A stretch of 64,000 bases of DNA. Source: Mobula hypostoma (Eukaryota). The stretch covers positions 102,426,001 to 102,490,000 of the forward strand of contig NC_086107.1 in NCBI RefSeq assembly GCF_963921235.1, in the 5' to 3' direction. The position numbers and the translations under genes are program-made. Under the pieces are notes generated by a model that saw only the letters and a list, made by a program, of their open reading frames with translations, had not been told where the DNA came from and did no database searches. Positions 1-64,000 of the stretch are shown one piece after another. The first letter of the stretch is position 1. Each line of letters begins with the position of its first letter.

Positions 1-926
1 TTGGTTTTTCCCAAATGCTCCATTTTCCTCCAAAATGGCAAAGGGAAGCTAATAGGTTAACTGGCTATGATAAACAAGAAAATGAATCTCAGGGAAGCAT
101 ATAATGGCATATACATATTTTAATAATAAATTTACTCTGAACTGCCACTGGTAGAAGTGGATGACAGGAGAACTGGGGAAATTTGTAAGTATGTGAAAAA
201 TATAGGTTATTGGGAAATACCGGAAGCATGAGAACATTCTGTGTTGAGAATGGATTTGAGGGCCATGAAATAAAATGAGATTCCCAATAAATGAGAGTCA
301 GAATTGTTTGCACACTTGGAGAAATGACTGATAATTGATCACTCCTCAGCATTCAAGCAAAGGCACCTCCGCAGAGGATCGAAAGAGACTACATCGGGTT
401 GTACATTCAGCCATATGATTTCTGAGTGGTCCATGAACTATTCCTTCTTTACACTAATTTATTATAACTTTTTAAAAAAAAATCTTGATGCTGCAAAATA
501 ACAAATTTCACGGCATACACTCAGTGGAGGATATCTCCTCCTGTACCTAATATTCTTTCTAACATACACATCAACTTTACCCTGATTCATTCACCACTAG
601 TAATTCACAACAGCTAATTAACCTAACAACCAGCACATCCTTGGGACTTGTGAGGAAATAAGAGCACTTGGGAGAAACATGGGCACAGGGGAATGTGCAA
701 ACTCCACAGACATCAAGCCTGGGACTCTGGAGTTAAGGCAGAAACACTACCAACTGTATCACTGTACCATATATATAGGCAGTAAGACAGTTTCTCTTCT
801 TTGTGCTTCCAACTACTTTTGCCGTAGCGACAAAACTGTTGACTTGCTCCACTGCTAACAATGCATTCCTTTTCTGATGCAGACACTCCCAGAGAATGAA
901 ATAAAATGTACAGTATTTTTCCTTAC

Positions 927-1006
927 CTTTTTGAAGATGTGGTATACAGCATCACAGTAGAATTTCCTGATTGCTGAGACGTTCATCTCTCCGTTAAGAG
1001 ATTCTT
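927..1006 (-). CDS. L3MBTL2: L3MBTL2 exon (80 nt); the gene continues beyond the left edge of the window
   Basis: ttctacag|AAGAA...AAAAAG|gtaagg. Encodes (E)ESLNGEMNVSAIRKFYCDAVYHIFKK, cf. human RKIYCDAVPYLFKK. Confidence 0.95.
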
Positions 1007-2355
1007 CTGTAGAAGTGAGAACGTTTTAAGATGACAGCTGCACAGACTAGAAAATTGTCACTTTTTAAATCTATTTTATAAATACCCTGTTAATCTTACC
1101 CTTTCTCATTTTAACTGGTAAACAATTCACAGGAACTAACTTGTTGATTAGCATCATGTTATAAAACCAGTCTTTACAAAATGACAAGCTAATAGCTCCT
1201 CACCTTCACATGCTAAACTCACTCCTTCTTATTTATCAAGAGCATGATAATGTTCTTCCATTCAAATTCTCAGCTGGCTAGCGGTGTCGTGGCATTGCAA
1301 TGGACTTTGAGGTGAATGGTCCCGGTCTTTGCACACTTTCCATCCATAGGTGGGTTGCGCCCTCAAGCTAGCAACTCGGCCTCATAAAAAAGTAGACAAA
1401 TGCTACGGAAACAGCAAAACCGCCACTCGATGCACATCAAGGCATGAAAAGGGACAACAAGAATTCAAAGCCTCAGCTTTACATGTTCTCCCTTTTTGTT
1501 CCATCTACTGATTCTTCTGATTTATTCTTTGAACATCTTACTGTTCAATGGTCTTGTAACAGTAGGATAGAGACCGCCCTTGAGCCTTGTGATATGTGCT
1601 TTCAGGCTTTTGTGTCCTTGGCCTGATTTTTTTTTGGCGGCGGGGTGGGGGGGGAAGAAGAGAGAATATCCAGGGTAAGGGCTTTGATTATGTTGGCTGT
1701 TTTACTGAGGCAGTGAGAAGTGTAGGTGAAATTCATGGATGAAGGGCGGGGGTGGTTTCTGTGATGCGCTAAGTTGCGTCCACAACCCTCTGCAGTTTTA
1801 TGCGGTTGTGAGCAGCGCAGGTGCCATACCAGGCTGTGATGCATCCAGAGAGAATGCTCTCTATGGGTGCATCGATTAAAAATTGGTGACGGTTAAAGAG
1901 GACGTGCCAAGTTGCTCTACAAAGGCAAGTATAAATCTGGAACTTCAACCGCCCAGTGTGGGAGTGATATACAATGGTTTGGAGGTCCTGTTGAAAATTT
2001 TGCTACAGAGATTGATGGTACTTCATTGGAAAGATGGCCATCAGTACAGTTAGGATGTGCATCTGACATAACCAAGCTAAGGGGCCAACTCCAACCCTTC
2101 CTGAATTGATAATATATTGAATAACGGTTTTAACACGTGACTCTGACCTTTATGTCCCTGATGCCACTCTTTTGCACAGTTCCTGTGTCAAGCCAGCCAT
2201 TTACTTGTGTATCACAGAGACGGCTGGGACATAACATTCATGGTCAACACTGACCGACAGAGGGTCTCATTACCCTCCTTGCTTGGCTCTACTTTCAGAC
2301 TAGTTTTGATCCTCACACACTAAAAGCATTGCTATGATTGCACTCTGGCCCTCTA

Positions 2356-2682
<327 letters not shown>

Positions 2683-3518
2683 TCAACTGGAAAAACAGCA
2701 CTTTTGAAGGGAGTGCACAATTCCACAGCCAGCAGCTTTCTCAGTGAGAAGTGTAGATGAAATTCATGGATGGAGAGGCTAGTTTCTATGATGCCTACCT
2801 TACTGTTCAAAGTAAATCATACATTAGACCATCTTGATGCAGAGGAAGTCATAGTCAAGATCTCAACCGAGTACTCACTCAATTGGTGCAATTATTTCCC
2901 AACATTACCAACAACGTTGCTGAGATCTCAGTGTCTCTCCCTCAGCCCTTACACTAAATATAGGCATCTTATTTTCTTATTGCAGCTGCTCCAAACCCTT
3001 TAAAATGCTATACCCAACATCCCTCACCCAAATAATATGCAAGACTATGTAACACATCTAGATATACATCAAACAGTTTGGGATGAATAAGGTTACAAGG
3101 CTCTCTTTCCCTTGCTACAGATCTGCTGTCAATAGTGGTTTAGAGATCAATAGACATTGCTTCAGAGGAAGAATCAGTCAAGGCTAGTAGGAGCAACAGA
3201 ATAATGTGTTGCAAATCACATTGCTCTAATAAACCAGCTTCCAAGTACAACAGGAAAATTTTACCTCTAAGGAGACTGGCCCAACAAAAATCAATGTGCA
3301 GTTTATTTTACTTCATAGGCTCTCAAAAAAAAAAACAGTATTAGTGTTTTTCATAAGTGACTCTTGAAGAAAGTGTTTTCAGAAGCAGGGGTGCGCTATG
3401 CCTCACATCCCTTCCAACTTCATAAGAAGCTACATGTGCTTATGCCCCCAGTCGCTCGACAGAAACGGGCAACGTTTATCAGAAGTGCTCTAGGTTGGGC
3501 TGCTGGTTATTACTGATT

Positions 3519-3720
3519 GGGGCACCACAGTAGCACAGTGGTTAGCACAACGCTTTACAGCGGGTTCAGTTCCTGCCGCTGCCTGCAAGTTTGTACATAC
3601 TCCCCGTGACTGTGTGGTTTTCCTCCAGGTGCTCTGGTTTCCTCCTACAGTCCAAAGATGTAACAGATGGTAGGTTAATTAGTCATTGTAAATTGTCCCA
3701 TGATAGGGCTATGATTAAAT
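3519..3720 (+). mobile_element. V-SINE (representative); other copies at ~1-90, 610-770, 9270-9475, 10480-10640, 18450-18560, 21480-21640, 24360-24520, 24825-24980, 26060-26230, 26790-27058, 49965-50220, 56905-57170 and 61110-61310
   Basis: tRNA-like head followed by the V-domain CTCCCCGTGACTG..TGG.TTTCCTCC.GGTGCTC.GGTTTCCTCC.ACAGTCCAAAGA. Confidence 0.85.
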
Positions 3721-5044
3721 CAAGGTGAGGGAGAAGAGGGAAAATAAATCACTGGATGGCATGGCTCAAGGAATATTGGTAAAATATATGCAGAGATTCT
3801 TAAATAACAACACACCCTAAGGCAGAAGCTGCAGTCAAGGATGCAACTAGGGGTCTTCAGCAGGTCTCAGTACAGGAAGAGCCCTCTCCATCATTGAGCA
3901 CATCTACATGAAACTCTTTCGTAGGAGAGCATCATCAAAGATCTTCACTACCCAGGCCATGCTCTGTTCTGCCAGCAGGTAGGAGGTACAAGAGTCTCAG
4001 AATTCACACCACCAGGTTCAAGAACAGTTACTACCCCACAACCATCAGGCTCCTGAACAAAAAGGGGATAACTACACTCATCTATTGAGATGATCCCACA
4101 ACCAATGATCTCACTTTAAGGACTCCTTATCTCATGTTCTCATTATTTATTGCTATTTATTTATAATTGCATTTACGTCGCTTGTTGACTTCTGCATTCT
4201 AGTTGAGTCTTTCATTGATCCTGTTGTAGTTACTGTTCTGTAGATTTGCTGAGTATGCCTACAGGAAAATTAATGTTACAGTTGAATATGGTGACATACA
4301 TGTACTTTGATAATAAAATTTACTTTGAACTCTGAACCAGTGTGGATAACTTCACTCACCTCAACACTGAACTAATTCCACAACCTATGGACTTATTTTC
4401 AAAGACTACAATTCAGGTTCTCAATATTATTTATTTATTTGTTTGTTTGTTGGTTTTTGTATTTGCACTGATCGTCTTCTTTTGCATATAGGTTGTTTGT
4501 CACTTTGTGTGCTGTTTATCATTGATCCTATTGTATTTCTTTGTTCTACTGTGAGCGCCTGCAAGAAAATGAATCTCAGGATAGTATATGGTGACATAAT
4601 GCATAATTAGATACTAAATTTAATTTGAACTTTGACGAGCAATCATGGGTGAAGGAACTAAATCAACTAAATCTTCAATCACTGTTGAAAAATGCATAAA
4701 CAGAAAGCAGGAAGATCAGAATGGAAAGACTCACTTTTGTTAAAACCCCCAACACCCTGCCCCACATGTGAATAAAGTACACACAAATTCAAATACTAGA
4801 AAATGAACTCAAAAGGCAATTAAAAAAAAACAAGGACCCTCAGTGATTTTTTTTCTGCTACTCAACTCCTCCACGACATTGCTAAGATCAATTAACTCAG
4901 CATGGGCACAGAAATAACACTGTAGACATCCTTTATCAACTCTCATCAATGAACAAGGAGCATTAGGTACTTTCATTTTGACTTATTCAGATCAACTCCT
5001 TCCAGGTACTTACCCAGAGCTAGAATGAATGGTAGTTGCCTTAC

Positions 5045-5133
5045 CTTAAAATGAAAGTCAGCTGGTAGGGTCCTAGAACCAATCAGTTTCTTTAAAAGAT
5101 AGGCTTTCCAGTCTGTGGTTTTGTTTTGCACAG
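5045..5133 (-). CDS. L3MBTL2: L3MBTL2 exon, start of MBT repeat 2 (89 nt)
   Basis: tgtttag|CTGTG...TTTAAG|gtaagg. Encodes (A)VQNKTTDWKAYLLKKLIGSRTLPADFHFK. Confidence 0.97.
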
Positions 5134-5240
5134 CTAAACAGAGAATATCACAGTTAATACGAAGTCTTACAATGGAATACCATACCATACAATGGAACAT
5201 CTTCCCATCAAGTCCTGAACACATTGTGCACTACCTAGAT

Positions 5241-6425
5241 CAGCGATCCCCAACCACCGGGCTGTGGACCGGTACCAGGCCGCAAAGCATGCGCTACCGG
5301 GCCGCGAGGAAGCGATATGATTTGGCGATACGAGTCAGCTGCACTTTTCCTCATTCCCTGTCACGTCCACTGTTCAGCTTGAACGCACACGAGGTCATTA
5401 CGCACGCGTCATCAATGTCAGCGCGGGAAGAAGATCAACTCCTGGAGCTTGCAAATGATGGTGGGCTGAAAAGTATGTTTGACATAGCATCTCTGTCAGC
5501 ATTCTGGATCAAAGTCAAGGCTAAAAATCCTGAGATAGCCACGAAAGCACTGAAAACGTTGCTTCCATTTCCAACATATCTCTGCAATGAATGCAACGAA
5601 AACTAAATTGCGGAATAGACTGGACATAAGGAACCCCCTTCGACTATTGCTGTCTCCCGTCACCCCTCGATAGGACCGTCTTGTTGCAGGAAAACAAGCC
5701 CAGGGCTCCCACAGATTCAGCGATATTGGTGTGTTGCAATGATTTTATATGTTTATACAGGAAAATATGCACTGCGTGTTTAATATCCAAACGTTACTTA
5801 AAATGTTATGATACTATTGACGTATATAACCATATAACAATTACAGCATGGAAACAGGCCATCTTTGCCCTTCTTGTCCGTGCCAAACGCTACTCTCACC
5901 TAGTCCCACCGACCTGCACTCAGCTCATAACCCTCCATTCCTTTCCTGTCCATATAGCTGTCCAATTTTTCTTTAAATGATAATATCAACCCTGCCTCTA
6001 CCACTTCTACTGGAAGTTTGTTTAATACTTACTTCAAGCTCCCCTGTCCTCCCCTGATAATTGACTTATCACTATATTCATGCGAGGAAAATATGTGCTG
6101 TGGTTAATATTAAATTCGTTAGATAAACCCCTTCAGAAAGGAAATTGAGTGTATTAGCCATTTATCACCTATATTCCGGTCATGATTAACACCCCCCCCC
6201 ACCGAACAGAATCGCCAAAAAAATCGTACACGCATGCGCACTGGTGCCTGCGCAAGGCTTCATGGTCATTGTAGTCTTTCTCGGTAAATCCAGCGTATTT
6301 GACTGCTACCCTTGTCCGTTGGCAACCCTACCACCACCCCCCCCCCCACCACCTGGTCGGCCGGTCCGCAAGAATATTGTCAATATGAAACCGGTCCGTA
6401 ATGCGATAAAGGTTGGGGACCCCTG
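5241..6425 (+). mobile_element. Non-autonomous hAT (Buster/Charlie-type) DNA transposon with a transposase C-terminal remnant
   Basis: TIRs CAGCGATCCCCAACC / GGTTGGGGACCCCTG. Perfect 8-bp TSD ACCTAGAT (5233-5240, 6426-6433). Remnant EEDQLLELANDGGLKSMF...FWIKVK...KALKTLLPFPT resembles the hATC dimerisation region. Confidence 0.93.
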
Positions 6426-9400
6426 ACCTAGATTACAATCACAATGCAAGGCTTGATCCAGCCAACAGAGATTTTCTCCCATGGTGTACAATTAATTTAT
6501 TAGGACAACTACTGTCTTGGTGCCAAGGAAAGGAAACCCGTTTCAGCTCTTTTATCCATGTCTGCACCAAGGCATTCAAGTTATTTAGAGAGAACAGTCA
6601 TAGTGACAGTAATGACACATTGCAGCAGCTTGCTGATGACTTCATGTGGACTGATGAGGCATTAATTAGCTGGAATGTATTGGCTGCTTTCCCCAGGTAA
6701 TTTTCCATGCTGTCTAGATTCTCCAGTGCAGGCTGCACCAGGTACCCAATAGGTTCCATTTATACAAATATCCTCTGAGTTGATTTTGTCCGCAAGTCAA
6801 AAAATAAGCAAAAGTCAACCCATATGTAACTGTAACTCCACTGTATTCAATAAATCTCACTGAAAGACACAGGTTCAATAGGATAGAACAACTACTAGAA
6901 GTGGAAAGAGAAAGGAAGGTAGTTCTGCTCTTTGTAGGAGCAAACTATGCACGTATGTATGCTAGACTTCTGAATTGAATATTATGGGTGCTTGTTTGTA
7001 TGCTCATTCGTTATGTACCATGTCGTATGACGGAGGCTATCATGGTCTTTCCATGACCATGATTGTTCTTGGCAATTTTTTTCCAAAGAAGTAGTTTGCC
7101 ATTGCCTTCTTCTGGGCATTGTCTTTACAAGATGTATGACCCCAGCCATTGTCAATGTTTGTATGTAAGGGTGTTCTTAAATTCAATGTTCATAACCCAG
7201 AGATGGCCTGTATAAGGAAATAGTCTCTGAGCAGCTAAACCAGTGCCTAGAATCTAAATGGAGTAAATTTTTCAATTCCAATGAACTTGCATTATATTAT
7301 ATTCAATTGCTCAGTATCTCCTAGAACAAGGCTTTCATCTCAGGAATTAAAGTAGGTAACCTCTATTTCTTTTCCAAGAAAAGGAGACCGAATTGTAGAC
7401 ATTATTCTAAGACTGACTCCACAAAGCCTTCATAAATACAGCAAAACTTGAATTATCAGCCCCTTGCAATAAAAACCTATATTCAGTTTCCTCACCATTT
7501 GCTGTACTGCATGTTAATTTTCTGACGGGCGTACAAGAACACTCAAATTCTTCTGGGAGCCAATAGTTTCCAGACTTAAACACAAGATGCTACAGATGCT
7601 GGAAATCCACAGTAACATATATAAAATACTGGAGGAACTCAGCGGGTCAGGAACATCTAAAGAAAGGAATAAAGAGTTGACATTTCAGGCTGAAACCCTT
7701 CATCAGGACTAGAAAGAGAGGGGGAAGAAACCAGATTTATACTCCTGGTCAAGCTGGCTTCCTCGGATGATATCTTCCAGATAGTCCAGGAAACTGCTTA
7801 TTTCAATTTTTCTACGTCTTCTTTTTATCTTAAATGTGTTTCTGGAACTGTTAAGAGTCTGCGATTTACAGTTTGGAGATCGATTGAGTGATTTAGTGCT
7901 TTGCTGTCTCTGGGAAGATTCCAGGAAACATTCACGAGTGGCCTCGAGGCAAAGAACTCAAGAGACGAAACGCAAGCCCATGATCAACTCCACTTTGCTG
8001 ATCGAAGCGTCCGTTCATCACAGATTAAATAGTCGAGGAAGATTGAAACCTTGAGGCGAAATGTGGAAGGCACGCAAAAGTTCAGCACTGACTACCTGCC
8101 TCTTGATCACTGCTATGACAAATCTTATGCTGCTTCCGGAGAAGGACTCCGTGTGGTGGCCTATTGCCCCCTGCTCTGGAGGGTAGATTACTGTGTTCCA
8201 AGTGGTCTCTCTCTCTCTCTTTTTTAAATGCAGGGAGGGGGGCTTGGGGGTTGATTGTTCTAGTCCCGTTCTTATTTGTATGGGCAGGGGTTTGATGCCT
8301 TTCTTCGAACGACTTCCATGGTTTTCTTTGTTTCGTGGCTATCTGGAGAAGACGAATCTCAGAGTTGTATACTGCCTACATACTTTGATAATAAATGAAC
8401 CTTTCTGAACCTTTGGTGGGGAAGTGAAGTAGTACAAGTTAGAAGGTGATAAGTGAAGTCATGTGAGGGGGAAGGTAGGTGGGTGTGAAGTAAGAAGCTG
8501 GGAGGTGAGAGGTAGGAAAGGCAAAGGGCTGAATGAGAAGAAATTTGACAATCATAGATGCCGCCTAACCTGCTGAGTTCCTCCAGCATTTTGCGTTTTC
8601 CAGACTCTCACCTTTAAGTTATTTTGTTGTTCTATTTTCCTACTAGCAGAGTGTAATTTCATTGATTTTTCACTCAATGCCTAGTCTCACGTATAAAGAA
8701 TAGTAACACAAATTCAGACACTAGAAGATAAACTCAACACAGGAACAAAAGGGACTATCAGTGATACTTCCTCTCTCTACCTAAGCCAAATTAATCACAA
8801 TGATTTAAAAAAAAGACAATTTACTTGTGAAGTGTTTTGTCATCGGAGGAATCTGGTTTTACATTGTTCTGTGGAATGCTCAAACAACAGATAATTCCCT
8901 TTCCCTTCCCTGACTAGTGTCTCCATCATCAACCACAACCTATCAGATAACCCACCAGTGACTCCCTTGCACCAGCCATCCTCACCTCAGGAGAGCAAGG
9001 TCACCTCTCACTAATTCTTCTCACCTTTAGAATTATATGGAAACAAAGTCTACTTCAAAGGTTTCAAAGGTACATTTAATGTCAGAGAAATGTATACAAT
9101 ACACATCCTGAAATACTTACGCTACCTCTCCCCATTTCTCACCTACCCTCCCGTCCTTTCACTTCAACATTACATGACTGGGGAGAAATCCTGGCAGTAT
9201 TTTCCCCCCAATTACTTATTGAGGTACCAGAATGGAGTACGCCCTTCTGTCCTTCAAGCTGTGCCACCCAGCAACCCCGCTTAATCGTGGGACAATTTAT
9301 GATGACCAATTAACCTACCAATTGGTAGATTTTTGAACTGTGGGAGGAAACCAGGGCACCCAGAGGAAACCCATGCGGTCACAGGGAGAATGTACAAACT

Positions 9401-9468
9401 CCTTACAGGCAATGACAGGAACTGAACCCGTAATGCTAGTACCGTAGAGCGTTGTGCTAGCCACGCTA

Positions 9469-9723
<255 letters not shown>

Positions 9724-11167
9724 TTACTTGTGAAAGAACAACAACATTAATGCTGGAGAACTCATCAGACAGCACATGAAGAAGAAAAGCTAACTATTCA
9801 GGAGGGGGATCTTTTATCTGGAAGGTCTTTGGCTCAAAGTGTTGACCGCTTCTCCCTTCCTCCCTTAGAATTAGGCCCTTTTACCTACCAAGTTCATGCA
9901 GTCCAACTTGCATCTGTTTTTAAATTTCTTGTCCGACCCCAATTTAGTCTCCACATGTTCTCTCCGATCAGCTACATGAAACACTGGCATAGGAAAGCAG
10001 CATCCATCATTTGAGATCCCCATCACCCACGTCATCCTCTCTTCTCGCTGCTGCTATCAGGTAGAAGATACAAGAGTCTCAGGACTCACACCACCAGGTT
10101 CAAGAATAGTTATTAACCCACAACCATCAGGCTCTTGAATAAAAGGGGGATAACTACACTCGCTGCCCCATCACCGAAATGTTCCCACAACCAAGGATCT
10201 CCCTTTAAGGACTCTTTAATCTTATCATTTCATGCTCTCGTTATTTATTGCTATTTATTTAAATTTACATTTGCACAATTTGTTGTCTTCTACACACAGG
10301 TTGATCTTTCATTGATCCTTTCATAGTTACTATTCTATAGATTTGTTGAGAATGCCTGCAAGAAGATAAATCTCAGGGTTGTATACGGTGACATATATGT
10401 ACTTAGATGATAAAATTTACTTTGAACTTTGAACCCCTACCTCCCCTTCCCCCAAATTCTACCACTTATTTCATGCTTGGGGCAATTAACAGTTTCCAAT
10501 TAACTAACCAGCAAGCATACCTTTCAGATATAGGAAGCCAGAGCACTGAGGAGAAACCCAGGTGATTACAGGGAGAGTATGCAAACTCCACACAGACAGC
10601 ACCAGTGGTCAGAATCAAGCCTCCACGTCACAGAAGCTGAGAGGCACCTGTTCTATTACCTGCTGCATATTTGCAGCAGTTTCTTATTTCAACTTTACAT
10701 TTTTGTGGGACAACAAAAGTGCCTGTTATTAGATCAGACGAGTACAAAAATAAATTGATTGATCTGTTATTTTCATTAGTCAACATTTACTATATTGAAC
10801 ACTGAGGAACATGGTCTCCGTGTGAATTAGGGATAAAAGATCGATGCAAAACTTGACAGAGAAATGCAAATATAGCTTAGTTCTTTTCCAACACTTATTT
10901 TTTGCATTATATAGCACCAATATTAAATTAATCACAACCATTCATAGCTCGGCTGTTCACGGGCTTGACAAAATGTTTGTTCAAGTTATTTTTATTATCA
11001 AAGTACATACGTGTCACCATATACAACCCTGGGATTCATTTCCTTGTGGGCATGCATAGTAAATACAAGAAACACAATTGAATCAATGAAAGACCGCATC
11101 TAACATGGAGGACAAACAACCAGTGAGCAAAAAACAACAAACTCAAATAGAAAGAAAACAACTATAA

Positions 11168-11171
11168 TTAA

Positions 11172-11238
<67 letters not shown>

Positions 11239-11239
11239 T
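11168..11239. repeat. Compound microsatellite (TAAA)n(GCAA)n
   Basis: Read directly from the sequence; lies within a Rex1 3' region. Confidence 0.95.
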
Positions 11240-12361
11240 ATTGAGAACATGAGATCTAGAGTTCTTGGTTGTGGGGAACAGTTCAGTGATGGGGCGAGTG
11301 AAGTTGAGTGACATTATCCCCTCTGGTTCAAGAGCCTGATGGTTGAGGGGTAATAACTGTCCTGAATCTGGTGGTGTGAGTCCTGAGCCTCCTGTACCTT
11401 CTTCCCAATGGCAACAGTGAGAAGACAGCATGACTTGAATGGTGAGGGGTCCTTGATGATGGATGCTGCTTTCTTGTGACAGCATTCCATGTAGATGTGC
11501 TCAGTGGTGGAGTGAGCTTTACCTGTGATGGATTGAGCAGTACTTACTATTTGTAGGCTTTTCCATTCAAGGGCTTTGGTGTTTCCGTACCAGGCCATGA
11601 TGCAACCACTCAATACATTCTCCACCACTCATCTATAGATATTTGTCAAAGTTTTAGTTGACGTGCCGAATATTTGCAAACTTCTTAGAGAGAAGAGGCA
11701 TTGCTGTGCTTTTTTCTTTGTAACAACACTTGCGTACTTGGCCCAGGCCAGGTTCACTGAAATTATAACAATGAAGTTTTTAAAGTTGCTGACCCTTCCA
11801 CCTCTGATTCCCTTGATAAGGACTGGCTCGTGGTCTTCCGGTTTCCTCCTCCTGAAGTCAATAATCAGCTCCTTGATCTTGCCGACACTGAGTGAGAGGT
11901 TGTTGTGACACCACTCAGCCAGATTTTCAATCTTCCTCCTATGTTTTGATTCGTCACCAACTTTGATTCCGCCATTGGAGCCATGCTTAGCCACAGTGTC
12001 GTAAGTGTAAAGCGAGTAGAGCTTTATGGTGCAGGTGTGCCGATGGAGATTGTGGAGGGGATGTTGTTGCCAATCTGAACTGACAGGGGTCTGCAAGTGA
12101 GGAAATCAAGTATCTAGTTGCATAGGGAGTTACTGAGGCCAAGGTCTTGTAGCTTATTGATTAGTTTTGAGGGGATGATAGTAATGAATGCAGAGCTGTA
12201 GTCAATGAAGAACATCTTGATGTATGCATCTTCACTGTCCAGATGTTCTAGGGTTCAGTGAAGAGCCAATGAAATGGCATCTGTTTGGAGTGGATCCAAG
12301 TCACTTTTCAGTCCCGAGTTGTTTCATCACCAACCTCTCAAAGCACTTTATCACAGTGGAT

Positions 12362-12455
12362 ACACATCAAAGTTGCTGGTGAATGCAACAGGCCAGGCAG
12401 CATCTCTAGGAAGAGGTACAGTCGACGGTTCGGGCCGAGACCCTTCATCAGGGCC
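12362..12455 (-). mobile_element. 94-bp Penelope-derived hammerhead-bearing insertion inside a Rex1 fragment
   Basis: 10-bp TSD CACAGTGGAT (12352-12361, 12456-12465). Core CTGATGAAGGGTCTCGGCCCGAACCGTC. Confidence 0.85.
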
Positions 12456-12807
12456 CACAGTGGATGTAAGTGCTACTGGTCGATAGTCATTAAGGCAGGT
12501 TACCATATTCTTTTTAGGCACTAGTATAATCAAAGCATGCTCAACTCTGAGCAAACTGGAAAACAGATGCTGGCGTATCTGATCTACCACCCTGCTCACC
12601 ATTGAACTCAAAGGTAAAGCACAGAGCGGCTGAAGAAAAGCAGAATATGCTCTACATTCTGGCCCTTGGCTTTCTCCATGGGGTCACTGGTATAAAGCCA
12701 AATCGAGTTACTTTTAAATCATTTCAATGGTTTTTTTTATAATCAATTATCGTTTTAGTTAAATTTTTAAGTTACATCGTTTTGAGTTGGTTTACACATT
12801 TTGACCC

Positions 12808-13050
12808 AGCTGGTGGCGTAGTGGCATCAGTGCCGGACTTCGGGACGAGAGGTCCCGAGTTCGAGTCCAGGCAGCTCCCCTGCATGCTTTCCATCCCTGC
12901 TGGTGATCTCTTTGGAAGCTCACCCGGCAGAAGGCAATGGCAAACCACTGCTGTAACTTGCCTCGTACGCGGATCTCCACTACGTCAGAGAGGCGTGGAG
13001 GGAAATCGTCTGCTAATCGGAGAAACTCTGGATGCGACGTACCCTTCCTT
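12808..13050 (+). mobile_element. tRNA-derived SINE; related heads at ~1275-1460 and 58540-58690
   Basis: TGGCGTAGTGG...GGTCCCGAGTTCGAGTCC head, with an RTE-like segment GAAGGCAATGGCAAACCACT in this copy. Confidence 0.75.
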
Positions 13051-13341
13051 TACACATCTTAAGACATTTTAAAACTCTTCCTTATCTTTTGATAGTGGTG
13101 AACTGTCAAAGGTAATCAGAGATACCCTGCCCAAGTATTCATAGATCACTCTGCCTCAAGGGACATGTCCTGCATATGGAGAGTCAGGTTGTTGGCTCCA
13201 AGAAACAGGCACAATAAGCGGTAGGCAGAGAGCCTTTATCAGGACCTCCACTGATGCTCCCTGGCATGTTGAGTTCCTTCAGCATTTTGTGTGCATTGCT
13301 CTAGATTTCCAGCATCTGCAAAATCTCATGCTTATAATCTT

Positions 13342-14003
13342 ATAGAAACATAGAAAATAGGTGCAGGAGTAGGCCATTCGGCCCTTCGAGCCTGCACCGC
13401 CATTTATTATGATCATGGCTGATCATCCAACTCAGAACCCCGCCCCAGCCTTCCCTCCATACCCCCTGATCCCTTTAGCCACAAGGGCCATATCTAACTC
13501 CCTCTTAAATATAGCCAATGAACTGGCCTCAACTGTTTCCTGTGGCAGAGAATTCCACAGATTCACCACTCTCTGTGTGAAGAAGTTTTTCCTAATCTCA
13601 GTCCTAAAAGGCTTCCCCTTTACCCTCAAACTGTGACCCCTTGTTCTGGACTTCCCCAACATCGGGAACAATCTTCCTGCATCTAGCCTGTCCAATCCCT
13701 TTAGGATTTTATACGTTTCAATCAGATCCCCCCTCAATCTTCTAAATTCCAACGAGTATAAGCCCAGTTCATCCAGTCTTTCTTCATATGAAAGTCCTGC
13801 CATCCCAGGAATCAATCTGGTGAACCTTCTTTGTACTCCCTCTATGGCAAGGATGTCTTTCCTCAGATTAGGGGACCAAAACTGCACACAATACCAGGTG
13901 TGGTCTCACCAAGGCCTTGTACAACTGCAGTAGTACCTCCCTGCTCCTGTACTCGAATCCTCTCGCTATAAATGCCAGCATACCATTCGCCTTTTTCACC
14001 GCT
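13342..14003 (-). mobile_element. Young 5'-truncated CR1-clade LINE
   Basis: Uninterrupted 151-aa ORF2 C-terminus (QFWSPNLRKDILAIEGVQRRFTRLIPG...RTRGHSLRV...FFTQRVVNLWNSLP) and a (TTTCTATG)n tail. Confidence 0.93.
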
Positions 14004-14208
14004 CTTCTTTCCGCGATTTAAGTCTCTCTCACTTACTGGATCATCTCCATTTTTGTGATGTTTCTGTCAAACATTAGAAGCAAGCTGCATACAAAGCCAA
14101 ATCTTAACCCCATAAGCATCTGTCCCTGCTGGAATACTTAAGTAGGGACTGACCCAACACAATCTGACCCAACCTCAATTATATGGAGCTGGGCGTTTAG
14201 GTGGGATT

Positions 14209-14796
14209 TTTTTTAAAAATACTTTGTTTTCAAAATTTTCAAAAAAAAGCAATGAGGTCAACAAAAACATACTAGCTCAGACATGTATAAAAAAGAAATA
14301 AGCAAAAAGACATAACATTAGAAGGATGCCTGTTGTACAAAGTGCTCAAAAATACTAAACATTAAATCTCAAATGAGGGCCGTGAGAAATCAGCTGGGAT
14401 GAAATTGCTCATCCGCCCCCGGCCTCGTCCAGGTTGGCAAGAAATGGATCCCAGATAGTCGAAAATTTTTAATTGAATTGGTTCTCAAGAACCTAAGTTT
14501 CTCCATCTGTATGACTGAGGTCATATCAGCCATCCATCTCCGAAAGGAAGGGGGAGAAGGTGATTTCCATTCCCACGCGATAAGTCTTTTGGCAACAATC
14601 ATCCCCAGCATCAGAGACTGTGGTATGGCTGCAGGGAAACAAATAGTAGATTGCGAGCAGCCAAATATAGCGAGACCAGCTTCCAAGGGGAAGGATCTTT
14701 TATAGGCCTTTGAGTGCCAGTCAAATATTTTGGACCAAAATCCAGTCAGTGATGGGCAAAACCAAAACGTGTGTGACAACGTGGCTTCCGTCCCTT
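14209..14796 (-). mobile_element. 5'-truncated L1-clade LINE
   Basis: 14-bp TSD GTTTAGGTGGGATT (14195-14208, 14797-14810) and an A-tail on minus. Encodes SHTFWFCPSLTGFWSKIF...AKRLIAWEWKSPSPPS (fish-type L1 ORF2 C-terminus). Confidence 0.88.
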
Positions 14797-14841
14797 GTTT
14801 AGGTGGGATTAATTTGAGATACAGAATCCAGTGCCGTCCTA

Positions 14842-14985
<144 letters not shown>

Positions 14986-15344
14986 CTAAACAGAAAACAT
15001 CAGATATTGCATCAGTGTCCATCTCTACCCTTGTGAGATTTCCCCTCTTAAAATTGCCACTTCAATATTATGGATTGAAGTATTTCTTTAGTTGATCAGA
15101 TAAAAGAAGTAGAGTGAAATGTGCGCTGAATTACCGCAGGTGCTACATTCAGATATGCCTGCCCCTAGGTGTGTCTTCATACTCAATGACAAGGTTGACA
15201 CTTCAATAAAATGCATAGAATACATAACTGCACCAAATTAGTACTAAAAATAAACTCAAAATCCATTCAGTGGTTAACTAGACACAAACAATGGTCAGAT
15301 AATCGAAACAAAAGGATGCTACTTACTTCTGCTCCACACTTCAG

Positions 15345-17245
15345 TAATGAGTACTAAATTGGACAGGGCAAATTACAAGGATATTAGGCAGGTATTAGGG
15401 AGAGTTATTAGGAACAGTTATTTTTGGCGTCTACACCTGACCTGTGGACGTGTTTAGAGACTATACAGAGTGCAGGATAGATATGCTCCAGTTAGAAGGA
15501 CAAGGATGGCAAGATAAGGGAACCTTGGATGTCAAGAGAGATGGTGATTTTAGTCAAGAAGGAAAAGGAAGCACATGTAAGCTTTAGAATGGAACTTTGA
15601 ATAGAATGGAACTTTGTCATTGCTCAAGGCAGAAGATTGTGGTGCTACTCCAGAAATCTACTCTTGTATTTAGGAAGCTATGATTAAGCGGAGCTCTTCA
15701 GGATTATAAAGAAGCAGAAAAGAACTCATGAAAGGAATTAAGAGGGCCAGAAGGCGTCACTACAGTAGGATTATCTGTATATAAACATCAAGACCAAGAG
15801 GATAACTAGGGGGCGGGTAAGACCACTTAAAGATAAAGAAGGGATGTGCTTGGAGGCATAGGATGAGAGCAAGTTCCTAAATGAGTACTTTACATCAATA
15901 TTTACCAAGGAGAAGGATAAGGAACATACAGAAATCAGTGTGGAGCCTGCTAATTTGCTAAGACATTTCAAGTTAAAAGAGGCAATGTGGACTGTCTCAA
16001 AGAATATTGAAGTGGCTAAGTCCAGAAGGCCTAATGGAATATACCCCAGGTTATTGAGAGGCAAGAGATGAGACTACTGGGATCTTGGACAATACCTATG
16101 TGTTCTCCAGCCACAGGCAAGGTCCCAGAGGATTGGTAAATAGCTAATGTTGTTCACTTATTCAGAAGGGAAACGGGGATAATCGTGGAACCCATAGATT
16201 TGATGAGTTTTATGTCAGAGGTAGGGAAGTTACTGGAGAAAGTTTTAGGGATAGAATTTATAAGTAATTGAAAAATCATGGCCTAACTAGGACAGTCAGC
16301 ATGACTCTGTACAGGGCCAGACGTGTATTACTAGCTGGATTGAGATTTTGAGGAGGTGACGAAGGTGATGGATGAGGGTAGAGGTGTGGATGTTGTCTAC
16401 ATGGATTTTGCTAAGGCATGAGAGGCTCATCCAGAAGATTAATGTATATGGAATGCGCAGCGAATTGATAATTTGGATTCAGAATTAGCTTGCCCATAAA
16501 AGAGGGCAGCTGTTGATAGAGGACTTTTACTGGCCGGAGGTCGTGACTAGCGGTGTTCCAAAGAGTAAATGACTTGGATGAGAACGGAGATGGGTGAGTT
16601 TACATGCAATACGTAGATTGGTAGTGTTGTGGACAGTGTAGAAGACTGGCATAGCGGAAGATATATATAGATCAATGGCCGATAAGGGCAGATGTAGTTT
16701 AATCTGTCCAAGTGCGAAATGTTGCACCTTGGGATATCAAGTGTAAAAAGACAGTAAAATGTTAACGGCATGACCCTCAACAGCAGGGGGATCTTGGGGC
16801 TCAGGTTGATAGCTCCCTAAAAGTGGCTGCACGGGTTGATGGGGTAGTAAAGAGGACATACAGCATGCTTCCCTTTACTAGTCGAGGAATTGAGGTCAAG
16901 AGTCTGTAAGTTATAAAACTCTAGTTAAGCCACTTCTGGAATATTACGTTCAGCTCTGGTCTCTCCATTTTAGGAAGGATGTTAAGGCTTGGGTGAGGGT
17001 GCAGAAGAGGATGCAGCTCGGAGTGGAGAGTGCCTGGAATGCACTACCTAGATAGGGGTCAGGGCATTCAAGAGGCTCTTAGGTAGGCACATGAATGTGT
17101 AGGAGATGAAAGGATGTGGACATTGTGTCACCATAAGGGTTTACTTTAGTTGAGCATTTGATCACCAATTTAATTAGTTTGGCACAACGCTGTCAGCTGA
17201 AGGGCCTGTTCCTCTGCTGTACTGGTTTACATTCTATGTTCTAAT
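15345..17245 (+). mobile_element. Degenerate CR1 ORF2; other CR1 remnants at ~20500-21900, 25210-25580, 29800-30875, 31580-32060, 37455-37840 and 43570-44100
   Basis: Decayed RT motifs (GTGGATGTTGTCTACATGGATTTTGCTAAGGC = VDVVYMDFAKA) and a CR1-type tail (TTCTATGTTCTA). Confidence 0.8.
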
Positions 17246-19454
17246 TGTTCACACTCCTTTAATTGCTGATCCACTAACATATACTGTAGTTTAATAATAT
17301 TCTGAATTTTATCACTACTTCCTTGTATGTTTATTACCTTCCAAGGCTTTGAGTCATCTTCAAACATGAAGTTAGGTCCTCATTACCCAGTGCATCAATA
17401 ATGGCTATGAACCAATACCAGCCTCTGCAGTAAAGCATTTTAAAAGGCCAGTCAGATCTCCAGATATGGTCTAATCAATCGAGCATTTCCATCATTTCTC
17501 ACTCCTCCCACTCTGAGCAAGGACAGGATTCCTCACCAGCCTCCAAATCATTCTCTATAAATTACTCCACTCTCACAGTGCAGCCACCAGCCGACATTTT
17601 TCTCCAGCCATTCCAGCATTCTGAAGAGACAATTCCACCCCCACAACACCCTGATTCACTCTTCCATCTCCATCAAGTGCTACTCCCTTGTTCCTACACT
17701 GCACCTGCCCTGTCACTCAAGAGACCCAGATACTCCTTCCAATTGCAGCAGCAATCAACTTGAACAATATGCACCTCAGCCCTCGCAATGTCGCCCCACT
17801 GGAGGAAACAAGCACAGGGAGGTCCAGGTCACTCCAGAACAAGAGCAACCATGTCAACTTCTGACTAAGTGCATTAACAGTCCACAGGATTCAATTTCAA
17901 GAAACCAACATCTCCATTTGTATTGGGACAAGGTAATCAACCTGCAACATAAACTCAGTTTTTATCCCTCAATGGAGACTGCCCAGCCTGCTGTACATTT
18001 CCAGTGTGCTCTTTTACTTCCATTTTCCACGAACTGTACCATTTTGTGTCTCCCAGTTCCTGCAGTGTGAATTTTCCTTTTTTTTAAAAAAAATCCTTCT
18101 CACCTGTCCTAATTCATCTTCATTGACTGGCATCTCCTCCAGACAGATCAGTTTCAATTAACAAGCTTCATCCTCTCTCAGCCAGCACTAGCAAGTCTGC
18201 AATTCAATCCCGCTTACTCTCCACTTTATCACAGTCTCTTTGTAGTTTCTGCCCCTCCCATTCTATGCAACTTAAAACATTCAATTTATAAAGGTCATTG
18301 AACTGAAATGTTAATTCTATTTCTGACACCACAGATGCTGGAAAGAACAGATGGCATATAGACATACAGCAGGGTAACAGGCTTTTTGGCCAACAATAAT
18401 CAATTTTGCTCACGTTCTCTTCAACTGGAAAATTCTACCACTCGCCTACACACTAGGGACAATTTACAGTGGCCATTTAATCTACCAACCTGCACATCTT
18501 TGGTTTGTGGGAGGAAACTGGATTGTCCTGAGGAAACCCATGTGGTCACTGGGAGAGTGTGACGAAAAGAAACCACGCAGTCTAGAAGCTAGTCAGAAGG
18601 GGCATCCCACAACCATCAATACTGGGAATACTGCTGATCACCACATTTATTCAATTCGGGTATAAACGGTGCTACTAACGGACAATAAATTCAAGACAGT
18701 CCCCAATAAGCCACAGGAATTAGGATTTAGTTGAACTATTAAATATGTTTCAAAACAAAAACCAAATCAAACCACTGAGATGCATCACAGGGAGGGCACA
18801 AGAGGAGGGAAAAGAAAACTGAAGGTGAAAATTAACAGACTACAGATACTGGAAATGTAAAATAAGAAAAATAGTGGAAAAGCTCTGAAGCAGAGGCACA
18901 TCAGAGTTTCAGCTCTGATGGAGGGTCCTCAACCTGAAACGTTAACTCGGTTTCTCTTCCCACAGATGTATCTCAGCACTTCCTTTTTATTTTAGATAGT
19001 GATTTTAGAGAACATTAGATGAAACTACAGAAGCCTTGTAAAGAACAATCACCAGTATGGTGTTGTACAAACTAACCACTCTGCTCTCAAATTGATTTAT
19101 GGCACCAACTAGTAAGTAGTCCATCATCAGCAATATTTTCAAGTACCTGGGTTGTTATCCTGAGGAGGAAAAGATATCCCTTCTGATGACTATTCTGAAC
19201 CTAATAATTTTACTTAATGAACGCTCTATATGTAGTATCAGTCAAGACTGTGGTCTCTCTCGCCTTCTCAGCCTTGGACAGGCCAACAGGCTGCATAGTT
19301 GAAGATGTGGCCCTGTGTCTTGTACAATTCACCACTGAATCAATTGATCCACTGGCTTAACCAGTGGCATTGTTAAGAGGTTCTGGGTTTAAATCCAGCC
19401 CTTTCCAGCATTTGGGCATATAATTAAACTGACATTTTAGAGTGGTACACAAGT

Positions 19455-19836
19455 AGGGTGGCAGGGTGGAGATGCGTCTCTACCAAAGGAGGTGTAATGC
19501 ACCCAGCAGGTCACCCTTGTGCAAGGTGTAGCACCTGCTTAGTTCACCCCCCCCCACCCCTCCCAACGATCAGGGTCACGTGAAACCATGGGAGCAGGTG
19601 GTGGATGGTCGTATGAGCAGCTGGTGCATAATCACAAGTCCTGGTAGGTGACCACTGATGCCAGGCAAACCATCTCTGAAGAGTACTGACAATGGCTGGG
19701 GTCACCTGTCTTGTAAAGACACCGCCCAGAAGGCGACAATGGCAAACCACTTCTATAGAAAAATTTGTCAAGAACAATCATGGTCATGGAAAGACCGTGA
19801 TCGCACACGGCATATAGATACGGCACATAATGAACT
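19455..19836 (+). mobile_element. Second RTE-type non-autonomous element; partial inverted copy at ~7015-7156
   Basis: Shared GAAGGC(GAC)AATGGCAAACCACTTCT..AGAAAAATTG.CAAGAACAATCATGGTCATGGAAAGACC. Confidence 0.7.
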
Positions 19837-20320
19837 AATGTAAGGTGTTGTGCATTAGGGAGTCAGATCAGAGGGCCAACTAGAGCTTCCCTAAAGAACT
19901 GACGGCATTCAGGTTTACTTTCTTCCCTTAGACCAACATCACCAAACAATTAATAAAAAGCTCAAAAAGCACAAAAATGCTAGAGGAACTCAGCAGGCCA
20001 GGCAGCATCCATGGAAAAAGAGTACACTCGACATTTCAGGCCGAGACCCTTCAGCAGAATGGAGAGGAGAAAAAAATATATTTCCAGCATCCACGAGGAA
20101 TTCTGCAGATGCCGGAAATTCAAGCAACACACATCAAAGTTGCTTGATCAGAGGGATACCTCGACTGTACCTCTTCCTAGAGATGCTGCCTGGCCTGCTG
20201 CGTTCACCAGCAACTTTGACGTGCGTTGCTTGGATTTCCAGCATCTGCAGATTTTCTCTTGCTTGTTAATAACAATGTCAATCACTTTTATTTTACCCTT
20301 TGCCTTTTACCTGTTTGAGA

Positions 20321-20480
20321 GAATTAGATATGGCCCTTGTGGCTAGGGGGATCAGAGGGTATGGAGGGAAGGCTGGTGCAGGGTTCTGAGTTGGATGATC
20401 AGCCATAATCATAATAAATGGCGGTGCAGGCTCGAAGGGCCGAATGGCCTACTCCTGCACCTATTTTCTATGTTTTCTAT
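20321..20480 (+). mobile_element. 3' end of the same young CR1 family, opposite orientation
   Basis: About 7 differences in 150 nt versus the reverse complement of 13351-13500 (hand count). Confidence 0.9.
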
Positions 20481-20941
20481 CTGTGATTAAACTGGCTACT
20501 GGGGTCGCCCACATAACATTGGTCCTGCTGAGAATCACAGAATCTTACAGCTCATAACTCTGCGGCTGATTTTGAAATTATTGTCCCAGCTGGTACCCCA
20601 TGCGAGGGTTGATCACAAGTCCAATTGCCTCAAAGGCTCCCTTGGCACCTTCTGTTCCATATTCCAACATTTGGTCCATCGCCTTCAATGCCTCAGGGAT
20701 TCAAGTGTTTGTCCAGATACTTAAATGTTTTGAGAGCCTCCATCTTCAGCACCCCCTCAGATCCCTTCTAAACATCTTGCCCCTTCTCTTATAGTTAAGG
20801 CCTCCAGATAAGCATCTCTGCTACACAGAAACATTTCTTACTATTTATACCAAGCTCCTTAAATTTTTTTCAAACCTCAAATCAGACCCTCCGCTCAGCC
20901 ACCTGAGTGGCAGCAGTATAGTGCAATACTTATAATTATTT

Positions 20942-21010
20942 CAGTATTGTGCAAAAGTCTTAGGCTCCCTAACTATATATACACATGCCTAAGATTTCTG
21001 CACAGTACTG
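20942..21010. mobile_element. 69-bp Tc1 MITE sharing TIRs with the element at 61670-63255
   Basis: CAGTATTGTGCAAAAGTCTTAGG...CCTAAGATTTCTGCACAGTACTG followed by TA. Confidence 0.85.
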
Positions 21011-22282
21011 TATATTCCATCTGCCATTGCTCTGCCCATCTTACCAAATGATCAATATCATCCTAAGTCCAAATACTACCTGCTTTGCTACAAACTCCAC
21101 CACTAATTTACTTGTGATCTACATAAATACAATTATACCTCTGATACTCATATCCATATCAGTTGTACAACTAGTGGCAGGCTTCCAACTGCAAAAACAA
21201 CCTTCCACCATCATTCCTAGCTTCTATTTCCAAGCCAATTTTGAATCCAACTTGCCAATGCCTCAGTCTAACTTTTGGATGTGGGATCCTGTCAAAGGTC
21301 TTACTGAATTCTATATAGACAGCATCAACCACACTGCCCTCATTGATACACTGTGTTACTTCTTACAAAACAAAAATCAAATTGATCAGAGGGGCATACC
21401 CACTAATAAGGCCGTGTTGACTATCCTTGATTAATCTCTGCCTCCCCAAGTACAAATTAATTTTTATTTTATTGAGATACAGCACAGAATAGGCCCTTCG
21501 AGCCACACGGCCCAGTAAACCCCCCAATTTAATCCTAGCCTAATCAAGGGACAATTTACAATGACCAATTAACCTACCAACCAGCACATCTTTGGACTGT
21601 GGGAGGAAACCCACATGGTCATGGGGAGAACGTACAAACTCCAATTCCATCCTACAGAATCTTCTAATAACTTCCTATTATTAATATTAGAGTCACTATC
21701 CTAACTTATCCTAATGAACTTCTTGAGTAAAGGAACCATATTTTGCTGTCCTCCTCTCATCTGATACCTCACCTGTAGCCAATAAAGATACAAAAATCTC
21801 CATCACATCCCAACATTCTTCTCCCTTGTCTCTCAAAGCAGCCTAGAATACATCTCATCAACTACATGGGGAGGCTTTTGCTCTTCATTCACTGCTTCTT
21901 TCTTTGTGTCCCCGCTGGAGGTATATTCATGCTTATATTCATTAGATATCCAAACCTGTTCATCTGCAGTCCCTCGAGGAAATGTAGGATTGGTTCCACC
22001 TGTGTTGCCTTATGTTATCGCTTGCAAGATCTCCTCTTCGAACTTCCTAAGCCCTCAAGGTAGCAGCAAGAATTTTAATGGTCTCAGTTAATCTGTGACT
22101 CCCAGAAAAGATCAAGTGTCTTCCAAACTGGTGGAGAAGGAAACTGTGAATTCTTTCCACCATGGAATATCATTTCAAAAGCAGTATGAACTCAGGTCCA
22201 GGAGCCCAACAGACACTAATATATTGGTTATGAATACTGAAGAGGAATTTAAGGATGGACTGGGGAGATAGAGAAGGCTTCA

Positions 22283-22564
<282 letters not shown>

Positions 22565-23044
22565 TCATCTGACGAAAAGCCCAGGATCTAAAACTCCATT
22601 TCACTTCCTACAGATACTGCCTGACCTGTTGAATGTTTCTGGCATTTTCTCTTTTTAAATTTAATTGTTGCCAGTCCTAATCAGATTCAAGTCCTAACTG
22701 ATTGCTGCAACGGTGAGATACTGGTCATTCTCTATTGTCTTGACATGTCAACAACAGCCCTGTTGCAACGTGACAACCCACCACAGCCTGTTGGTGGTGT
22801 TCTCCCACAGTCCAAAGACATACCAGTTAGTAGACTAATTGATCATTGTAAATTATCCTAGTCCAAGATTAAATGGGTGATTGCTGGGTGGCCTATTCTG
22901 CTCTGTATCTTGATAAACAAACAAACTACAGATGTGTTCTTTCAGAGACCACATGGTTCCTGGGTGTTGAGTAACTAATTCAGCAGGAGATCCTGGAGCA
23001 GGTTCTTCCACTCTCTCACCCTAGGTTGATTTCCAGTAAATTGG

Positions 23045-23685
23045 GGTGCGCTCGATCGCAGCGGCCTCTTTCGGTCCAAGAATTAGTGCAAATGTGTTTC
23101 TTAAATGTTTTTCTTGGATCGCAAGACCCCAGTGGACATTGGTAATACAAAATACTGCAAGTCTAGTTCGTTGGTTCATTGACGAGACCAATGGCACGGA
23201 AGCTGTGTGGTATCAGTTGTTGCGCAGGCCAGGCTCTCATGTTGCAGTGTTGCCTGTTACAGCCACCCAGGAGAGGAGGGGCTGGAAACTGTGTGGGAGA
23301 GAACAGAGGTGTGGTGGGAGTGCTGACCCCTGCAGGCCATCTCTCCTGTCAGTACTACTCTCCAGTGTTCACTCACTGGAAGTCGAGCTGGATTGCTTTC
23401 ATCTGCGGCTGACACAGCACGAGATGAGGAACTGTTACATGCTCATTCTTGCGGAAACGTGGCTCCAGGACAATATCCCATGCACCATCGATCTTCAGGC
23501 TATGACAGCCAAGAACTTGTGCTAATACTGTGTCATAAAATAATATGACTTTACTGTATGTGCTATCAGAACTATATGTACCATGTAGCATGTATGCACT
23601 GCGTTTTGCAGCTGGGCCCCAGAGAAATGTTTCGTTTAGCTGTATACATGTGTGTGGTTAATTGACAATTAAACTTGAACTTGAT
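23045..23685 (+). mobile_element. Internally deleted Rex1-type element (endonuclease N-terminus joined to the 3' tail)
   Basis: SVLLSSVHSLEVELD...EMRNCYMLILAETWLQDNIP, then the tail ATTAAACTTGAACTTGA. Confidence 0.65.
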
Positions 23686-24602
23686 AAAGGGAGGAGTCAG
23701 GTCTCTCTAATTATTTAGCAAATCCATGAAAATCATTAACTCAATTCCCATTTTCTCATTGTAACCTGGTGCAAGCTAGCTAATGGAGAAATTAGAACAG
23801 GCCATAGCGCACCAAGGAAAAGAAATCACATTCATTTTTTCCCACTCTAAACTGACGGTGAAATGTGGAAAACCGTGATTCTCTCCATGAGTAAACTACC
23901 TCCCGATGCTGTCAGTACCTGACAAATGGGCACTCATTTAATTAAGTTTACTTACTCACTATGACACTGGAAGCTATTAAGCCCACGAGGTTCCCACCGA
24001 CCCCGAACGCAACAATCCCATCAGCCCAATCCCCCTCTCCTTGTGGTCCTGCAATTTATTCTCTCAGATTGACTTTGATTCTTTTTGTCAGTCCTCCAGG
24101 TTTGGGGGTTCAGCTCAGGGCTAACAATCCTGACCGGCAGACAAAATGGTTATGGAGACAGCAATGTATAGTCTTTCTACATCTGAGTACGACAGTATTC
24201 CTGAGTCTCCACCCAGGATTTGCGTGACTGACGGTGGTGAAAACCGAGCTACTGGAACGATGAAGGAAGGCCTGAACACCACCAGAGATAGAGGACCTTC
24301 ATTGCTGCCCTAAATGCCAGAGGTGTAACGGGCAGCAGAGTAGAGATTCTTTTTGCCACCTACCCATGTAGGAGTCATTTACAGAAGCCATTTAACCCAC
24401 AGCACATCTTTGGGACACGATCGCAGGTAGGGTGTGCAAACTCCATACACCAGAGGTCAGGATCAAATTCAAGAGTCCTGGATTTTGTGAGGCAGCTGTT
24501 TAATCTGCTACACTACTGTTCCCTCCTTCAAAATTTTTTTTCAGCAATTTAACTGTAGGCCCAGTCGGGGCCAGCCAATCTGCATCGAGACACAAATCTT
24601 AC

Positions 24603-24726
24603 CAGAGCTGCCACTCTGAGAGCTGTTTGCTGCTGGACCAGCAGAATGACGTTGCAGAAAGGCCCCCAGTTTTGCTGCCCAGGAAGCTTTGTTCAACACC
24701 TTTGCCTTCTTCGTTGGTGGCTTTCC
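24603..24726 (-). CDS. L3MBTL2: L3MBTL2 exon (124 nt)
   Basis: ttgcag|GGAAAG...CTCTG|gtaaga. Encodes GKPPTKKAKVLNKASWAAKLGAFLQRHSAGPAANSSQSGSS. KASWAAKLGAFL matches L3MBTL2 (KAAWSAKIGAFL), not MBTD1. Confidence 0.97.
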
Positions 24727-25952
24727 CTGCAAGGCAACAAGCAAAGAATTGTTACATTAACAGAGATTGATATAAGCATCAGCAAGTCAGGAGAGAGGCA
24801 GGGTTAATGTTAGTGAGGGTGAAACAGTGGCATAACTGTCTCACAGTGCCGGAGACCTGGGTTCAGTAGTGATCTCCAGCTCTGCCTGTGTAGAATCCGC
24901 ATGTTCTCTGTGACCATTTGGGTTTCCCTGGGTGCTCAGGGCAAGTGGGTTGGCAAGTTAATTGGCCACTGAAAATTACACCAAAGCTGAGCAATAAAAT
25001 CTGGAGGAAAATGGCAGAAAGGACAAAATGGAATTAATGTAGTTGAGATTGAATGGATGGCGGATAGTTGGTGCAGATCTGATGTGTTAATGGGCCCTAT
25101 TTCTACGCTCTATCTCTCTTTGACTCTACATTGCATCACTACTGGGATGGTCATTGAACTGCATTAATTCTATACAATCTCACCTGCTGTCCAGTCACAG
25201 TGACACTAAAAAAAAGTACAGCACAAAAACAGGCCCTTGGCCCCATCTAGTCCATGCCAACCTATTTAAACTGCCTACTGCTATCAATCTGCACTGGGAT
25301 CATAGCCCTCCATAACCCTATCATCCATGTACCTGTACAAACTTTGCTTAAATATTGAAATCGAGCTCACATGTACCACTTGTGCTGGCAGCTCATTCCA
25401 CTCTCTCACAAACCTCTGAGTAAAGACATTTCCCCTCATGTCCCACTTAAACTTTTCACCTTTCACCCTTAACCCATGACCTCTGGTTGTAGTGCCACCC
25501 AACAACAGTGGAAAAAGCCTGTATTTACTCTATCTATACCTCTCATAATTCTCAATCTTCTACGTTCCAAGGATTAAAGTCCTATTCCCAAACTTTTAAC
25601 TTCATTTTCAACTGCAAACATGGAAAACTTCACATGGAATTCTTAATAAGCAATATAGCACCCAGATATTACCCATACTGGAATTTTCCTGATTTATTTG
25701 AGAAGTACACAACCATCCAGTCTTCTACAATAGCAAATAGATGCAACACCCAACCATTCCACCACAACAGTTAAACTGGGGCAGAGACCATTCTGGAACA
25801 CAAACGAGAATGTCTTCTGGTCCCCTAGTCTTTGCTCCAATGTTCTCAGCCATTATTGTTTCTAACATATTTCCTAATGGCATTGGACAAGGACAATTTG
25901 GTTCATGGTGCAATTCCACCACTCCCATTATCCTACTGATTTCCCTGTAAAC

Positions 25953-26003
25953 CAGGGGATCCCAAGCTTTTTTATGTCAGGGACCCCAGGTTGGGAACCC
26001 CTG
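25953..26003. mobile_element. 51-bp hAT MITE
   Basis: CAGGGGATCCCAA...GGTTGGGAACCCCTG. The 8-bp TSD is CTGTAAAC/CGGTAAAC (7/8 match). Confidence 0.8.
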
Positions 26004-27558
26004 CGGTAAACCATTCTTTCTCATAATAGCAGCAGCTCCATTCTAAACCCACACACTAGGAGCAGTTAACAGCAGTCAATTAACCTGCCTTAGGGAACAT
26101 GCCACGTTCCTTGGGGAAGCAGGAGGAAACTTCAACACCCAGAGGACATGCAGGCAGTCACAGGGAGAACATGCAAACTCCAAACAGAGAGCGCCCAAGG
26201 TCAGGCTGCAATCTGTTGCATCACTGTGCTGCTCACTCTCTTCCTTGAAATCACCTGCATTTAAGCAATTTGGCTAAAAGTCAACTTTTGTGATGGTTTG
26301 AAAGTCAAAAGGAGGCGGAGGTGGACCTCCACTTTGACTGAAAATGACAGCACGCACATTTTCCTTGGATTCTGCACCTACATGCTGGGCTCTATCATCA
26401 CTGAAGATTAAAAACATTCATGATGCCTCCCATTCACCCGACACCATCCCCAATTATCTAACCACCATTTATGACCAGAACGGGATAGGACTAGTAATTT
26501 TCTCAATGTGAAGATGGAAGGCATCTCCTCAAGTACTGTGCAGTGGAAACCTAGCAGTACAAGCCTGGGCAGATGCATCTGACGTGGATAGATCGATGTG
26601 AGAAGGATTAGCTTTATTATTTGCCACATGTACATCGAAACAGTGACATGCATTGTTTTACATCGAAGGACCACAGTCTGAGGACTGTACTGGGGGCAGC
26701 ACGCAAGTGTTGTCATGCCTCTGGCACCGACATAGCATGCCCATAACTCACTAACACTAATCGTACATTTAAAAAAAAATTTTTATTGACATATAGCATG
26801 GAGTAGGCACTTCTGGCCCTTCGAGCCATGCCACTCGGCAATACCCCGATTTAATCCTAGCTTAACCACATGACAATTCACAACGACCAATTAGCCTACT
26901 GACCTGAACGTCTTTGGAATGCGGGAGGAAACTGGAGCACCTGGAGGAAACCCACGCGGTCATGGGGAGAATGTACAAACTCCCTGCAATCAAACTCTGA
27001 TCGGTGATCACTAACGCTGTAAAGTGATTGCATTAACCACTATATTACTGTGCCATCCCATGATCTTATAGGATGGTACTTTCAACCTTTAAGACGTTAT
27101 GGTGCAACCAAGCCATAGGTCAGACATCAGTCCCTACTCACTGCACTTTCAATACTCCTGTGTTTCCCACACAACCAGTGCTGGCCCATCAGCTGAGGGT
27201 GGGTAATAGCTGGTAACTTAGGCTTTCTTTCCTGTGTTTGACCAGATGCCAGAGAACTTTGTGAAGCGTAGTATCAATGTTTGAAAAGCTCCCCGAGCCA
27301 CTCCCTCCTGATTTAAATAGTTGGATATATAAAATAGAAACAGGCTCTTCAGTTCACTGTCCACATTTACCATGAAGCACCATATACGTTAATGCCATCC
27401 AACCCCCTTCCAACCCTTCTATCGCACGTCTACACACTAGCAGCAATTTACAGAGCACAAAAAACCTACCAATCCCCACGTAGCTGGGACAAGAAAGGAA
27501 ACCAGAGCACCTGAAAAGTCACAGGGAGAACGTGCAAACTCCACACCATCAGCAATTG

Positions 27559-27862
27559 TTGGCACGTAGCCAAGTGGTTAAGGCGTTCGTCTAGTGATTT
27601 GAAGGTCGCTAGTTCGAGCCTAGGCTGAGGCAGCGTGTGTGTCCTTAAGCAAGGCATTTAACCACACATTGCTTTGCGACGACACCGGTGCCAAGCTGTA
27701 TTGGCTCTAGTGCCCTTCCCTTGGACAACATCAGTGGCGGGGAGAGGGGAGACTTGCAGCATGGGCAACTGCTGGTCTTCCATACAACCTTGCCCAGGCC
27801 TGCGCCCTGGAAACCCTCCAAGGCACAAATCCATGGTCTCATGAGACTAACGAATGCCTATA
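27559..27862 (+). mobile_element. tRNA-derived SINE with a CORE-like box; second copy at 32748-33056
   Basis: A box TAGCCAAGTGG, B box AGTTCGAGCC, then TGTGTCCTT(A/G)AGCAAGGCA(T/C)TTAA. The two copies are colinear. Confidence 0.85.
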
Positions 27863-28420
27863 AAGAACACCATAAGACAGTAGCACTTACAACTGCGTCA
27901 CTAACCATCCTGCCAATGGGATTGGATGTTGCTAGGGATGCATTCCATGAATGTGCTGCTTGACTAGTCTGTGGGTCAGGACTCCCAGTTTAAACAAATA
28001 GATGTGATCTTATTGGGCTGACTAGATTGCCATGTTCTTTTTAAAAGGTTTGGAGCAGTGAGGTTAGACCAATACAACCGTGTACTACGGTTTTGTTCTC
28101 AATGCCCTTTACTGGACCCAGAAGGGCTGTTAAGAGTCAAATGTTTTGCTGAGAGTCTGAGTCTAATTTAGGTTAACAAACCAATCACCATTACAGATGG
28201 TCATAGCCAGACTATTAAAATGTACAAATTTTAATTTCTACAGCTGCCTTTTTGGGATTCCACAATGGTGTCAGTTCTGCCATCTGCTCTTGCGTTGGTT
28301 AATTCAGTGAATGCTGCCCTATCGCTACAAACTGATCTAATGCAAACCACAGCAAGCCATGCAGCATGCCCAGTCACAGGGTTTGTATCAGATGACAGGC
28401 CAAATGGAAGGATAACTAAC

Positions 28421-28554
28421 CTGTAACCGGGCCAGGATGCTGGCTTTCTTCGAGTTGGAAGAGTAGCTCCGAGAACAAGAGACACTGCAGAACCTTTTAG
28501 TCTTGGAAAAGAAGTCTTCCCGCTCGCCTTTAATGCCGCACATCTCGCAGGTAG
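28421..28554 (-). CDS. L3MBTL2: L3MBTL2 exon, FCS zinc finger (134 nt)
   Basis: aaag|CTACC...TTACAG|gttagt. Translates (A)TCEMCGIKGEREDFFSKTKRFCSVSCSRSYSSNSKKASILARLQ, near-identical to the L3MBTL2/MBTD1 FCS finger. Confidence 0.97.
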
Positions 28555-30942
28555 CTTTGCGTATTTAAGAAAAAATGTTTTAGAACAGCAGAACCAAAGC
28601 AGGTAAAGAGGTCAAAAGAAATTTTCGAGTTCTTAAACAGAAGGTGCTGCAAGTAAATCAGTGAACCTGTTGGTTTCTGAAAAGGAGAGGCTAATTAAAC
28701 TCCAGCCATTCTGCATAATGCTGGAGGTTTCCAAGCCTTGATTTCTATCAGACTCTGGTAAGTAGGCTGTGTTCATAGCAAGCCTAAGGGTTTCTACTAG
28801 GACCAATGCTTTTCTCAATACATACTTCGACACGCACAATTTTACAAGTTTACAGATGATACAAAACCCGGAGGCACATGTGAACTGTGGGAAATCAGGC
28901 TGTGAGGATGCAGCCTTTTTGAGGCATTGCCTTTTGAAGATATCCTCGATGCTGGAGAGGCAAGTGTCCTGATGGAGCTGGCTGAGTTTGTAACTTTGTG
29001 CAGCCTTTTCCAATCCTGCGTATTAATCCCTCCATACCATAGTGATGCAACTAGTTAGAATGCTCTCCCCGGTGCATCAGCAGAAGTTTGCTGGAGTCTT
29101 TGGCAACCTCTCCTCAAACTCCTATTGAAATAAAGATGCCGTCATGCCTTCTTTGTAATTGCATTAATACATTGGACCCATGAGGGATCTTCAAAGATAC
29201 TGATTCCCAGAAACTTGAAGCTGCTCACTCTTTCCACTGCTGATCCCTTGATGAGAACTGCTGTGAGCTCCCTCAACTTCCCCTTCCTGAAGTCCACAGT
29301 CAATTCATTACTTTTACTGACATTGAGTGCAAGGTTGTTGTTGCGACGCCACTCAACTAGCTGATCTATTTCACTCCTGTACGTCTCCTCGTCACCATCT
29401 GAGATTCTGCCAGCAATAGTTGTGTCATCGGCAAACTTACAGATGGTGCTCGAGCTGTGCCTAGCCACACAGTCGTAGGTGTAGAGAGTAGAGCAATGTG
29501 CTAAGCGTGCATTCTTTGAATTGCAGCATTATTGATTGTCAGTGAGGAGGAAATGTTATGCACTGACTGTGGTCTCCTGATGAGAAAGTCAAGGATCAAA
29601 AAGATAGTAACAGACTTCAGAGAAATACAATCAGGCTGGGTGGGAGTGGCGAAGAGGAGTGGCAGAAATTAAATGGTGACAAAAATTTCAGTAAGAAGAA
29701 TGAAAGAGGCAGTCACATTACAGTGTTCCCAACTGGGGTTCATGGACCCCTTGCTTAATGGTATTGGTCCAAAGCATAAAAAAGATTGGGAACCCTACAA
29801 CTACATCGTTCTATATGAAAAGGAATACAAGAATAGAGAGAACTGAGGCTATATGAGCATAGTTTGTTCAATGTGACAGGGTAGGTTCAGAAAGCGGTTC
29901 AACGTGCATACACGATCCCAGACTTGATCAATGAAGGTGCAAAGTGGAGTACAAGAGCAAAAGGAAGTCATCATGAAGTTGCATAAAACCTGCTTCATCT
30001 ATAACCCGAGGGGTGTGTGCTGTTCTGGGTGCCTCACTGTGGAGAGATTGAAAGCTTTGGAGAGGATGCAGAAGAGAAGAGATTTTACAAAATGATTCCT
30101 ATGATGGAAGATTTTAAACTTTGCAGGAGGAATTGGATAAGTGGAACAGAGGAAGAGGAGTATGAGGAGATCTGACAGAGGAATTTAAAAGCATAGGGGT
30201 GGGAAAGACTGAGCGAAAGTGTTCCAACTGGCCAAGAACAAAGGAACATAGAATGAAACCTTTTGGTAAAAGAAACAAATAGATGCAAAGGGGAAAATAA
30301 AAAATAGATCTGATTAGTTAGGGTCTGGAATATACTGCCAGAATTGTTGAGGAGGTAGATTTAGTTGTAACTTTCAAAAGGGAGCTGGATAAATACCCAA
30401 TAGAAAAGCAAGGTGGGCAAGTAGAGCTTACCTTAGGGAAAAAAAACTAGACAGAACAGAACAAAATGGCCTCCTTCCTTGCTGGAAGCATTTTGTGATG
30501 CTGAAATCCTGCTACCAGTTATGGCCTGTATTAGAACACAGAACATAACAGCACAGTACAGACCCTTCAGCCCACAACAGTGGGCCGATCTTTAAACCTA
30601 CTCCAAGATTAATCTGACCCTTTCTTTCCACATTGCCCTCCATTTTTTAAAAGATCATCTATTTGCCTATCTAAGGGTCTGTTAAATGTCCCTAATGTAT
30701 CTACCACTATCACCACCGCAAGGCAGCATGTTCCACGCACCCACCACTTTGTGCAAGGAAAACTTACCTCAACATTCCCCTCTACTTTCGTCCCAATCAC
30801 TTTAAAATTATGTCCCCTCATATTAGTCATTTCTACCCTGGGAAGAAGTCTCTGGCAATCTACTCGATCTATACCTTTTCTACAAGGGTTTTACAGAGCT
30901 GCAACAATGAAGGCCATATGCCTTCTTAACAACTTGCTGTGG

Positions 30943-31269
30943 TAGTGAAAAAGGATCTAGAGTTTTCCTGGCATACACGATGAATAAACTCTTCTTGGGC
31001 TTCCAGCCGGGTACCAACATCGACTATAACTGACATTTCAATAACCAACTCTGTCATCTTCCTCAGGGATGAAAAGGATCTAGTGCTTTTCCGGCGTATA
31101 GGACGAATAAACTCTTTTCGGGCTTCCAGCCAGGTACAGGTATCGATTATAAATAAGGTTTCGATGACCAACTCTGCCATTCCCTGATGAAGATGACAGA
31201 GTTTATCATCGAAACGTCGATTATAATCAATACCTGTACCTGGTTGGAAGTCCGAGAAGAGTTTATTCA
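30943..31269. mobile_element. Penelope-pLTR-derived insertion: two tandem minus units plus one inverted plus unit, carrying hammerhead cores
   Basis: 9-bp TSD TTGCTGTGG (30934-30942, 31270-31278). Direct repeat 30946-31069 / 31070-31182; inverted arm 31184-31269. Confidence 0.8.
31184..31218 (+). ncRNA. Minimal type I hammerhead ribozyme motif, catalytic core intact
   Basis: CTGATGA-A-GATGA(cagagttta)TCATC-GAAACGTC: conserved core, 5-bp helix II, palindromic ACGT helix III, GUC triplet. Helix I is weak in this copy. Confidence 0.7.
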
Positions 31270-32357
31270 TTGCTGTGGAAGCTTAGACATGGTAATGTCC
31301 AGCATACACATTAGATATTGGACATAGGATGAGAAATAGAGATACTTTGTTTAAGCCCATCCTAATTAGAAAATGCCTAATTCTACTTTAATTTCAGTTG
31401 CTGACTTTGATCCATCGACCATTTCTCATTAGCTATTTGATGATCGAATTTAAAAATTTCTGTTGACTCAGCCTTGCTCCATACCCTTTGAATTAAAAGC
31501 ATGACCCCAATGTACTATGAAACAGACCAACTATAATATTAAAGAGAAACCCCTCCCCCCTTCATTTAATCAATATCTTCAGTTTTGTCCACCATGCTAC
31601 AGGAAGGATGTTAAGCTGTAGGCAAGGTATAGATGAGGTTTTATAGGATGTTGGCAGTATCGGAGAATTATAGCATAGGTCAGAGCTTTTCTTTTTTAGA
31701 ACAAAGGGGACAAAACAAATGTATAAAATTACAAAAGACTTACAAAGTGTGAAGAGAAACCATTGATTTCCCCTTGACAGAATGGGCAGTAACTAGGAAG
31801 GTAGACTTTCAAGTTAACTGCAGAAGAATTAAGAGGAAAGATTTTCCTTAACCTCAATGAATTTTGGTGACTCGAAACTGAGAGGATGGTAGCGAGAAAA
31901 TAATGTCACATGGATAAAAGAGAAAGTTTTAAAATTTAGCTTAAAAAAAAATATTGAAGGAGACTTGAAGAGCCATACTTTGCAGGGTAAAAGGACTGAG
32001 AGCTGGGTCACAAAATTAGCATAAATAATCCATTTTTAGCCTAGTATGGACTCAATGGAGCAGGCAGCTATGTTACAAATTAGTAAGAATAAGACAACAA
32101 AAATCAACCCAATCATTCCTTGTCTACCTCCAAAAAAAAAATCAGCTCTCGACATTAACAAGTGTCACAGATCTGAGAGTCCAGGACAGACAAATACAAT
32201 AATTCATATCAGTTTCTGACAATCAAATCATGTTACAAATTAATAAGAGTAAGACAACAAAAAACAAGACTCTCATATCTTGTCTACTCTTCAAAAATCA
32301 GGTCTCGATAAATCACATTATACACTAACAAACGCACAATATTGTTACTCAATGTAC

Positions 32358-32574
32358 CCATTCCAAATTTTCCATTGATGGACAACTCATCGTCATCGTT
32401 TGTCATTCCAGATATCGACTCGGACTCCAGATCTTTGTGCTGGCTCCGCTCCTCTTCTTCCATGCGCTCGTCACTCGATTCCCCGGTGGTGAAGTTCCCA
32501 TCACTGCTGCTGCATCGGTCCTCCAGGCTATCGTAGCCATCAAATAGTCCATAGTCGTCTTCTACAAAAGCCAT
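32358..32574 (-). CDS. L3MBTL2: L3MBTL2 first coding exon (acidic N-terminus); the exon extends 5' as UTR to 32592
   Basis: Acceptor ...gctgtttcag (CT at 32593-32594). ATG at 32574 in strong Kozak context (ggaATGg). Encodes MAFVEDDYGLFDGYDSLEDRCSSS...INGKFGM, resembling the LFGGYDS/MFDGYDS starts of L3MBTL2/MBTD1. Phase-1 donor G|gtacat joins the next exon to give GMATCEMCG. Confidence 0.85.
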
Positions 32575-33848
32575 TCCTGTGTCATGCTGCAGCTGAAACA
32601 GCAATGGGGGGAGAAACAAAAATCAATACAAGACTTAAACTGATGAAAGCTTCTGGGTCTGCAGTGTTAAGTTTGAACAACCATGATCCAAGTTCAACAG
32701 AGGAAGACAACATTCTGTACCTACAATGTTCCCCATTTTGTTTGTGTGGGCATGTGGCCAAGTGGTTAAGGCATTGGACTAGCGACCTGAAGGGCGTGAG
32801 TTTGAGCCCCAGCCAAGGCAATGTGTTGTGTCCTTGAGCAAGGCACTTAATCACACATTGCTCTGCAACGACACTGGTGCCAAGCTGTATGGGTCTTAAT
32901 GCCCTTCCCTTGGACAACATTGGTGTTGTGGAGAGGAGAGACTTGCAGCATGGGCAAATGCTGGTCTTCCATACAACCTTGACCAGGCCTGTGCCCTGCA
33001 GAGTGAAGACTTTCCAGGTGCAGATCCATGGTCTCGCAAGACTAACGGATGCCTTAATCCCCATTTTGTGACAGGCACTCACAACAGCATTTTCTTCCAA
33101 AGATTAGTTAGGCAATTGATGAATAGGAAGAGGTGAAGGTGGCATGGGGGGGCGGGGGGGGGAGAAAAGAAGATATGGGGGGGGTAGCTGATTTGCAAAA
33201 GAAAACAAACAGCAAATGCAAAAAAAACCCTAATAATAACAATAATAACTAAATAGTAAATAAGTAACACTGAGAACTTGAATTGAGGAGTCCCTGAAAG
33301 TGAGTCCATAGGTTGTGGAACCAGTTCAGTGTTGAGGTGAGTGACGTTTTCTATGCTGGTTTAGGAGCCTGATGGTTGAAGGGTAAAAACTGGTCCTGAA
33401 CCTGGTGGTGTGAGACCTTTCCCAGTGGCAGCAGTGAGGTGAGAGCACGGCCTGGACAGTGGACGTCATGATGAATGGATACTGCTTTCTTGTGGCAGTG
33501 CCCTTTGTATATGCTCAATGGTAGGGAGGGCTTTTCCTGTGATAGACTGAGCTGTATCCACCACTTTTTGTTGGCTTTCCCTATCTTGGGTATTGGTGCT
33601 TCAAACCAGGCAGTGATGCAACCATTCCACTGTACACCTTGAGAAGTTTGTCCAAATTTTAGATGACATGCTGAATCTATGCAGACTTCTGAGAAAGTAG
33701 AAGCAGTGCCGAGTTTCCCTTGTAGTGGCACTTACATGCCGATTCCAGGACAGACTCTCCGACACATTATGTGATGGTGAACTATTGCAGTCCCAGCAAT
33801 GGACTACCACCCTGGCATCGAAAGAGACATGAAGAAGATGATGGGAGA

Positions 33849-34593
33849 AACAACCAATCTGCTGGAAGAACTCAGCGGGTCGAGCGACATCGGTAGAAGG
33901 AAAGGAACTTTTGCCATTTTGGGTTGAAAATCTGGATTAGATCTGAGAGTGGAGAGGCAAGATGACCAGTATGAAGAGGAGGAGAGTGGTGACAAAGGAG
34001 TCCAGGTGATTGGTGGACTGAGGAGGGGTGCAAGGCAACAGGCAGGTTGTACCAGGGAGCGACAATGGAGTTGGAAGACAGTAGCAGGTGAATGATGGAT
34101 GGAGCGAAGGGAAAGAAGGGAAAGACAGAAAAAAACAGATGGAGCAAGGTGGAGAGAGGAGTGTGAAGGTTGGAGACAGCTGTTGGAGGGAGACAAGCAG
34201 GAACACCAAGCACTATGTTCTGCATTCCAATACTGACAGTCCTTGGTATTCCTGCTTATCTTGCTCCAACAGCTGTCTTCAGCCTTTACCCTCCCCTTTC
34301 CCCACCTTGTTCTATGTGGTTTTTTTTCTGCCTTTTCCTTCTTTCCTCTCTCTTTATCTGGCTCCATCTATCATTCGCTTACCACTGTCTTCCAGCTCCA
34401 CTGTAGTTCCCCTCCCTGGGACGACCTGCCTGTCACCTTACACTCCTCACACTACCAATCACCTGGAACTCCTTTCCCATCAGTCCCCCTCTCTACACTC
34501 GGTTCTGATGCAGGGATTCAACCTGAAGCACTGGTAATTCCTCTGCTCACACAGATGCTGCTTGACCTGCTGAATTCTTCCAGCAGATTGTTG
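33849..34593. repeat. Long imperfect inverted repeat (~360-bp arms, ~30-bp spacer) made of Penelope 3' sequence
   Basis: The reverse complement of 34141-34210 aligns with 34242-34312. The outer ends AACCAATCTGCTGGAAGAACTCAGC / GCTGAATTCTTCCAGCAGATTGTT also pair. Confidence 0.9.
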
Positions 34594-35790
34594 AACCTGG
34601 ACATTAACTCAGATTTGAACTGTTAACTCTGTTTCTCTTTCCACAGACGTTCCCTGACCTGCTGAGTTTTCCCCAGCATTCCAGCTCCACCACAAGTGCT
34701 CCACCGCCATCCCCCCCCCCCGCAAACCATCAAGGTCACATTGAAGAGACAGTGCCTCAAGAAGGTGGTGTTCATTACCCTCACCATCCGGGATATGCCC
34801 TTTTCTCCTTACTGCTATCAGCAGAGGAGGTACAGGAGCCTGAAGACTCAATGATTCAGGAACAGCTTCTTACCTTCCACCATCAGATTTCTGAATGGTC
34901 CATGTACACTACTTTATACTTTATTGTCACCAAACAATTGATACTAGAGCGTACAATCATCACAGGGATATTTGATTCTGCTCTTCGTACTCCCTGGAGT
35001 ACAAATCGATAGTAAATATTAAAAATTTAAATTATAAATCATAAATAGAAAATAGAAAAGGGAAAGTAAGGTAGTGCAAAAAAAACGAGAGGCAGGTCCA
35101 GATATTCGGAGGTTATGGCCCAGATCTGGGTCAGGATCCATTCAGCAGTCTTATCACAGTTGGAAAGAAGCTGTTCCCAAATCTGGCCGTACGAGTCTTC
35201 AAGCTCCTGTGCAATACCTTACTATTCTTTTGTTTTTGCACTATTTAGCTCTGTAATTCATAGTAATTTTATATCTTTGCATTGTACTGCTGTAATGCAA
35301 ATTACACATTTTATAAGTCAGTGATAATAAATCTAATTCAGTGATCTCATTGTTATCTATTAGCAATAGCCTACTGTGCATAAATTGGCTGCTGTACTTA
35401 GAAACAAGATATAAACTACTATTCAAAAATACTTCCACCAACTTTGAAACATCCTTCAACCATGAAAGGTGCTATAAAAACAAGTCTTTTTATGATCCTG
35501 GCAGTGTTTCAGATAGCTTCAGTGTTATTGAGAAGTGCAATATTAGGTCACATAATATATATCTTATCCCCTAGGATTTCACACACCTCATAGTGCAATT
35601 TAAAATGTCGTTCCGTCATCAACAGAGGTAGAAATAAAAGAATTTTAATCCACTGCACCCACATTTAACATGAGAACATAAACAGTCAATAAAGGACTAG
35701 ATCATTTGTTCTCAAGCCTGTTCTACCAGTCAACATCCATAGCTGATCTTCTACGTCCATGTTCCTAAATTCCTCTGACATACAAAAATA

Positions 35791-36322
35791 CACTCAGTGG
35801 TCACTTTATCAGATACACCTGCTCGTTAATGCAAATATCTAATTAGCCAATCATGTGGCAGCCACTGAATGCATAAAAGCAGGCAGACAGGGCACAAGGT
35901 TCAGTGGTTGTTCAGACCAAACATCAGAATGGGGAAGAAATGTGACTGTGGAATGATTGCTGGTTTGAGAATCTCAGAAACTGCTGACCTATGGAGATTT
36001 TCACGTACAACGGTCTCTGGGGTTTGCTGAGCATGGTGCAAAAAACAAAAGAAAAAAAAAACCCAGTGAGCAGTTTTTCTGTGGGTGAAAATGCCTTGTT
36101 AATGAAAGAGGACAGGTGAGAATGGCCAGACTGCTTCAAGCTGACAGGAAGGCGACAGCAACTCGAATAACCATGTGTTACAACAGTGGAGTGAAGAGCA
36201 TATCTGAATGCACAACATGTGGAACCTTGAAGTGGATGGGCTACAGCAGCAGAAGACCATGAACATCCACTCAGTGGCCATTTTTAGATACCCCCTGTAC
36301 CTAACAGAGCAGCCACTGAATG
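35791..36322 (+). mobile_element. Tc1-derived non-autonomous element
   Basis: TA|CACTCAGTGG...CCACTGAATG|TA termini, with internal sequence resembling a Tc1 5' region. A remnant of the same terminus lies at ~518-552. Confidence 0.75.
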
Positions 36323-37660
36323 TATGTTTAGAACTCAAGCAATGGCTGAGGCTCCTTTCCAAGGTACAGATTTCAAAAGGTTCAGCATTCTCTGAGTAAG
36401 AGATTTCTTGCCATTTCAGTTCAAATGACCATCTCTGATTGTGTGTCCCAGGTAAGAGATTCCTCAGCCGAGGAAACATCCCGTCAGGCCATTGAAGAAT
36501 CTTTGAGTATGACAGGATTGGGTACAGTGTTGATTTTAGAGCCCTGGAGATCTGGCTTTCCAATGAAATCAATAGTGAAAACTACTGGAGAATGTAAATC
36601 CATTATCTCGTTTAGCTTCACTTGTGTATCTCTCAGTAAGAATCTTGGGCAAGTGCCAGTAGTTATTTACCCAACATCTATCTGCCAACAGATATAACCC
36701 ATCCTCTATCAAGGCTTTGACTTGTCCTGCTAAGCCTTGTGCAACCACGGGGACAGCTTCTTCCTACACACTGAGGAGATTCTAGGCATGCAACCTAGCC
36801 CACTCCTTTGGTCTTACCAAATCTCCTTGGGACCAGTTCCCCTAACTGATAGAAGCTTTGAGTTGCTCTCTAAAGAGATGGGATTGTCTTCAACTATGCA
36901 CTGCCAATCTCTTGGTTAACCAAAGTCTTGATTTTAAAATTTGTCTCCATTTTTTTAAAAATCTCCTCAGTTTCTCCCCACCCTCATAACCTCCACCCTT
37001 ATAACCTCCTCCCTTCAAGACATGTGCATTCAAGTTCAGAATGGTTTTACATTGCTGACTGTAACCTCTCCATCACTGGGACCTTCAGCTGTTGAGATAT
37101 GAAACTCTGGAGTTTCATAGCAAACTACTCTTTAAAATACTCTTCATAATCTATGAAATCTAGCCCAGATTTTCCTTATGAGGCAAAGCTTCCATTTTTC
37201 CAGAATATGGACATGCCATTGGGGCATTTTGCCACATTAACAAACAAGAATAAAAGGAAGACAAAACAGAGTACTGAAAACACTCAACAAGTCACACAGC
37301 AACTGTGGAGAGGCAGAGTTAACAGTTCAGGTCACTGATCCTATTTCAATGTACAAACGTTAGTATTTAAGTTTTGAAATGACTGTATGGATGGCATCAC
37401 ATATCTAGATGTGCCAATAATAAACCCACTACTGATTTCATTTAATCGGAACTAAGACCATACGACATGGGAGCAGAACTAGGCCATTCAGCCTGCTCCA
37501 GCATTCCATCATGGCTGATTTATATCCCGCTAAATCCCATTCTCCTGCCTTTCTCTTGCAACTTTAGGCACCTTTACTAATCAAGAACCTTTGCTTTAAA
37601 TATACACAATGACTTGATCTCCACAGCCATATATGGCAATGAATTCCACACCTTGTAGTT

Positions 37661-37740
37661 CAGGAGTCTCCTACCTGGGTCCACAGACCCCTTGCTTAAT
37701 GGTATTGGCCACTAGCATAAAGAAAGGTTGGGAACCCCTG
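37661..37740. mobile_element. ~80-bp hAT MITE nested in a CR1 3' fragment; related copies at 29721-29796 and 42981-43038
   Basis: Shared core GACCCCTTG(C/G)TTAATGG(T/C)ATTGG...CATAAA...GGTTGGGAACCCC with the same termini as 25953-26003. Confidence 0.75.
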
Positions 37741-39339
37741 CTCTAGCTAAAGAAATTGCCCCTCATCTCTGTTCTAAAGGGGCATTCTTCTATTCTGAGA
37801 CTGTGCCCTCTGGTCCTAGACTCCCCCACCATAGGAGACATCTTATGCCATATAAAATGGCATCAAGGGTGGATTAGTATAATAAGTAGTTGATGGCTGG
37901 TGCAGGCGCAGTTGGCCAAGGGGCCTGTTTCCACACTGCATCTGAGACTCAGTAATTTAAGGCCTCGGTGTTGTTTTGCTGCCAGCGCTACTCAAACTCA
38001 AGCCGTCAGCTAATCTGTGGCAAATGCAGTGAAAAGCTCAACTCTACTCACACCAAAGGCTACATCTTCTGACAGCCACCCGCGCACCAAAATCACAGTG
38101 TCTGACAACTATTATATAAATTAGAGCTTAAAACAAACTTTGGATGTCAGCAATCTGAAAGAACAACAGAAAATACTGTTAATGTTCAACAGGCAATCAC
38201 TACACATAGGCATTTGGAAAGGTCAAATGGGATTAATGCGGACAGACAAAAAGCTCGGTAAGCTGCGATGGGCTGAAGGAATAAATTCTGTGCTGTGTGA
38301 CGTTATGACTGAGATGAGGCAGCAGAAACAGGCAACGGTTCTGGTGACGTGTCTTTGACTTGAAACATTAACTCTTGTTTCTCTTTCAGCACATACTACC
38401 CGATCTGAGTATTTCCAGTGTCTTCTTCGTTCCAATATTTTCTGCCTTTATTATGTAACTGAAATAGTGTTCAAGTTACAAAATTGGAAATCAATACATA
38501 CTGGCTGCATCATTTGCAATCGGAATATTGCAATGAAAAAGTCAGGGGCAGGTTTCAGAGCCCAAGGTAAACAGTTGTTTCTCAGAACAATTATCTTCTA
38601 TTCATCAGCAATTACTTTGATTGTCACGTGTAGCGAGGAACAGTGGGGAAAAACTACTTTGAATGGCATGCATTACAGCTCATTTTTAAAATTGTGCAGG
38701 GGAAAATTAACAGCATGCAGAATTCTGAATACAGTCACAGTAAAGGGGCAGGTACATAATAATGTGCAAGGCCACGTCGATGTAGATTGTGAGTTCAGAG
38801 TCTATTTTATTGAGCAGAGGAAAGGAGAAGTGTGCAGGGTGATTGCACAAAGTTATAAAACGTTTCAATAGCTATATCAAACAGATTCCATTCCTAAGCG
38901 GCGATGGGGCTGTTTTTTTTTTAAACGGATGTTAACACTACTGAACAAACTGACCATACGACACTGAGAATGTATGAAGTTATTGAACTGTTAATTATGT
39001 TATATTTTTTCATTACGATAAAGTTTATTAAATGTAAAAAAAAACAAATGGGCTCCAAGCAACAGTACAAACGCTTTTAAAACCAACCAACTCTCACTTC
39101 CTATACTATCTGGCAATAATATTAGGTTTTTATTTCCAAAGTGAAAGGTAGGAAAAAAAACTAACTTGAAGCAAGAGCATTAAAAATATTATTGACACAA
39201 TATGTAGGTATAGGGACATCAATTACAGAATAGGGGCTTTCATAAGAGAAGGGCAATCAATCATCGTTGAACTTGCAGCTTATCTTAATACAAAATATTA
39301 TTATTTTCAATCTATTTTAAAACAATTAAAAATAAAACT

Positions 39340-39760
39340 TACAATATTTTCCCCAGCAGATCCGTGTCCCGTGTATCTTGATTATTGAACCAAAATCACA
39401 TTGCTCCCATCTTAGGAAGAGCCACCGCGAAATAAGATGCCACCTTACTGGAGGAGACCTACATCCTCCACAACCAATGAACAGGGCTTATATTGAATGG
39501 GTAAAATGAGCTTGGGTGACAGAGCGTTCTGGGATATGTAGTCCATTGTAATTGGCGCTTTCGCACTGCTGTCAACGCACGCAAAATGCGGGAGGATCCC
39601 AGCAGGTCAGGCAGCAACTACAGTATAAAAATTAATAAACCGTCGAGGTTTCAGGCCAGAATCCTTCAGGATTTCCAGCGTCTGCAGATTTTCTCGTGTT
39701 TGTGGTTCACACTGCTGTCAACCGCTTTAGACGCCTCGTAAGCAGTTTTGAAACGATTCT
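39340..39760. promoter_or_regulatory. Candidate promoter of L3MBTL2
   Basis: CpG is locally retained, including inside an old repeat copy at 39578-39705. Motifs: TTTCGCGG (E2F-like, minus, 39425-39432), CTTCC (ETS-like), AAGATGG (YY1-like), CCAAT near 39474 and ATTGG at 39551. Confidence 0.5.
39343..39433 (-). other. Putative non-coding first exon (5'UTR) of L3MBTL2; 5' end approximate
   Basis: Consensus donor AATATT|gtaagt (AC at 39341-39342) in a CpG-retaining region upstream of the first coding exon. An in-frame TAA shows it does not extend the CDS. No transcript evidence available. Confidence 0.55.
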
Positions 39761-41150
39761 TTTCAAGCAAACTATTATAATCAATATGTTTATTTCTAAA
39801 ATATTCAAGGCATATATATTTGCAATTAGGTGATTTTTGTGGTTGTATCAGATTTTAAAAATGTGGGGTGGAACTCGATAAATTGTGTTGATAAATAAAG
39901 TAAAAACTGCAGATTCTGGAAAACTGAAATAAAATCAGAAAATGCTGGAAAACTCAGCAGTTCAAGCAGCATTGGTGGATACTGTCAACATTTAGGCTTC
40001 AAGACCCTGTATTGATCTGTTCTTGTGGGAGATGGGAGCTATTCCAAACTAAGGGTTCAGATATTTAAAACTCAAAAGTTCAAAGTAAATTTATTATTAA
40101 AGTACATATGTGTCGCCATAAATAACCATGAGAGAGATGGGACAATATTTTTTTAAATCTTTTGAAGAGTCATAAATCCTTGGAACTCTTCTTCAAAGGT
40201 CAGTGGACCCAAGAGCTTACTTTGAGGATGATATAATCCAGCTTCTAATTATAAGTGAAAGACTGACATGCAAAGGCTGGAGTTCAGATGGTGCTGGTGA
40301 ATCTGAGCACGACGGCACTTTGTGGTAAGGAATCTTACTATGACCATTCCTGAATGGCTTATGAATAAGCTTCAGGAAGGTGTCAATGGATAAATAATTA
40401 ATTATTGTCACATGCATGGAGCACAGTGAAAATTTTTGTTTTGCCTGCCATTCAAACAGGTCATTTTCCCACACCTCCACATCACTTACTGCCCATTATG
40501 CCGCTGGTATTTAGGGCAGCAATGAAGGTCCTCCATCTCTGGTGATGTTCAGGGCTTTCTTCATCATGTCAGTAGCTTCCTCTTGGTTTTCACTGCTGTC
40601 AGTCATACAAGTCCCGGGTGGAGACTCAGGAATACCGTCGCACTCAGATGTAGAAGGATTCTTCATTGCTGTTTCTGTAACAATTTGGTTTGACCAGTCA
40701 GGATTGTTAGCCCTGAGCTGAACCCCTGAACCTGGAGGACCGGTGGACCACTCTTAGTGTGGCCTCTACCCTTTGACCTGTTTGGCACAGGTGACCCTAC
40801 CAAGAGCCAAAGCATTAAGTCCAGCCATCATAGCTCTCCAGGCCACTGAGGCACGCAAGTGCCCAAACCACAACAAACTTATGGTCCTCTTGGTAACTAG
40901 CTCTGCTTAGCAGGAATAACATGACTTGTTCTGACCTGAATGTTCTATTTTATATGGAGCTGGATGTTGTAGCATAAGGCATATATTGAAATTTACAAAA
41001 AGATCACCCTAGCTTCTTACTTTCAATTCTACAGTCCTCTACTTGCCAGAGAGAGGGTGAGTGTGATCTGGTTTGCTCAATGCATTTTGCAGTCAAGGAG
41101 CAATGTCCAGTTCCAGACACCATTAATAACACTAATATTTAAATAGATGC

Positions 41151-41298
41151 ATTTCGCGCATCGCGCTTCCTGAGATGGGAGCAATGTGATTTTGGTTCAA
41201 AAATCAAGATACACAGGGCACGGAGCTGCTGGGAAAAATATTGTAAGTTTTATTTTTAAATTTTTTCAAATAAATTGAAAATAATAATATTTTGTATT
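41151..41298 (+). repeat. Inverted duplicate of 39287-39433 (putative exon 1 plus start of intron)
   Basis: GATGGGAGCAATGTGATTTTGGTTCAA(A/T)AATCAAGATACAC...AATATT|GTAAGTTTTATTTTTAA...TTGAAAATAATAATATTTTGTATT aligns with the reverse complement of 39287-39433. Confidence 0.95.
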
Positions 41299-42410
41299 TT
41301 TTTTATTTCAGCAAAGCAGTTTGATTAAGATATAAACATGGTATAGTAGTGGTGCGTTTTAAAAGATGCAAGACGAATGTGTGCAGCATTTTTTTTTAAT
41401 AAACATTAGTAGTTGTGAAATTCACTGCCTGTAGAATTGGTGGAAAAGGAAATTCGGGGCTTTCTACGGGACATTGGATGGACCCCGGAGGCAATCATTT
41501 TCTGCGTTATGATATTCTACAGAAGGCTTAGTTATGATAATATTACATAAAGTGAGCCACACAATAAAATAGAGAAAAAGAGGGGCCGTTGATAAATAGA
41601 GAAAACAAGTTCTGAAGTAGTCACTAACTTGGTAGGAAAAACGTTGTTATTGATGCAACACACTCAAAATGCTGGAGGAACTCAGCAAGTCAGGCGGCAT
41701 CTATGAAGAGGAAAAAAACAATCAATTTTTTGGACTGAGTCACTTCATCAGGACTGGAGAAGGGTCCTGCTTGAAATGCCAATTGTTGTTCCTTTTTATA
41801 GATGTTGTCTGGCCTGCTGAGTTCCTCCAGCATTTTGCGTTTGTTACTCTGGATTTCCAACTTCTGAAGAATCTCCTGTGTTTATTGTTATGGACATGGA
41901 GGATTTGGAGAAGGTGCAAATGAGGTTCACCAAGATGCCGACTATTAGCTATAGTGGCTGACTTCCAAGAGGACCACAGCCTTGTTGTGGGGATCGGAGG
42001 TTTGCCTACCTCAATGACCTGGAGAGTTATGTTGGCTGGAGTCAGGGCTTTCTGCTTTGGTTCTTGGTAAGGTCCCCCTTGCCAAACAGGTCAAAGCGTA
42101 GAGGCCAGACTGAGAGTGGTCCACCAGCCCTCCAGGTTCGGGGGTTCAGCTCAGGACTAACAACCCTGATTAGTCAAAAAAAATTGTTACAGTAACAGCA
42201 ATGAAGAATCTTTCCATACGGACAGATGGAGGACCTTCATTGCTGCCCTAATTGGCAGCAGCATAATGGGCAGTAATTATCAGAGGCTGAGGGGAGACAA
42301 GACTGGGTAGATGGGACTGACAGGGTTGCTCTGCAAGGAGCCAGTAAAGAATGGTCACCCCTGTATCATATGATCTTAAAAGAGGTGTTAAGTGATACTG
42401 GACCTCAAGT

Positions 42411-42563
42411 CACAAACGACAAAATCTGCAGATGCTGGAAATTCGAGCAACACACACAAAATGTGAAACCCTTTAGCAGGGTTTTGGCCCGAAACGTCGA
42501 CTGTACTCTTTTCCATAGATGCTGCCTGGCCTGCTGAGTTCCTCCAGCATTTTATGTGTGTTG
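42411..42563. mobile_element. Penelope-derived fold-back short element
   Basis: 13-bp direct repeat CTGGACCTCAAGT (42398-42410, 42564-42576). Inverted arms; partial core GGGTTTTGGCCCGAAACGTCGAC. Confidence 0.8.
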
Positions 42564-42635
42564 CTGGACCTCAAGTGTCAGTTTTATTGGCCAATCAAAA
42601 GGGACCCAGTAGATTCTACATTTGTAACAAAGGCA

Positions 42636-42650
42636 CCAGCAGGGGGTGCT
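42636..42650 (+). promoter_or_regulatory. CTCF-like motif
   Basis: CCAGCAGGGGGTGCT, one mismatch from CCAGCAGGGGGCGCT. Motif match only. Confidence 0.4.
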
Positions 42651-43053
42651 GGGAGTCTGGGAATCAAGTGGAAAGTTTCCTCCAACCCAGCCTGAATGTG
42701 CCGCAGATGATATGTGACCATCAAAAATATGCTTTTAAACACGATTTTAAATCAAAAACCTCTGTGCCAAGATCTCATTTTGTAGTCTTGCTTTAAGTGC
42801 ATCAACTATGACAATGAGGCTGGAAGTTGTTCTTCCCATCATCACAAGGATAATTCTAATACAGAATCAATTTCTATGCCCCTTCTGTTCAATGGACAAT
42901 GGCATCAGAATCAGAAAGCAAGGTAATTAGTGCAAGCAGAAAGGGAGCACAAGGCATCAATGTTGAGCAGTAAAACACACCCATGAACCCCTTGGTTAAT
43001 GGCATTGGTCCATGGCATAAAAAAGGTTGGGAACCCCCAGTAGATGTTGGAAA

Positions 43054-43373
43054 TGTCAGACCTGCACAGGCAGTCGCCTCCCAGTCTCCACCCAGCTAAC
43101 ATGAACACTTGCCACTCATTTCCAACTCATCTCCTGCAGCCTATTTTAACCCAGCTCTCATCCACGAACTTGTTCACCCATCGAACCAGCCAGCCTCAGC
43201 CAGTTGCTCCTAGCCTCAGTTACCTTGTTAACTGTGAGTTTAATATCTGTTCTCTCTAGTTTCGTGGCTCCTTGTGGCTTGTTATTTTGAGGTGATTATC
43301 AAAGGGATACTTCACCGCTGAATTGTTTCCGCTGCTCTGCTTTTGGGTCAAGCCTCCTCTACATTTCCTGACA
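43054..43373 (+). mobile_element. Solo LTR (320 bp) inserted into a Penelope-derived short element
   Basis: TGTCAG...CTGACA termini with a 5-bp TSD GGAAA (43049-43053, 43374-43378). The flanks rejoin as AGATGTTGGAAA-TCCAGAGCAACACAC. Confidence 0.85.
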
Positions 43374-44099
43374 GGAAATCCAGAGCAACACACGCAAAAT
43401 ACTGGAGGAACTCAGCAGGTCGGTCAGCATCTATGAAATGAAATAAACAGTCTACATTTTCGGCCGAGACACTTCAACAGGACTGGAGGGGAAGAGGGAA
43501 GAAGTTGGTATAATAGAGACTATGAGTGGTGTAAGGAGTTCGTTGTCAGGGACAGGTAAAGGGAACAAAAAACATTGAACATTACAGGCCCTTCGGCCCA
43601 CAAAGCCAACCTTTTAACCCACTCTAAGATCAATCTAACCATTCACTCCCAAATAATCCATTTTTTTTTAACCACCCATGTGCCTTTCTAAGAGTCTTTT
43701 AAAGTCTCAATAAATCTACCTCTATCACCAACCCTGGCAGCATGCTTCATGGACCCATCACCCTCCGTGTAAGTAAATAATTTACCTTTGACATCCCACT
43801 ATACCTTCTTCCAAACACTTTAAAATTACGCTCCCTCGCATTTCTGCCCTGGGAGAAAGTCTCTGGCTGTCCTCTCAATCAAGGCTTCTTATCATCTTGT
43901 ACACCCCTGTCATCCTCTCTATACTTTTCTCCAATTGCCTTAAAAGTATGGCCTCCTGTATTAGTCATAGCCACCCTGGGATTAAGACACTGGCTGTCTA
44001 CTCTATGTGTGCCTCTTATCTTGAGCACCCTTGTGTCTATTGCCTTTCATCCACCTTCACTCCAAAGGAGCAAAACCCTAACTTGTTCATTCCCCTAAT

Positions 44100-47030
44100 C
44101 TGTCTTAAGTCCTTCTGCAGACACTGTGCTTCCTCAACACTACCTATTCCTCCACTTATCTTAGAATCATCTGCAAACCTGTCTACAAACATCAATTCTT
44201 TCATCTAAATTATTGACATACAACATAAAAAGAAGCGGTCGCAACACCTATCCCTGCGGCACACCACTAGTCATCAGCAGTCAACCAGAAAAGACCCCCT
44301 TTATTCTTACGCTTTACCTCCTGCCAGTCAGCCTTCTATCCATACTAGTACCTTTCCTGTAATTCCATGGGTTCTTAACTTGTTAAGCAGCCTTATGTGC
44401 AGCACTTTGTCAAAGGCTTTCTGAAACTACAAGTAAAAAATATACACTAACTCTCCTTTATCTATCCTGCCTGTTATTTCCTCAAAGAATTCAAACAAGT
44501 TTGTAAGGCAAGATTTCCCCTTAAGGAAACCATGCTGACCTGGGCCTGTTTTTACCATGTCCCTCCAAGTACCCTGAAGCCTCATCCTTAATCTTTGACT
44601 CCAACGTCTTCCCAATCACTGAAGTCAGGCTAACTGGCCTATAATTTCCTTTCTTCTGCCTCCCTCCATTCTTAAAAAGTGAGATGACATTTGCAATTTT
44701 GCATTCCTCAGGGACCATTCCAGAATCTATTGATTCTTGCAAGATCATTACTAATGCCTCCACAATCTCTTCTGCTACCACTTTCAGAATCCTTGGGTGT
44801 AGTCATCTGGTCCAGATGATTTGTCTACCTTCAGGCTTTTCAGATTCCCAAGCACCTTCTACTTAGTAATAGCAATGACACCCACTATTGCCCCCTGACA
44901 CTCTCACCTTCTGGCATTCTGCTAGTATTTTCCACAGTAAAGACTGATGCAAAATACTTGAGTTCCTCTGCCATTTCTTTGTCCCCCATTACTACCTCAA
45001 CAGCATCATTTTCTAGCAGTTCAAAATCCATTCTCATCTCTTCTACTTCTAATATATCAGAAAAAAATTGTTTTTTATATTATTGGCTAGCTTATATTTC
45101 ATCTTTTCTCTCTGGCTTTTTAGTTGCCTTCCATTGGTTTTAGAAGCCTCCTAATCCTCTGCCTTCCTACTAGTTTTTGCTATGTTATATGCCCTCTCTT
45201 TTGCTTTTGTGCCGCCTTTGACTTTCCTTGTCAGCAACAGTTGCCTCATCCTCCCTTTAGAATACGTCTTCATTTTAGGATGTATTGTTCTTGCACCTTC
45301 TGAATTTCTCCCAGAAACAACAGCTATTGCTGTTGTGCCGTCATCCCTGATAGCGTCCCCTTCCAATCAACTTTGGCCAGCTCCTCTCTCATGCCACTGT
45401 AATTCCCTTTACTCCACTGTAACACTAATTCATTTGATTTTATCTTCTCCTTCTCAAACTGCTGGGAGAATTCTATCATATTACGATCACTGCCTCCTCA
45501 GGGTTCCTTTACCTTAAGCTCCCTAAACAAATCTGGGTCATTACATAATACCCAATCCAGAATTGCTGTTCCCCTAATGGGATCAACAACAAGCTGCTCT
45601 AAAAAGCCATTTCATAGGCATCCAGCACCAAACAGATTTTCCCAATCTACATGCATATTGAAATCCCCCATGATTATTGCAACATTGTTTTTTCATATGC
45701 CTTTTCTATCTCCAATTGTAATTTGTAGCCCAAGTCCTGGCTACTGTTAGGAGGCATGTATATAACTCCCATCAGGGTCTTTTAACCTTCAGTTTCTTAA
45801 CTCTACCCACAAGGATTCTACATCCTCCGATCCTTTGTCACCCCTGTAAGGATTTGATTTCATGTTTTACCAGCAGAGTCTCCTCACCTACTCTACCATC
45901 TGCCTGTCCTTTCGATACAATGTGTATCCTTAGATAGAAAGCTCCCAGCTATGATCTTCTTTCAGCCACATTTCAGAGATGCCCATAATATCATACCTGC
46001 CAAACTCTAACTGCACCACAGGATCATCAACCTTATTCCATATACTATGTGCATTTAAATATAACACTTTTAGTCCTGTAAACATGAGGAATTCTGCAGA
46101 TGCTGGAAATTCAAGCAACACACTTCAAAGTTGCTGGTGAACGCAGCAGGCCAGGCAACATCTCTAGGAAGAGGTACAGTTGACGTTTCGGGCCGAGACC
46201 CTTCGTTTTAGTCCTGTATTCATCAACCTTTTTGATTTTGGCCCCAAATTAGATGTAAACACCCCGCTGACTCCAAATTGGCCTTACTATCTGCCTCTCC
46301 TTCCTCACAGCCTCAGTACACACTGCATCTAGTTGTACACCAACTGCCCTATCCTCAGCACTATTACTCCAGTTCCAACCCCCTTGTCAAATTAATTTAA
46401 ACCCTCCCCAACAGCTCTAGCAAACCTGCCCGCAAGGATATTAGTCCCCTCGGGTTCAGATATAATCCGTCCTTTTTGTACAAATCATACCTTACCCAAA
46501 AGAGATCTCAATGATCCAGAAATCCGAAACCCTGCCCCCTGCACCAATTCCTCAGTTATGCATTCATTTGCCAAATCATTCTATTCTCGCCCTCACTGGC
46601 ATGCAGCACAGGTTGTAATCCAGAGATTACTACCCTGGAGGTCCTGCTTTTCAGGTCTCTACCTAACTCCCTATATTCTTTCTGCAGGACATCCTCCCTT
46701 TTCCTACCTATGTCATTGGTACCATATGCCCCACGATTTCTGGCTGTTCACCCTCCCCTTTAGAAATCTATTGATTGATTTGAGACATCCTTGACCCTGG
46801 CAGCTGGGAGGCAACATACCATCCGGGTGTCTCTTTCATGTTCCCAGAATCCACTTTCTGCTCCTCTAATTATGAATTCCCTTTTCACAACTGCACTCCT
46901 CCTCACCTCCCCTTCCCTTCTGAGCCACAGAGCCACACACACTCCAGAGACCTGGTCGCTGCGGCTTCCCCCGGTGGGTCGTCCCACCCAACAGTATCCA
47001 AAGCAGTATACTTATCATTGAGGGAAATGG
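44100..47030 (-). mobile_element. Long degenerate CR1 LINE (ORF1 esterase-like, endonuclease and RT fragments)
   Basis: ERDTRMVCCLPAARVKDVS (ORF1); LKVLYLNAHSIWNK...ISEMWL (endonuclease); ANVISLFK..GNYRPVSLTSVIGK and QHGFLKGKSCLTNLFEFFEE (RT). Confidence 0.88.
46081..46205 (-). mobile_element. 125-bp Penelope-derived insertion inside CR1
   Basis: 13-bp TSD TTTTAGTCCTGTA (46068-46080, 46206-46218). Begins within the hammerhead core (CGAAGGGTCTCGGCCCGAAACGTC). Confidence 0.85.
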
Positions 47031-47937
47031 CCATATTTCTGTCACACTCAGATGCAGAAGGATTCTTCACTGCTGTTTCTGCAACTATTTTGTTTGACCG
47101 GTCAGGGTTGTTAGCCCTGAGCTGAACATCCACACCTGGAGGACTGATAGACTACTCTTAGTCTGTCCTCTACCCTTTGATGTGTTAGGCATGGGTGACC
47201 CTACCAAGAGCCAAATCATAAAGCTCTGGCTGCAGCCAGCATAGCTGTCCGGGTCACTGAGGCACGCAAGCCTCCAAACCACAACAAGGTTGTGGTCCTC
47301 CTGGAGGGCAGGCAGAAGAGTTTTAGGTTAATTTGGCATTGTGGTCAACTCACACATCATGGGCTGAGGGCCTGTGCCAAAACGTGACTGAAGACTTTTC
47401 ATGAGGGCTCCTTACAAAGGTACGTAAACAAGATTGACAGCTGAGAGACAGTAAAGATAAAGTTGGGGGGCTGGACGAGTGACTGACTGATAGGGTGTGG
47501 TGAATGTTGAACACCAGGTGGCAGTAATGGGGCTCCACCTTCTCTCTGCATTGATGGATGACCGATGACAGAGCAGAATCCTCATTTAATACAAAGATAG
47601 AAATACAAGGTCAGAGCTGATGCAGACAGAGTTAGTGGGTAAGGGCACAGCAGATGCAGGTCAGTGACTTGCAATGTGAGGTCTTGTTTCTCGATCTGAA
47701 AAGACAGATCAGAGTATTTTCTTAATGCTGAAGAACATCGAAATATGAAGGAGTGGAGAGGCTTTCATGTTGTCATGCCCGATGCATTGAAACCTAGCTC
47801 ACGGATTTAAAATGAGTGATTCAAGGGGATAATAAATTACTGGCATTTATAATAATTGGCATTTAGGATGGCATGGCAGCAATCCTCACAACACGCTGGT
47901 GGAACTCAGCAGGTCAGGCAGCATCCGTGGAAAAGAT

Positions 47938-47975
47938 CGGTCGACGTTTCGGACCGGGACTCTTCATCAGGACTG
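47938..47975 (-). ncRNA. Minimal type I hammerhead ribozyme motif in the Penelope 3' pLTR
   Basis: cagtc-CTGATGA-A-gagtcccggtcc-GAAACGTC-gaccg. Helix I is GTC/GAC; helix II is imperfect relative to the family consensus GGG-tctcgg-CCC. Confidence 0.65.
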
Positions 47976-48173
47976 AAGAGGGAAGGGGCAGAGGCCTTAT
48001 AAAGAAGGTGGGGAGAGGATGGGAAGGAGATGGCTGGTAGGTTCCAGGTGAAAAACCAGTAAGGGGAAAGATAAAGGGGTGGGGGAGGGAGGCAGGGAGG
48101 TAGGGAGGTGATAGGCAGCTGGGGGAGGGGGCAGAGTGAAATAGGGATAGGGGAAGGGAGGGGGAGGGAATTA

Positions 48174-48975
48174 GTAGTAGTAGTAGTAGTAGTCATACTT
48201 TATTGATCCCGGGGAAAATTGGTTTTCGTTACAGTTGCACCATAAATAATAGTAATAGAACCATGAATAGTTAAATAGTAATATGTAAATTATGCCAGTA
48301 AATTATGAAATAGGTCCAGGACCAGCCTATCAGCTCAGGGTGTCTGACCCTCCAAGGGAGGAGTTGTAAAGTTTGATGGCCACAGGTAGGAATGACTTCC
48401 TATGACACTCTGTGCTGCACCTCGGAGGAATGAGTCTCTGGCTGAATGTACTCCTGTGCCCAACCAGTACATTACGTAGTGGATGGGAGACATTGACCAA
48501 GACAGCATCCTCTTTTCAGACACCACTGTCAGAGAGTCCAGTTCCATCCCCACAATATCACTGGCCTTACGAATGAGTTTGTTGATTCTGTTGGTGTCTG
48601 CTACCCTCAGCCTGCTGCCCCAGCACACAACAGCAAACATGATTGCACTGGCCACCACAGACTCATAGAACATCCTCAGCATCGTTCGGCAGATGTTAAA
48701 GGACCTCTCCTCAGGAAATAGAGACGGCTGTGACCCTTCTTGTAGACAGCCTCAGTGTTCTTAGACCAGTCCAGTTTATTGTCAATTCGTATCCCCAGGT
48801 ATCTGTAATCCTCCACCATGTCCACACTGACCCCCTGGATGGAAACAGGGGTCACCGGTACCTTAGTTCTCCTCAGGTCTACCACCAGCTCCTTAGTCTT
48901 TTTCACATTAAGCTGCAGATAATTCTGCTCACACCATGTGACAAAGTTTCCTACCGTAGCCCTGTACTCAACCTT
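48174..48975 (-). mobile_element. Rex1/Babar-type LINE 3' fragment nested in the Penelope element
   Basis: KTKELVVDLRR...YRYLGIRIDNKLDWSKNTEAVYKKGHSRLYFLRR; MFYESVVASAIMFAVVCWG. (ACT)n tail, read as (GTA)n on plus at ~48174-48193. Confidence 0.88.
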
Positions 48976-50559
48976 TTACCAGAAGTTGGAGAACTCTATG
49001 TTCATACCAAGGGGCTAGAGACTACCTAGACGGTATATGAGGTGTTGCTCCTCCAACCTGAGTTTAGCCTCATCATGGCAGTAGAGGAGGCCATGTATGG
49101 ACATATCTGAATGGGAGTGGGAAGCAGAGTTGAAGTGGGTGGCTACTGGGAGATCCTGTCTGTTTTGGCAGATGGAGCAGAGGTGCTCGATAAAGCAGGC
49201 TGCGTCGGGTTTCCCCGATGTAGGGGAGGCCGCACCGGGAGCACCGGATGCAATAGATGACCCCAACTGACTCACAAGTGAAGTGTTGCCTCACTTGGAA
49301 GGACTGTTTGGGGCCCTGAATGGTGGCAAGAGAGGAGGTGTAGGGACAGGTGTAGCACTTGCACTTGCAGGGATAAGTGCCAGGTGGGAGATCCGTGGGG
49401 AGGGACATGTGGACCAGGGAGTCACTGAGGGACCGATCCCTGCGGAAGGTGGAGAGAGGTGGAGAGGGAAAGATGTGCTTAGTGGTGGGGTCCTGTTGAA
49501 GGTGGCGGAAGTTGCGGGGGATAATGTGCTGGATCCGGAGGCTGGTGGGGTGGTAGCTAAAGACAAGGGGAACTCTGTCCCTGTTGTGGTGGCGGGAGGA
49601 TGGGGTGAGAGCCGAAGTGCAGGAAATGGAGGAGATGCGGCTGAGGCATCATTGATGACAGCAGAAGGGAAACCACGATCCTTAAAGAAAGAGGACATTT
49701 GAGATGTCCTGGAACGAAAAGCCTCATCCTTGGAGCAGATGTGGCGGAGACGGAGGAACTGGGAAAGGGAATGGCATTTTTACATGTGACGGGGTGGGAA
49801 GAGGTATAGTTGAGGTAGTTATGACAGTCAGTGGGCTTGTAGAAGATGTCAGTGGACAGTCTGTCTCCAGAGATGGAGACCAAGAGATCGAGAAAGGGGA
49901 GAGAAGTGTCCAAGATGGACCAAGTGAATTTGAGGGCTGGGTGGAAGTTAGAAGTAAAGAAATGGCAGCAATGGCTTTACAGCATCAGCCTGTAAGATCA
50001 GGGTTCAATTCCTGTAAGAAGTTTGAACATTCTTCCCTTGACCGTGTGGGTTTACTCCACGTGCTCTGGTTTCCTCCCACATTCCAAAGAAATAGGGTTA
50101 GGCTTAGTGAGCTGTGGGCATGATACATTGCCGTTGGAAGCATGGCGACATTTGCCGGCTGCCCAGCACAATTCTCGCTAATCAGATTTGAAGCAAATGA
50201 TGAATTTCGCTGTACATGTGACAAATGAAGTGAATCTGATCTTTAACAAAGGGATTTAATTGCCATATAGAGGAAGGATGTTCCTGTTGGAAAGAAGCTC
50301 AGGCATGTATCATCTGGAGGAACCTCTGTCTTGAGCAATGAATCTGGACATGAAAAGCACACAGGGCACAATATAGAAGGCCTGCTCCATGCTGTATGTC
50401 AATAAATAATAATTAGTAAACAATAAATAAATAAATAATGTCCCAATTGTAAGTGAGGCCCTGCAGGGTGTCTGATATACTAGGGTAGGAGCTGGTTGTT
50501 TCTGGGACAGAATGGCTTCCGACTGCTCTTACTTATTCTACTTTATTCTGTTGTACAAA

Positions 50560-50772
50560 TCCCTATATCCCATCACACTCCACGTCCCAGACTCCCTTAT
50601 CCCATCGCACTGCACGTCCCAGACTCCCTTATCCCATCGCACTCCACGTCCCAGACTCCCTTATCCCATCGCACTCCACGTCCCTGACCCCCTTATCCCA
50701 TCGCACTCCACGTCCCTGACCCCTATATCCTATCACAGTCCAGGTCCCTGACCCCTATATCCCATCACACTC
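50560..50772. repeat. 32-bp minisatellite, ~6.5 copies
   Basis: Unit ATCCCATCGCACTCCACGTCCCAGACTCCCTT arranged head to tail, with degenerate units at ~50924-50985. Confidence 0.95.
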
Positions 50773-52741
50773 AGAATCAGGATCAGGTTTTTGTCCCTGA
50801 CATATGATGAGAAAGTTGTTTTACAGCAGTAGTACGTACTGTTAAAAAAAACCATTAAAGTCTATAAATTACAGAAATAAATAGTTCGAAAATATGTCCT
50901 GCATGGTGAGAATTCTTAATGATATCCCATCGCCCTCCAGATCCCATCCTCCGATGTCCCATCTGACTCCAGGTCCCAGATTCCAATATCATGAACCCAT
51001 GGCAGAATGATTTCCTACAAATGCCAACACTCTCAAAAGGACTCTCCTGCATATTCTCCTACCACCACAGAGATTGGGGATGAATTGCTCTAGGCAATGC
51101 ATTGCGAGGTGCCTGGTGAATAGAATCCTACAATAGCAGGAGGCCATTCAGTCCATTGTATTTATGCTTGTAGCCCTGGTGAACATTTCCATCATTCTCT
51201 GCTTTTATCATTGGGAGTATCATGTTAGCTGATTAACCTGGTTGGTAAATGAGGCAAGTTTGTTGAATATTTTAATACCTTTATAGGAAAGGAACTCCAG
51301 TGTTTAGGACCAAGGGTCGGCCAGCCGTAGTGAAGTAAATAAAATGCGGAACGACCAAGTTGCCAGATTTGGAGATAAAGGAGGTCACAGAAAAAGTGAG
51401 GCTGAAGTCCTGGAGAGATTTGAAATCGAAATGAGAATGTTAAACTGAAGCACTGCCAAACCGAAGCCATTATGGACAGTGGGGACAAATGACTGGCAAC
51501 TGGCAGGAGACTGGATACGAAGGATAAGGTCGCATTCAGCAAATGAGAAGAGCGAACTAACAATCAGGTAAACATTTTAAAAAATAAAACAGAAGTATTT
51601 ACAACCTATCAATTAATAAACAAGAACTTTGAACAAAAGAAGTACTCTCCAGGTTTCTTTAACTGCTTTGTTGGGCTTGGCTGACCTTTTGTTTTACTTC
51701 TGTGCTTCCTTCCATAAATTCGTTGTTGAAGTTGTCATGGGACACCAGACAGTATTATTCACTGAAAAAGTTTTGTAAGCACAGTGTTTTGTTTAGGAGT
51801 GCCATACTTCAATAGAAGGAGCTCTGAATTGTACAAGTCATTTGCATCTGTGTTACTGTAAACCCAGAGCCTGCTGACTGCAGATGCACCAGGTCCCTTC
51901 CTGGTCAGAAAGCCTGGAGATTAGGTCTAACTATATAGAGTGTTAGTAAAGAACTCCCCTTGCCCCAAGCTTCGTAGGGTGACATTGACTTTGACAGAAA
52001 TCATTTGAAGAAGGTATTCTATAATTGTCACTAATAAACTCATCCAAGAAAAATATTGTTCTGGGATCAGAGGTAATATGGAGGGGAAGTGTTTTTCCTT
52101 CTCAAAACCGAGGATAATCTGAGGAGAGGATAATGCCAGTGCATGGACCCATTCAATACGGAGCCATTACAAACCAACTGGACATAGTCTTAGCAGAGCG
52201 AAGTCTTGATCCAACAGTTAAAGAGCTGAATCTAGGCTCTCAGCAGTTTAATATGTATTGACAAGCATGCCCAAATAAACTCTGAACACACCAAACAAAC
52301 TTGCTCTTGAGGCTCTGCACCTCTCCTACATCTCCACCTTAATTCTCCTGACTCTTCATTTCCCCCTCCCTTAGTCTTCCTACTTCTTTCACCTTCTCCC
52401 TCTCTCAGCTCCCTTCTAATTCCTTCCACAGCAAGAAACAAAGAAGTCTACAGGAAATCCTATAGTTAAAAGTTCATGTTCAGAACTTACAGTTCAAGAC
52501 AAGAGCCATTTTAATAGGGAAGAAGGGAAATGGCAGAGCAATTAAACTAATATGTTGTGTCTCTGTTCACACAATAAGATACAGAAAGCCTCCTGGAAAT
52601 GGCAGAGGATGATACAATTTTCCTATTTCCATACAACAGAAGAGGCCATTTTAGTGTTTGTCAGCCCACAGAAACAGCCTATTCCTCACTAAATTCCCCC
52701 CCCTCCATCTAATCTGCTATTAATCGTCTCATTAACTCCTC

Positions 52742-52959
52742 CTACAAAGAAGAGAAAATCTGCAGATGCTGGAAATCCAAGCAATACACACAAAATGCTG
52801 GAGGAACTCAGCAGGCCAGGCAGCATCTATGGAAAAGAGTACAGTCAATGTTTCGGGCTGAAACCCTTCAGCAGTCCTCGGTCCAAAACGTTGACTTTAC
52901 TCATTTCCATAGGTGCTGCCTGGCCTGCTGAGTTCCTCCAGCATTTTGTGTGTGTTGCC
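52742..52959. mobile_element. Penelope-derived fold-back short element
   Basis: 12-bp TSD CATTAACTCCTC (52730-52741, 52960-52971). Two inverted arms meet at degenerate hammerhead cores. Confidence 0.85.
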
Positions 52960-53880
52960 CATTAACTCCTCTCTTGGTTTAGGGTGTAGAATTGTTATTT
53001 TTCTAGTAGTTTAACTGTTGTGTATTTAATGTTTCAATAATATTTGTGTAATCTTGTATATATTATTTCAGTATTCTTGTTCAATTAATTATGGGTTATA
53101 AAAATAAGTTAATTGCTTATGTCATCATGCATGCATGCCTGGCTTAAAGTAAAGGCAAGGTTAGACCCACATTTCAGACTCCCGTGTCTTCCTTTCAGTT
53201 AAATTAATGTTTTGAAGTTACAAAACATAACATTAACTTTCCTATGCTTGCTTTTATTTGTATATACATATTATATGTGTATAATATTCAGGGAATTTTC
53301 CAGTAACTAGTACAATTGCATCTGTACTTTTTGAGAAGCTTCTCAGTTTTTCTGCAGCAGGTGTCTTGACCCTTGAATCTGGCTATTTTATATGTTAATT
53401 CTTATCACTGGAATTGAGTTTGTCTCTAGTTTGAGTACAAGCTAACCACCTCTTCCTTTTCTTTGTCTTTTCTTTGTTCCTCATTCTGCTAACATTTAAC
53501 AAAATGGCCATAAGCAACAAGACTTTTGCCTCACTCGTTACTTCCTAAGAACATCTGGATTGCAAAACCATCAGGATCTAACACCACTCCCCCCAAGATT
53601 CTACCACGTCCACACACATAGGGGAAATGTACAGTGGACAAATAATCTACTCATCTTTGGGATGTGGGAGGAAGTCCAAACAGCCACTGGAAGAATGTAG
53701 AAACTCCCATCCACACAGATATCACTCATGGTCCGTATAGATCAACTCCCACTCACCTGCTATTTGTTCAGAGCCCCAAATTTGGAATCTTCTTGCTCAG
53801 TGCATTGAAAAAAATTCAGGAAACCCCTTTAAAACAAAAGTAACAGCCCTATATTTGAACCCTTGTATCATTCTTCAAGT

Positions 53881-54290
53881 GCCTCCAAGAGGACCTCAAC
53901 CTTGTTGTGGTTTGGAGGTTTATGTGCCTCAATAACCCAGAGAGCTATGGTTGCTGGAGTTGGGGCTTTATGCTTTGGCTGTTGGTAGGGTCGCCATGCC
54001 AAACAAGTCAAGGGGTAGAGGCCAGACTAAGAGTGGTCCACCTGTCCTCTAGATTCAGGGGTTCAGCTCAGGGCTAACAACCCTGACTGGTAAAACAAAA
54101 CTGCTATGGAAACTGCAATGAAGAATCCTTCTACATCTGAGTGTGCTGGTGTTCCTGAGTCTTTAATGGAACTTGCATGACTGACAGTGGGAGAACCAAG
54201 CTACTGACACGATGAAGGAAGCCCTGGACACCGTTAGAGATGGAGAACCTCCACTGCTGCCCTAAACACCAGCAGCATAGCGGGCAGTAG
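53881..54290 (+). mobile_element. ~400-bp non-autonomous RTE-type element; copies at 24085-24335 (+), 40483-40890 (-), 41965-42275 (+) and 47040-47308 (-)
   Basis: Five colinear copies sharing GGGGGTTCAGCTCAGGGCTAACAACCCTGA and the 3' end CTTCATTGCTGCCCTAAA...GGGCAG. Confidence 0.8.
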
Positions 54291-54896
54291 AGAGATTCTT
54301 CAAGTGACAATGAACATCCATAACTTCTGCTTTGTTCCCAGCCTGAAGCTGGGATTGGGCGCGAACAGCCTTCAGTGCTCTTGTTTCACTCAGGAAGATT
54401 AAATCCAGCTGTGGATGGGCTGGACTTTACTGTATGGTGTGCGAGTGCTAGAAGTAAATGGTTTTTCAAATCATGAGCACGTCAATAAAATTGCAGTACC
54501 TCCGGATTTGTTTCCAACCCTGACAAACTTGGTTAATCATCAGAGATTATGCCAGAGCTTATTTTCAAATGTAATAAATTTGCAGCTTTGTGACTACTAG
54601 ATCTTAATTCCTGGTTTGTTGGAGTGCCTTGTGGTGCAGGGAAATGTTCCCTCCAGAATAGAGAGGGAACTGAAATCTAAGTTTCAGTTGGCTGAATTTG
54701 TCACAGAAGCCAGCCAGTATCAGAATCAGGTTTAATATCACTGGCATACATTGGAAAATTTGATAACTTTGCAGCAGCAGTACAATGCAATACATGATAA
54801 TAGAAAGAAAAAAAAACTGAATTACAGTAATATATGTACCTACAGTAATTCATAGTTCTCTTTTTTTTACTCTCTCTCTCTCCTATGTGTATGTAC

Positions 54897-56742
54897 AAAG
54901 CTACTCAAGCTCTGTCAGACTGCATGGGGATTGTGAGTGAACAGACCTTTTCAAGTCCAGCCACAAATTCTCAATTGGACTAAGTTCTGGACTCTGACTT
55001 GGCCACTCCAGGACATTAACTTTGTTTTTAAGCCATTCCTATCTAGCTTTGGCTTTGTGCTTGGGCTCATTGTCTTGCTGGAAAACAAATCTCCCAAGTC
55101 ACAGTTGATTTGCAGACTGCAGCAGGTTTTCCTCCAGGATTTCCCTGTATTTTGCTGTAATAATTTTGCCCTCTACCTTACAAGCCTTCCAGGGCCTGCT
55201 GCAGTGAAGCATCTCCACAGCATGATACAGCCACCACTATGCTTCAAGGTAAGGATGGTATGTTTTTGATGATGTGCGGTGTGTGGCTTAGGCTAAACGT
55301 AGCATTTAGTCTGATGACCAAAAAGTTCAGTTTTGGTTTCATTAAACCACAGAGCCTTCTTCCAGCTGACTTCAGAATCTCCTATATGCCTTCTATCAAA
55401 CTCTAGCTGAGATTTCATGTCAGTTTTTTTTCCCAACAGTAGCCACCTCTTTGGCAGTCCTCCACAAAGCAGTGACTGGTGAATCACCTGGGCATCAGTT
55501 GTTGTATGCACAGTCTCTCCCACCTCAGCCCCCATCTTGCACGGTCACTCAGTTTTTGAGATTTACAGCTGTGCCATATTCTTTCCATTTTTTAATGATT
55601 GGCTTAACTGTTGGTTGGCATTCATCTGTCTCAAAGGACAATGCGTGATGATGATCATCATCACAAGCCTGGGCAGAAGGTATAGAGATCCTGAGCTGCC
55701 CAGTTGTCAAGATCCCCCTCTCGGCCTCACAGATGTAGTCCAAAGGAAAACTTATGAAGCAATACATTTGGCACCAACTTGGCTGCAGCAGCTCTGGAAG
55801 GAAGTTCAATGATGTCCAGCTGCCTTAGGGGCTCCACTCTGGATTTGCTGTCTGGGTTTACTCACGTGGCCTTCATCTCTCCCGAGGCTGCCCGCAAGGC
55901 AGTGGGGCTATTTACCCTTAGCTGGGGATCTGGTTCACAAGCACCAGGGTGTGTCCACACACCAGTGGGCCTGCATGCCTAGACCTCCTTCCCATCCTCT
56001 GTAGTTCATCTTGCATCTGAAAGGAGTTCAGTTTCCATGTGTCACCAGTGAGAAGACAGTGCATGAGGCTTGCTGTTGGAGAGGCTAAGTACTGGCAGGG
56101 AGAGCCTTACACATTCAGCTCTCCTTTTCACAAGACTGCCGGTCAGCAGTGGAAGCTGAAAGTGAGAGCAACAAGCACTACCCACTGCACTACCCACTAC
56201 ACTACCACACTAGACATGTTACAATAAACATTTTGACACTTAACTGTACTCCAAGGGATATTAAGTGACTTGGAAATTTTCTTGTTTCCATCTCCTGACT
56301 TATGCTTTTCAATAACCTTTTCACAAAGTTGCTTGGAGTGTTCGTTTGTCATCATGGTGTAATTTTCACCAGGATACTGACTCACCAGTAGTTGGACCTT
56401 CCAGATACAGGTGTATTTTAACTACAATCAATTGAAACACCTTGACTGCACATGGTGATCTCCATTGAACTAATTATGTGACTTCTAAAGCCAATTGGGC
56501 ACACCAGTGATGATTTGGTATGTCATTTTGAGGGGGGGGGAATACTTATGCAATCAATTATTTTGTGTTTTATATCTGTAATTACTTTAGATCACTTTGT
56601 AGAGTTCTGTTTTCACTTTAACACGAAAGAGTCTTTTTCTGTTGATCAAGGTCAAAAAAGCCAAATTAAATCCATTGTGATTCAATGTTGTAAAACAATA
56701 AAACATGAAATCATCCGGGGGAGGGGTGAATACTTTTTATAG
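54897..56742 (-). mobile_element. Degenerate, truncated Tc1-like transposon (second family), interrupted by an insertion
   Basis: N-terminus MMTNEHSKQLCEKVIEKHKSGDGNKKISKSLNIPWSTVK continues as PIIKKWKEYG after the insertion. WKKALWFNETKTELFG corresponds to the first catalytic-Asp motif, here mutated. Confidence 0.88.
55612..56238 (-). mobile_element. Non-autonomous retroelement (probably RTE-related) nested in the Tc1 copy
   Basis: 9-bp TSD CTTAACTGT (55603-55611, 56239-56247). The 3' region is homologous to the tails of the SINEs at 27559 and 32748. Confidence 0.75.
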
Positions 56743-57277
56743 AATATACATACATATGTTCATGGGTTCAATATTCATTCAGAAATTGGATGGCAGAAGG
56801 GAAGAAGCTGTTCCTGTGTGCCTTCAGGCTTCTGTACCTCCTTCCTGATGGTAGCATTGGGAAGAGGGCATGTCCTGGGTATTGGGTGGTGAACCTCTAC
56901 CTCACCGCTTTAGCAACCTAGGTTCAATCCTGACTTCGGGTGCTGTCTGTGTTTGCACATTTTCACTGTGACCTCGTGGGTTTCCCTTGGTGCTCTGTTC
57001 TTTTCTCCAGATCCCAGAAGGTGTGAGTGTCGATGGACCACTTGGCGTATAGGCAAGTGGTTGAATACCGGAGGAGTTGACTGAAATGTGGGAATAATAG
57101 TATGAGTGAATGATTTCTTGAAGGATAGCATGTACTTAGTGGGCTGAGGGGCCTGTTTCTGAGCTGTAAGTGTCCATTAATATTGTCACAATTTATGGGT
57201 TGCTCTCTCCCACCACCTGCTGGTCGTGAGTGAATATGACAAGTATAACAGACACCTCCAGTAGGCACTAGAGGTAC

Positions 57278-57547
57278 TGCGGGTGCTGGAAATCTAGAGC
57301 AATACACATAATGTGCTGGAGGAGCACAGCAGGTCAGGCAGCCTCTATTGATGGGCATAAACAGTTGGCGTTTCAGGCCAAAACCCTTCTTCAGCACTGA
57401 GAAGGAAAGGGGAAGTTTTGGACTGAGACCCTTGTCCCTCCCTTCTCAGTCCTGAAGAAGGGTGCTGGCCCAAAACGCCGACTGTTTATTCCTTTCCATA
57501 GATACTGCCTGACCTGCTGAGTTCCTCCAGCATTTGTGTGTGTGTTC
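57278..57547. mobile_element. Penelope-derived fold-back short element; further family copies at ~7575-7735, 19970-20240, 39578-39705, 41655-41885, 43374-43500 and 57830-58015
   Basis: 10-bp TSD CTAGAGGTAC (57268-57277, 57548-57557). CTGAAGAAGGG...(G/A)AAACGCC cores occur on both strands. Confidence 0.85.
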
Positions 57548-60500
57548 CTAGAGGTACGTAAAACCTGAATCAGAGGGGTAGCAGATTTTAAATTAGTTCA
57601 GACCATGATGTTGTTCGATGTTATATCAATGCCTCATTTCACTAAGCAAAGAGAATTATGAACAATAAAATAAAAGAAAGCAATGAAATGTATATAGCAA
57701 ATAAAAGGATGTGAAATATATCAAGCAATTTTATTTTGTGCATATTAATAACTATTACAGTAGCCACTAAATAAAGATAAATTCAACTCTTGGGATATTT
57801 TTTAAAAATCACTCTCCATTTGCTAGAAAGGTAAAATACAGCAGATGTTGGAAATCTGAAACAAAGGAAGACATTGCTGGACTTGCATGCACAAAATGCC
57901 CAAAATGTCGACTGTATACTTCCCTCCATAGATGCTGCCCAATCTGCTGAGTTCCACCAACATTTTGTGAGTGTTGCACAAGATTTCCAGCATCTGCAGA
58001 ATTGCTTGTGTTTATGCAGTGCTGGAGATAGTGGGACAGGCAGCGTCAGTGGTAGCAGAAACTGTGTTAACATTTCAGCTTGATGGCTATCAAAGCCAAG
58101 GGAAGGCAGAGATATAACGTTGGAGGACACAGGGAACGAGAAAACAAAAGGGATGGGGTGGGGTGGAGAGATCAACTGTTTAAAGAGATGGAGAATTCTC
58201 CCACTTCAGATCAGGATTGAGTTTCTGGGCTGTAGAACCTGGAGGTGAACTGAGTCACCAATTCGGTTTGGGTCAATTCCTGGACATTTCAGCACATCAC
58301 CATCTGTCTCCAACTTCTCCATCCCAGTAAAATAACTTGTCCCCACATCCAGTACTTTTACAACTAAAGAACTAAAGTAAATGGTCCTCTAAGTTACCTA
58401 GAGCACTGTTTATGTATTATAACAAATATTGTAGAGATAAAACTGTTGTTGCTCATCGAACCCTGATCCAATCTATTGATCTCTCTGTCTGATATCCTTC
58501 CCCCACCTGAAGTGGACTGGCTCTGTACAGAGGGCCTGTGCTGGTGGTGTAGTGGTATCCACACCCAGACTTCAGAGCGAGAGGTCCCAGGTTCACATCC
58601 GGCCAGCTCCCTTACACGAGTTCCACCCACGCTGGGCTGAGCTTCGGCCTCATAAACCAGACAAACACTAAAGAAACGGCAAGTTTGCCGCGGGAGAAAC
58701 TGTACAGAGGGACATACTATGCGTGTGTGTCCGTGTAAGTGTGTGTACTGTGAAGGGCATCAGTGTAGGTGCTCCCACCCCCACAGATGCACACAAAGGT
58801 ACGTGTATGGATGTAAACATACACACATGCACACATTAATTGTGAACATAAACGTGCAACACATCAATAAACACAGACACGAAGACACATGCTTACAGTC
58901 AAAGAGACAGGCAAACACAACCAAATCTCCATTCAGCAGAAGACAGGAACTCTTCCTAACTACAGCAGGAAATTTTGCAGGAACTCTCCTTCACTAATTC
59001 CCCATTGCATCACCAGAGGTTTCGACCCAGTGCAGATCAGGTCTCATGAAACAGGGAACGATCCTGGGATGTTTCAGCTTAAAAGCTTCATCCCTGTTTT
59101 CAAATCCTTTCAGGCCTTTGCCCCTCCCTGTTTCCATAACCTCTTCCAGGCCTACAGTTCATACATCTCGGATTCCAGCCCAGTATTAATTGCTTTCAGT
59201 TAGCATGAACTCCCAGCTGTTTCCGAACCTGCATGAAGCAGTCATCTGAAGGAAAGGGATGTGCTGAGAGCTAACGTAAAGAGGTCAGAATAGGTATTAT
59301 TTTTGGACTCACTTCTCTTAACTTGCTCACCTCTCTCCATCACAACAGTAATTACATTTCAAAAATCATTCTTTGGCCGTGGCCATCCCTGGAACACTCC
59401 ATACTTGCAAAAAACACATCTAGTGTCTGCCTTTTGTCTGATTTTCCACCTTTATCCCATTCTTTAAGACATCTTCAAATCTTACCCCAATTTCCCTTTG
59501 TGTTACTCAGTCGAATTTTCCCTGCTTATGCACCAGGAGAACACCTTTGGAGCCTCACTATCTTATAAGTTTTGAATAAATACAAATTATTTTTGTCATC
59601 TGAGTCTAGGATAGACTGGCATTTGCAGGGAGAACCTCTCCACGAGGCTTAAGGAGAAAATACTACATAGTGGCTGAGGTCACATTTTACACAAAGGAAG
59701 GTGGCATCGCTTGTTGGAAGTCAACCGCTCCATCTCCAAGAACTCGCCGTTGGAATTACAAGCTCTCATCTGCCAGCCTGACTGTTCATTTCCCCTACCA
59801 CCTTTGCCCATTGGCTGCTGTTTGTACAAAACACACCACTGTTATTAAATAGGCACATGGATGTAAGAAAATAGAGGGTTAAGGGCTGTGTAGGGGGTGA
59901 AAGGTTAGGTTGATTTTGGATAGGTTGAAAAAAGTCCACACAACATTGTGGATCAAAGGGCCCAAACTGTGCTGTACTGCTCTGTGTTCTGTGTATTCAC
60001 TAGACTACTCTGACAGCACCTTTAAAATAAGGACAACGATAGCAAGGGCCACTATATATATCGTAGATTCCTCTACAAGTTTCACACCATCCATTTTTAG
60101 AAATATGCTTCATTTCCTCCTAAAGATCCTGCAGCTTCCTACCCAACTTTTTCAGTTTTTAAAACTAGATCTAGTTCTGGTCACTCTTTTTTGTTACTAA
60201 TTTTGGACGATTTTTGAATTGGGGTGGCCTGCAGATAATGAACACTGACCTGAACTCAACTGAAATATGCCTTTTGATTTTGTGTTTTATATTCCGTGTA
60301 TTCACTCGTTTTTTTTTTGTTGCCACTTGTGCAATTTTTTTGCACGTGGTGGGGTGGGGGTGGGGTTAATGTTTGTCATTTTTCCTTGAACGGATTGGTT
60401 TGTGACTGTCTGTGGGAAGACGAATTTCAGGGTTGCGCACTGCATACATACTTGGATAATAAATGTACTTTGGATCGTTGAACTCCACCATAGGAGTACT

Positions 60501-61669
60501 TTCACCAGAAAGACAGCTGTGGTTGAAGAAAGTGATTCACCACCGCCTTCTCAAGAACAATTCATGTTGCAGAATAAATGCTGCCCTCGACAGCGGTGTC
60601 TTCAGCCTGTGAAATACTTTAAAGATAATATTGTACTGCGGGATGTACGCCCCTTATGGGACGATGACTCCACAGAAAAATAAAGCTCAAGTCTCTTGAC
60701 TTGCGCACCGTCATTGATGGCGGTGAGAAAGAAACAAGGCACTTGCCTTGGTTTTAATCCGAAGTGTTTCACAGCAACTTTGGAATTGTTAGACATAAGG
60801 CAAATGCAATATTCTTAACCACACTCTGAAAAAAAAAATTCAAGGACAAATTGGTAGAATATTCATGGATGTCAAAGAGTAGTCTAACCGCCATTGTTGA
60901 AGTTGATTGGACTTGATGCCCCAGTATCTTGGCCTTTTTCTTAAACTAATAATGATGCAACAGTGAAGCCATTTGGCCCATTACATCCGTGCCATCTCCC
61001 TGTTAAACAGTTCCATGCTATCCCTGGCCTTATTTCCCGATACTCCTGTATTATTCTTTATTACACTGACCTATCAACCCCCTTTGATTTGCTTTGTCAT
61101 TACCCTATACTAAGAGATGATTTAAAGTGGTCAGATAACCTACCAACCTGCACATCTACGAGATATGGGAGAAATCCCAGGGTACCCAGGGGATGCCCAC
61201 ACCGTCACAGGGAGAACAAGCAAACTCCACACAGACGGCACCCCAGGTCAGGATGGAACCTGGGTTTCTGAGCTGAGAGGCAGTGACTTTGCCAGCTGCG
61301 TCACTGTGTCACCCTCATTTTCCTGAATGGCTCTGTGTCTGAGTGACTTTAGTTATGTGGATAGACTGAAGAAACAGGGACTGAGCTCCTCTGATCAAGA
61401 AGCTGCAGGGCACCTGATGGATGTACATGAAGAGTCAACTCAGAGTTGATAGAGGCCACAAAAACTGAGGCACCTATGTTGAAGGTGTTAGCCAAAGGAA
61501 CCAGAAGTGATGTGACAGAAAACATTATAATCTGGTAACTGGTTGTGTTCTGGGGAGCTCCACCAGGGGGAGTAACAGGGGCAAATTTAAATCATAGCAC
61601 AGAAGAGGGAGCTGGGTAAGTATCAATGGGAGGACCCACCGACTCAATGGGCCATATGGGTTCCTTCTA

Positions 61670-63255
61670 CAATACTGTGCTAAAGTCTTCAGCACCCTAG
61701 ATTTTTCATATAAATGTTATTTTGGATTTGTTGTCTTCTGCATTAGTGTGTCAGTAGAAAAGAGCATGTTTTAGATTTCCAAACATCTGTTTTCCAAAAA
61801 ATTAAATGTTACAGAGAAATTTTTATATTTCATATTTCATTAAAGAAAGTAATATATTAAATAATAGACCACTTTTCAAATAAAAACTTGATTCCTTTGT
61901 GGGTAAATAGCCCAGTGCATGATTAATCAAAGATAACAGATGCTGATGATCAACGACAGAAAGAGTTGAATGAACTGAACTGATTAACTGAAACAGAAAT
62001 GGGTGTATAAAGAGTCAAACTGGGCAAAGGGCAATGAATTAAAAGGTGAGGGTGTGGCAGATGTAGCAGTTTAACCATACAATCATTAATTCTTACACCA
62101 TGGCAACAATGAGCATAGCAACAAGATACAAGGTGGCCATCCTGCATCAGCAACATCTCTCCCAGCAGAAATTTCACGGCAGACAGGACTGCCAAGATGT
62201 GCTATCCAAGCTCTCCTGAAAAAGCACAAAGAAATGGGCAAGGTGGAGGACCAGAAATGCAGTGGTTGGCATGGAAACTGAGTGCAGCAGACGAGAGATC
62301 CATCAAACTGACTTCCCTTCTAAATCAGAAGAATCCAGCACTGCTATCAACTCTGAACTCACTGAAACCACTGGAACCCAAGTGCACCCCTCTATAGTTC
62401 AGAAAAATCTTGTCAGAAGTGGTCTTCGTGGAAGAGTTGCTGCCAAAAAACGTTCCTCTGAAGTGGAAACAAAGCCAAGAGACTCAACTGTATACAAAAG
62501 CACAAGGACTGGGGTGCTGAACAATGGCAACAAGAGCTATGTCTGATTAGTCAAAATTTGAAATTTTTGGCTCAAACAGGAGGCAAGTTTCCATAGAAGA
62601 GCTGGAGAGTGCTATATGGACGAATGTCTTCAGCCAACAATGAAGCATGGTGGAGGTTCCCTGCAGGTTTTGGGCTTCATTTCTGCAAATGAAGTTGGTG
62701 ATCTGCTCAGAATTAATGCAATCCTCAAAGCTGAGAAGTACAAGCAGATTCTCATACATCATGCAATACCATCAGGGAGGCGTCTGATTGAATCCAACTT
62801 CATTCTGTAGCAGGACAATGACCCCAAACACATGGCTAAAGTCACAAAGAACTATCCTCAGCAAAAAGAAGAACCAGGAGTTCTGCAACGGATGGTATGG
62901 CCTATACAGAGCCCTAATCTCAATGTCATTGAGGCTGTCTGGGATTACTTGGAGAGACAGAAGCAAGTGAGACAGCTGTCTACAGAAGAACTTGGCAAGT
63001 TCTCCAAGATACTGTACTTGGAATAACCTACCAGCTGATTTTCTTATAAAACTACAAAACAGTGCACCTACGAGAATTGATGCAGTTTTAAAGGCAAGGA
63101 TTGGTCACACCAAATATTGATTTGATTTAGTTTTTTTACTGTTTACTGTTCTTTATAGTAAAATTTTGATATTTAGAAACATTTCATTATTTTTGAAAGC
63201 ACCTTCGCTTTACAGAATTTTTTTTACATGTACCTAAGACTTTTGCACACTACTG
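61670..63255 (+). mobile_element. Full-length degenerate Tc1-like transposon
   Basis: TA-flanked TIRs CAATACTGTGCTAAAGTCTT / AAGACTTTTGCACACTACTG. Frameshifted transposase at ~62100-63120 (LTETTGTQVHPSIV..GLRGRVAAKK; PTMKHGGGSL; QDNDPKH; WPIQSPNLNVIEAVWDYLER). Confidence 0.93.
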
Positions 63256-63404
63256 TATGATGTAACAAAAATGGATCAAATAGAAATAGATACTGTATGC
63301 TTCTGAGTGAGTCTGACAAGATAGAACAGTGGAGATGTCATTGAACAGAGATGGATTCAAAGGGCCGATTGTCTACTAATAATTCCAACATTACCCAATA
63401 TAAA

Positions 63405-63500
63405 CCCCGACCTAACCTAACATAATCCTACCCTACCATAACCCAACCCTACCCAAACCCCAACATGGCCTAACCCCAACCTAATACCCCTAACCATAAC
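63405..63500. repeat. Degenerate (CCCTAA)-like tract; second patch at ~63799-63834
   Basis: CCTAACCTAAC, CCTAACCCCAACCTAA, CCCTAACC variants. Confidence 0.6.
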
Positions 63501-64000
63501 TGACTTGGTTTTCATTGTCTTAGTCCTCAAATACCTATAGAAAAGCCAAGATACCTGAGAGGCAAGAAGGAACCATAAAGTTAAACACAAGCTAGGACCA
63601 TGGAAAACAACAGCCACCAGAAAATAAGATAGATGATTATTAAACATGGATTCCAAGAAAGGCAAGTGTTGTTGGACCAGGTTAATGAAGGCGTGGACCA
63701 GATCTAAGTGGCAGGGTCCACTAACACTGAATCTCCAGTAACTAATGAGATCAATAAACTCAAGAGGGATTATTTTCCCACTGCCTGTACACGAACATCC
63801 AACCTAGCCTAACTCCAACCCTAACCCAACCCCTTAGTTCCATTGTTCCCTCTAAGGTGGTTAAATGCGCAGCGGCTCAGTAACTGAGATGCACCCCCCG
63901 CATTTAGCCTTTGTTGCTGCACAGCTATTCAATGTAATTATTCATAGTATGCATATTACAATAAAAAACATTTTAAGTGCTGCACAGTTTTCAGGCAGTG

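What the first reader, a model, noticed from the sequence alone, without database searches (positions are those of the whole stretch)
30943..31269. Retrozyme-like cassette in an L3MBTL2 intron: tandem and inverted units with hammerhead cores on both strands
Seen: a 327-bp insertion bounded by a 9-bp TSD. It comprises two ~120-nt tandem units (minus) and one inverted unit (plus). The plus unit has an intact core at 31184-31218: CUGAUGA-A-GAUGA/UCAUC-GAAACGUC, predicted cut after C31218. The first minus unit has CUGAGGA-A-GAUGA/UUAUU-GAAAUGUC (31032-31066), with helix II retained through G-U pairs. Established: Penelope-like elements carry minimal type I hammerheads whose palindromic helix III favours dimeric cleavage, and tandem hammerhead units (retrozymes) can release monomers that circularise. 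Inference: this is a non-coding, ribozyme-bearing mobile family, distinct from the GGG-TCTCGG-CCC family in the window, and possibly undescribed in this lineage.
Basis: partly seen in the sequence, partly recalled or inferred. Interest (0 to 1): 0.82.

Follow-up and report, generated by a model that had tools for sequence, protein, structure and literature searches.

The report
Penelope-like retrotransposon end fragment with ribozyme motif
The 327-bp insert is an ordinary, old, heavily truncated insertion of the terminal repeat of a Penelope-like retrotransposon in a ray genome, carrying the minimal hammerhead ribozyme motif typical of such elements rather than being a new kind of ribozyme-bearing mobile element.

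Summary
Window 30943-31269 is flanked by an exact 9-bp duplication. It holds two tandem 123-nt units on the minus strand and one inverted unit, with hammerhead-type boxes at 31184-31218 (+) and 31066-31032 (-). It lies in the intron after the first coding exon of L3MBTL2, in a batoid ray genome.

The unit is not a separate non-coding family. In other copies the same sequence continues upstream through a TATA/CCAAT segment into a decayed reverse-transcriptase plus GIY-YIG-type endonuclease ORF. The unit is therefore the terminal repeat (pLTR) of an autonomous Penelope-like element (PLE).

The published PLE hallmarks tested here, other than a 5' pLTR, are present:
- variable target duplications, about 9-15 bp where scored;
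- an optional 33-39-nt "tail" at only one end;
- head-to-head inverted copies;
- two direct plus one inverted pLTR;
- strong 5' truncation.

The motif matches the published PLE "min-HHR": an unpaired base after A9, G10.1-C11.1, no loop 3, and a palindromic ACGU.

It is not a retrozyme. Only this copy among 40 scored has a tandem junction, and its inner unit lacks the core. The family is old (about 12% from consensus) and no intact ORF was seen. Verdict: a new member of a known kind, of low interest.

The parts
30934..30942 (.). left copy of the 9-bp target-site duplication TTGCTGTGG
   Evidence: D3
30943..30981 (-). 'tail' extension (39 nt) at the 3' end of the outer direct unit; this is the tail-bearing end of the insertion
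   Evidence: The same tail is seen in 13 of 29 other copies.
30982..31071 (-). Outer direct pLTR unit body. It starts at (T)CATCC, directly after the tail of the inner unit.
31032..31066 (-). min-HHR motif CUGAGGA-A-helix II-GAAAUGUC. Three CpG sites have decayed, giving a G-U at 10.1-11.1 and AUGU in place of ACGU.
31072..31104 (-). tail (33 nt) of the inner direct unit
31105..31180 (-). Inner direct pLTR unit body. It is 5'-truncated at the inverted junction, so the CUGANGA box is absent.
   Evidence: (I2)
31181..31269 (+). inverted pLTR unit ending without a tail (...TTTATTCA); this is the tail-less end of the insertion
31184..31218 (+). min-HHR motif with all boxes intact: CUGAUGA, unpaired A, 5-bp helix II, GAAA, palindromic ACGU. 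The predicted cut is after C31218.
31270..31278 (.). right copy of the target-site duplication
32353..32574 (-). context: L3MBTL2 coding exon (aa 1-74 of a ray orthologue)
28406..28555 (-). context: next L3MBTL2 coding exon (aa 73-122). The insert lies in the intron between these two exons, and its two direct units are in sense to the gene.

Best explanation
The insert is one old, extremely 5'-truncated insertion of a Penelope-like element (PLE). It consists only of copies of the element's terminal repeat (pLTR): two direct copies and one inverted copy.

Shown:
- The unit is continuous, in other genomic copies, with a TATA/CCAAT segment and an RT plus GIY-YIG-type ORF.
- Copies have variable-length target duplications.
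- Copies end either with or without a 33-39-nt tail.
- Inverted pairs are always head-to-head, with one tail-bearing end and one tail-less end.
- The junction between the arms differs from copy to copy.

Inferred mechanism, by analogy with the Anolis Poseidon element studied in vitro (PMC11167929):
- The element's endonuclease cuts both target strands with a stagger.
- Reverse transcription is primed on both strands at two adjacent internal start sites of the RNA. This gives a tail end and a tail-less end pointing outward.
- The two cDNAs are joined in the middle.
- The extra direct unit arose when the polymerase reached the 5' end of a template RNA beginning at TCATCC and jumped to the start site of another template. 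TCATCC lies about 30 nt after the TATA box and is the likely transcription start.

The hammerhead is the PLE's own minimal ribozyme, 6 nt from that presumed start. It has no helix III of its own and could cut only weakly, as a dimer.

In this copy it is a relic. The minus-strand motif is CpG-decayed. Any transcript holding both arms should fold into a long hairpin of about -106 kcal/mol instead.
For: Family size and shape:
- The own-genome search found 5497 first-look candidates. All 39 other scored places match only the part 31072-31269, at 74-85% identity.

Target duplications:
- 18 of 29 hairpin copies have flanking direct repeats with 9-15 matching letters.
- 0 of 30 mismatched-partner controls reach that level.

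Tails:
- 13 of 29 copies have the tail, 15 lack it and 1 is cut.

Inverted pairs:
- All 12 pairs are head-to-head, with homologous palindromic spacers of 35-1412 bp.
- In all 10 of the 10 resolvable pairs, one end has the tail and the other lacks it.

Continuity with a coding element:
- 21 of 29 copies continue upstream into the TATA/CCAAT segment.
- L085 carries ORF pieces with an RT YVDD motif and a GIY-YIG-like motif about 110 nt upstream of the unit.
- The RT piece of L071 aligns with the RT of a Pfam-positive GIY-YIG PLE ORF at E=5e-14.
- The L070 piece finds RVT_1-bearing proteins that UniRef names GIY-YIG domain-containing proteins, best E=4.5e-38.
- The genome is PLE-rich: 149 of 150 scored GIY-YIG places are above the Pfam cut-off.

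Motif:
- The boxes are beyond chance.
- The unpaired A is present in 94% of 65 instances.
- Helix II pairs are formed in 88-95% of instances.
- A second PLE family in the same genome shares only the core, the unpaired A and GAAACGUC, with a different paired helix II.

Published descriptions:
- The motif features match the published min-HHR description (PMC4209133, main text read up to the start of Materials and Methods).
- The architecture matches PMC3846280 and PMC8557442 (passages read).

Folding:
- Hairpin MFE is -105.8 kcal/mol, against -6.6 for the motif alone.
Against: - No Rfam hammerhead model matches the window copy or 20 other copies at E <= 10.
- Helix I is only 0-2 bp.
- Pfam does not call GIY-YIG on this family's decayed endonuclease pieces. 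The profile comparison with Pfam-positive pieces is weak (E=0.014, probability 3%).
- No full-length copy and no 5' pLTR in front of an ORF was seen. The longest open frame among 150 scored places is 249 aa, and L091 is truncated.
- Core positions are not clearly better kept than other non-CpG positions: 0.924 against 0.906, with 2985 of 10000 random sets as high, in the less biased sample.
- The transcription start and the two-strand priming are inferred, not observed.
- Both copy samples were picked by likeness to this window's sequence, so the proportions are biased.
Confidence: 0.88

Rival explanations
1. It is an independent non-autonomous, non-coding retrozyme family. Tandem ribozyme units would be transcribed, cut into roughly 123-nt monomers, circularised, and copied back by a PLE enzyme in trans.
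For: - This copy has a tandem junction with a 123-nt period.
- Thousands of short copies hold only the unit.
- A few copies start exactly at TCATCC.
- Animal retrozymes are reported to derive from PLE pLTRs (preprint 10.64898/2026.07.22.740005; abstract, outline and the first part of the Results read).
Against: - Of 40 scored places among 322 candidates, only the window itself spans the tail-to-ribozyme junction.
- The unit is continuous with promoter and ORF sequence in most copies.
- The unit boundaries are the RT start sites and the presumed transcript start, not the ribozyme cut site.
- The motif is the atypical minimal variant, not the canonical type I with loop contacts that marks retrozymes (PMC7229834, passages read).
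- The inner unit has no core.
Confidence: 0.06
2. It is a miniature inverted-repeat DNA transposon (MITE) with long terminal inverted repeats, and the hammerhead boxes are a chance resemblance.
For: - The common 200-bp form is a near-perfect hairpin with 76-90-nt arms.
- Rfam sees only microRNA-like hairpins.
- This copy has a 9-bp duplication.
Against: - Duplications vary from about 9 to 15 bp.
- The two ends are unequal: a tail is present at one end only.
- Many copies are single units or continue into an RT ORF.
- Arm junctions vary between copies.
- The boxes are shared with another PLE family.
Confidence: 0.02
3. The element is PLE-derived, but the hammerhead-like boxes no longer were (or never were) a working ribozyme in this family. 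They would be kept only as part of a promoter-proximal or RT-recognition sequence.
For: - Helix I is 0-2 bp.
- There is no Rfam match.
- PLE min-HHRs cut poorly in vitro (PMC4209133).
- In the Anolis element, ribozyme cutting was not needed for insertion and no RNA ends at the site were found (PMC11167929, passages read).
- There is no clear excess conservation of the core.
Against: - Two unrelated PLE families in this genome keep the same boxes, the same unpaired A and a paired but different helix II. That is hard to explain without a constraint on structure.
Confidence: 0.3

Closest known systems
Minimal hammerhead ribozymes (min-HHR) in the pLTRs of metazoan Penelope-like elements (Cervera & de la Pena 2014, PMC4209133)
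   Same: - Type I order of boxes.
- No helix III or loop 3, with a palindromic 15.2-16.2 (ACGU).
- Long helix II (5-6 bp here).
- A short helix I.
- A conserved unpaired base between A9 and 10.1.
- G10.1-C11.1.
- Location in the pLTR.
- 'Dual motifs close together on opposite strands'.
- Thousands of mostly solitary copies.
   Different: - Helix I is even shorter (0-2 bp; that paper reports 2 bp for D. virilis).
- The host is a batoid ray.
- Self-cleavage was not tested.
Canonical PLE insertion architecture, for example Pen2a of Adineta vaga (PMC3846280) and the scheme in Craig et al. 2021 (PMC8557442)
   Same: - Two direct pLTRs plus an adjacent inverted pLTR.
- An optional 30-40-bp tail at one end only.
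- An 8-10-bp target duplication.
- A TATA box in the pLTR.
- Heavy 5' truncation.
- Palindromic inverted junctions.
   Different: - Nothing (no ORF) lies between the two direct pLTRs here.
- The pLTR is short, about 90 nt plus the tail.
Poseidon element PAc of Anolis carolinensis, studied in vitro (PMC11167929)
   Same: - Two adjacent internal RT start sites explain the ends with and without the tail.
- Both target strands are cut and extended, which fits outward-facing 3' ends on both sides.
   Different: - No biochemistry was done here.
- In PAc the ORF starts inside the ribozyme. Here the ORF start was not found.
Animal non-LTR retrozymes (PMC7229834; preprint 10.64898/2026.07.22.740005)
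   Same: - A ribozyme-bearing short repeat related to PLE pLTRs.
- Larger, variable target duplications.
- Low GC content.
   Different: - There are no tandem arrays.
- The motif is the minimal rather than the canonical hammerhead.
- The unit is physically continuous with a coding PLE.
- There is no evidence of circles.

Membership tests
PLE min-HHR (PMC4209133) | Core boxes CUGANGA ... GAAA ... UH in type I order | tested here: met
   - Present at 31184-31218 (+) and 31066-31032 (-).
- 0 hits in 19 of 20 shuffles.
- 34 of 65 family instances have all boxes intact.
PLE min-HHR (PMC4209133) | Unpaired nucleotide between A9 and 10.1 | tested here: met
   An A is present in both window motifs and in 94% of 65 instances.
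PLE min-HHR (PMC4209133) | G10.1-C11.1 pair and a long paired helix II | tested here: met
   - At 10.1-11.1, 30 of 65 instances have G-C and 30 have G-U. The site is a CpG, and the sample is biased by the query.
- The six helix II pairs are formed in 88-95% of instances.
PLE min-HHR (PMC4209133) | No loop 3; palindromic 15.2-16.2 | tested here: met
   The + unit has ACGU. The - unit has AUGU, which keeps wobble pairs.
PLE min-HHR (PMC4209133) | Lies in the terminal repeat of an RT plus GIY-YIG element | tested here: met
PLE min-HHR (PMC4209133) | Self-cleavage, as a dimer | not testable with these tools
   Only folding was possible. In the cofold, the palindrome after the cut site pairs between molecules, not ACGU.
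Canonical hammerhead families of Rfam | Match to a hammerhead covariance model | tested here: not met
   - No hit at the gathering score in the window.
- No hammerhead hit at E <= 10 in 30700-31500.
- None in 20 other copies with their flanks.
Penelope-like element insertion | RT with a C-terminal GIY-YIG endonuclease ORF adjoining the repeat | tested here: met
   - RT: E=5e-14 against a Pfam-positive PLE ORF.
- Homologues carry RVT_1 and the UniRef name GIY-YIG domain-containing protein.
- Pfam itself does not call the decayed endonuclease pieces.
Penelope-like element insertion | Optional 30-40-bp tail at one end only | tested here: met
   - 13 copies have the tail, 15 lack it and 1 is cut, of 29.
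- 10 of 10 resolvable inverted pairs are unequal at the two ends.
Penelope-like element insertion | Direct and/or inverted pLTRs, 5' truncation, variable target duplication | tested here: met
Penelope-like element insertion | A 5' pLTR in front of a full-length ORF | tested here: inconclusive
   No full-length copy was among those examined.
Non-LTR retrozyme | Tandem arrays of ribozyme-bearing monomers | tested here: not met
   - Only the window copy among 40 scored of 322 candidates spans a tandem junction.
- Its inner unit lacks the core.
Non-LTR retrozyme | Canonical type I hammerhead with loop 1-loop 2 contacts | tested here: not met
   The motif is the minimal variant, with no defined loop 1 and no Rfam match.
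Non-LTR retrozyme | Unit-length linear and circular RNAs | not testable with these tools
   No run on record as RNA was served.
MITE / DNA transposon | Equal terminal inverted repeats and a fixed-length duplication | tested here: not met
   The ends are unequal (tail at one end), the duplications span about 9-15 bp, and single-unit copies exist.

The most novel reading that the evidence does not exclude
The pLTR-only copies (single units and roughly 200-bp hairpins, thousands per genome) may not be random truncation products. They may be a SINE-like by-product made from short RNAs that start at the pLTR's own TATA-driven start (TCATCC), only 6 nt before the ribozyme.

If so:
- About 90 nt of pLTR would suffice in cis for recognition by the PLE enzyme.
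- Each event would plant a long perfect hairpin, often in introns, as a steady source of double-stranded RNA.
- The ribozyme at the very 5' end would, if active, remove the cap from every element transcript.
Probability: 0.25. Interest if true: 0.4.

Novelty: new member of a known kind. Interest (0 to 1): 0.2.

Why it matters
It matters little beyond annotation. It shows that an apparently exotic "ribozyme cassette" in a ray intron is a standard Penelope-like element footprint. It also gives a clean genomic example, in a cartilaginous fish, of PLE hallmarks that automated pipelines tend to miss or mislabel as hairpins or microRNA precursors: the tail at one end, inverted plus direct pLTRs, and the min-HHR.

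The regular pairing of one tail-bearing end with one tail-less end agrees with the two RT start sites and two-strand priming seen in vitro for an Anolis element. The pile-up of 5' ends at TCATCC gives a testable transcription start next to the ribozyme.

Tried and rejected
- **Rfam:** scans of the window and of 20 copies gave only weak microRNA-like hairpin hits.
- **blastn against PLE loci:** the insert against 30 GIY-YIG-positive PLE loci gave no hit at E <= 0.01. Those loci belong to another PLE family.
- **Pfam on short ORF pieces:** only a weak RVT_1 hit, E=0.026. Pfam on four database homologues gave RVT_1 in two and no GIY-YIG call.
- **Profile comparison:** this family's endonuclease pieces against Pfam-positive ones gave E=0.014, probability 3%.
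- **Arms made at each insertion?** I tested whether the two arms of a hairpin copy are closer to each other than to other copies. They are not (80.8% against 80.2%). The copies are too old for this test to tell.
- **Two subfamilies (TCGAAACGTCGG against TTGAAATGTCAG), with the window's units from different ones:** dropped. All three differences are CpG transitions, and the second sample was picked by likeness to the decayed unit.
equivocal, and not a fair test for dead copies.
- **RNA evidence:** no RNA holder was listed. The four runs laid are contigs of uncertain kind. They show only that the family and a neighbouring repeat are abundant, and nothing on ends or circles.
- **Full-length copy:** a fetch of one more locus (L091) gave another 5'-truncated copy.
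- **Literature on rays or sharks:** the top 10 listed held none on this family. PLEs and retrozymes in one chondrichthyan are reported in the 2026 preprint.
- **Earlier findings for this genome:** none.

Full report
**Observation.**
- An exact TTGCTGTGG lies at 30934-30942 and again at 31270-31278 (D3).
- Between the two lie a direct repeat of period 123 (30949-31057 and 31072-31180, 79% identical) and an inverted arm (31193-31268 against 31105-31180, 86% complementary, 12 nt apart).
- CTGATGA starts at 31184 and GAAACGTC ends at C31218 on the plus strand.
- CTGAGGA runs from 31066 and GAAATGTC ends at 31032 on the minus strand.

I wrote a descriptor for a minimal hammerhead: CUGANGA, an optional unpaired base, a helix II of at least 4 bp, GAAA, a self-complementary 15.2-16.2, and UH. 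With helix I not required, it finds exactly these two sites in the 64-kb window, plus a third at 7706-7679 that belongs to another family. Mononucleotide shuffles of the window gave 0 hits in 19 of 20 and 4 hits in one. With a helix I of at least 2 bp required, no window site passes.

No Rfam family reaches its gathering score anywhere in the window. At E <= 10 no hammerhead model matches 30700-31500; the only notable hit is a microRNA-like hairpin.

**Host gene.** A ray L3MBTL2 protein (99% identical over the tested exon to a Mobula protein, 87% to Pristis) maps to the minus strand. Its aa 1-74 lie at 32574-32353 and aa 73-122 at 28555-28406. The insert is therefore in that intron, and its two direct units are in sense to the gene. 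The genome is 3.48 Gb in 200 contigs.

**What the family looks like.**
- Searching the window's own assembly with the 327 bp gave 5497 first-look candidates, of which 40 were scored. Every place other than the window itself matches only the part 31072-31269, about 200 bp, at 74-85% identity.
- So the common form found with this query is one full unit plus an inverted partial unit, and the extra direct unit is peculiar to the window.
- Aligning 30 copies with their flanks shows target duplications of differing length. 18 of 29 copies have flanking repeats with 9-15 matching letters, against 0 of 30 when left and right flanks of different copies are paired.
- Variable duplications argue for target-primed reverse transcription and against a cut-and-paste transposon.
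- The two arms of a copy are no more alike (80.8%) than arms of different copies (80.2%). The majority sequences of the two arms are identical at 74 of 74 columns. Copies lie about 12% from the majority sequence. This points to an old burst from a symmetrical source.
- The junction between the arms differs among copies, with at least six kinds in 30.

**A less biased sample.** I queried with the 93 nt across the window's tandem junction. Of 40 scored places among 322 candidates, only the window spans the junction. 37 match the ribozyme half and 2 match the tail half, so tandem arrangement is rare. The 29 new loci were picked only by their ribozyme part, and they show three things.
- First, 13 copies end with a 33-39-nt extension beyond TTTATTC, 15 end without it, and 1 is cut off.
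- Second, 21 of 29 continue upstream of TCATCC into a conserved segment with a CCAAT box and a TATAAATA box. The TATAAATA box starts 33 nt before TCATCC. About five copies instead end at or within about 8 nt of TCATCC.
- Third, 12 loci hold a second copy, always head-to-head with the 3' ends pointing outward. The two are separated by 35-1412 bp of spacer that is homologous between loci and itself palindromic. In all 10 of the 10 pairs where both ends can be read, one end has the extension and the other does not.

**The coding partner.**
- In L085 the sequence upstream of the unit holds open pieces with an RT YVDD motif and a GIY-YIG-like motif. These end about 110 nt before the unit.
- The RT piece of L071 aligns with the RT of an ORF that passes Pfam's GIY-YIG cut-off (L044) at E=5e-14.
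- The 217-aa piece of L070 finds 24 longer proteins, best E=4.5e-38. Many carry RVT_1, and UniRef names several of them GIY-YIG domain-containing proteins.
- Pfam itself does not call the decayed endonuclease pieces. A profile comparison with Pfam-positive pieces aligns the motifs in register but is statistically weak (E=0.014).
- The endonuclease piece has 4863 first-look candidates in the genome. All 150 scored have E <= 6e-21, and none has an open frame longer than 249 aa.
- The genome is rich in PLEs generally: 149 of 150 scored GIY-YIG places are above the cut-off.
- The unit is therefore the terminal repeat of an abundant, dead, autonomous Penelope-like element. It is not a separate non-coding family.

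**Comparison with what is in print.**
- Cervera and de la Pena (PMC4209133; main text read up to the start of Materials and Methods) describe the metazoan PLE min-HHR. It is type I, has no helix III, is palindromic at 15.2-16.2, has a long helix II and a short helix I, a conserved unpaired base between 9 and 10.1, and G10.1-C11.1. It lies in the pLTRs, is often solitary or paired on opposite strands, is absent from mammals, and cuts poorly and only as a dimer.
- Each structural point is met here. The unpaired A is present in 94% of 65 instances, helix II pairs are formed in 88-95%, and ACGU is present.
Shuffles of the same loci gave totals of 0-1. That family shares with ours only the core boxes, the unpaired A and GAAACGUC, with a different but paired helix II. 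This is the best available sign of constraint on the structure.
- Arkhipova and colleagues (PMC3846280, passages) describe an insert of two direct pLTRs plus an adjacent inverted pLTR, with a 31-bp tail at one end, a 9-bp duplication and a TATA box in the pLTR.
- Craig and colleagues (PMC8557442, passages) state that the 30-40-bp tail is often present at only one end.
- The Anolis Poseidon study (PMC11167929, passages) shows two adjacent internal RT start sites that bracket the tail, and cutting and extension of both target strands.
- The window insert is that architecture with nothing between the two direct pLTRs.

**Mechanism (inferred).**
- The endonuclease makes staggered cuts.
- Both 3' ends prime on element RNA, one at the tail site and one at the tail-less site. 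The cDNAs meet and are joined at a junction that differs per event.
- The outer direct unit begins at (T)CATCC directly after the inner unit's tail. This fits a jump from the 5' end of an RNA starting at TCATCC to the start site of another template.
- The same 5' end recurs in other copies (L067, L086 and several hairpin junctions). That supports TCATCC as the transcript start. This is inference, not measurement.

**The ribozyme in this copy.**
- The plus-strand motif has all boxes, but helix I is 1 bp.
- The minus-strand motif carries three CpG transitions.
- The inner direct unit lost its core at the junction.
- Each strand therefore has a single core-bearing unit, and no monomer could be released.
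- A transcript with both arms folds into a hairpin of -105.8 kcal/mol, against -6.6 for the motif alone.
- Core positions are only slightly better kept than other non-CpG positions. In the less biased sample the figures are 0.924 against 0.906, with 2985 of 10000 random sets as high. In the sample picked on that region they are 0.969 against 0.925, with 533 of 10000. For dead copies this test says little either way.

**Limits.**
- Both samples of copies were chosen by likeness to the window's sequence, and only 40 candidates per search were scored, so proportions are rough.
- No full-length copy was seen.
- The supplements of the cited papers, which hold the motif alignments, were not read.

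**Verdict.** This is a well-observed but ordinary footprint of a known class of retrotransposon. It is at most a new family member in a ray.

Noticed in passing
window 7679-7706 (-), and degenerate cores starting near 57452 (+) and near 57394, 52874, 47970, 46209, 43480, 41751, 20057 and 12451 (-): There are ten copies of the other PLE min-HHR family (GGGTCTCGGCCC helix II) in the window. Nine are on the minus strand, in sense to L3MBTL2, which is an unusual orientation bias for intronic repeats.
   Followed up: partly
window 30793-30870: Another repeat family lies just upstream of the insert. Summed contig depth is very high in all four runs, and loose ends share a consensus.
   Followed up: no
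L005:899-1045: An unrelated long hairpin scores 71.8 bits against the plant microRNA family MIR9563 (gathering score 90). It is probably another hairpin-shaped repeat.
   Followed up: no
G000 C130:559225-575070 and C18:109594686-109603645: There are clusters of GIY-YIG hits on one strand, spaced about 2-6 kb apart. These are tandem arrays of the other PLE family, some with open frames of 200-350 aa.
   Followed up: no
L074:1788-1854: The spacer between the inverted units holds a 66-bp piece, 83-91% identical to the sequence right after the ribozyme of the other PLE family. This suggests a chimeric insertion or template switch between families.
   Followed up: no
L086:1480-1503: An inverted 18-nt piece of the tail abuts TCATCC directly, as if a very short inverted cDNA had been joined to the 5' end of a full unit.
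   Followed up: no
window 31219-31228 and the same place in other copies: The 10-12 nt right after the predicted cut site are self-complementary (GATTATAATC here). In a two-strand fold they form the intermolecular duplex, rather than ACGU. This may be the real dimerisation site.
   Followed up: partly

Follow-up and report, generated by a model that had tools for sequence, protein, structure and literature searches.

The window, a stretch of 64,000 nucleotides of Mobula hypostoma DNA, holds two inverted copies of a 148-nt segment beside the start of the L3MBTL2 gene, and on balance the pair is best explained as the scar of an old local inverted duplication, the second copy of which is inert. 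Copy 1, on the minus strand, very probably serves as the non-coding first exon of L3MBTL2; copy 2, on the plus strand, stands 1.7 kb upstream and has no promoter of the gene copied with it. The earlier note on this DNA had read the pair as the two halves of a mirror-image divergent transcription unit; its description of the sequence largely stood, and its proposal for the second half gained no positive support.

Structure of the inverted pair

The description of inverted copies of about 147 bp, some 1.7 kb apart, was borne out. Global alignment of 39287-39433(-) with 41151-41298(+) spanned 148 columns, of which 13 are substitutions and one is an indel (90.5% identity), and within the window blastn scored the match at E about 3e-54, the next-best match being at E 0.003. 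By part, 5 of the differences fall within the 24 nt at the 5' end, another 5 within the exon core of 67 nt and 4 within the 56 nt of intron. The elements of the pair are as follows.

39287..39433, minus strand: copy 1 (by alignment), with the start region, what is probably exon 1 of L3MBTL2 (as far as 39343) and the first 56 nt of intron 1
41151..41298, plus strand: copy 2 (by alignment), an inverted duplicate without the upstream promoter, colinear with both flanks in the relative called organism H
41299..41326, plus strand: 28-nt block with a T-rich acceptor, absent from copy 1, with ATT microhomology at its ends

Both copies keep an E2F-like TTTSSCGS site (39432(-) and 41152(+), two of the five such sites in the window), a four-codon uORF (39410(-) and 41175(+)) and a GTAAGT donor (39342(-) and 41243(+)), all of them features that the earlier note had named. 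The 28-nt block occurs on the plus side only, and copy 1 lacks it and rejoins, again as described, at ATTAAGATA. This 9-mer has two occurrences in 128 kb of both strands, exactly at these two places, one beside each copy, and it is this rarity that argues for the rejoin, a flank test without the ATT overlap having given no significance (320/1000).

Beyond the 148 nt, no homology above shuffles was found in any of nine flank comparisons (in the best of them, 19 of 200 shuffles scored equal or higher). Since homology between the copies stops at 39433/41151, the promoter is not mirrored in the pair. In fact, the promoter copy of its own that a mirror-image unit needs was absent upstream of copy 2, both in the flank comparisons and in a motif search. 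Around copy 2 lie repeat pairs at 40486-40893 / 41955-42276, which belong to a dispersed family and agree at 81-83%, like that family's other pairs; as part of the duplication event they were rejected, being copies of that family.

Probable exon 1 and promoter of L3MBTL2

Nine exons of the L3MBTL2 protein map to the minus strand of the window, and the exon at 32358-32592(-) is a 100% match to the N-terminus of the Mobula hypostoma protein. The exon near 22400 was found to be a closer fit to M. hypostoma than to M. birostris L3MBTL2. The first methionine lies in exon 2 in all 15 ray and shark L3MBTL2 protein models, so any exon upstream of exon 2 is untranslated. A coding exon 1 had been considered, the frame in phase with that of exon 2 being open in the plus copy and broken by a stop in the minus copy, and was rejected on the same 15 models.

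32358..32592, minus strand: L3MBTL2 exon 2, start codon at 32574, by protein match; a contig piece of run X15 begins at exactly 32592
39343..39416, minus strand: probable L3MBTL2 5' UTR exon 1, 74 nt, from the length of the X15 contig 5' of 32592
39337..39342, minus strand: GTAAGT, by its motif the probable donor of L3MBTL2 intron 1
39396..39410, minus strand: four-codon uORF with a purine at -3 and G at +4
39530..39542, minus strand: exact THAP11/ZNF143 (TBS/SBS2) motif ACTACANNTCCCA, not duplicated; motif as given in PMC3627581
39472..39478, plus strand: CCAAT-box-like motif of the same promoter, not duplicated; a motif with 42 matches in the window, hence weak
39634..39933, plus strand: three AATAAA (39634, 39894, 39928) that would face any divergent transcript leaving the L3MBTL2 promoter, well before copy 2

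A 5471-nt contig from run X15, putatively RNA, has a piece that begins on exon 2 at exactly 32592. It also runs 4 nt past the exon 2 donor with one mismatch, and since this overrun agrees with the start of exon 3, the contig behaves as spliced mRNA. A further 74 nt of it lie 5' of the acceptor at 32592; if they come from copy 1, they would reach 39416, just below CTCTTCC. No extension into the intronic AG is seen, consistent with an upstream exon that ends in ATT. Because the 39343-32592 junction is not among the 15 of 10,831 joints listed, all of which lie at repeats, the assignment of exon 1 to copy 1 is indirect. SINE matches dominate both the joint table and the table of loose ends (15 of 10,831 joints; 31 records listed and 456,298 more).

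The motif points the same way. Over the two strands of the window, 128 kb in all, ACTACANNTCCCA is matched exactly once, against 0.03 expected, and this site lies 109 nt above copy 1; no exact TBS motif was found near copy 2 in that search. CpG observed/expected (o/e) is 0.78 in 39434-39900, directly upstream of copy 1, and a CpG-retaining domain extends unbroken over 38000-39900, spanning copy 1. Furthermore, only copy 1 has the orientation for cis-splicing to exon 2. The claim that one of the copies supplies exon 1 of L3MBTL2 is therefore very probably right, for the minus copy, on the strength of the TBS motif and the 74 nt of the X15 contig.

Age and constraint in relatives

Depth and contigs from relatives were matched at 80% likeness over 11.2 kb. 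In organism H, an 882-nt contig is colinear with 40790-41678, with 81 substitutions in 889 and 33 gap letters, 20 of them deleted and 13 inserted (the gap column equalled the letter count in all 18 pieces checked, of 32 shown). As at most 20 letters are deleted in this contig, at least part of the 28-nt block exists in H. Copy 2, both its flanks and both its junctions are present there, so the duplication probably predates the H split. Divergence from H is 9.1% in the copy 2 region against 8.8% in five other non-coding pieces (232/2642; Fisher P 0.78), two pieces, one exonic and one inside a repeat, having been dropped from this background. The region 40790-41678 is thereby shown to be old and without visible constraint, a statement made for the 889 nt taken together.

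Organism C, 5.3% diverged, has a contig across 38413-39322 that includes the 39286/39287 junction with at most 10 inserted letters, so that the 28-nt block is absent at this junction in C. The same contig, from intron 1, stops at 39322, inside copy 1, and its first 187 nt lie outside that piece.

Divergence between the two copies is 8.8% (95% interval 4.8-14.6%), no larger than the divergence from H. Such a value would suit a duplication not long before H branched off, or an earlier one in which constraint on exon 1, or conversion, held back the change, and also a later or a reversed direction of copying. The suggestion of the earlier note that the L3MBTL2 exon may be the derived copy thus agrees with the divergence between copies, but is less parsimonious.

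Copy 2 as a possible plus-strand unit

The earlier note had also pointed out that the plus copy alone continues into an acceptor ending at 41311, with a 69-nt intron, and an AATAAA at 41398. These signals were found, and their use is a candidate one.

41243..41311, plus strand: candidate 69-nt GT..AG intron, from sequence signals
41398..41403, plus strand: candidate AATAAA, by motif
41299..41650, plus strand: stretch below copy 2 in which CpG is retained, with o/e 0.81 where the window as a whole has 0.30 (Poisson P 0.011, for a stretch chosen post hoc; about 5% of 400-nt windows have o/e above 0.68)

It is conceivable, though unlikely, that copy 2 works as a genuine, if weak, start or exon on the plus strand, in which GTAAGT acts as a U1 site and a short non-coding RNA is thereby stabilised and spliced. 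In such a case either the E2F-like, CpG-rich 5' end would initiate, or copy 2 would be reached by divergent transcription out of the bidirectional promoter of L3MBTL2. The product would have 41151-41242 spliced to 41312-about 41420, or else to an exon farther away. The intact donor, uORF and E2F-like site of copy 2 speak for such a unit, and so does its CpG content. Copy 2 keeps three of the four CpGs of copy 1 and has two more, and o/e is 0.97 over 41151-41650 and changes abruptly at 41151, so that the CpGs in and below copy 2 exceed what would be expected of a long-methylated dead copy. In addition, PMC3627581 describes Pol II on both sides of SBS2-type promoters, and PMC6172195 describes mammalian promoter birth going together with the gain of U1 sites.

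The splice signals weigh on both sides. The acceptor of copy 2 ranks 81 of 8901 AG sites, in the top 1%, by a crude splice matrix that scores the real exon 2 donor poorly. However, each strand has 0.63 acceptors per kb that score equal or better, and for 6-10% of positions an AATAAA follows within 100 nt, so that the acceptor and the AATAAA are of a kind supplied by chance at several percent each. No YTNAY branch motif was found at a usable distance in the copy 2 intron, the only ones being at 41249 and 41302, and a further AATAAA at 41269 falls inside the 69-nt intron itself. The predicted spliced product of about 210 nt holds no closed ORF above 10 codons.

The surroundings of copy 2 also argue against a start. 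Its upstream sequence has no promoter homology and, in the 250 nt above it (40900-41150), not a single CpG; a divergent transcript from the true promoter would meet three AATAAA within at most 400 nt; and the copy 2 region diverges at the background rate. In the contig data, the bin with most of copy 2 has depth 1.98 in run X20 and 0.32 in X15, both putatively RNA, the four lowest intron bins lying at 0-2.7; the values are below the 3.7 which the X15 exon-2 contig's 5' part would add if placed there, and this low cover was not counted as silence. A joint with the 41242 donor is absent from the 15 of 10,831 joints listed, in contigs that cannot show absence. Rfam gave no match, folding was not unusual (z -1.5 and -1.8), and a metagenome pattern scan returned no match.

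A neighbouring gene was sought in 39.5-64 kb by a Pfam scan of 130 of the 165 ORFs of at least 55 aa (85 of 85 on the plus strand, 45 of 80 on the minus). Matches were obtained for four of the 130, three to transposase domains and one to ALKBH8_N, which we take to be a LINE remnant; on the plus strand there were two, both transposase. No host-gene domain was thus found in these 130 ORFs upstream of 39.5 kb, in a scan that would miss short exons. The proposal that the plus copy starts a divergent spliced RNA or a neighbouring gene gained no positive support: copy 2 has no promoter copy, its region diverges at background and the ORFs scanned gave no host-gene domain.

Promoter capture and repeat origin as less likely readings

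Rather improbable, more so than a weak start at copy 2, is a history in which a plus-strand unit, made up of copy 2 and the sequence from 41299 on, was the original owner of promoter and exon, L3MBTL2 exon 1 being derived and copy 2 what is left of the disabled unit. L3MBTL2 would have obtained both when the 1.7-kb spacer underwent a micro-inversion by staggered breaks, or when the exon was copied. Staggered-break inversions do leave inverted duplications at both ends, according to PMC7584159. The acceptor block and the CpG-rich tail are on the plus side only, H has copy 2 with both flanks and its minus copy is not among the records listed, and the contig of C ends at 39322 within copy 1 with 187 nt outside the piece; all of these would suit a capture. 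On the other hand, both copy 2 junctions exist in H, so any inversion predates H, and in C the block is already missing at the 39286/39287 junction. The CpG-retaining domain is continuous over 38000-39900 across copy 1, and no plus-strand host gene that could have lost its promoter appears among the four of 130 ORFs with a Pfam match.

Whichever way it arose, a spliced divergent RNA that was founded by the 148-nt inverted copy, or left by promoter capture, and has persisted in rays since before the 9% split seems doubtful.

The multi-copy repeat, which the earlier note had named as fatal to its reading, was not encountered. The bin that takes in most of copy 2 (123 of its 148 nt) has DNA depths of 16.9 and 44.6 in two relatives, like other unique bins, against 1e4-1e6 for SINE bins in the same relatives, and the 148 nt are very unlikely to be a high-copy element or a TIR. 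Two inverted arms with 1.7 kb between them do have the layout of a non-autonomous element, but a dispersed repeat, a transposon's terminal inverted repeats or an artefact of assembly can be given hardly any credence when blastn finds no third copy of the segment in the window, depth is near single-copy in two relatives, the spacer contains a promoter motif and ordinary repeats, 14 positions separate the copies and another species has copy 2 colinear with its flanks.

Probable origin and meaning of the duplication

In the old local inverted duplication that we prefer, the start region, the non-coding exon 1 and the first 56-90 nt or so of intron 1 would have been copied in reverse 1.7 kb upstream, most likely through a template switch in replication or repair, with the upstream promoter elements left out of the copying. 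The event would be older than the split from the relative diverged by about 9%. Copy 1 would still serve as exon 1 under a THAP11/ZNF143-type promoter, as the motif and the contig suggest, while copy 2 would have drifted without visible constraint, its donor, uORF and E2F-like site being passengers of the copying. The 28-nt difference may reflect a deletion in the gene's intron at the ATT microhomology or an imprecise return of the switch, two routes that are inseparable here. If the block was deleted from the gene's intron, a competing acceptor would have been removed.

This reading matters little in itself, as it adds another case to the small inverted duplications that lie beside promoters; the pair is useful for placing the start of L3MBTL2 in rays. 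Should copy 2 be transcribed and spliced, it would provide a compact natural test of a start region and donor without the upstream promoter. It would then be a dated natural case in which a transcript was born because duplication of exon 1 had brought in a U1 site, and a test of the idea that such gain converts antisense transcription into new genes.

Comparison with known systems

No paper on this locus was found, subscription papers and supplements being outside the scope of the search. ZNF143/THAP11 (SBS2) promoters and the U1-PAS axis are treated in PMC3627581, PMC6172195 and PMC3082894, and PMC6172195 describes an AATAAA met first on the antisense side as the layout of unidirectional promoters. 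L3MBTL2 resembles them in its TBS above a CpG-retaining start, its sense donor close below and its antisense AATAAA cluster. Unlike them, it has an extra antisense donor 1.7 kb upstream, which would come from the duplication and lies beyond that cluster.

Local inverted duplications by template switching or staggered-break repair are treated in PMC7584159 and PMC13100816, the former including duplications of 59-540 bp around a 2-kb micro-inversion. Such systems share with the present pair a short inverted copy 1-2 kb from the source, sharp ends and microhomology at one end. They differ in that the piece copied here is a gene's start region with its first donor, and that inversion of the spacer is only a candidate.

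At BRCA1/NBR2 the promoter is bidirectional, the NBR2 transcript is established and the duplication is far larger. The segmental duplication in that 5' region is described in PMC8268747. Both loci would have 5' non-coding exons duplicated beside a promoter, and at BRCA1/NBR2 the divergent side carries a non-coding RNA; here, in contrast, only 148 nt were duplicated, the promoter was not copied and the transcript is a candidate. BRCA1/NBR2 may be taken as the nearest functional analogy, but its transcript is proven. In conclusion, the L3MBTL2 pair probably belongs with the small inverted duplications beside promoters, among which it is an ordinary one.

Probable leader of L3MBTL2 and the duplicated exon

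The probable L3MBTL2 leader contains two uORFs, of which the first lies a few nucleotides downstream of the inferred 5' end and overlaps the YY1-like motif AAGATGG, and the second, of 7 codons, begins early in exon 2, where the acceptor is a tandem one.

39396-39410, minus strand: 4-codon uORF in strong context, at the start of the probable L3MBTL2 leader
32587-32593, minus strand: tandem acceptor, with a second CAG 6 nt inside L3MBTL2 exon 2

One L3MBTL2 protein is common to two RefSeq accessions, and UTR variants of the gene therefore exist. Copy 2, the inverted duplicate of the probable exon 1, could be a 150-nt internal exon (41093-41242, plus strand) rather than a first exon, entered through a weak AG at 41092 upstream of it (score rank 1128 of 8901 AG sites). 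A short hairpin within the duplicated exon (41187-41206, plus strand) is predicted for both copies alike; folding of the whole duplicated exon was not exceptional in either (z -1.5 and -1.8).

In organism C, a relative diverged by about 5.3%, the intron 1 contig (run X9) ends at 39322, 20 nt downstream of the donor of exon 1, and 187 nt of it fall outside the aligned piece ending there. Either a larger indel or rearrangement lies within copy 1, or the remaining piece is outside the matches listed.

Other repeats and chromosomal setting

A second two-copy inverted pair, both arms intronic, flanks the L3MBTL2 exon 14866-14985 and is adjoined by LINE-like reading frames; it is probably a LINE 3' end. 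Among the hits of a Pfam scan of ORFs are two transposase remnants.

13342-13504 and 20317-20480, inverted: second two-copy pair (164 columns, 94.5%)
56200-56421, minus strand: Tc1/mariner-type transposase remnant
62220-63023, plus strand: Tc1/mariner-type transposase remnant

Across the ray and shark proteins P0001-P0015, L3MBTL2 is borne by contigs of 117-118 Mb in two Mobula species but of 20-43 Mb in the remaining rays and sharks. Either a chromosome fusion or an assembly difference would fit this pattern.
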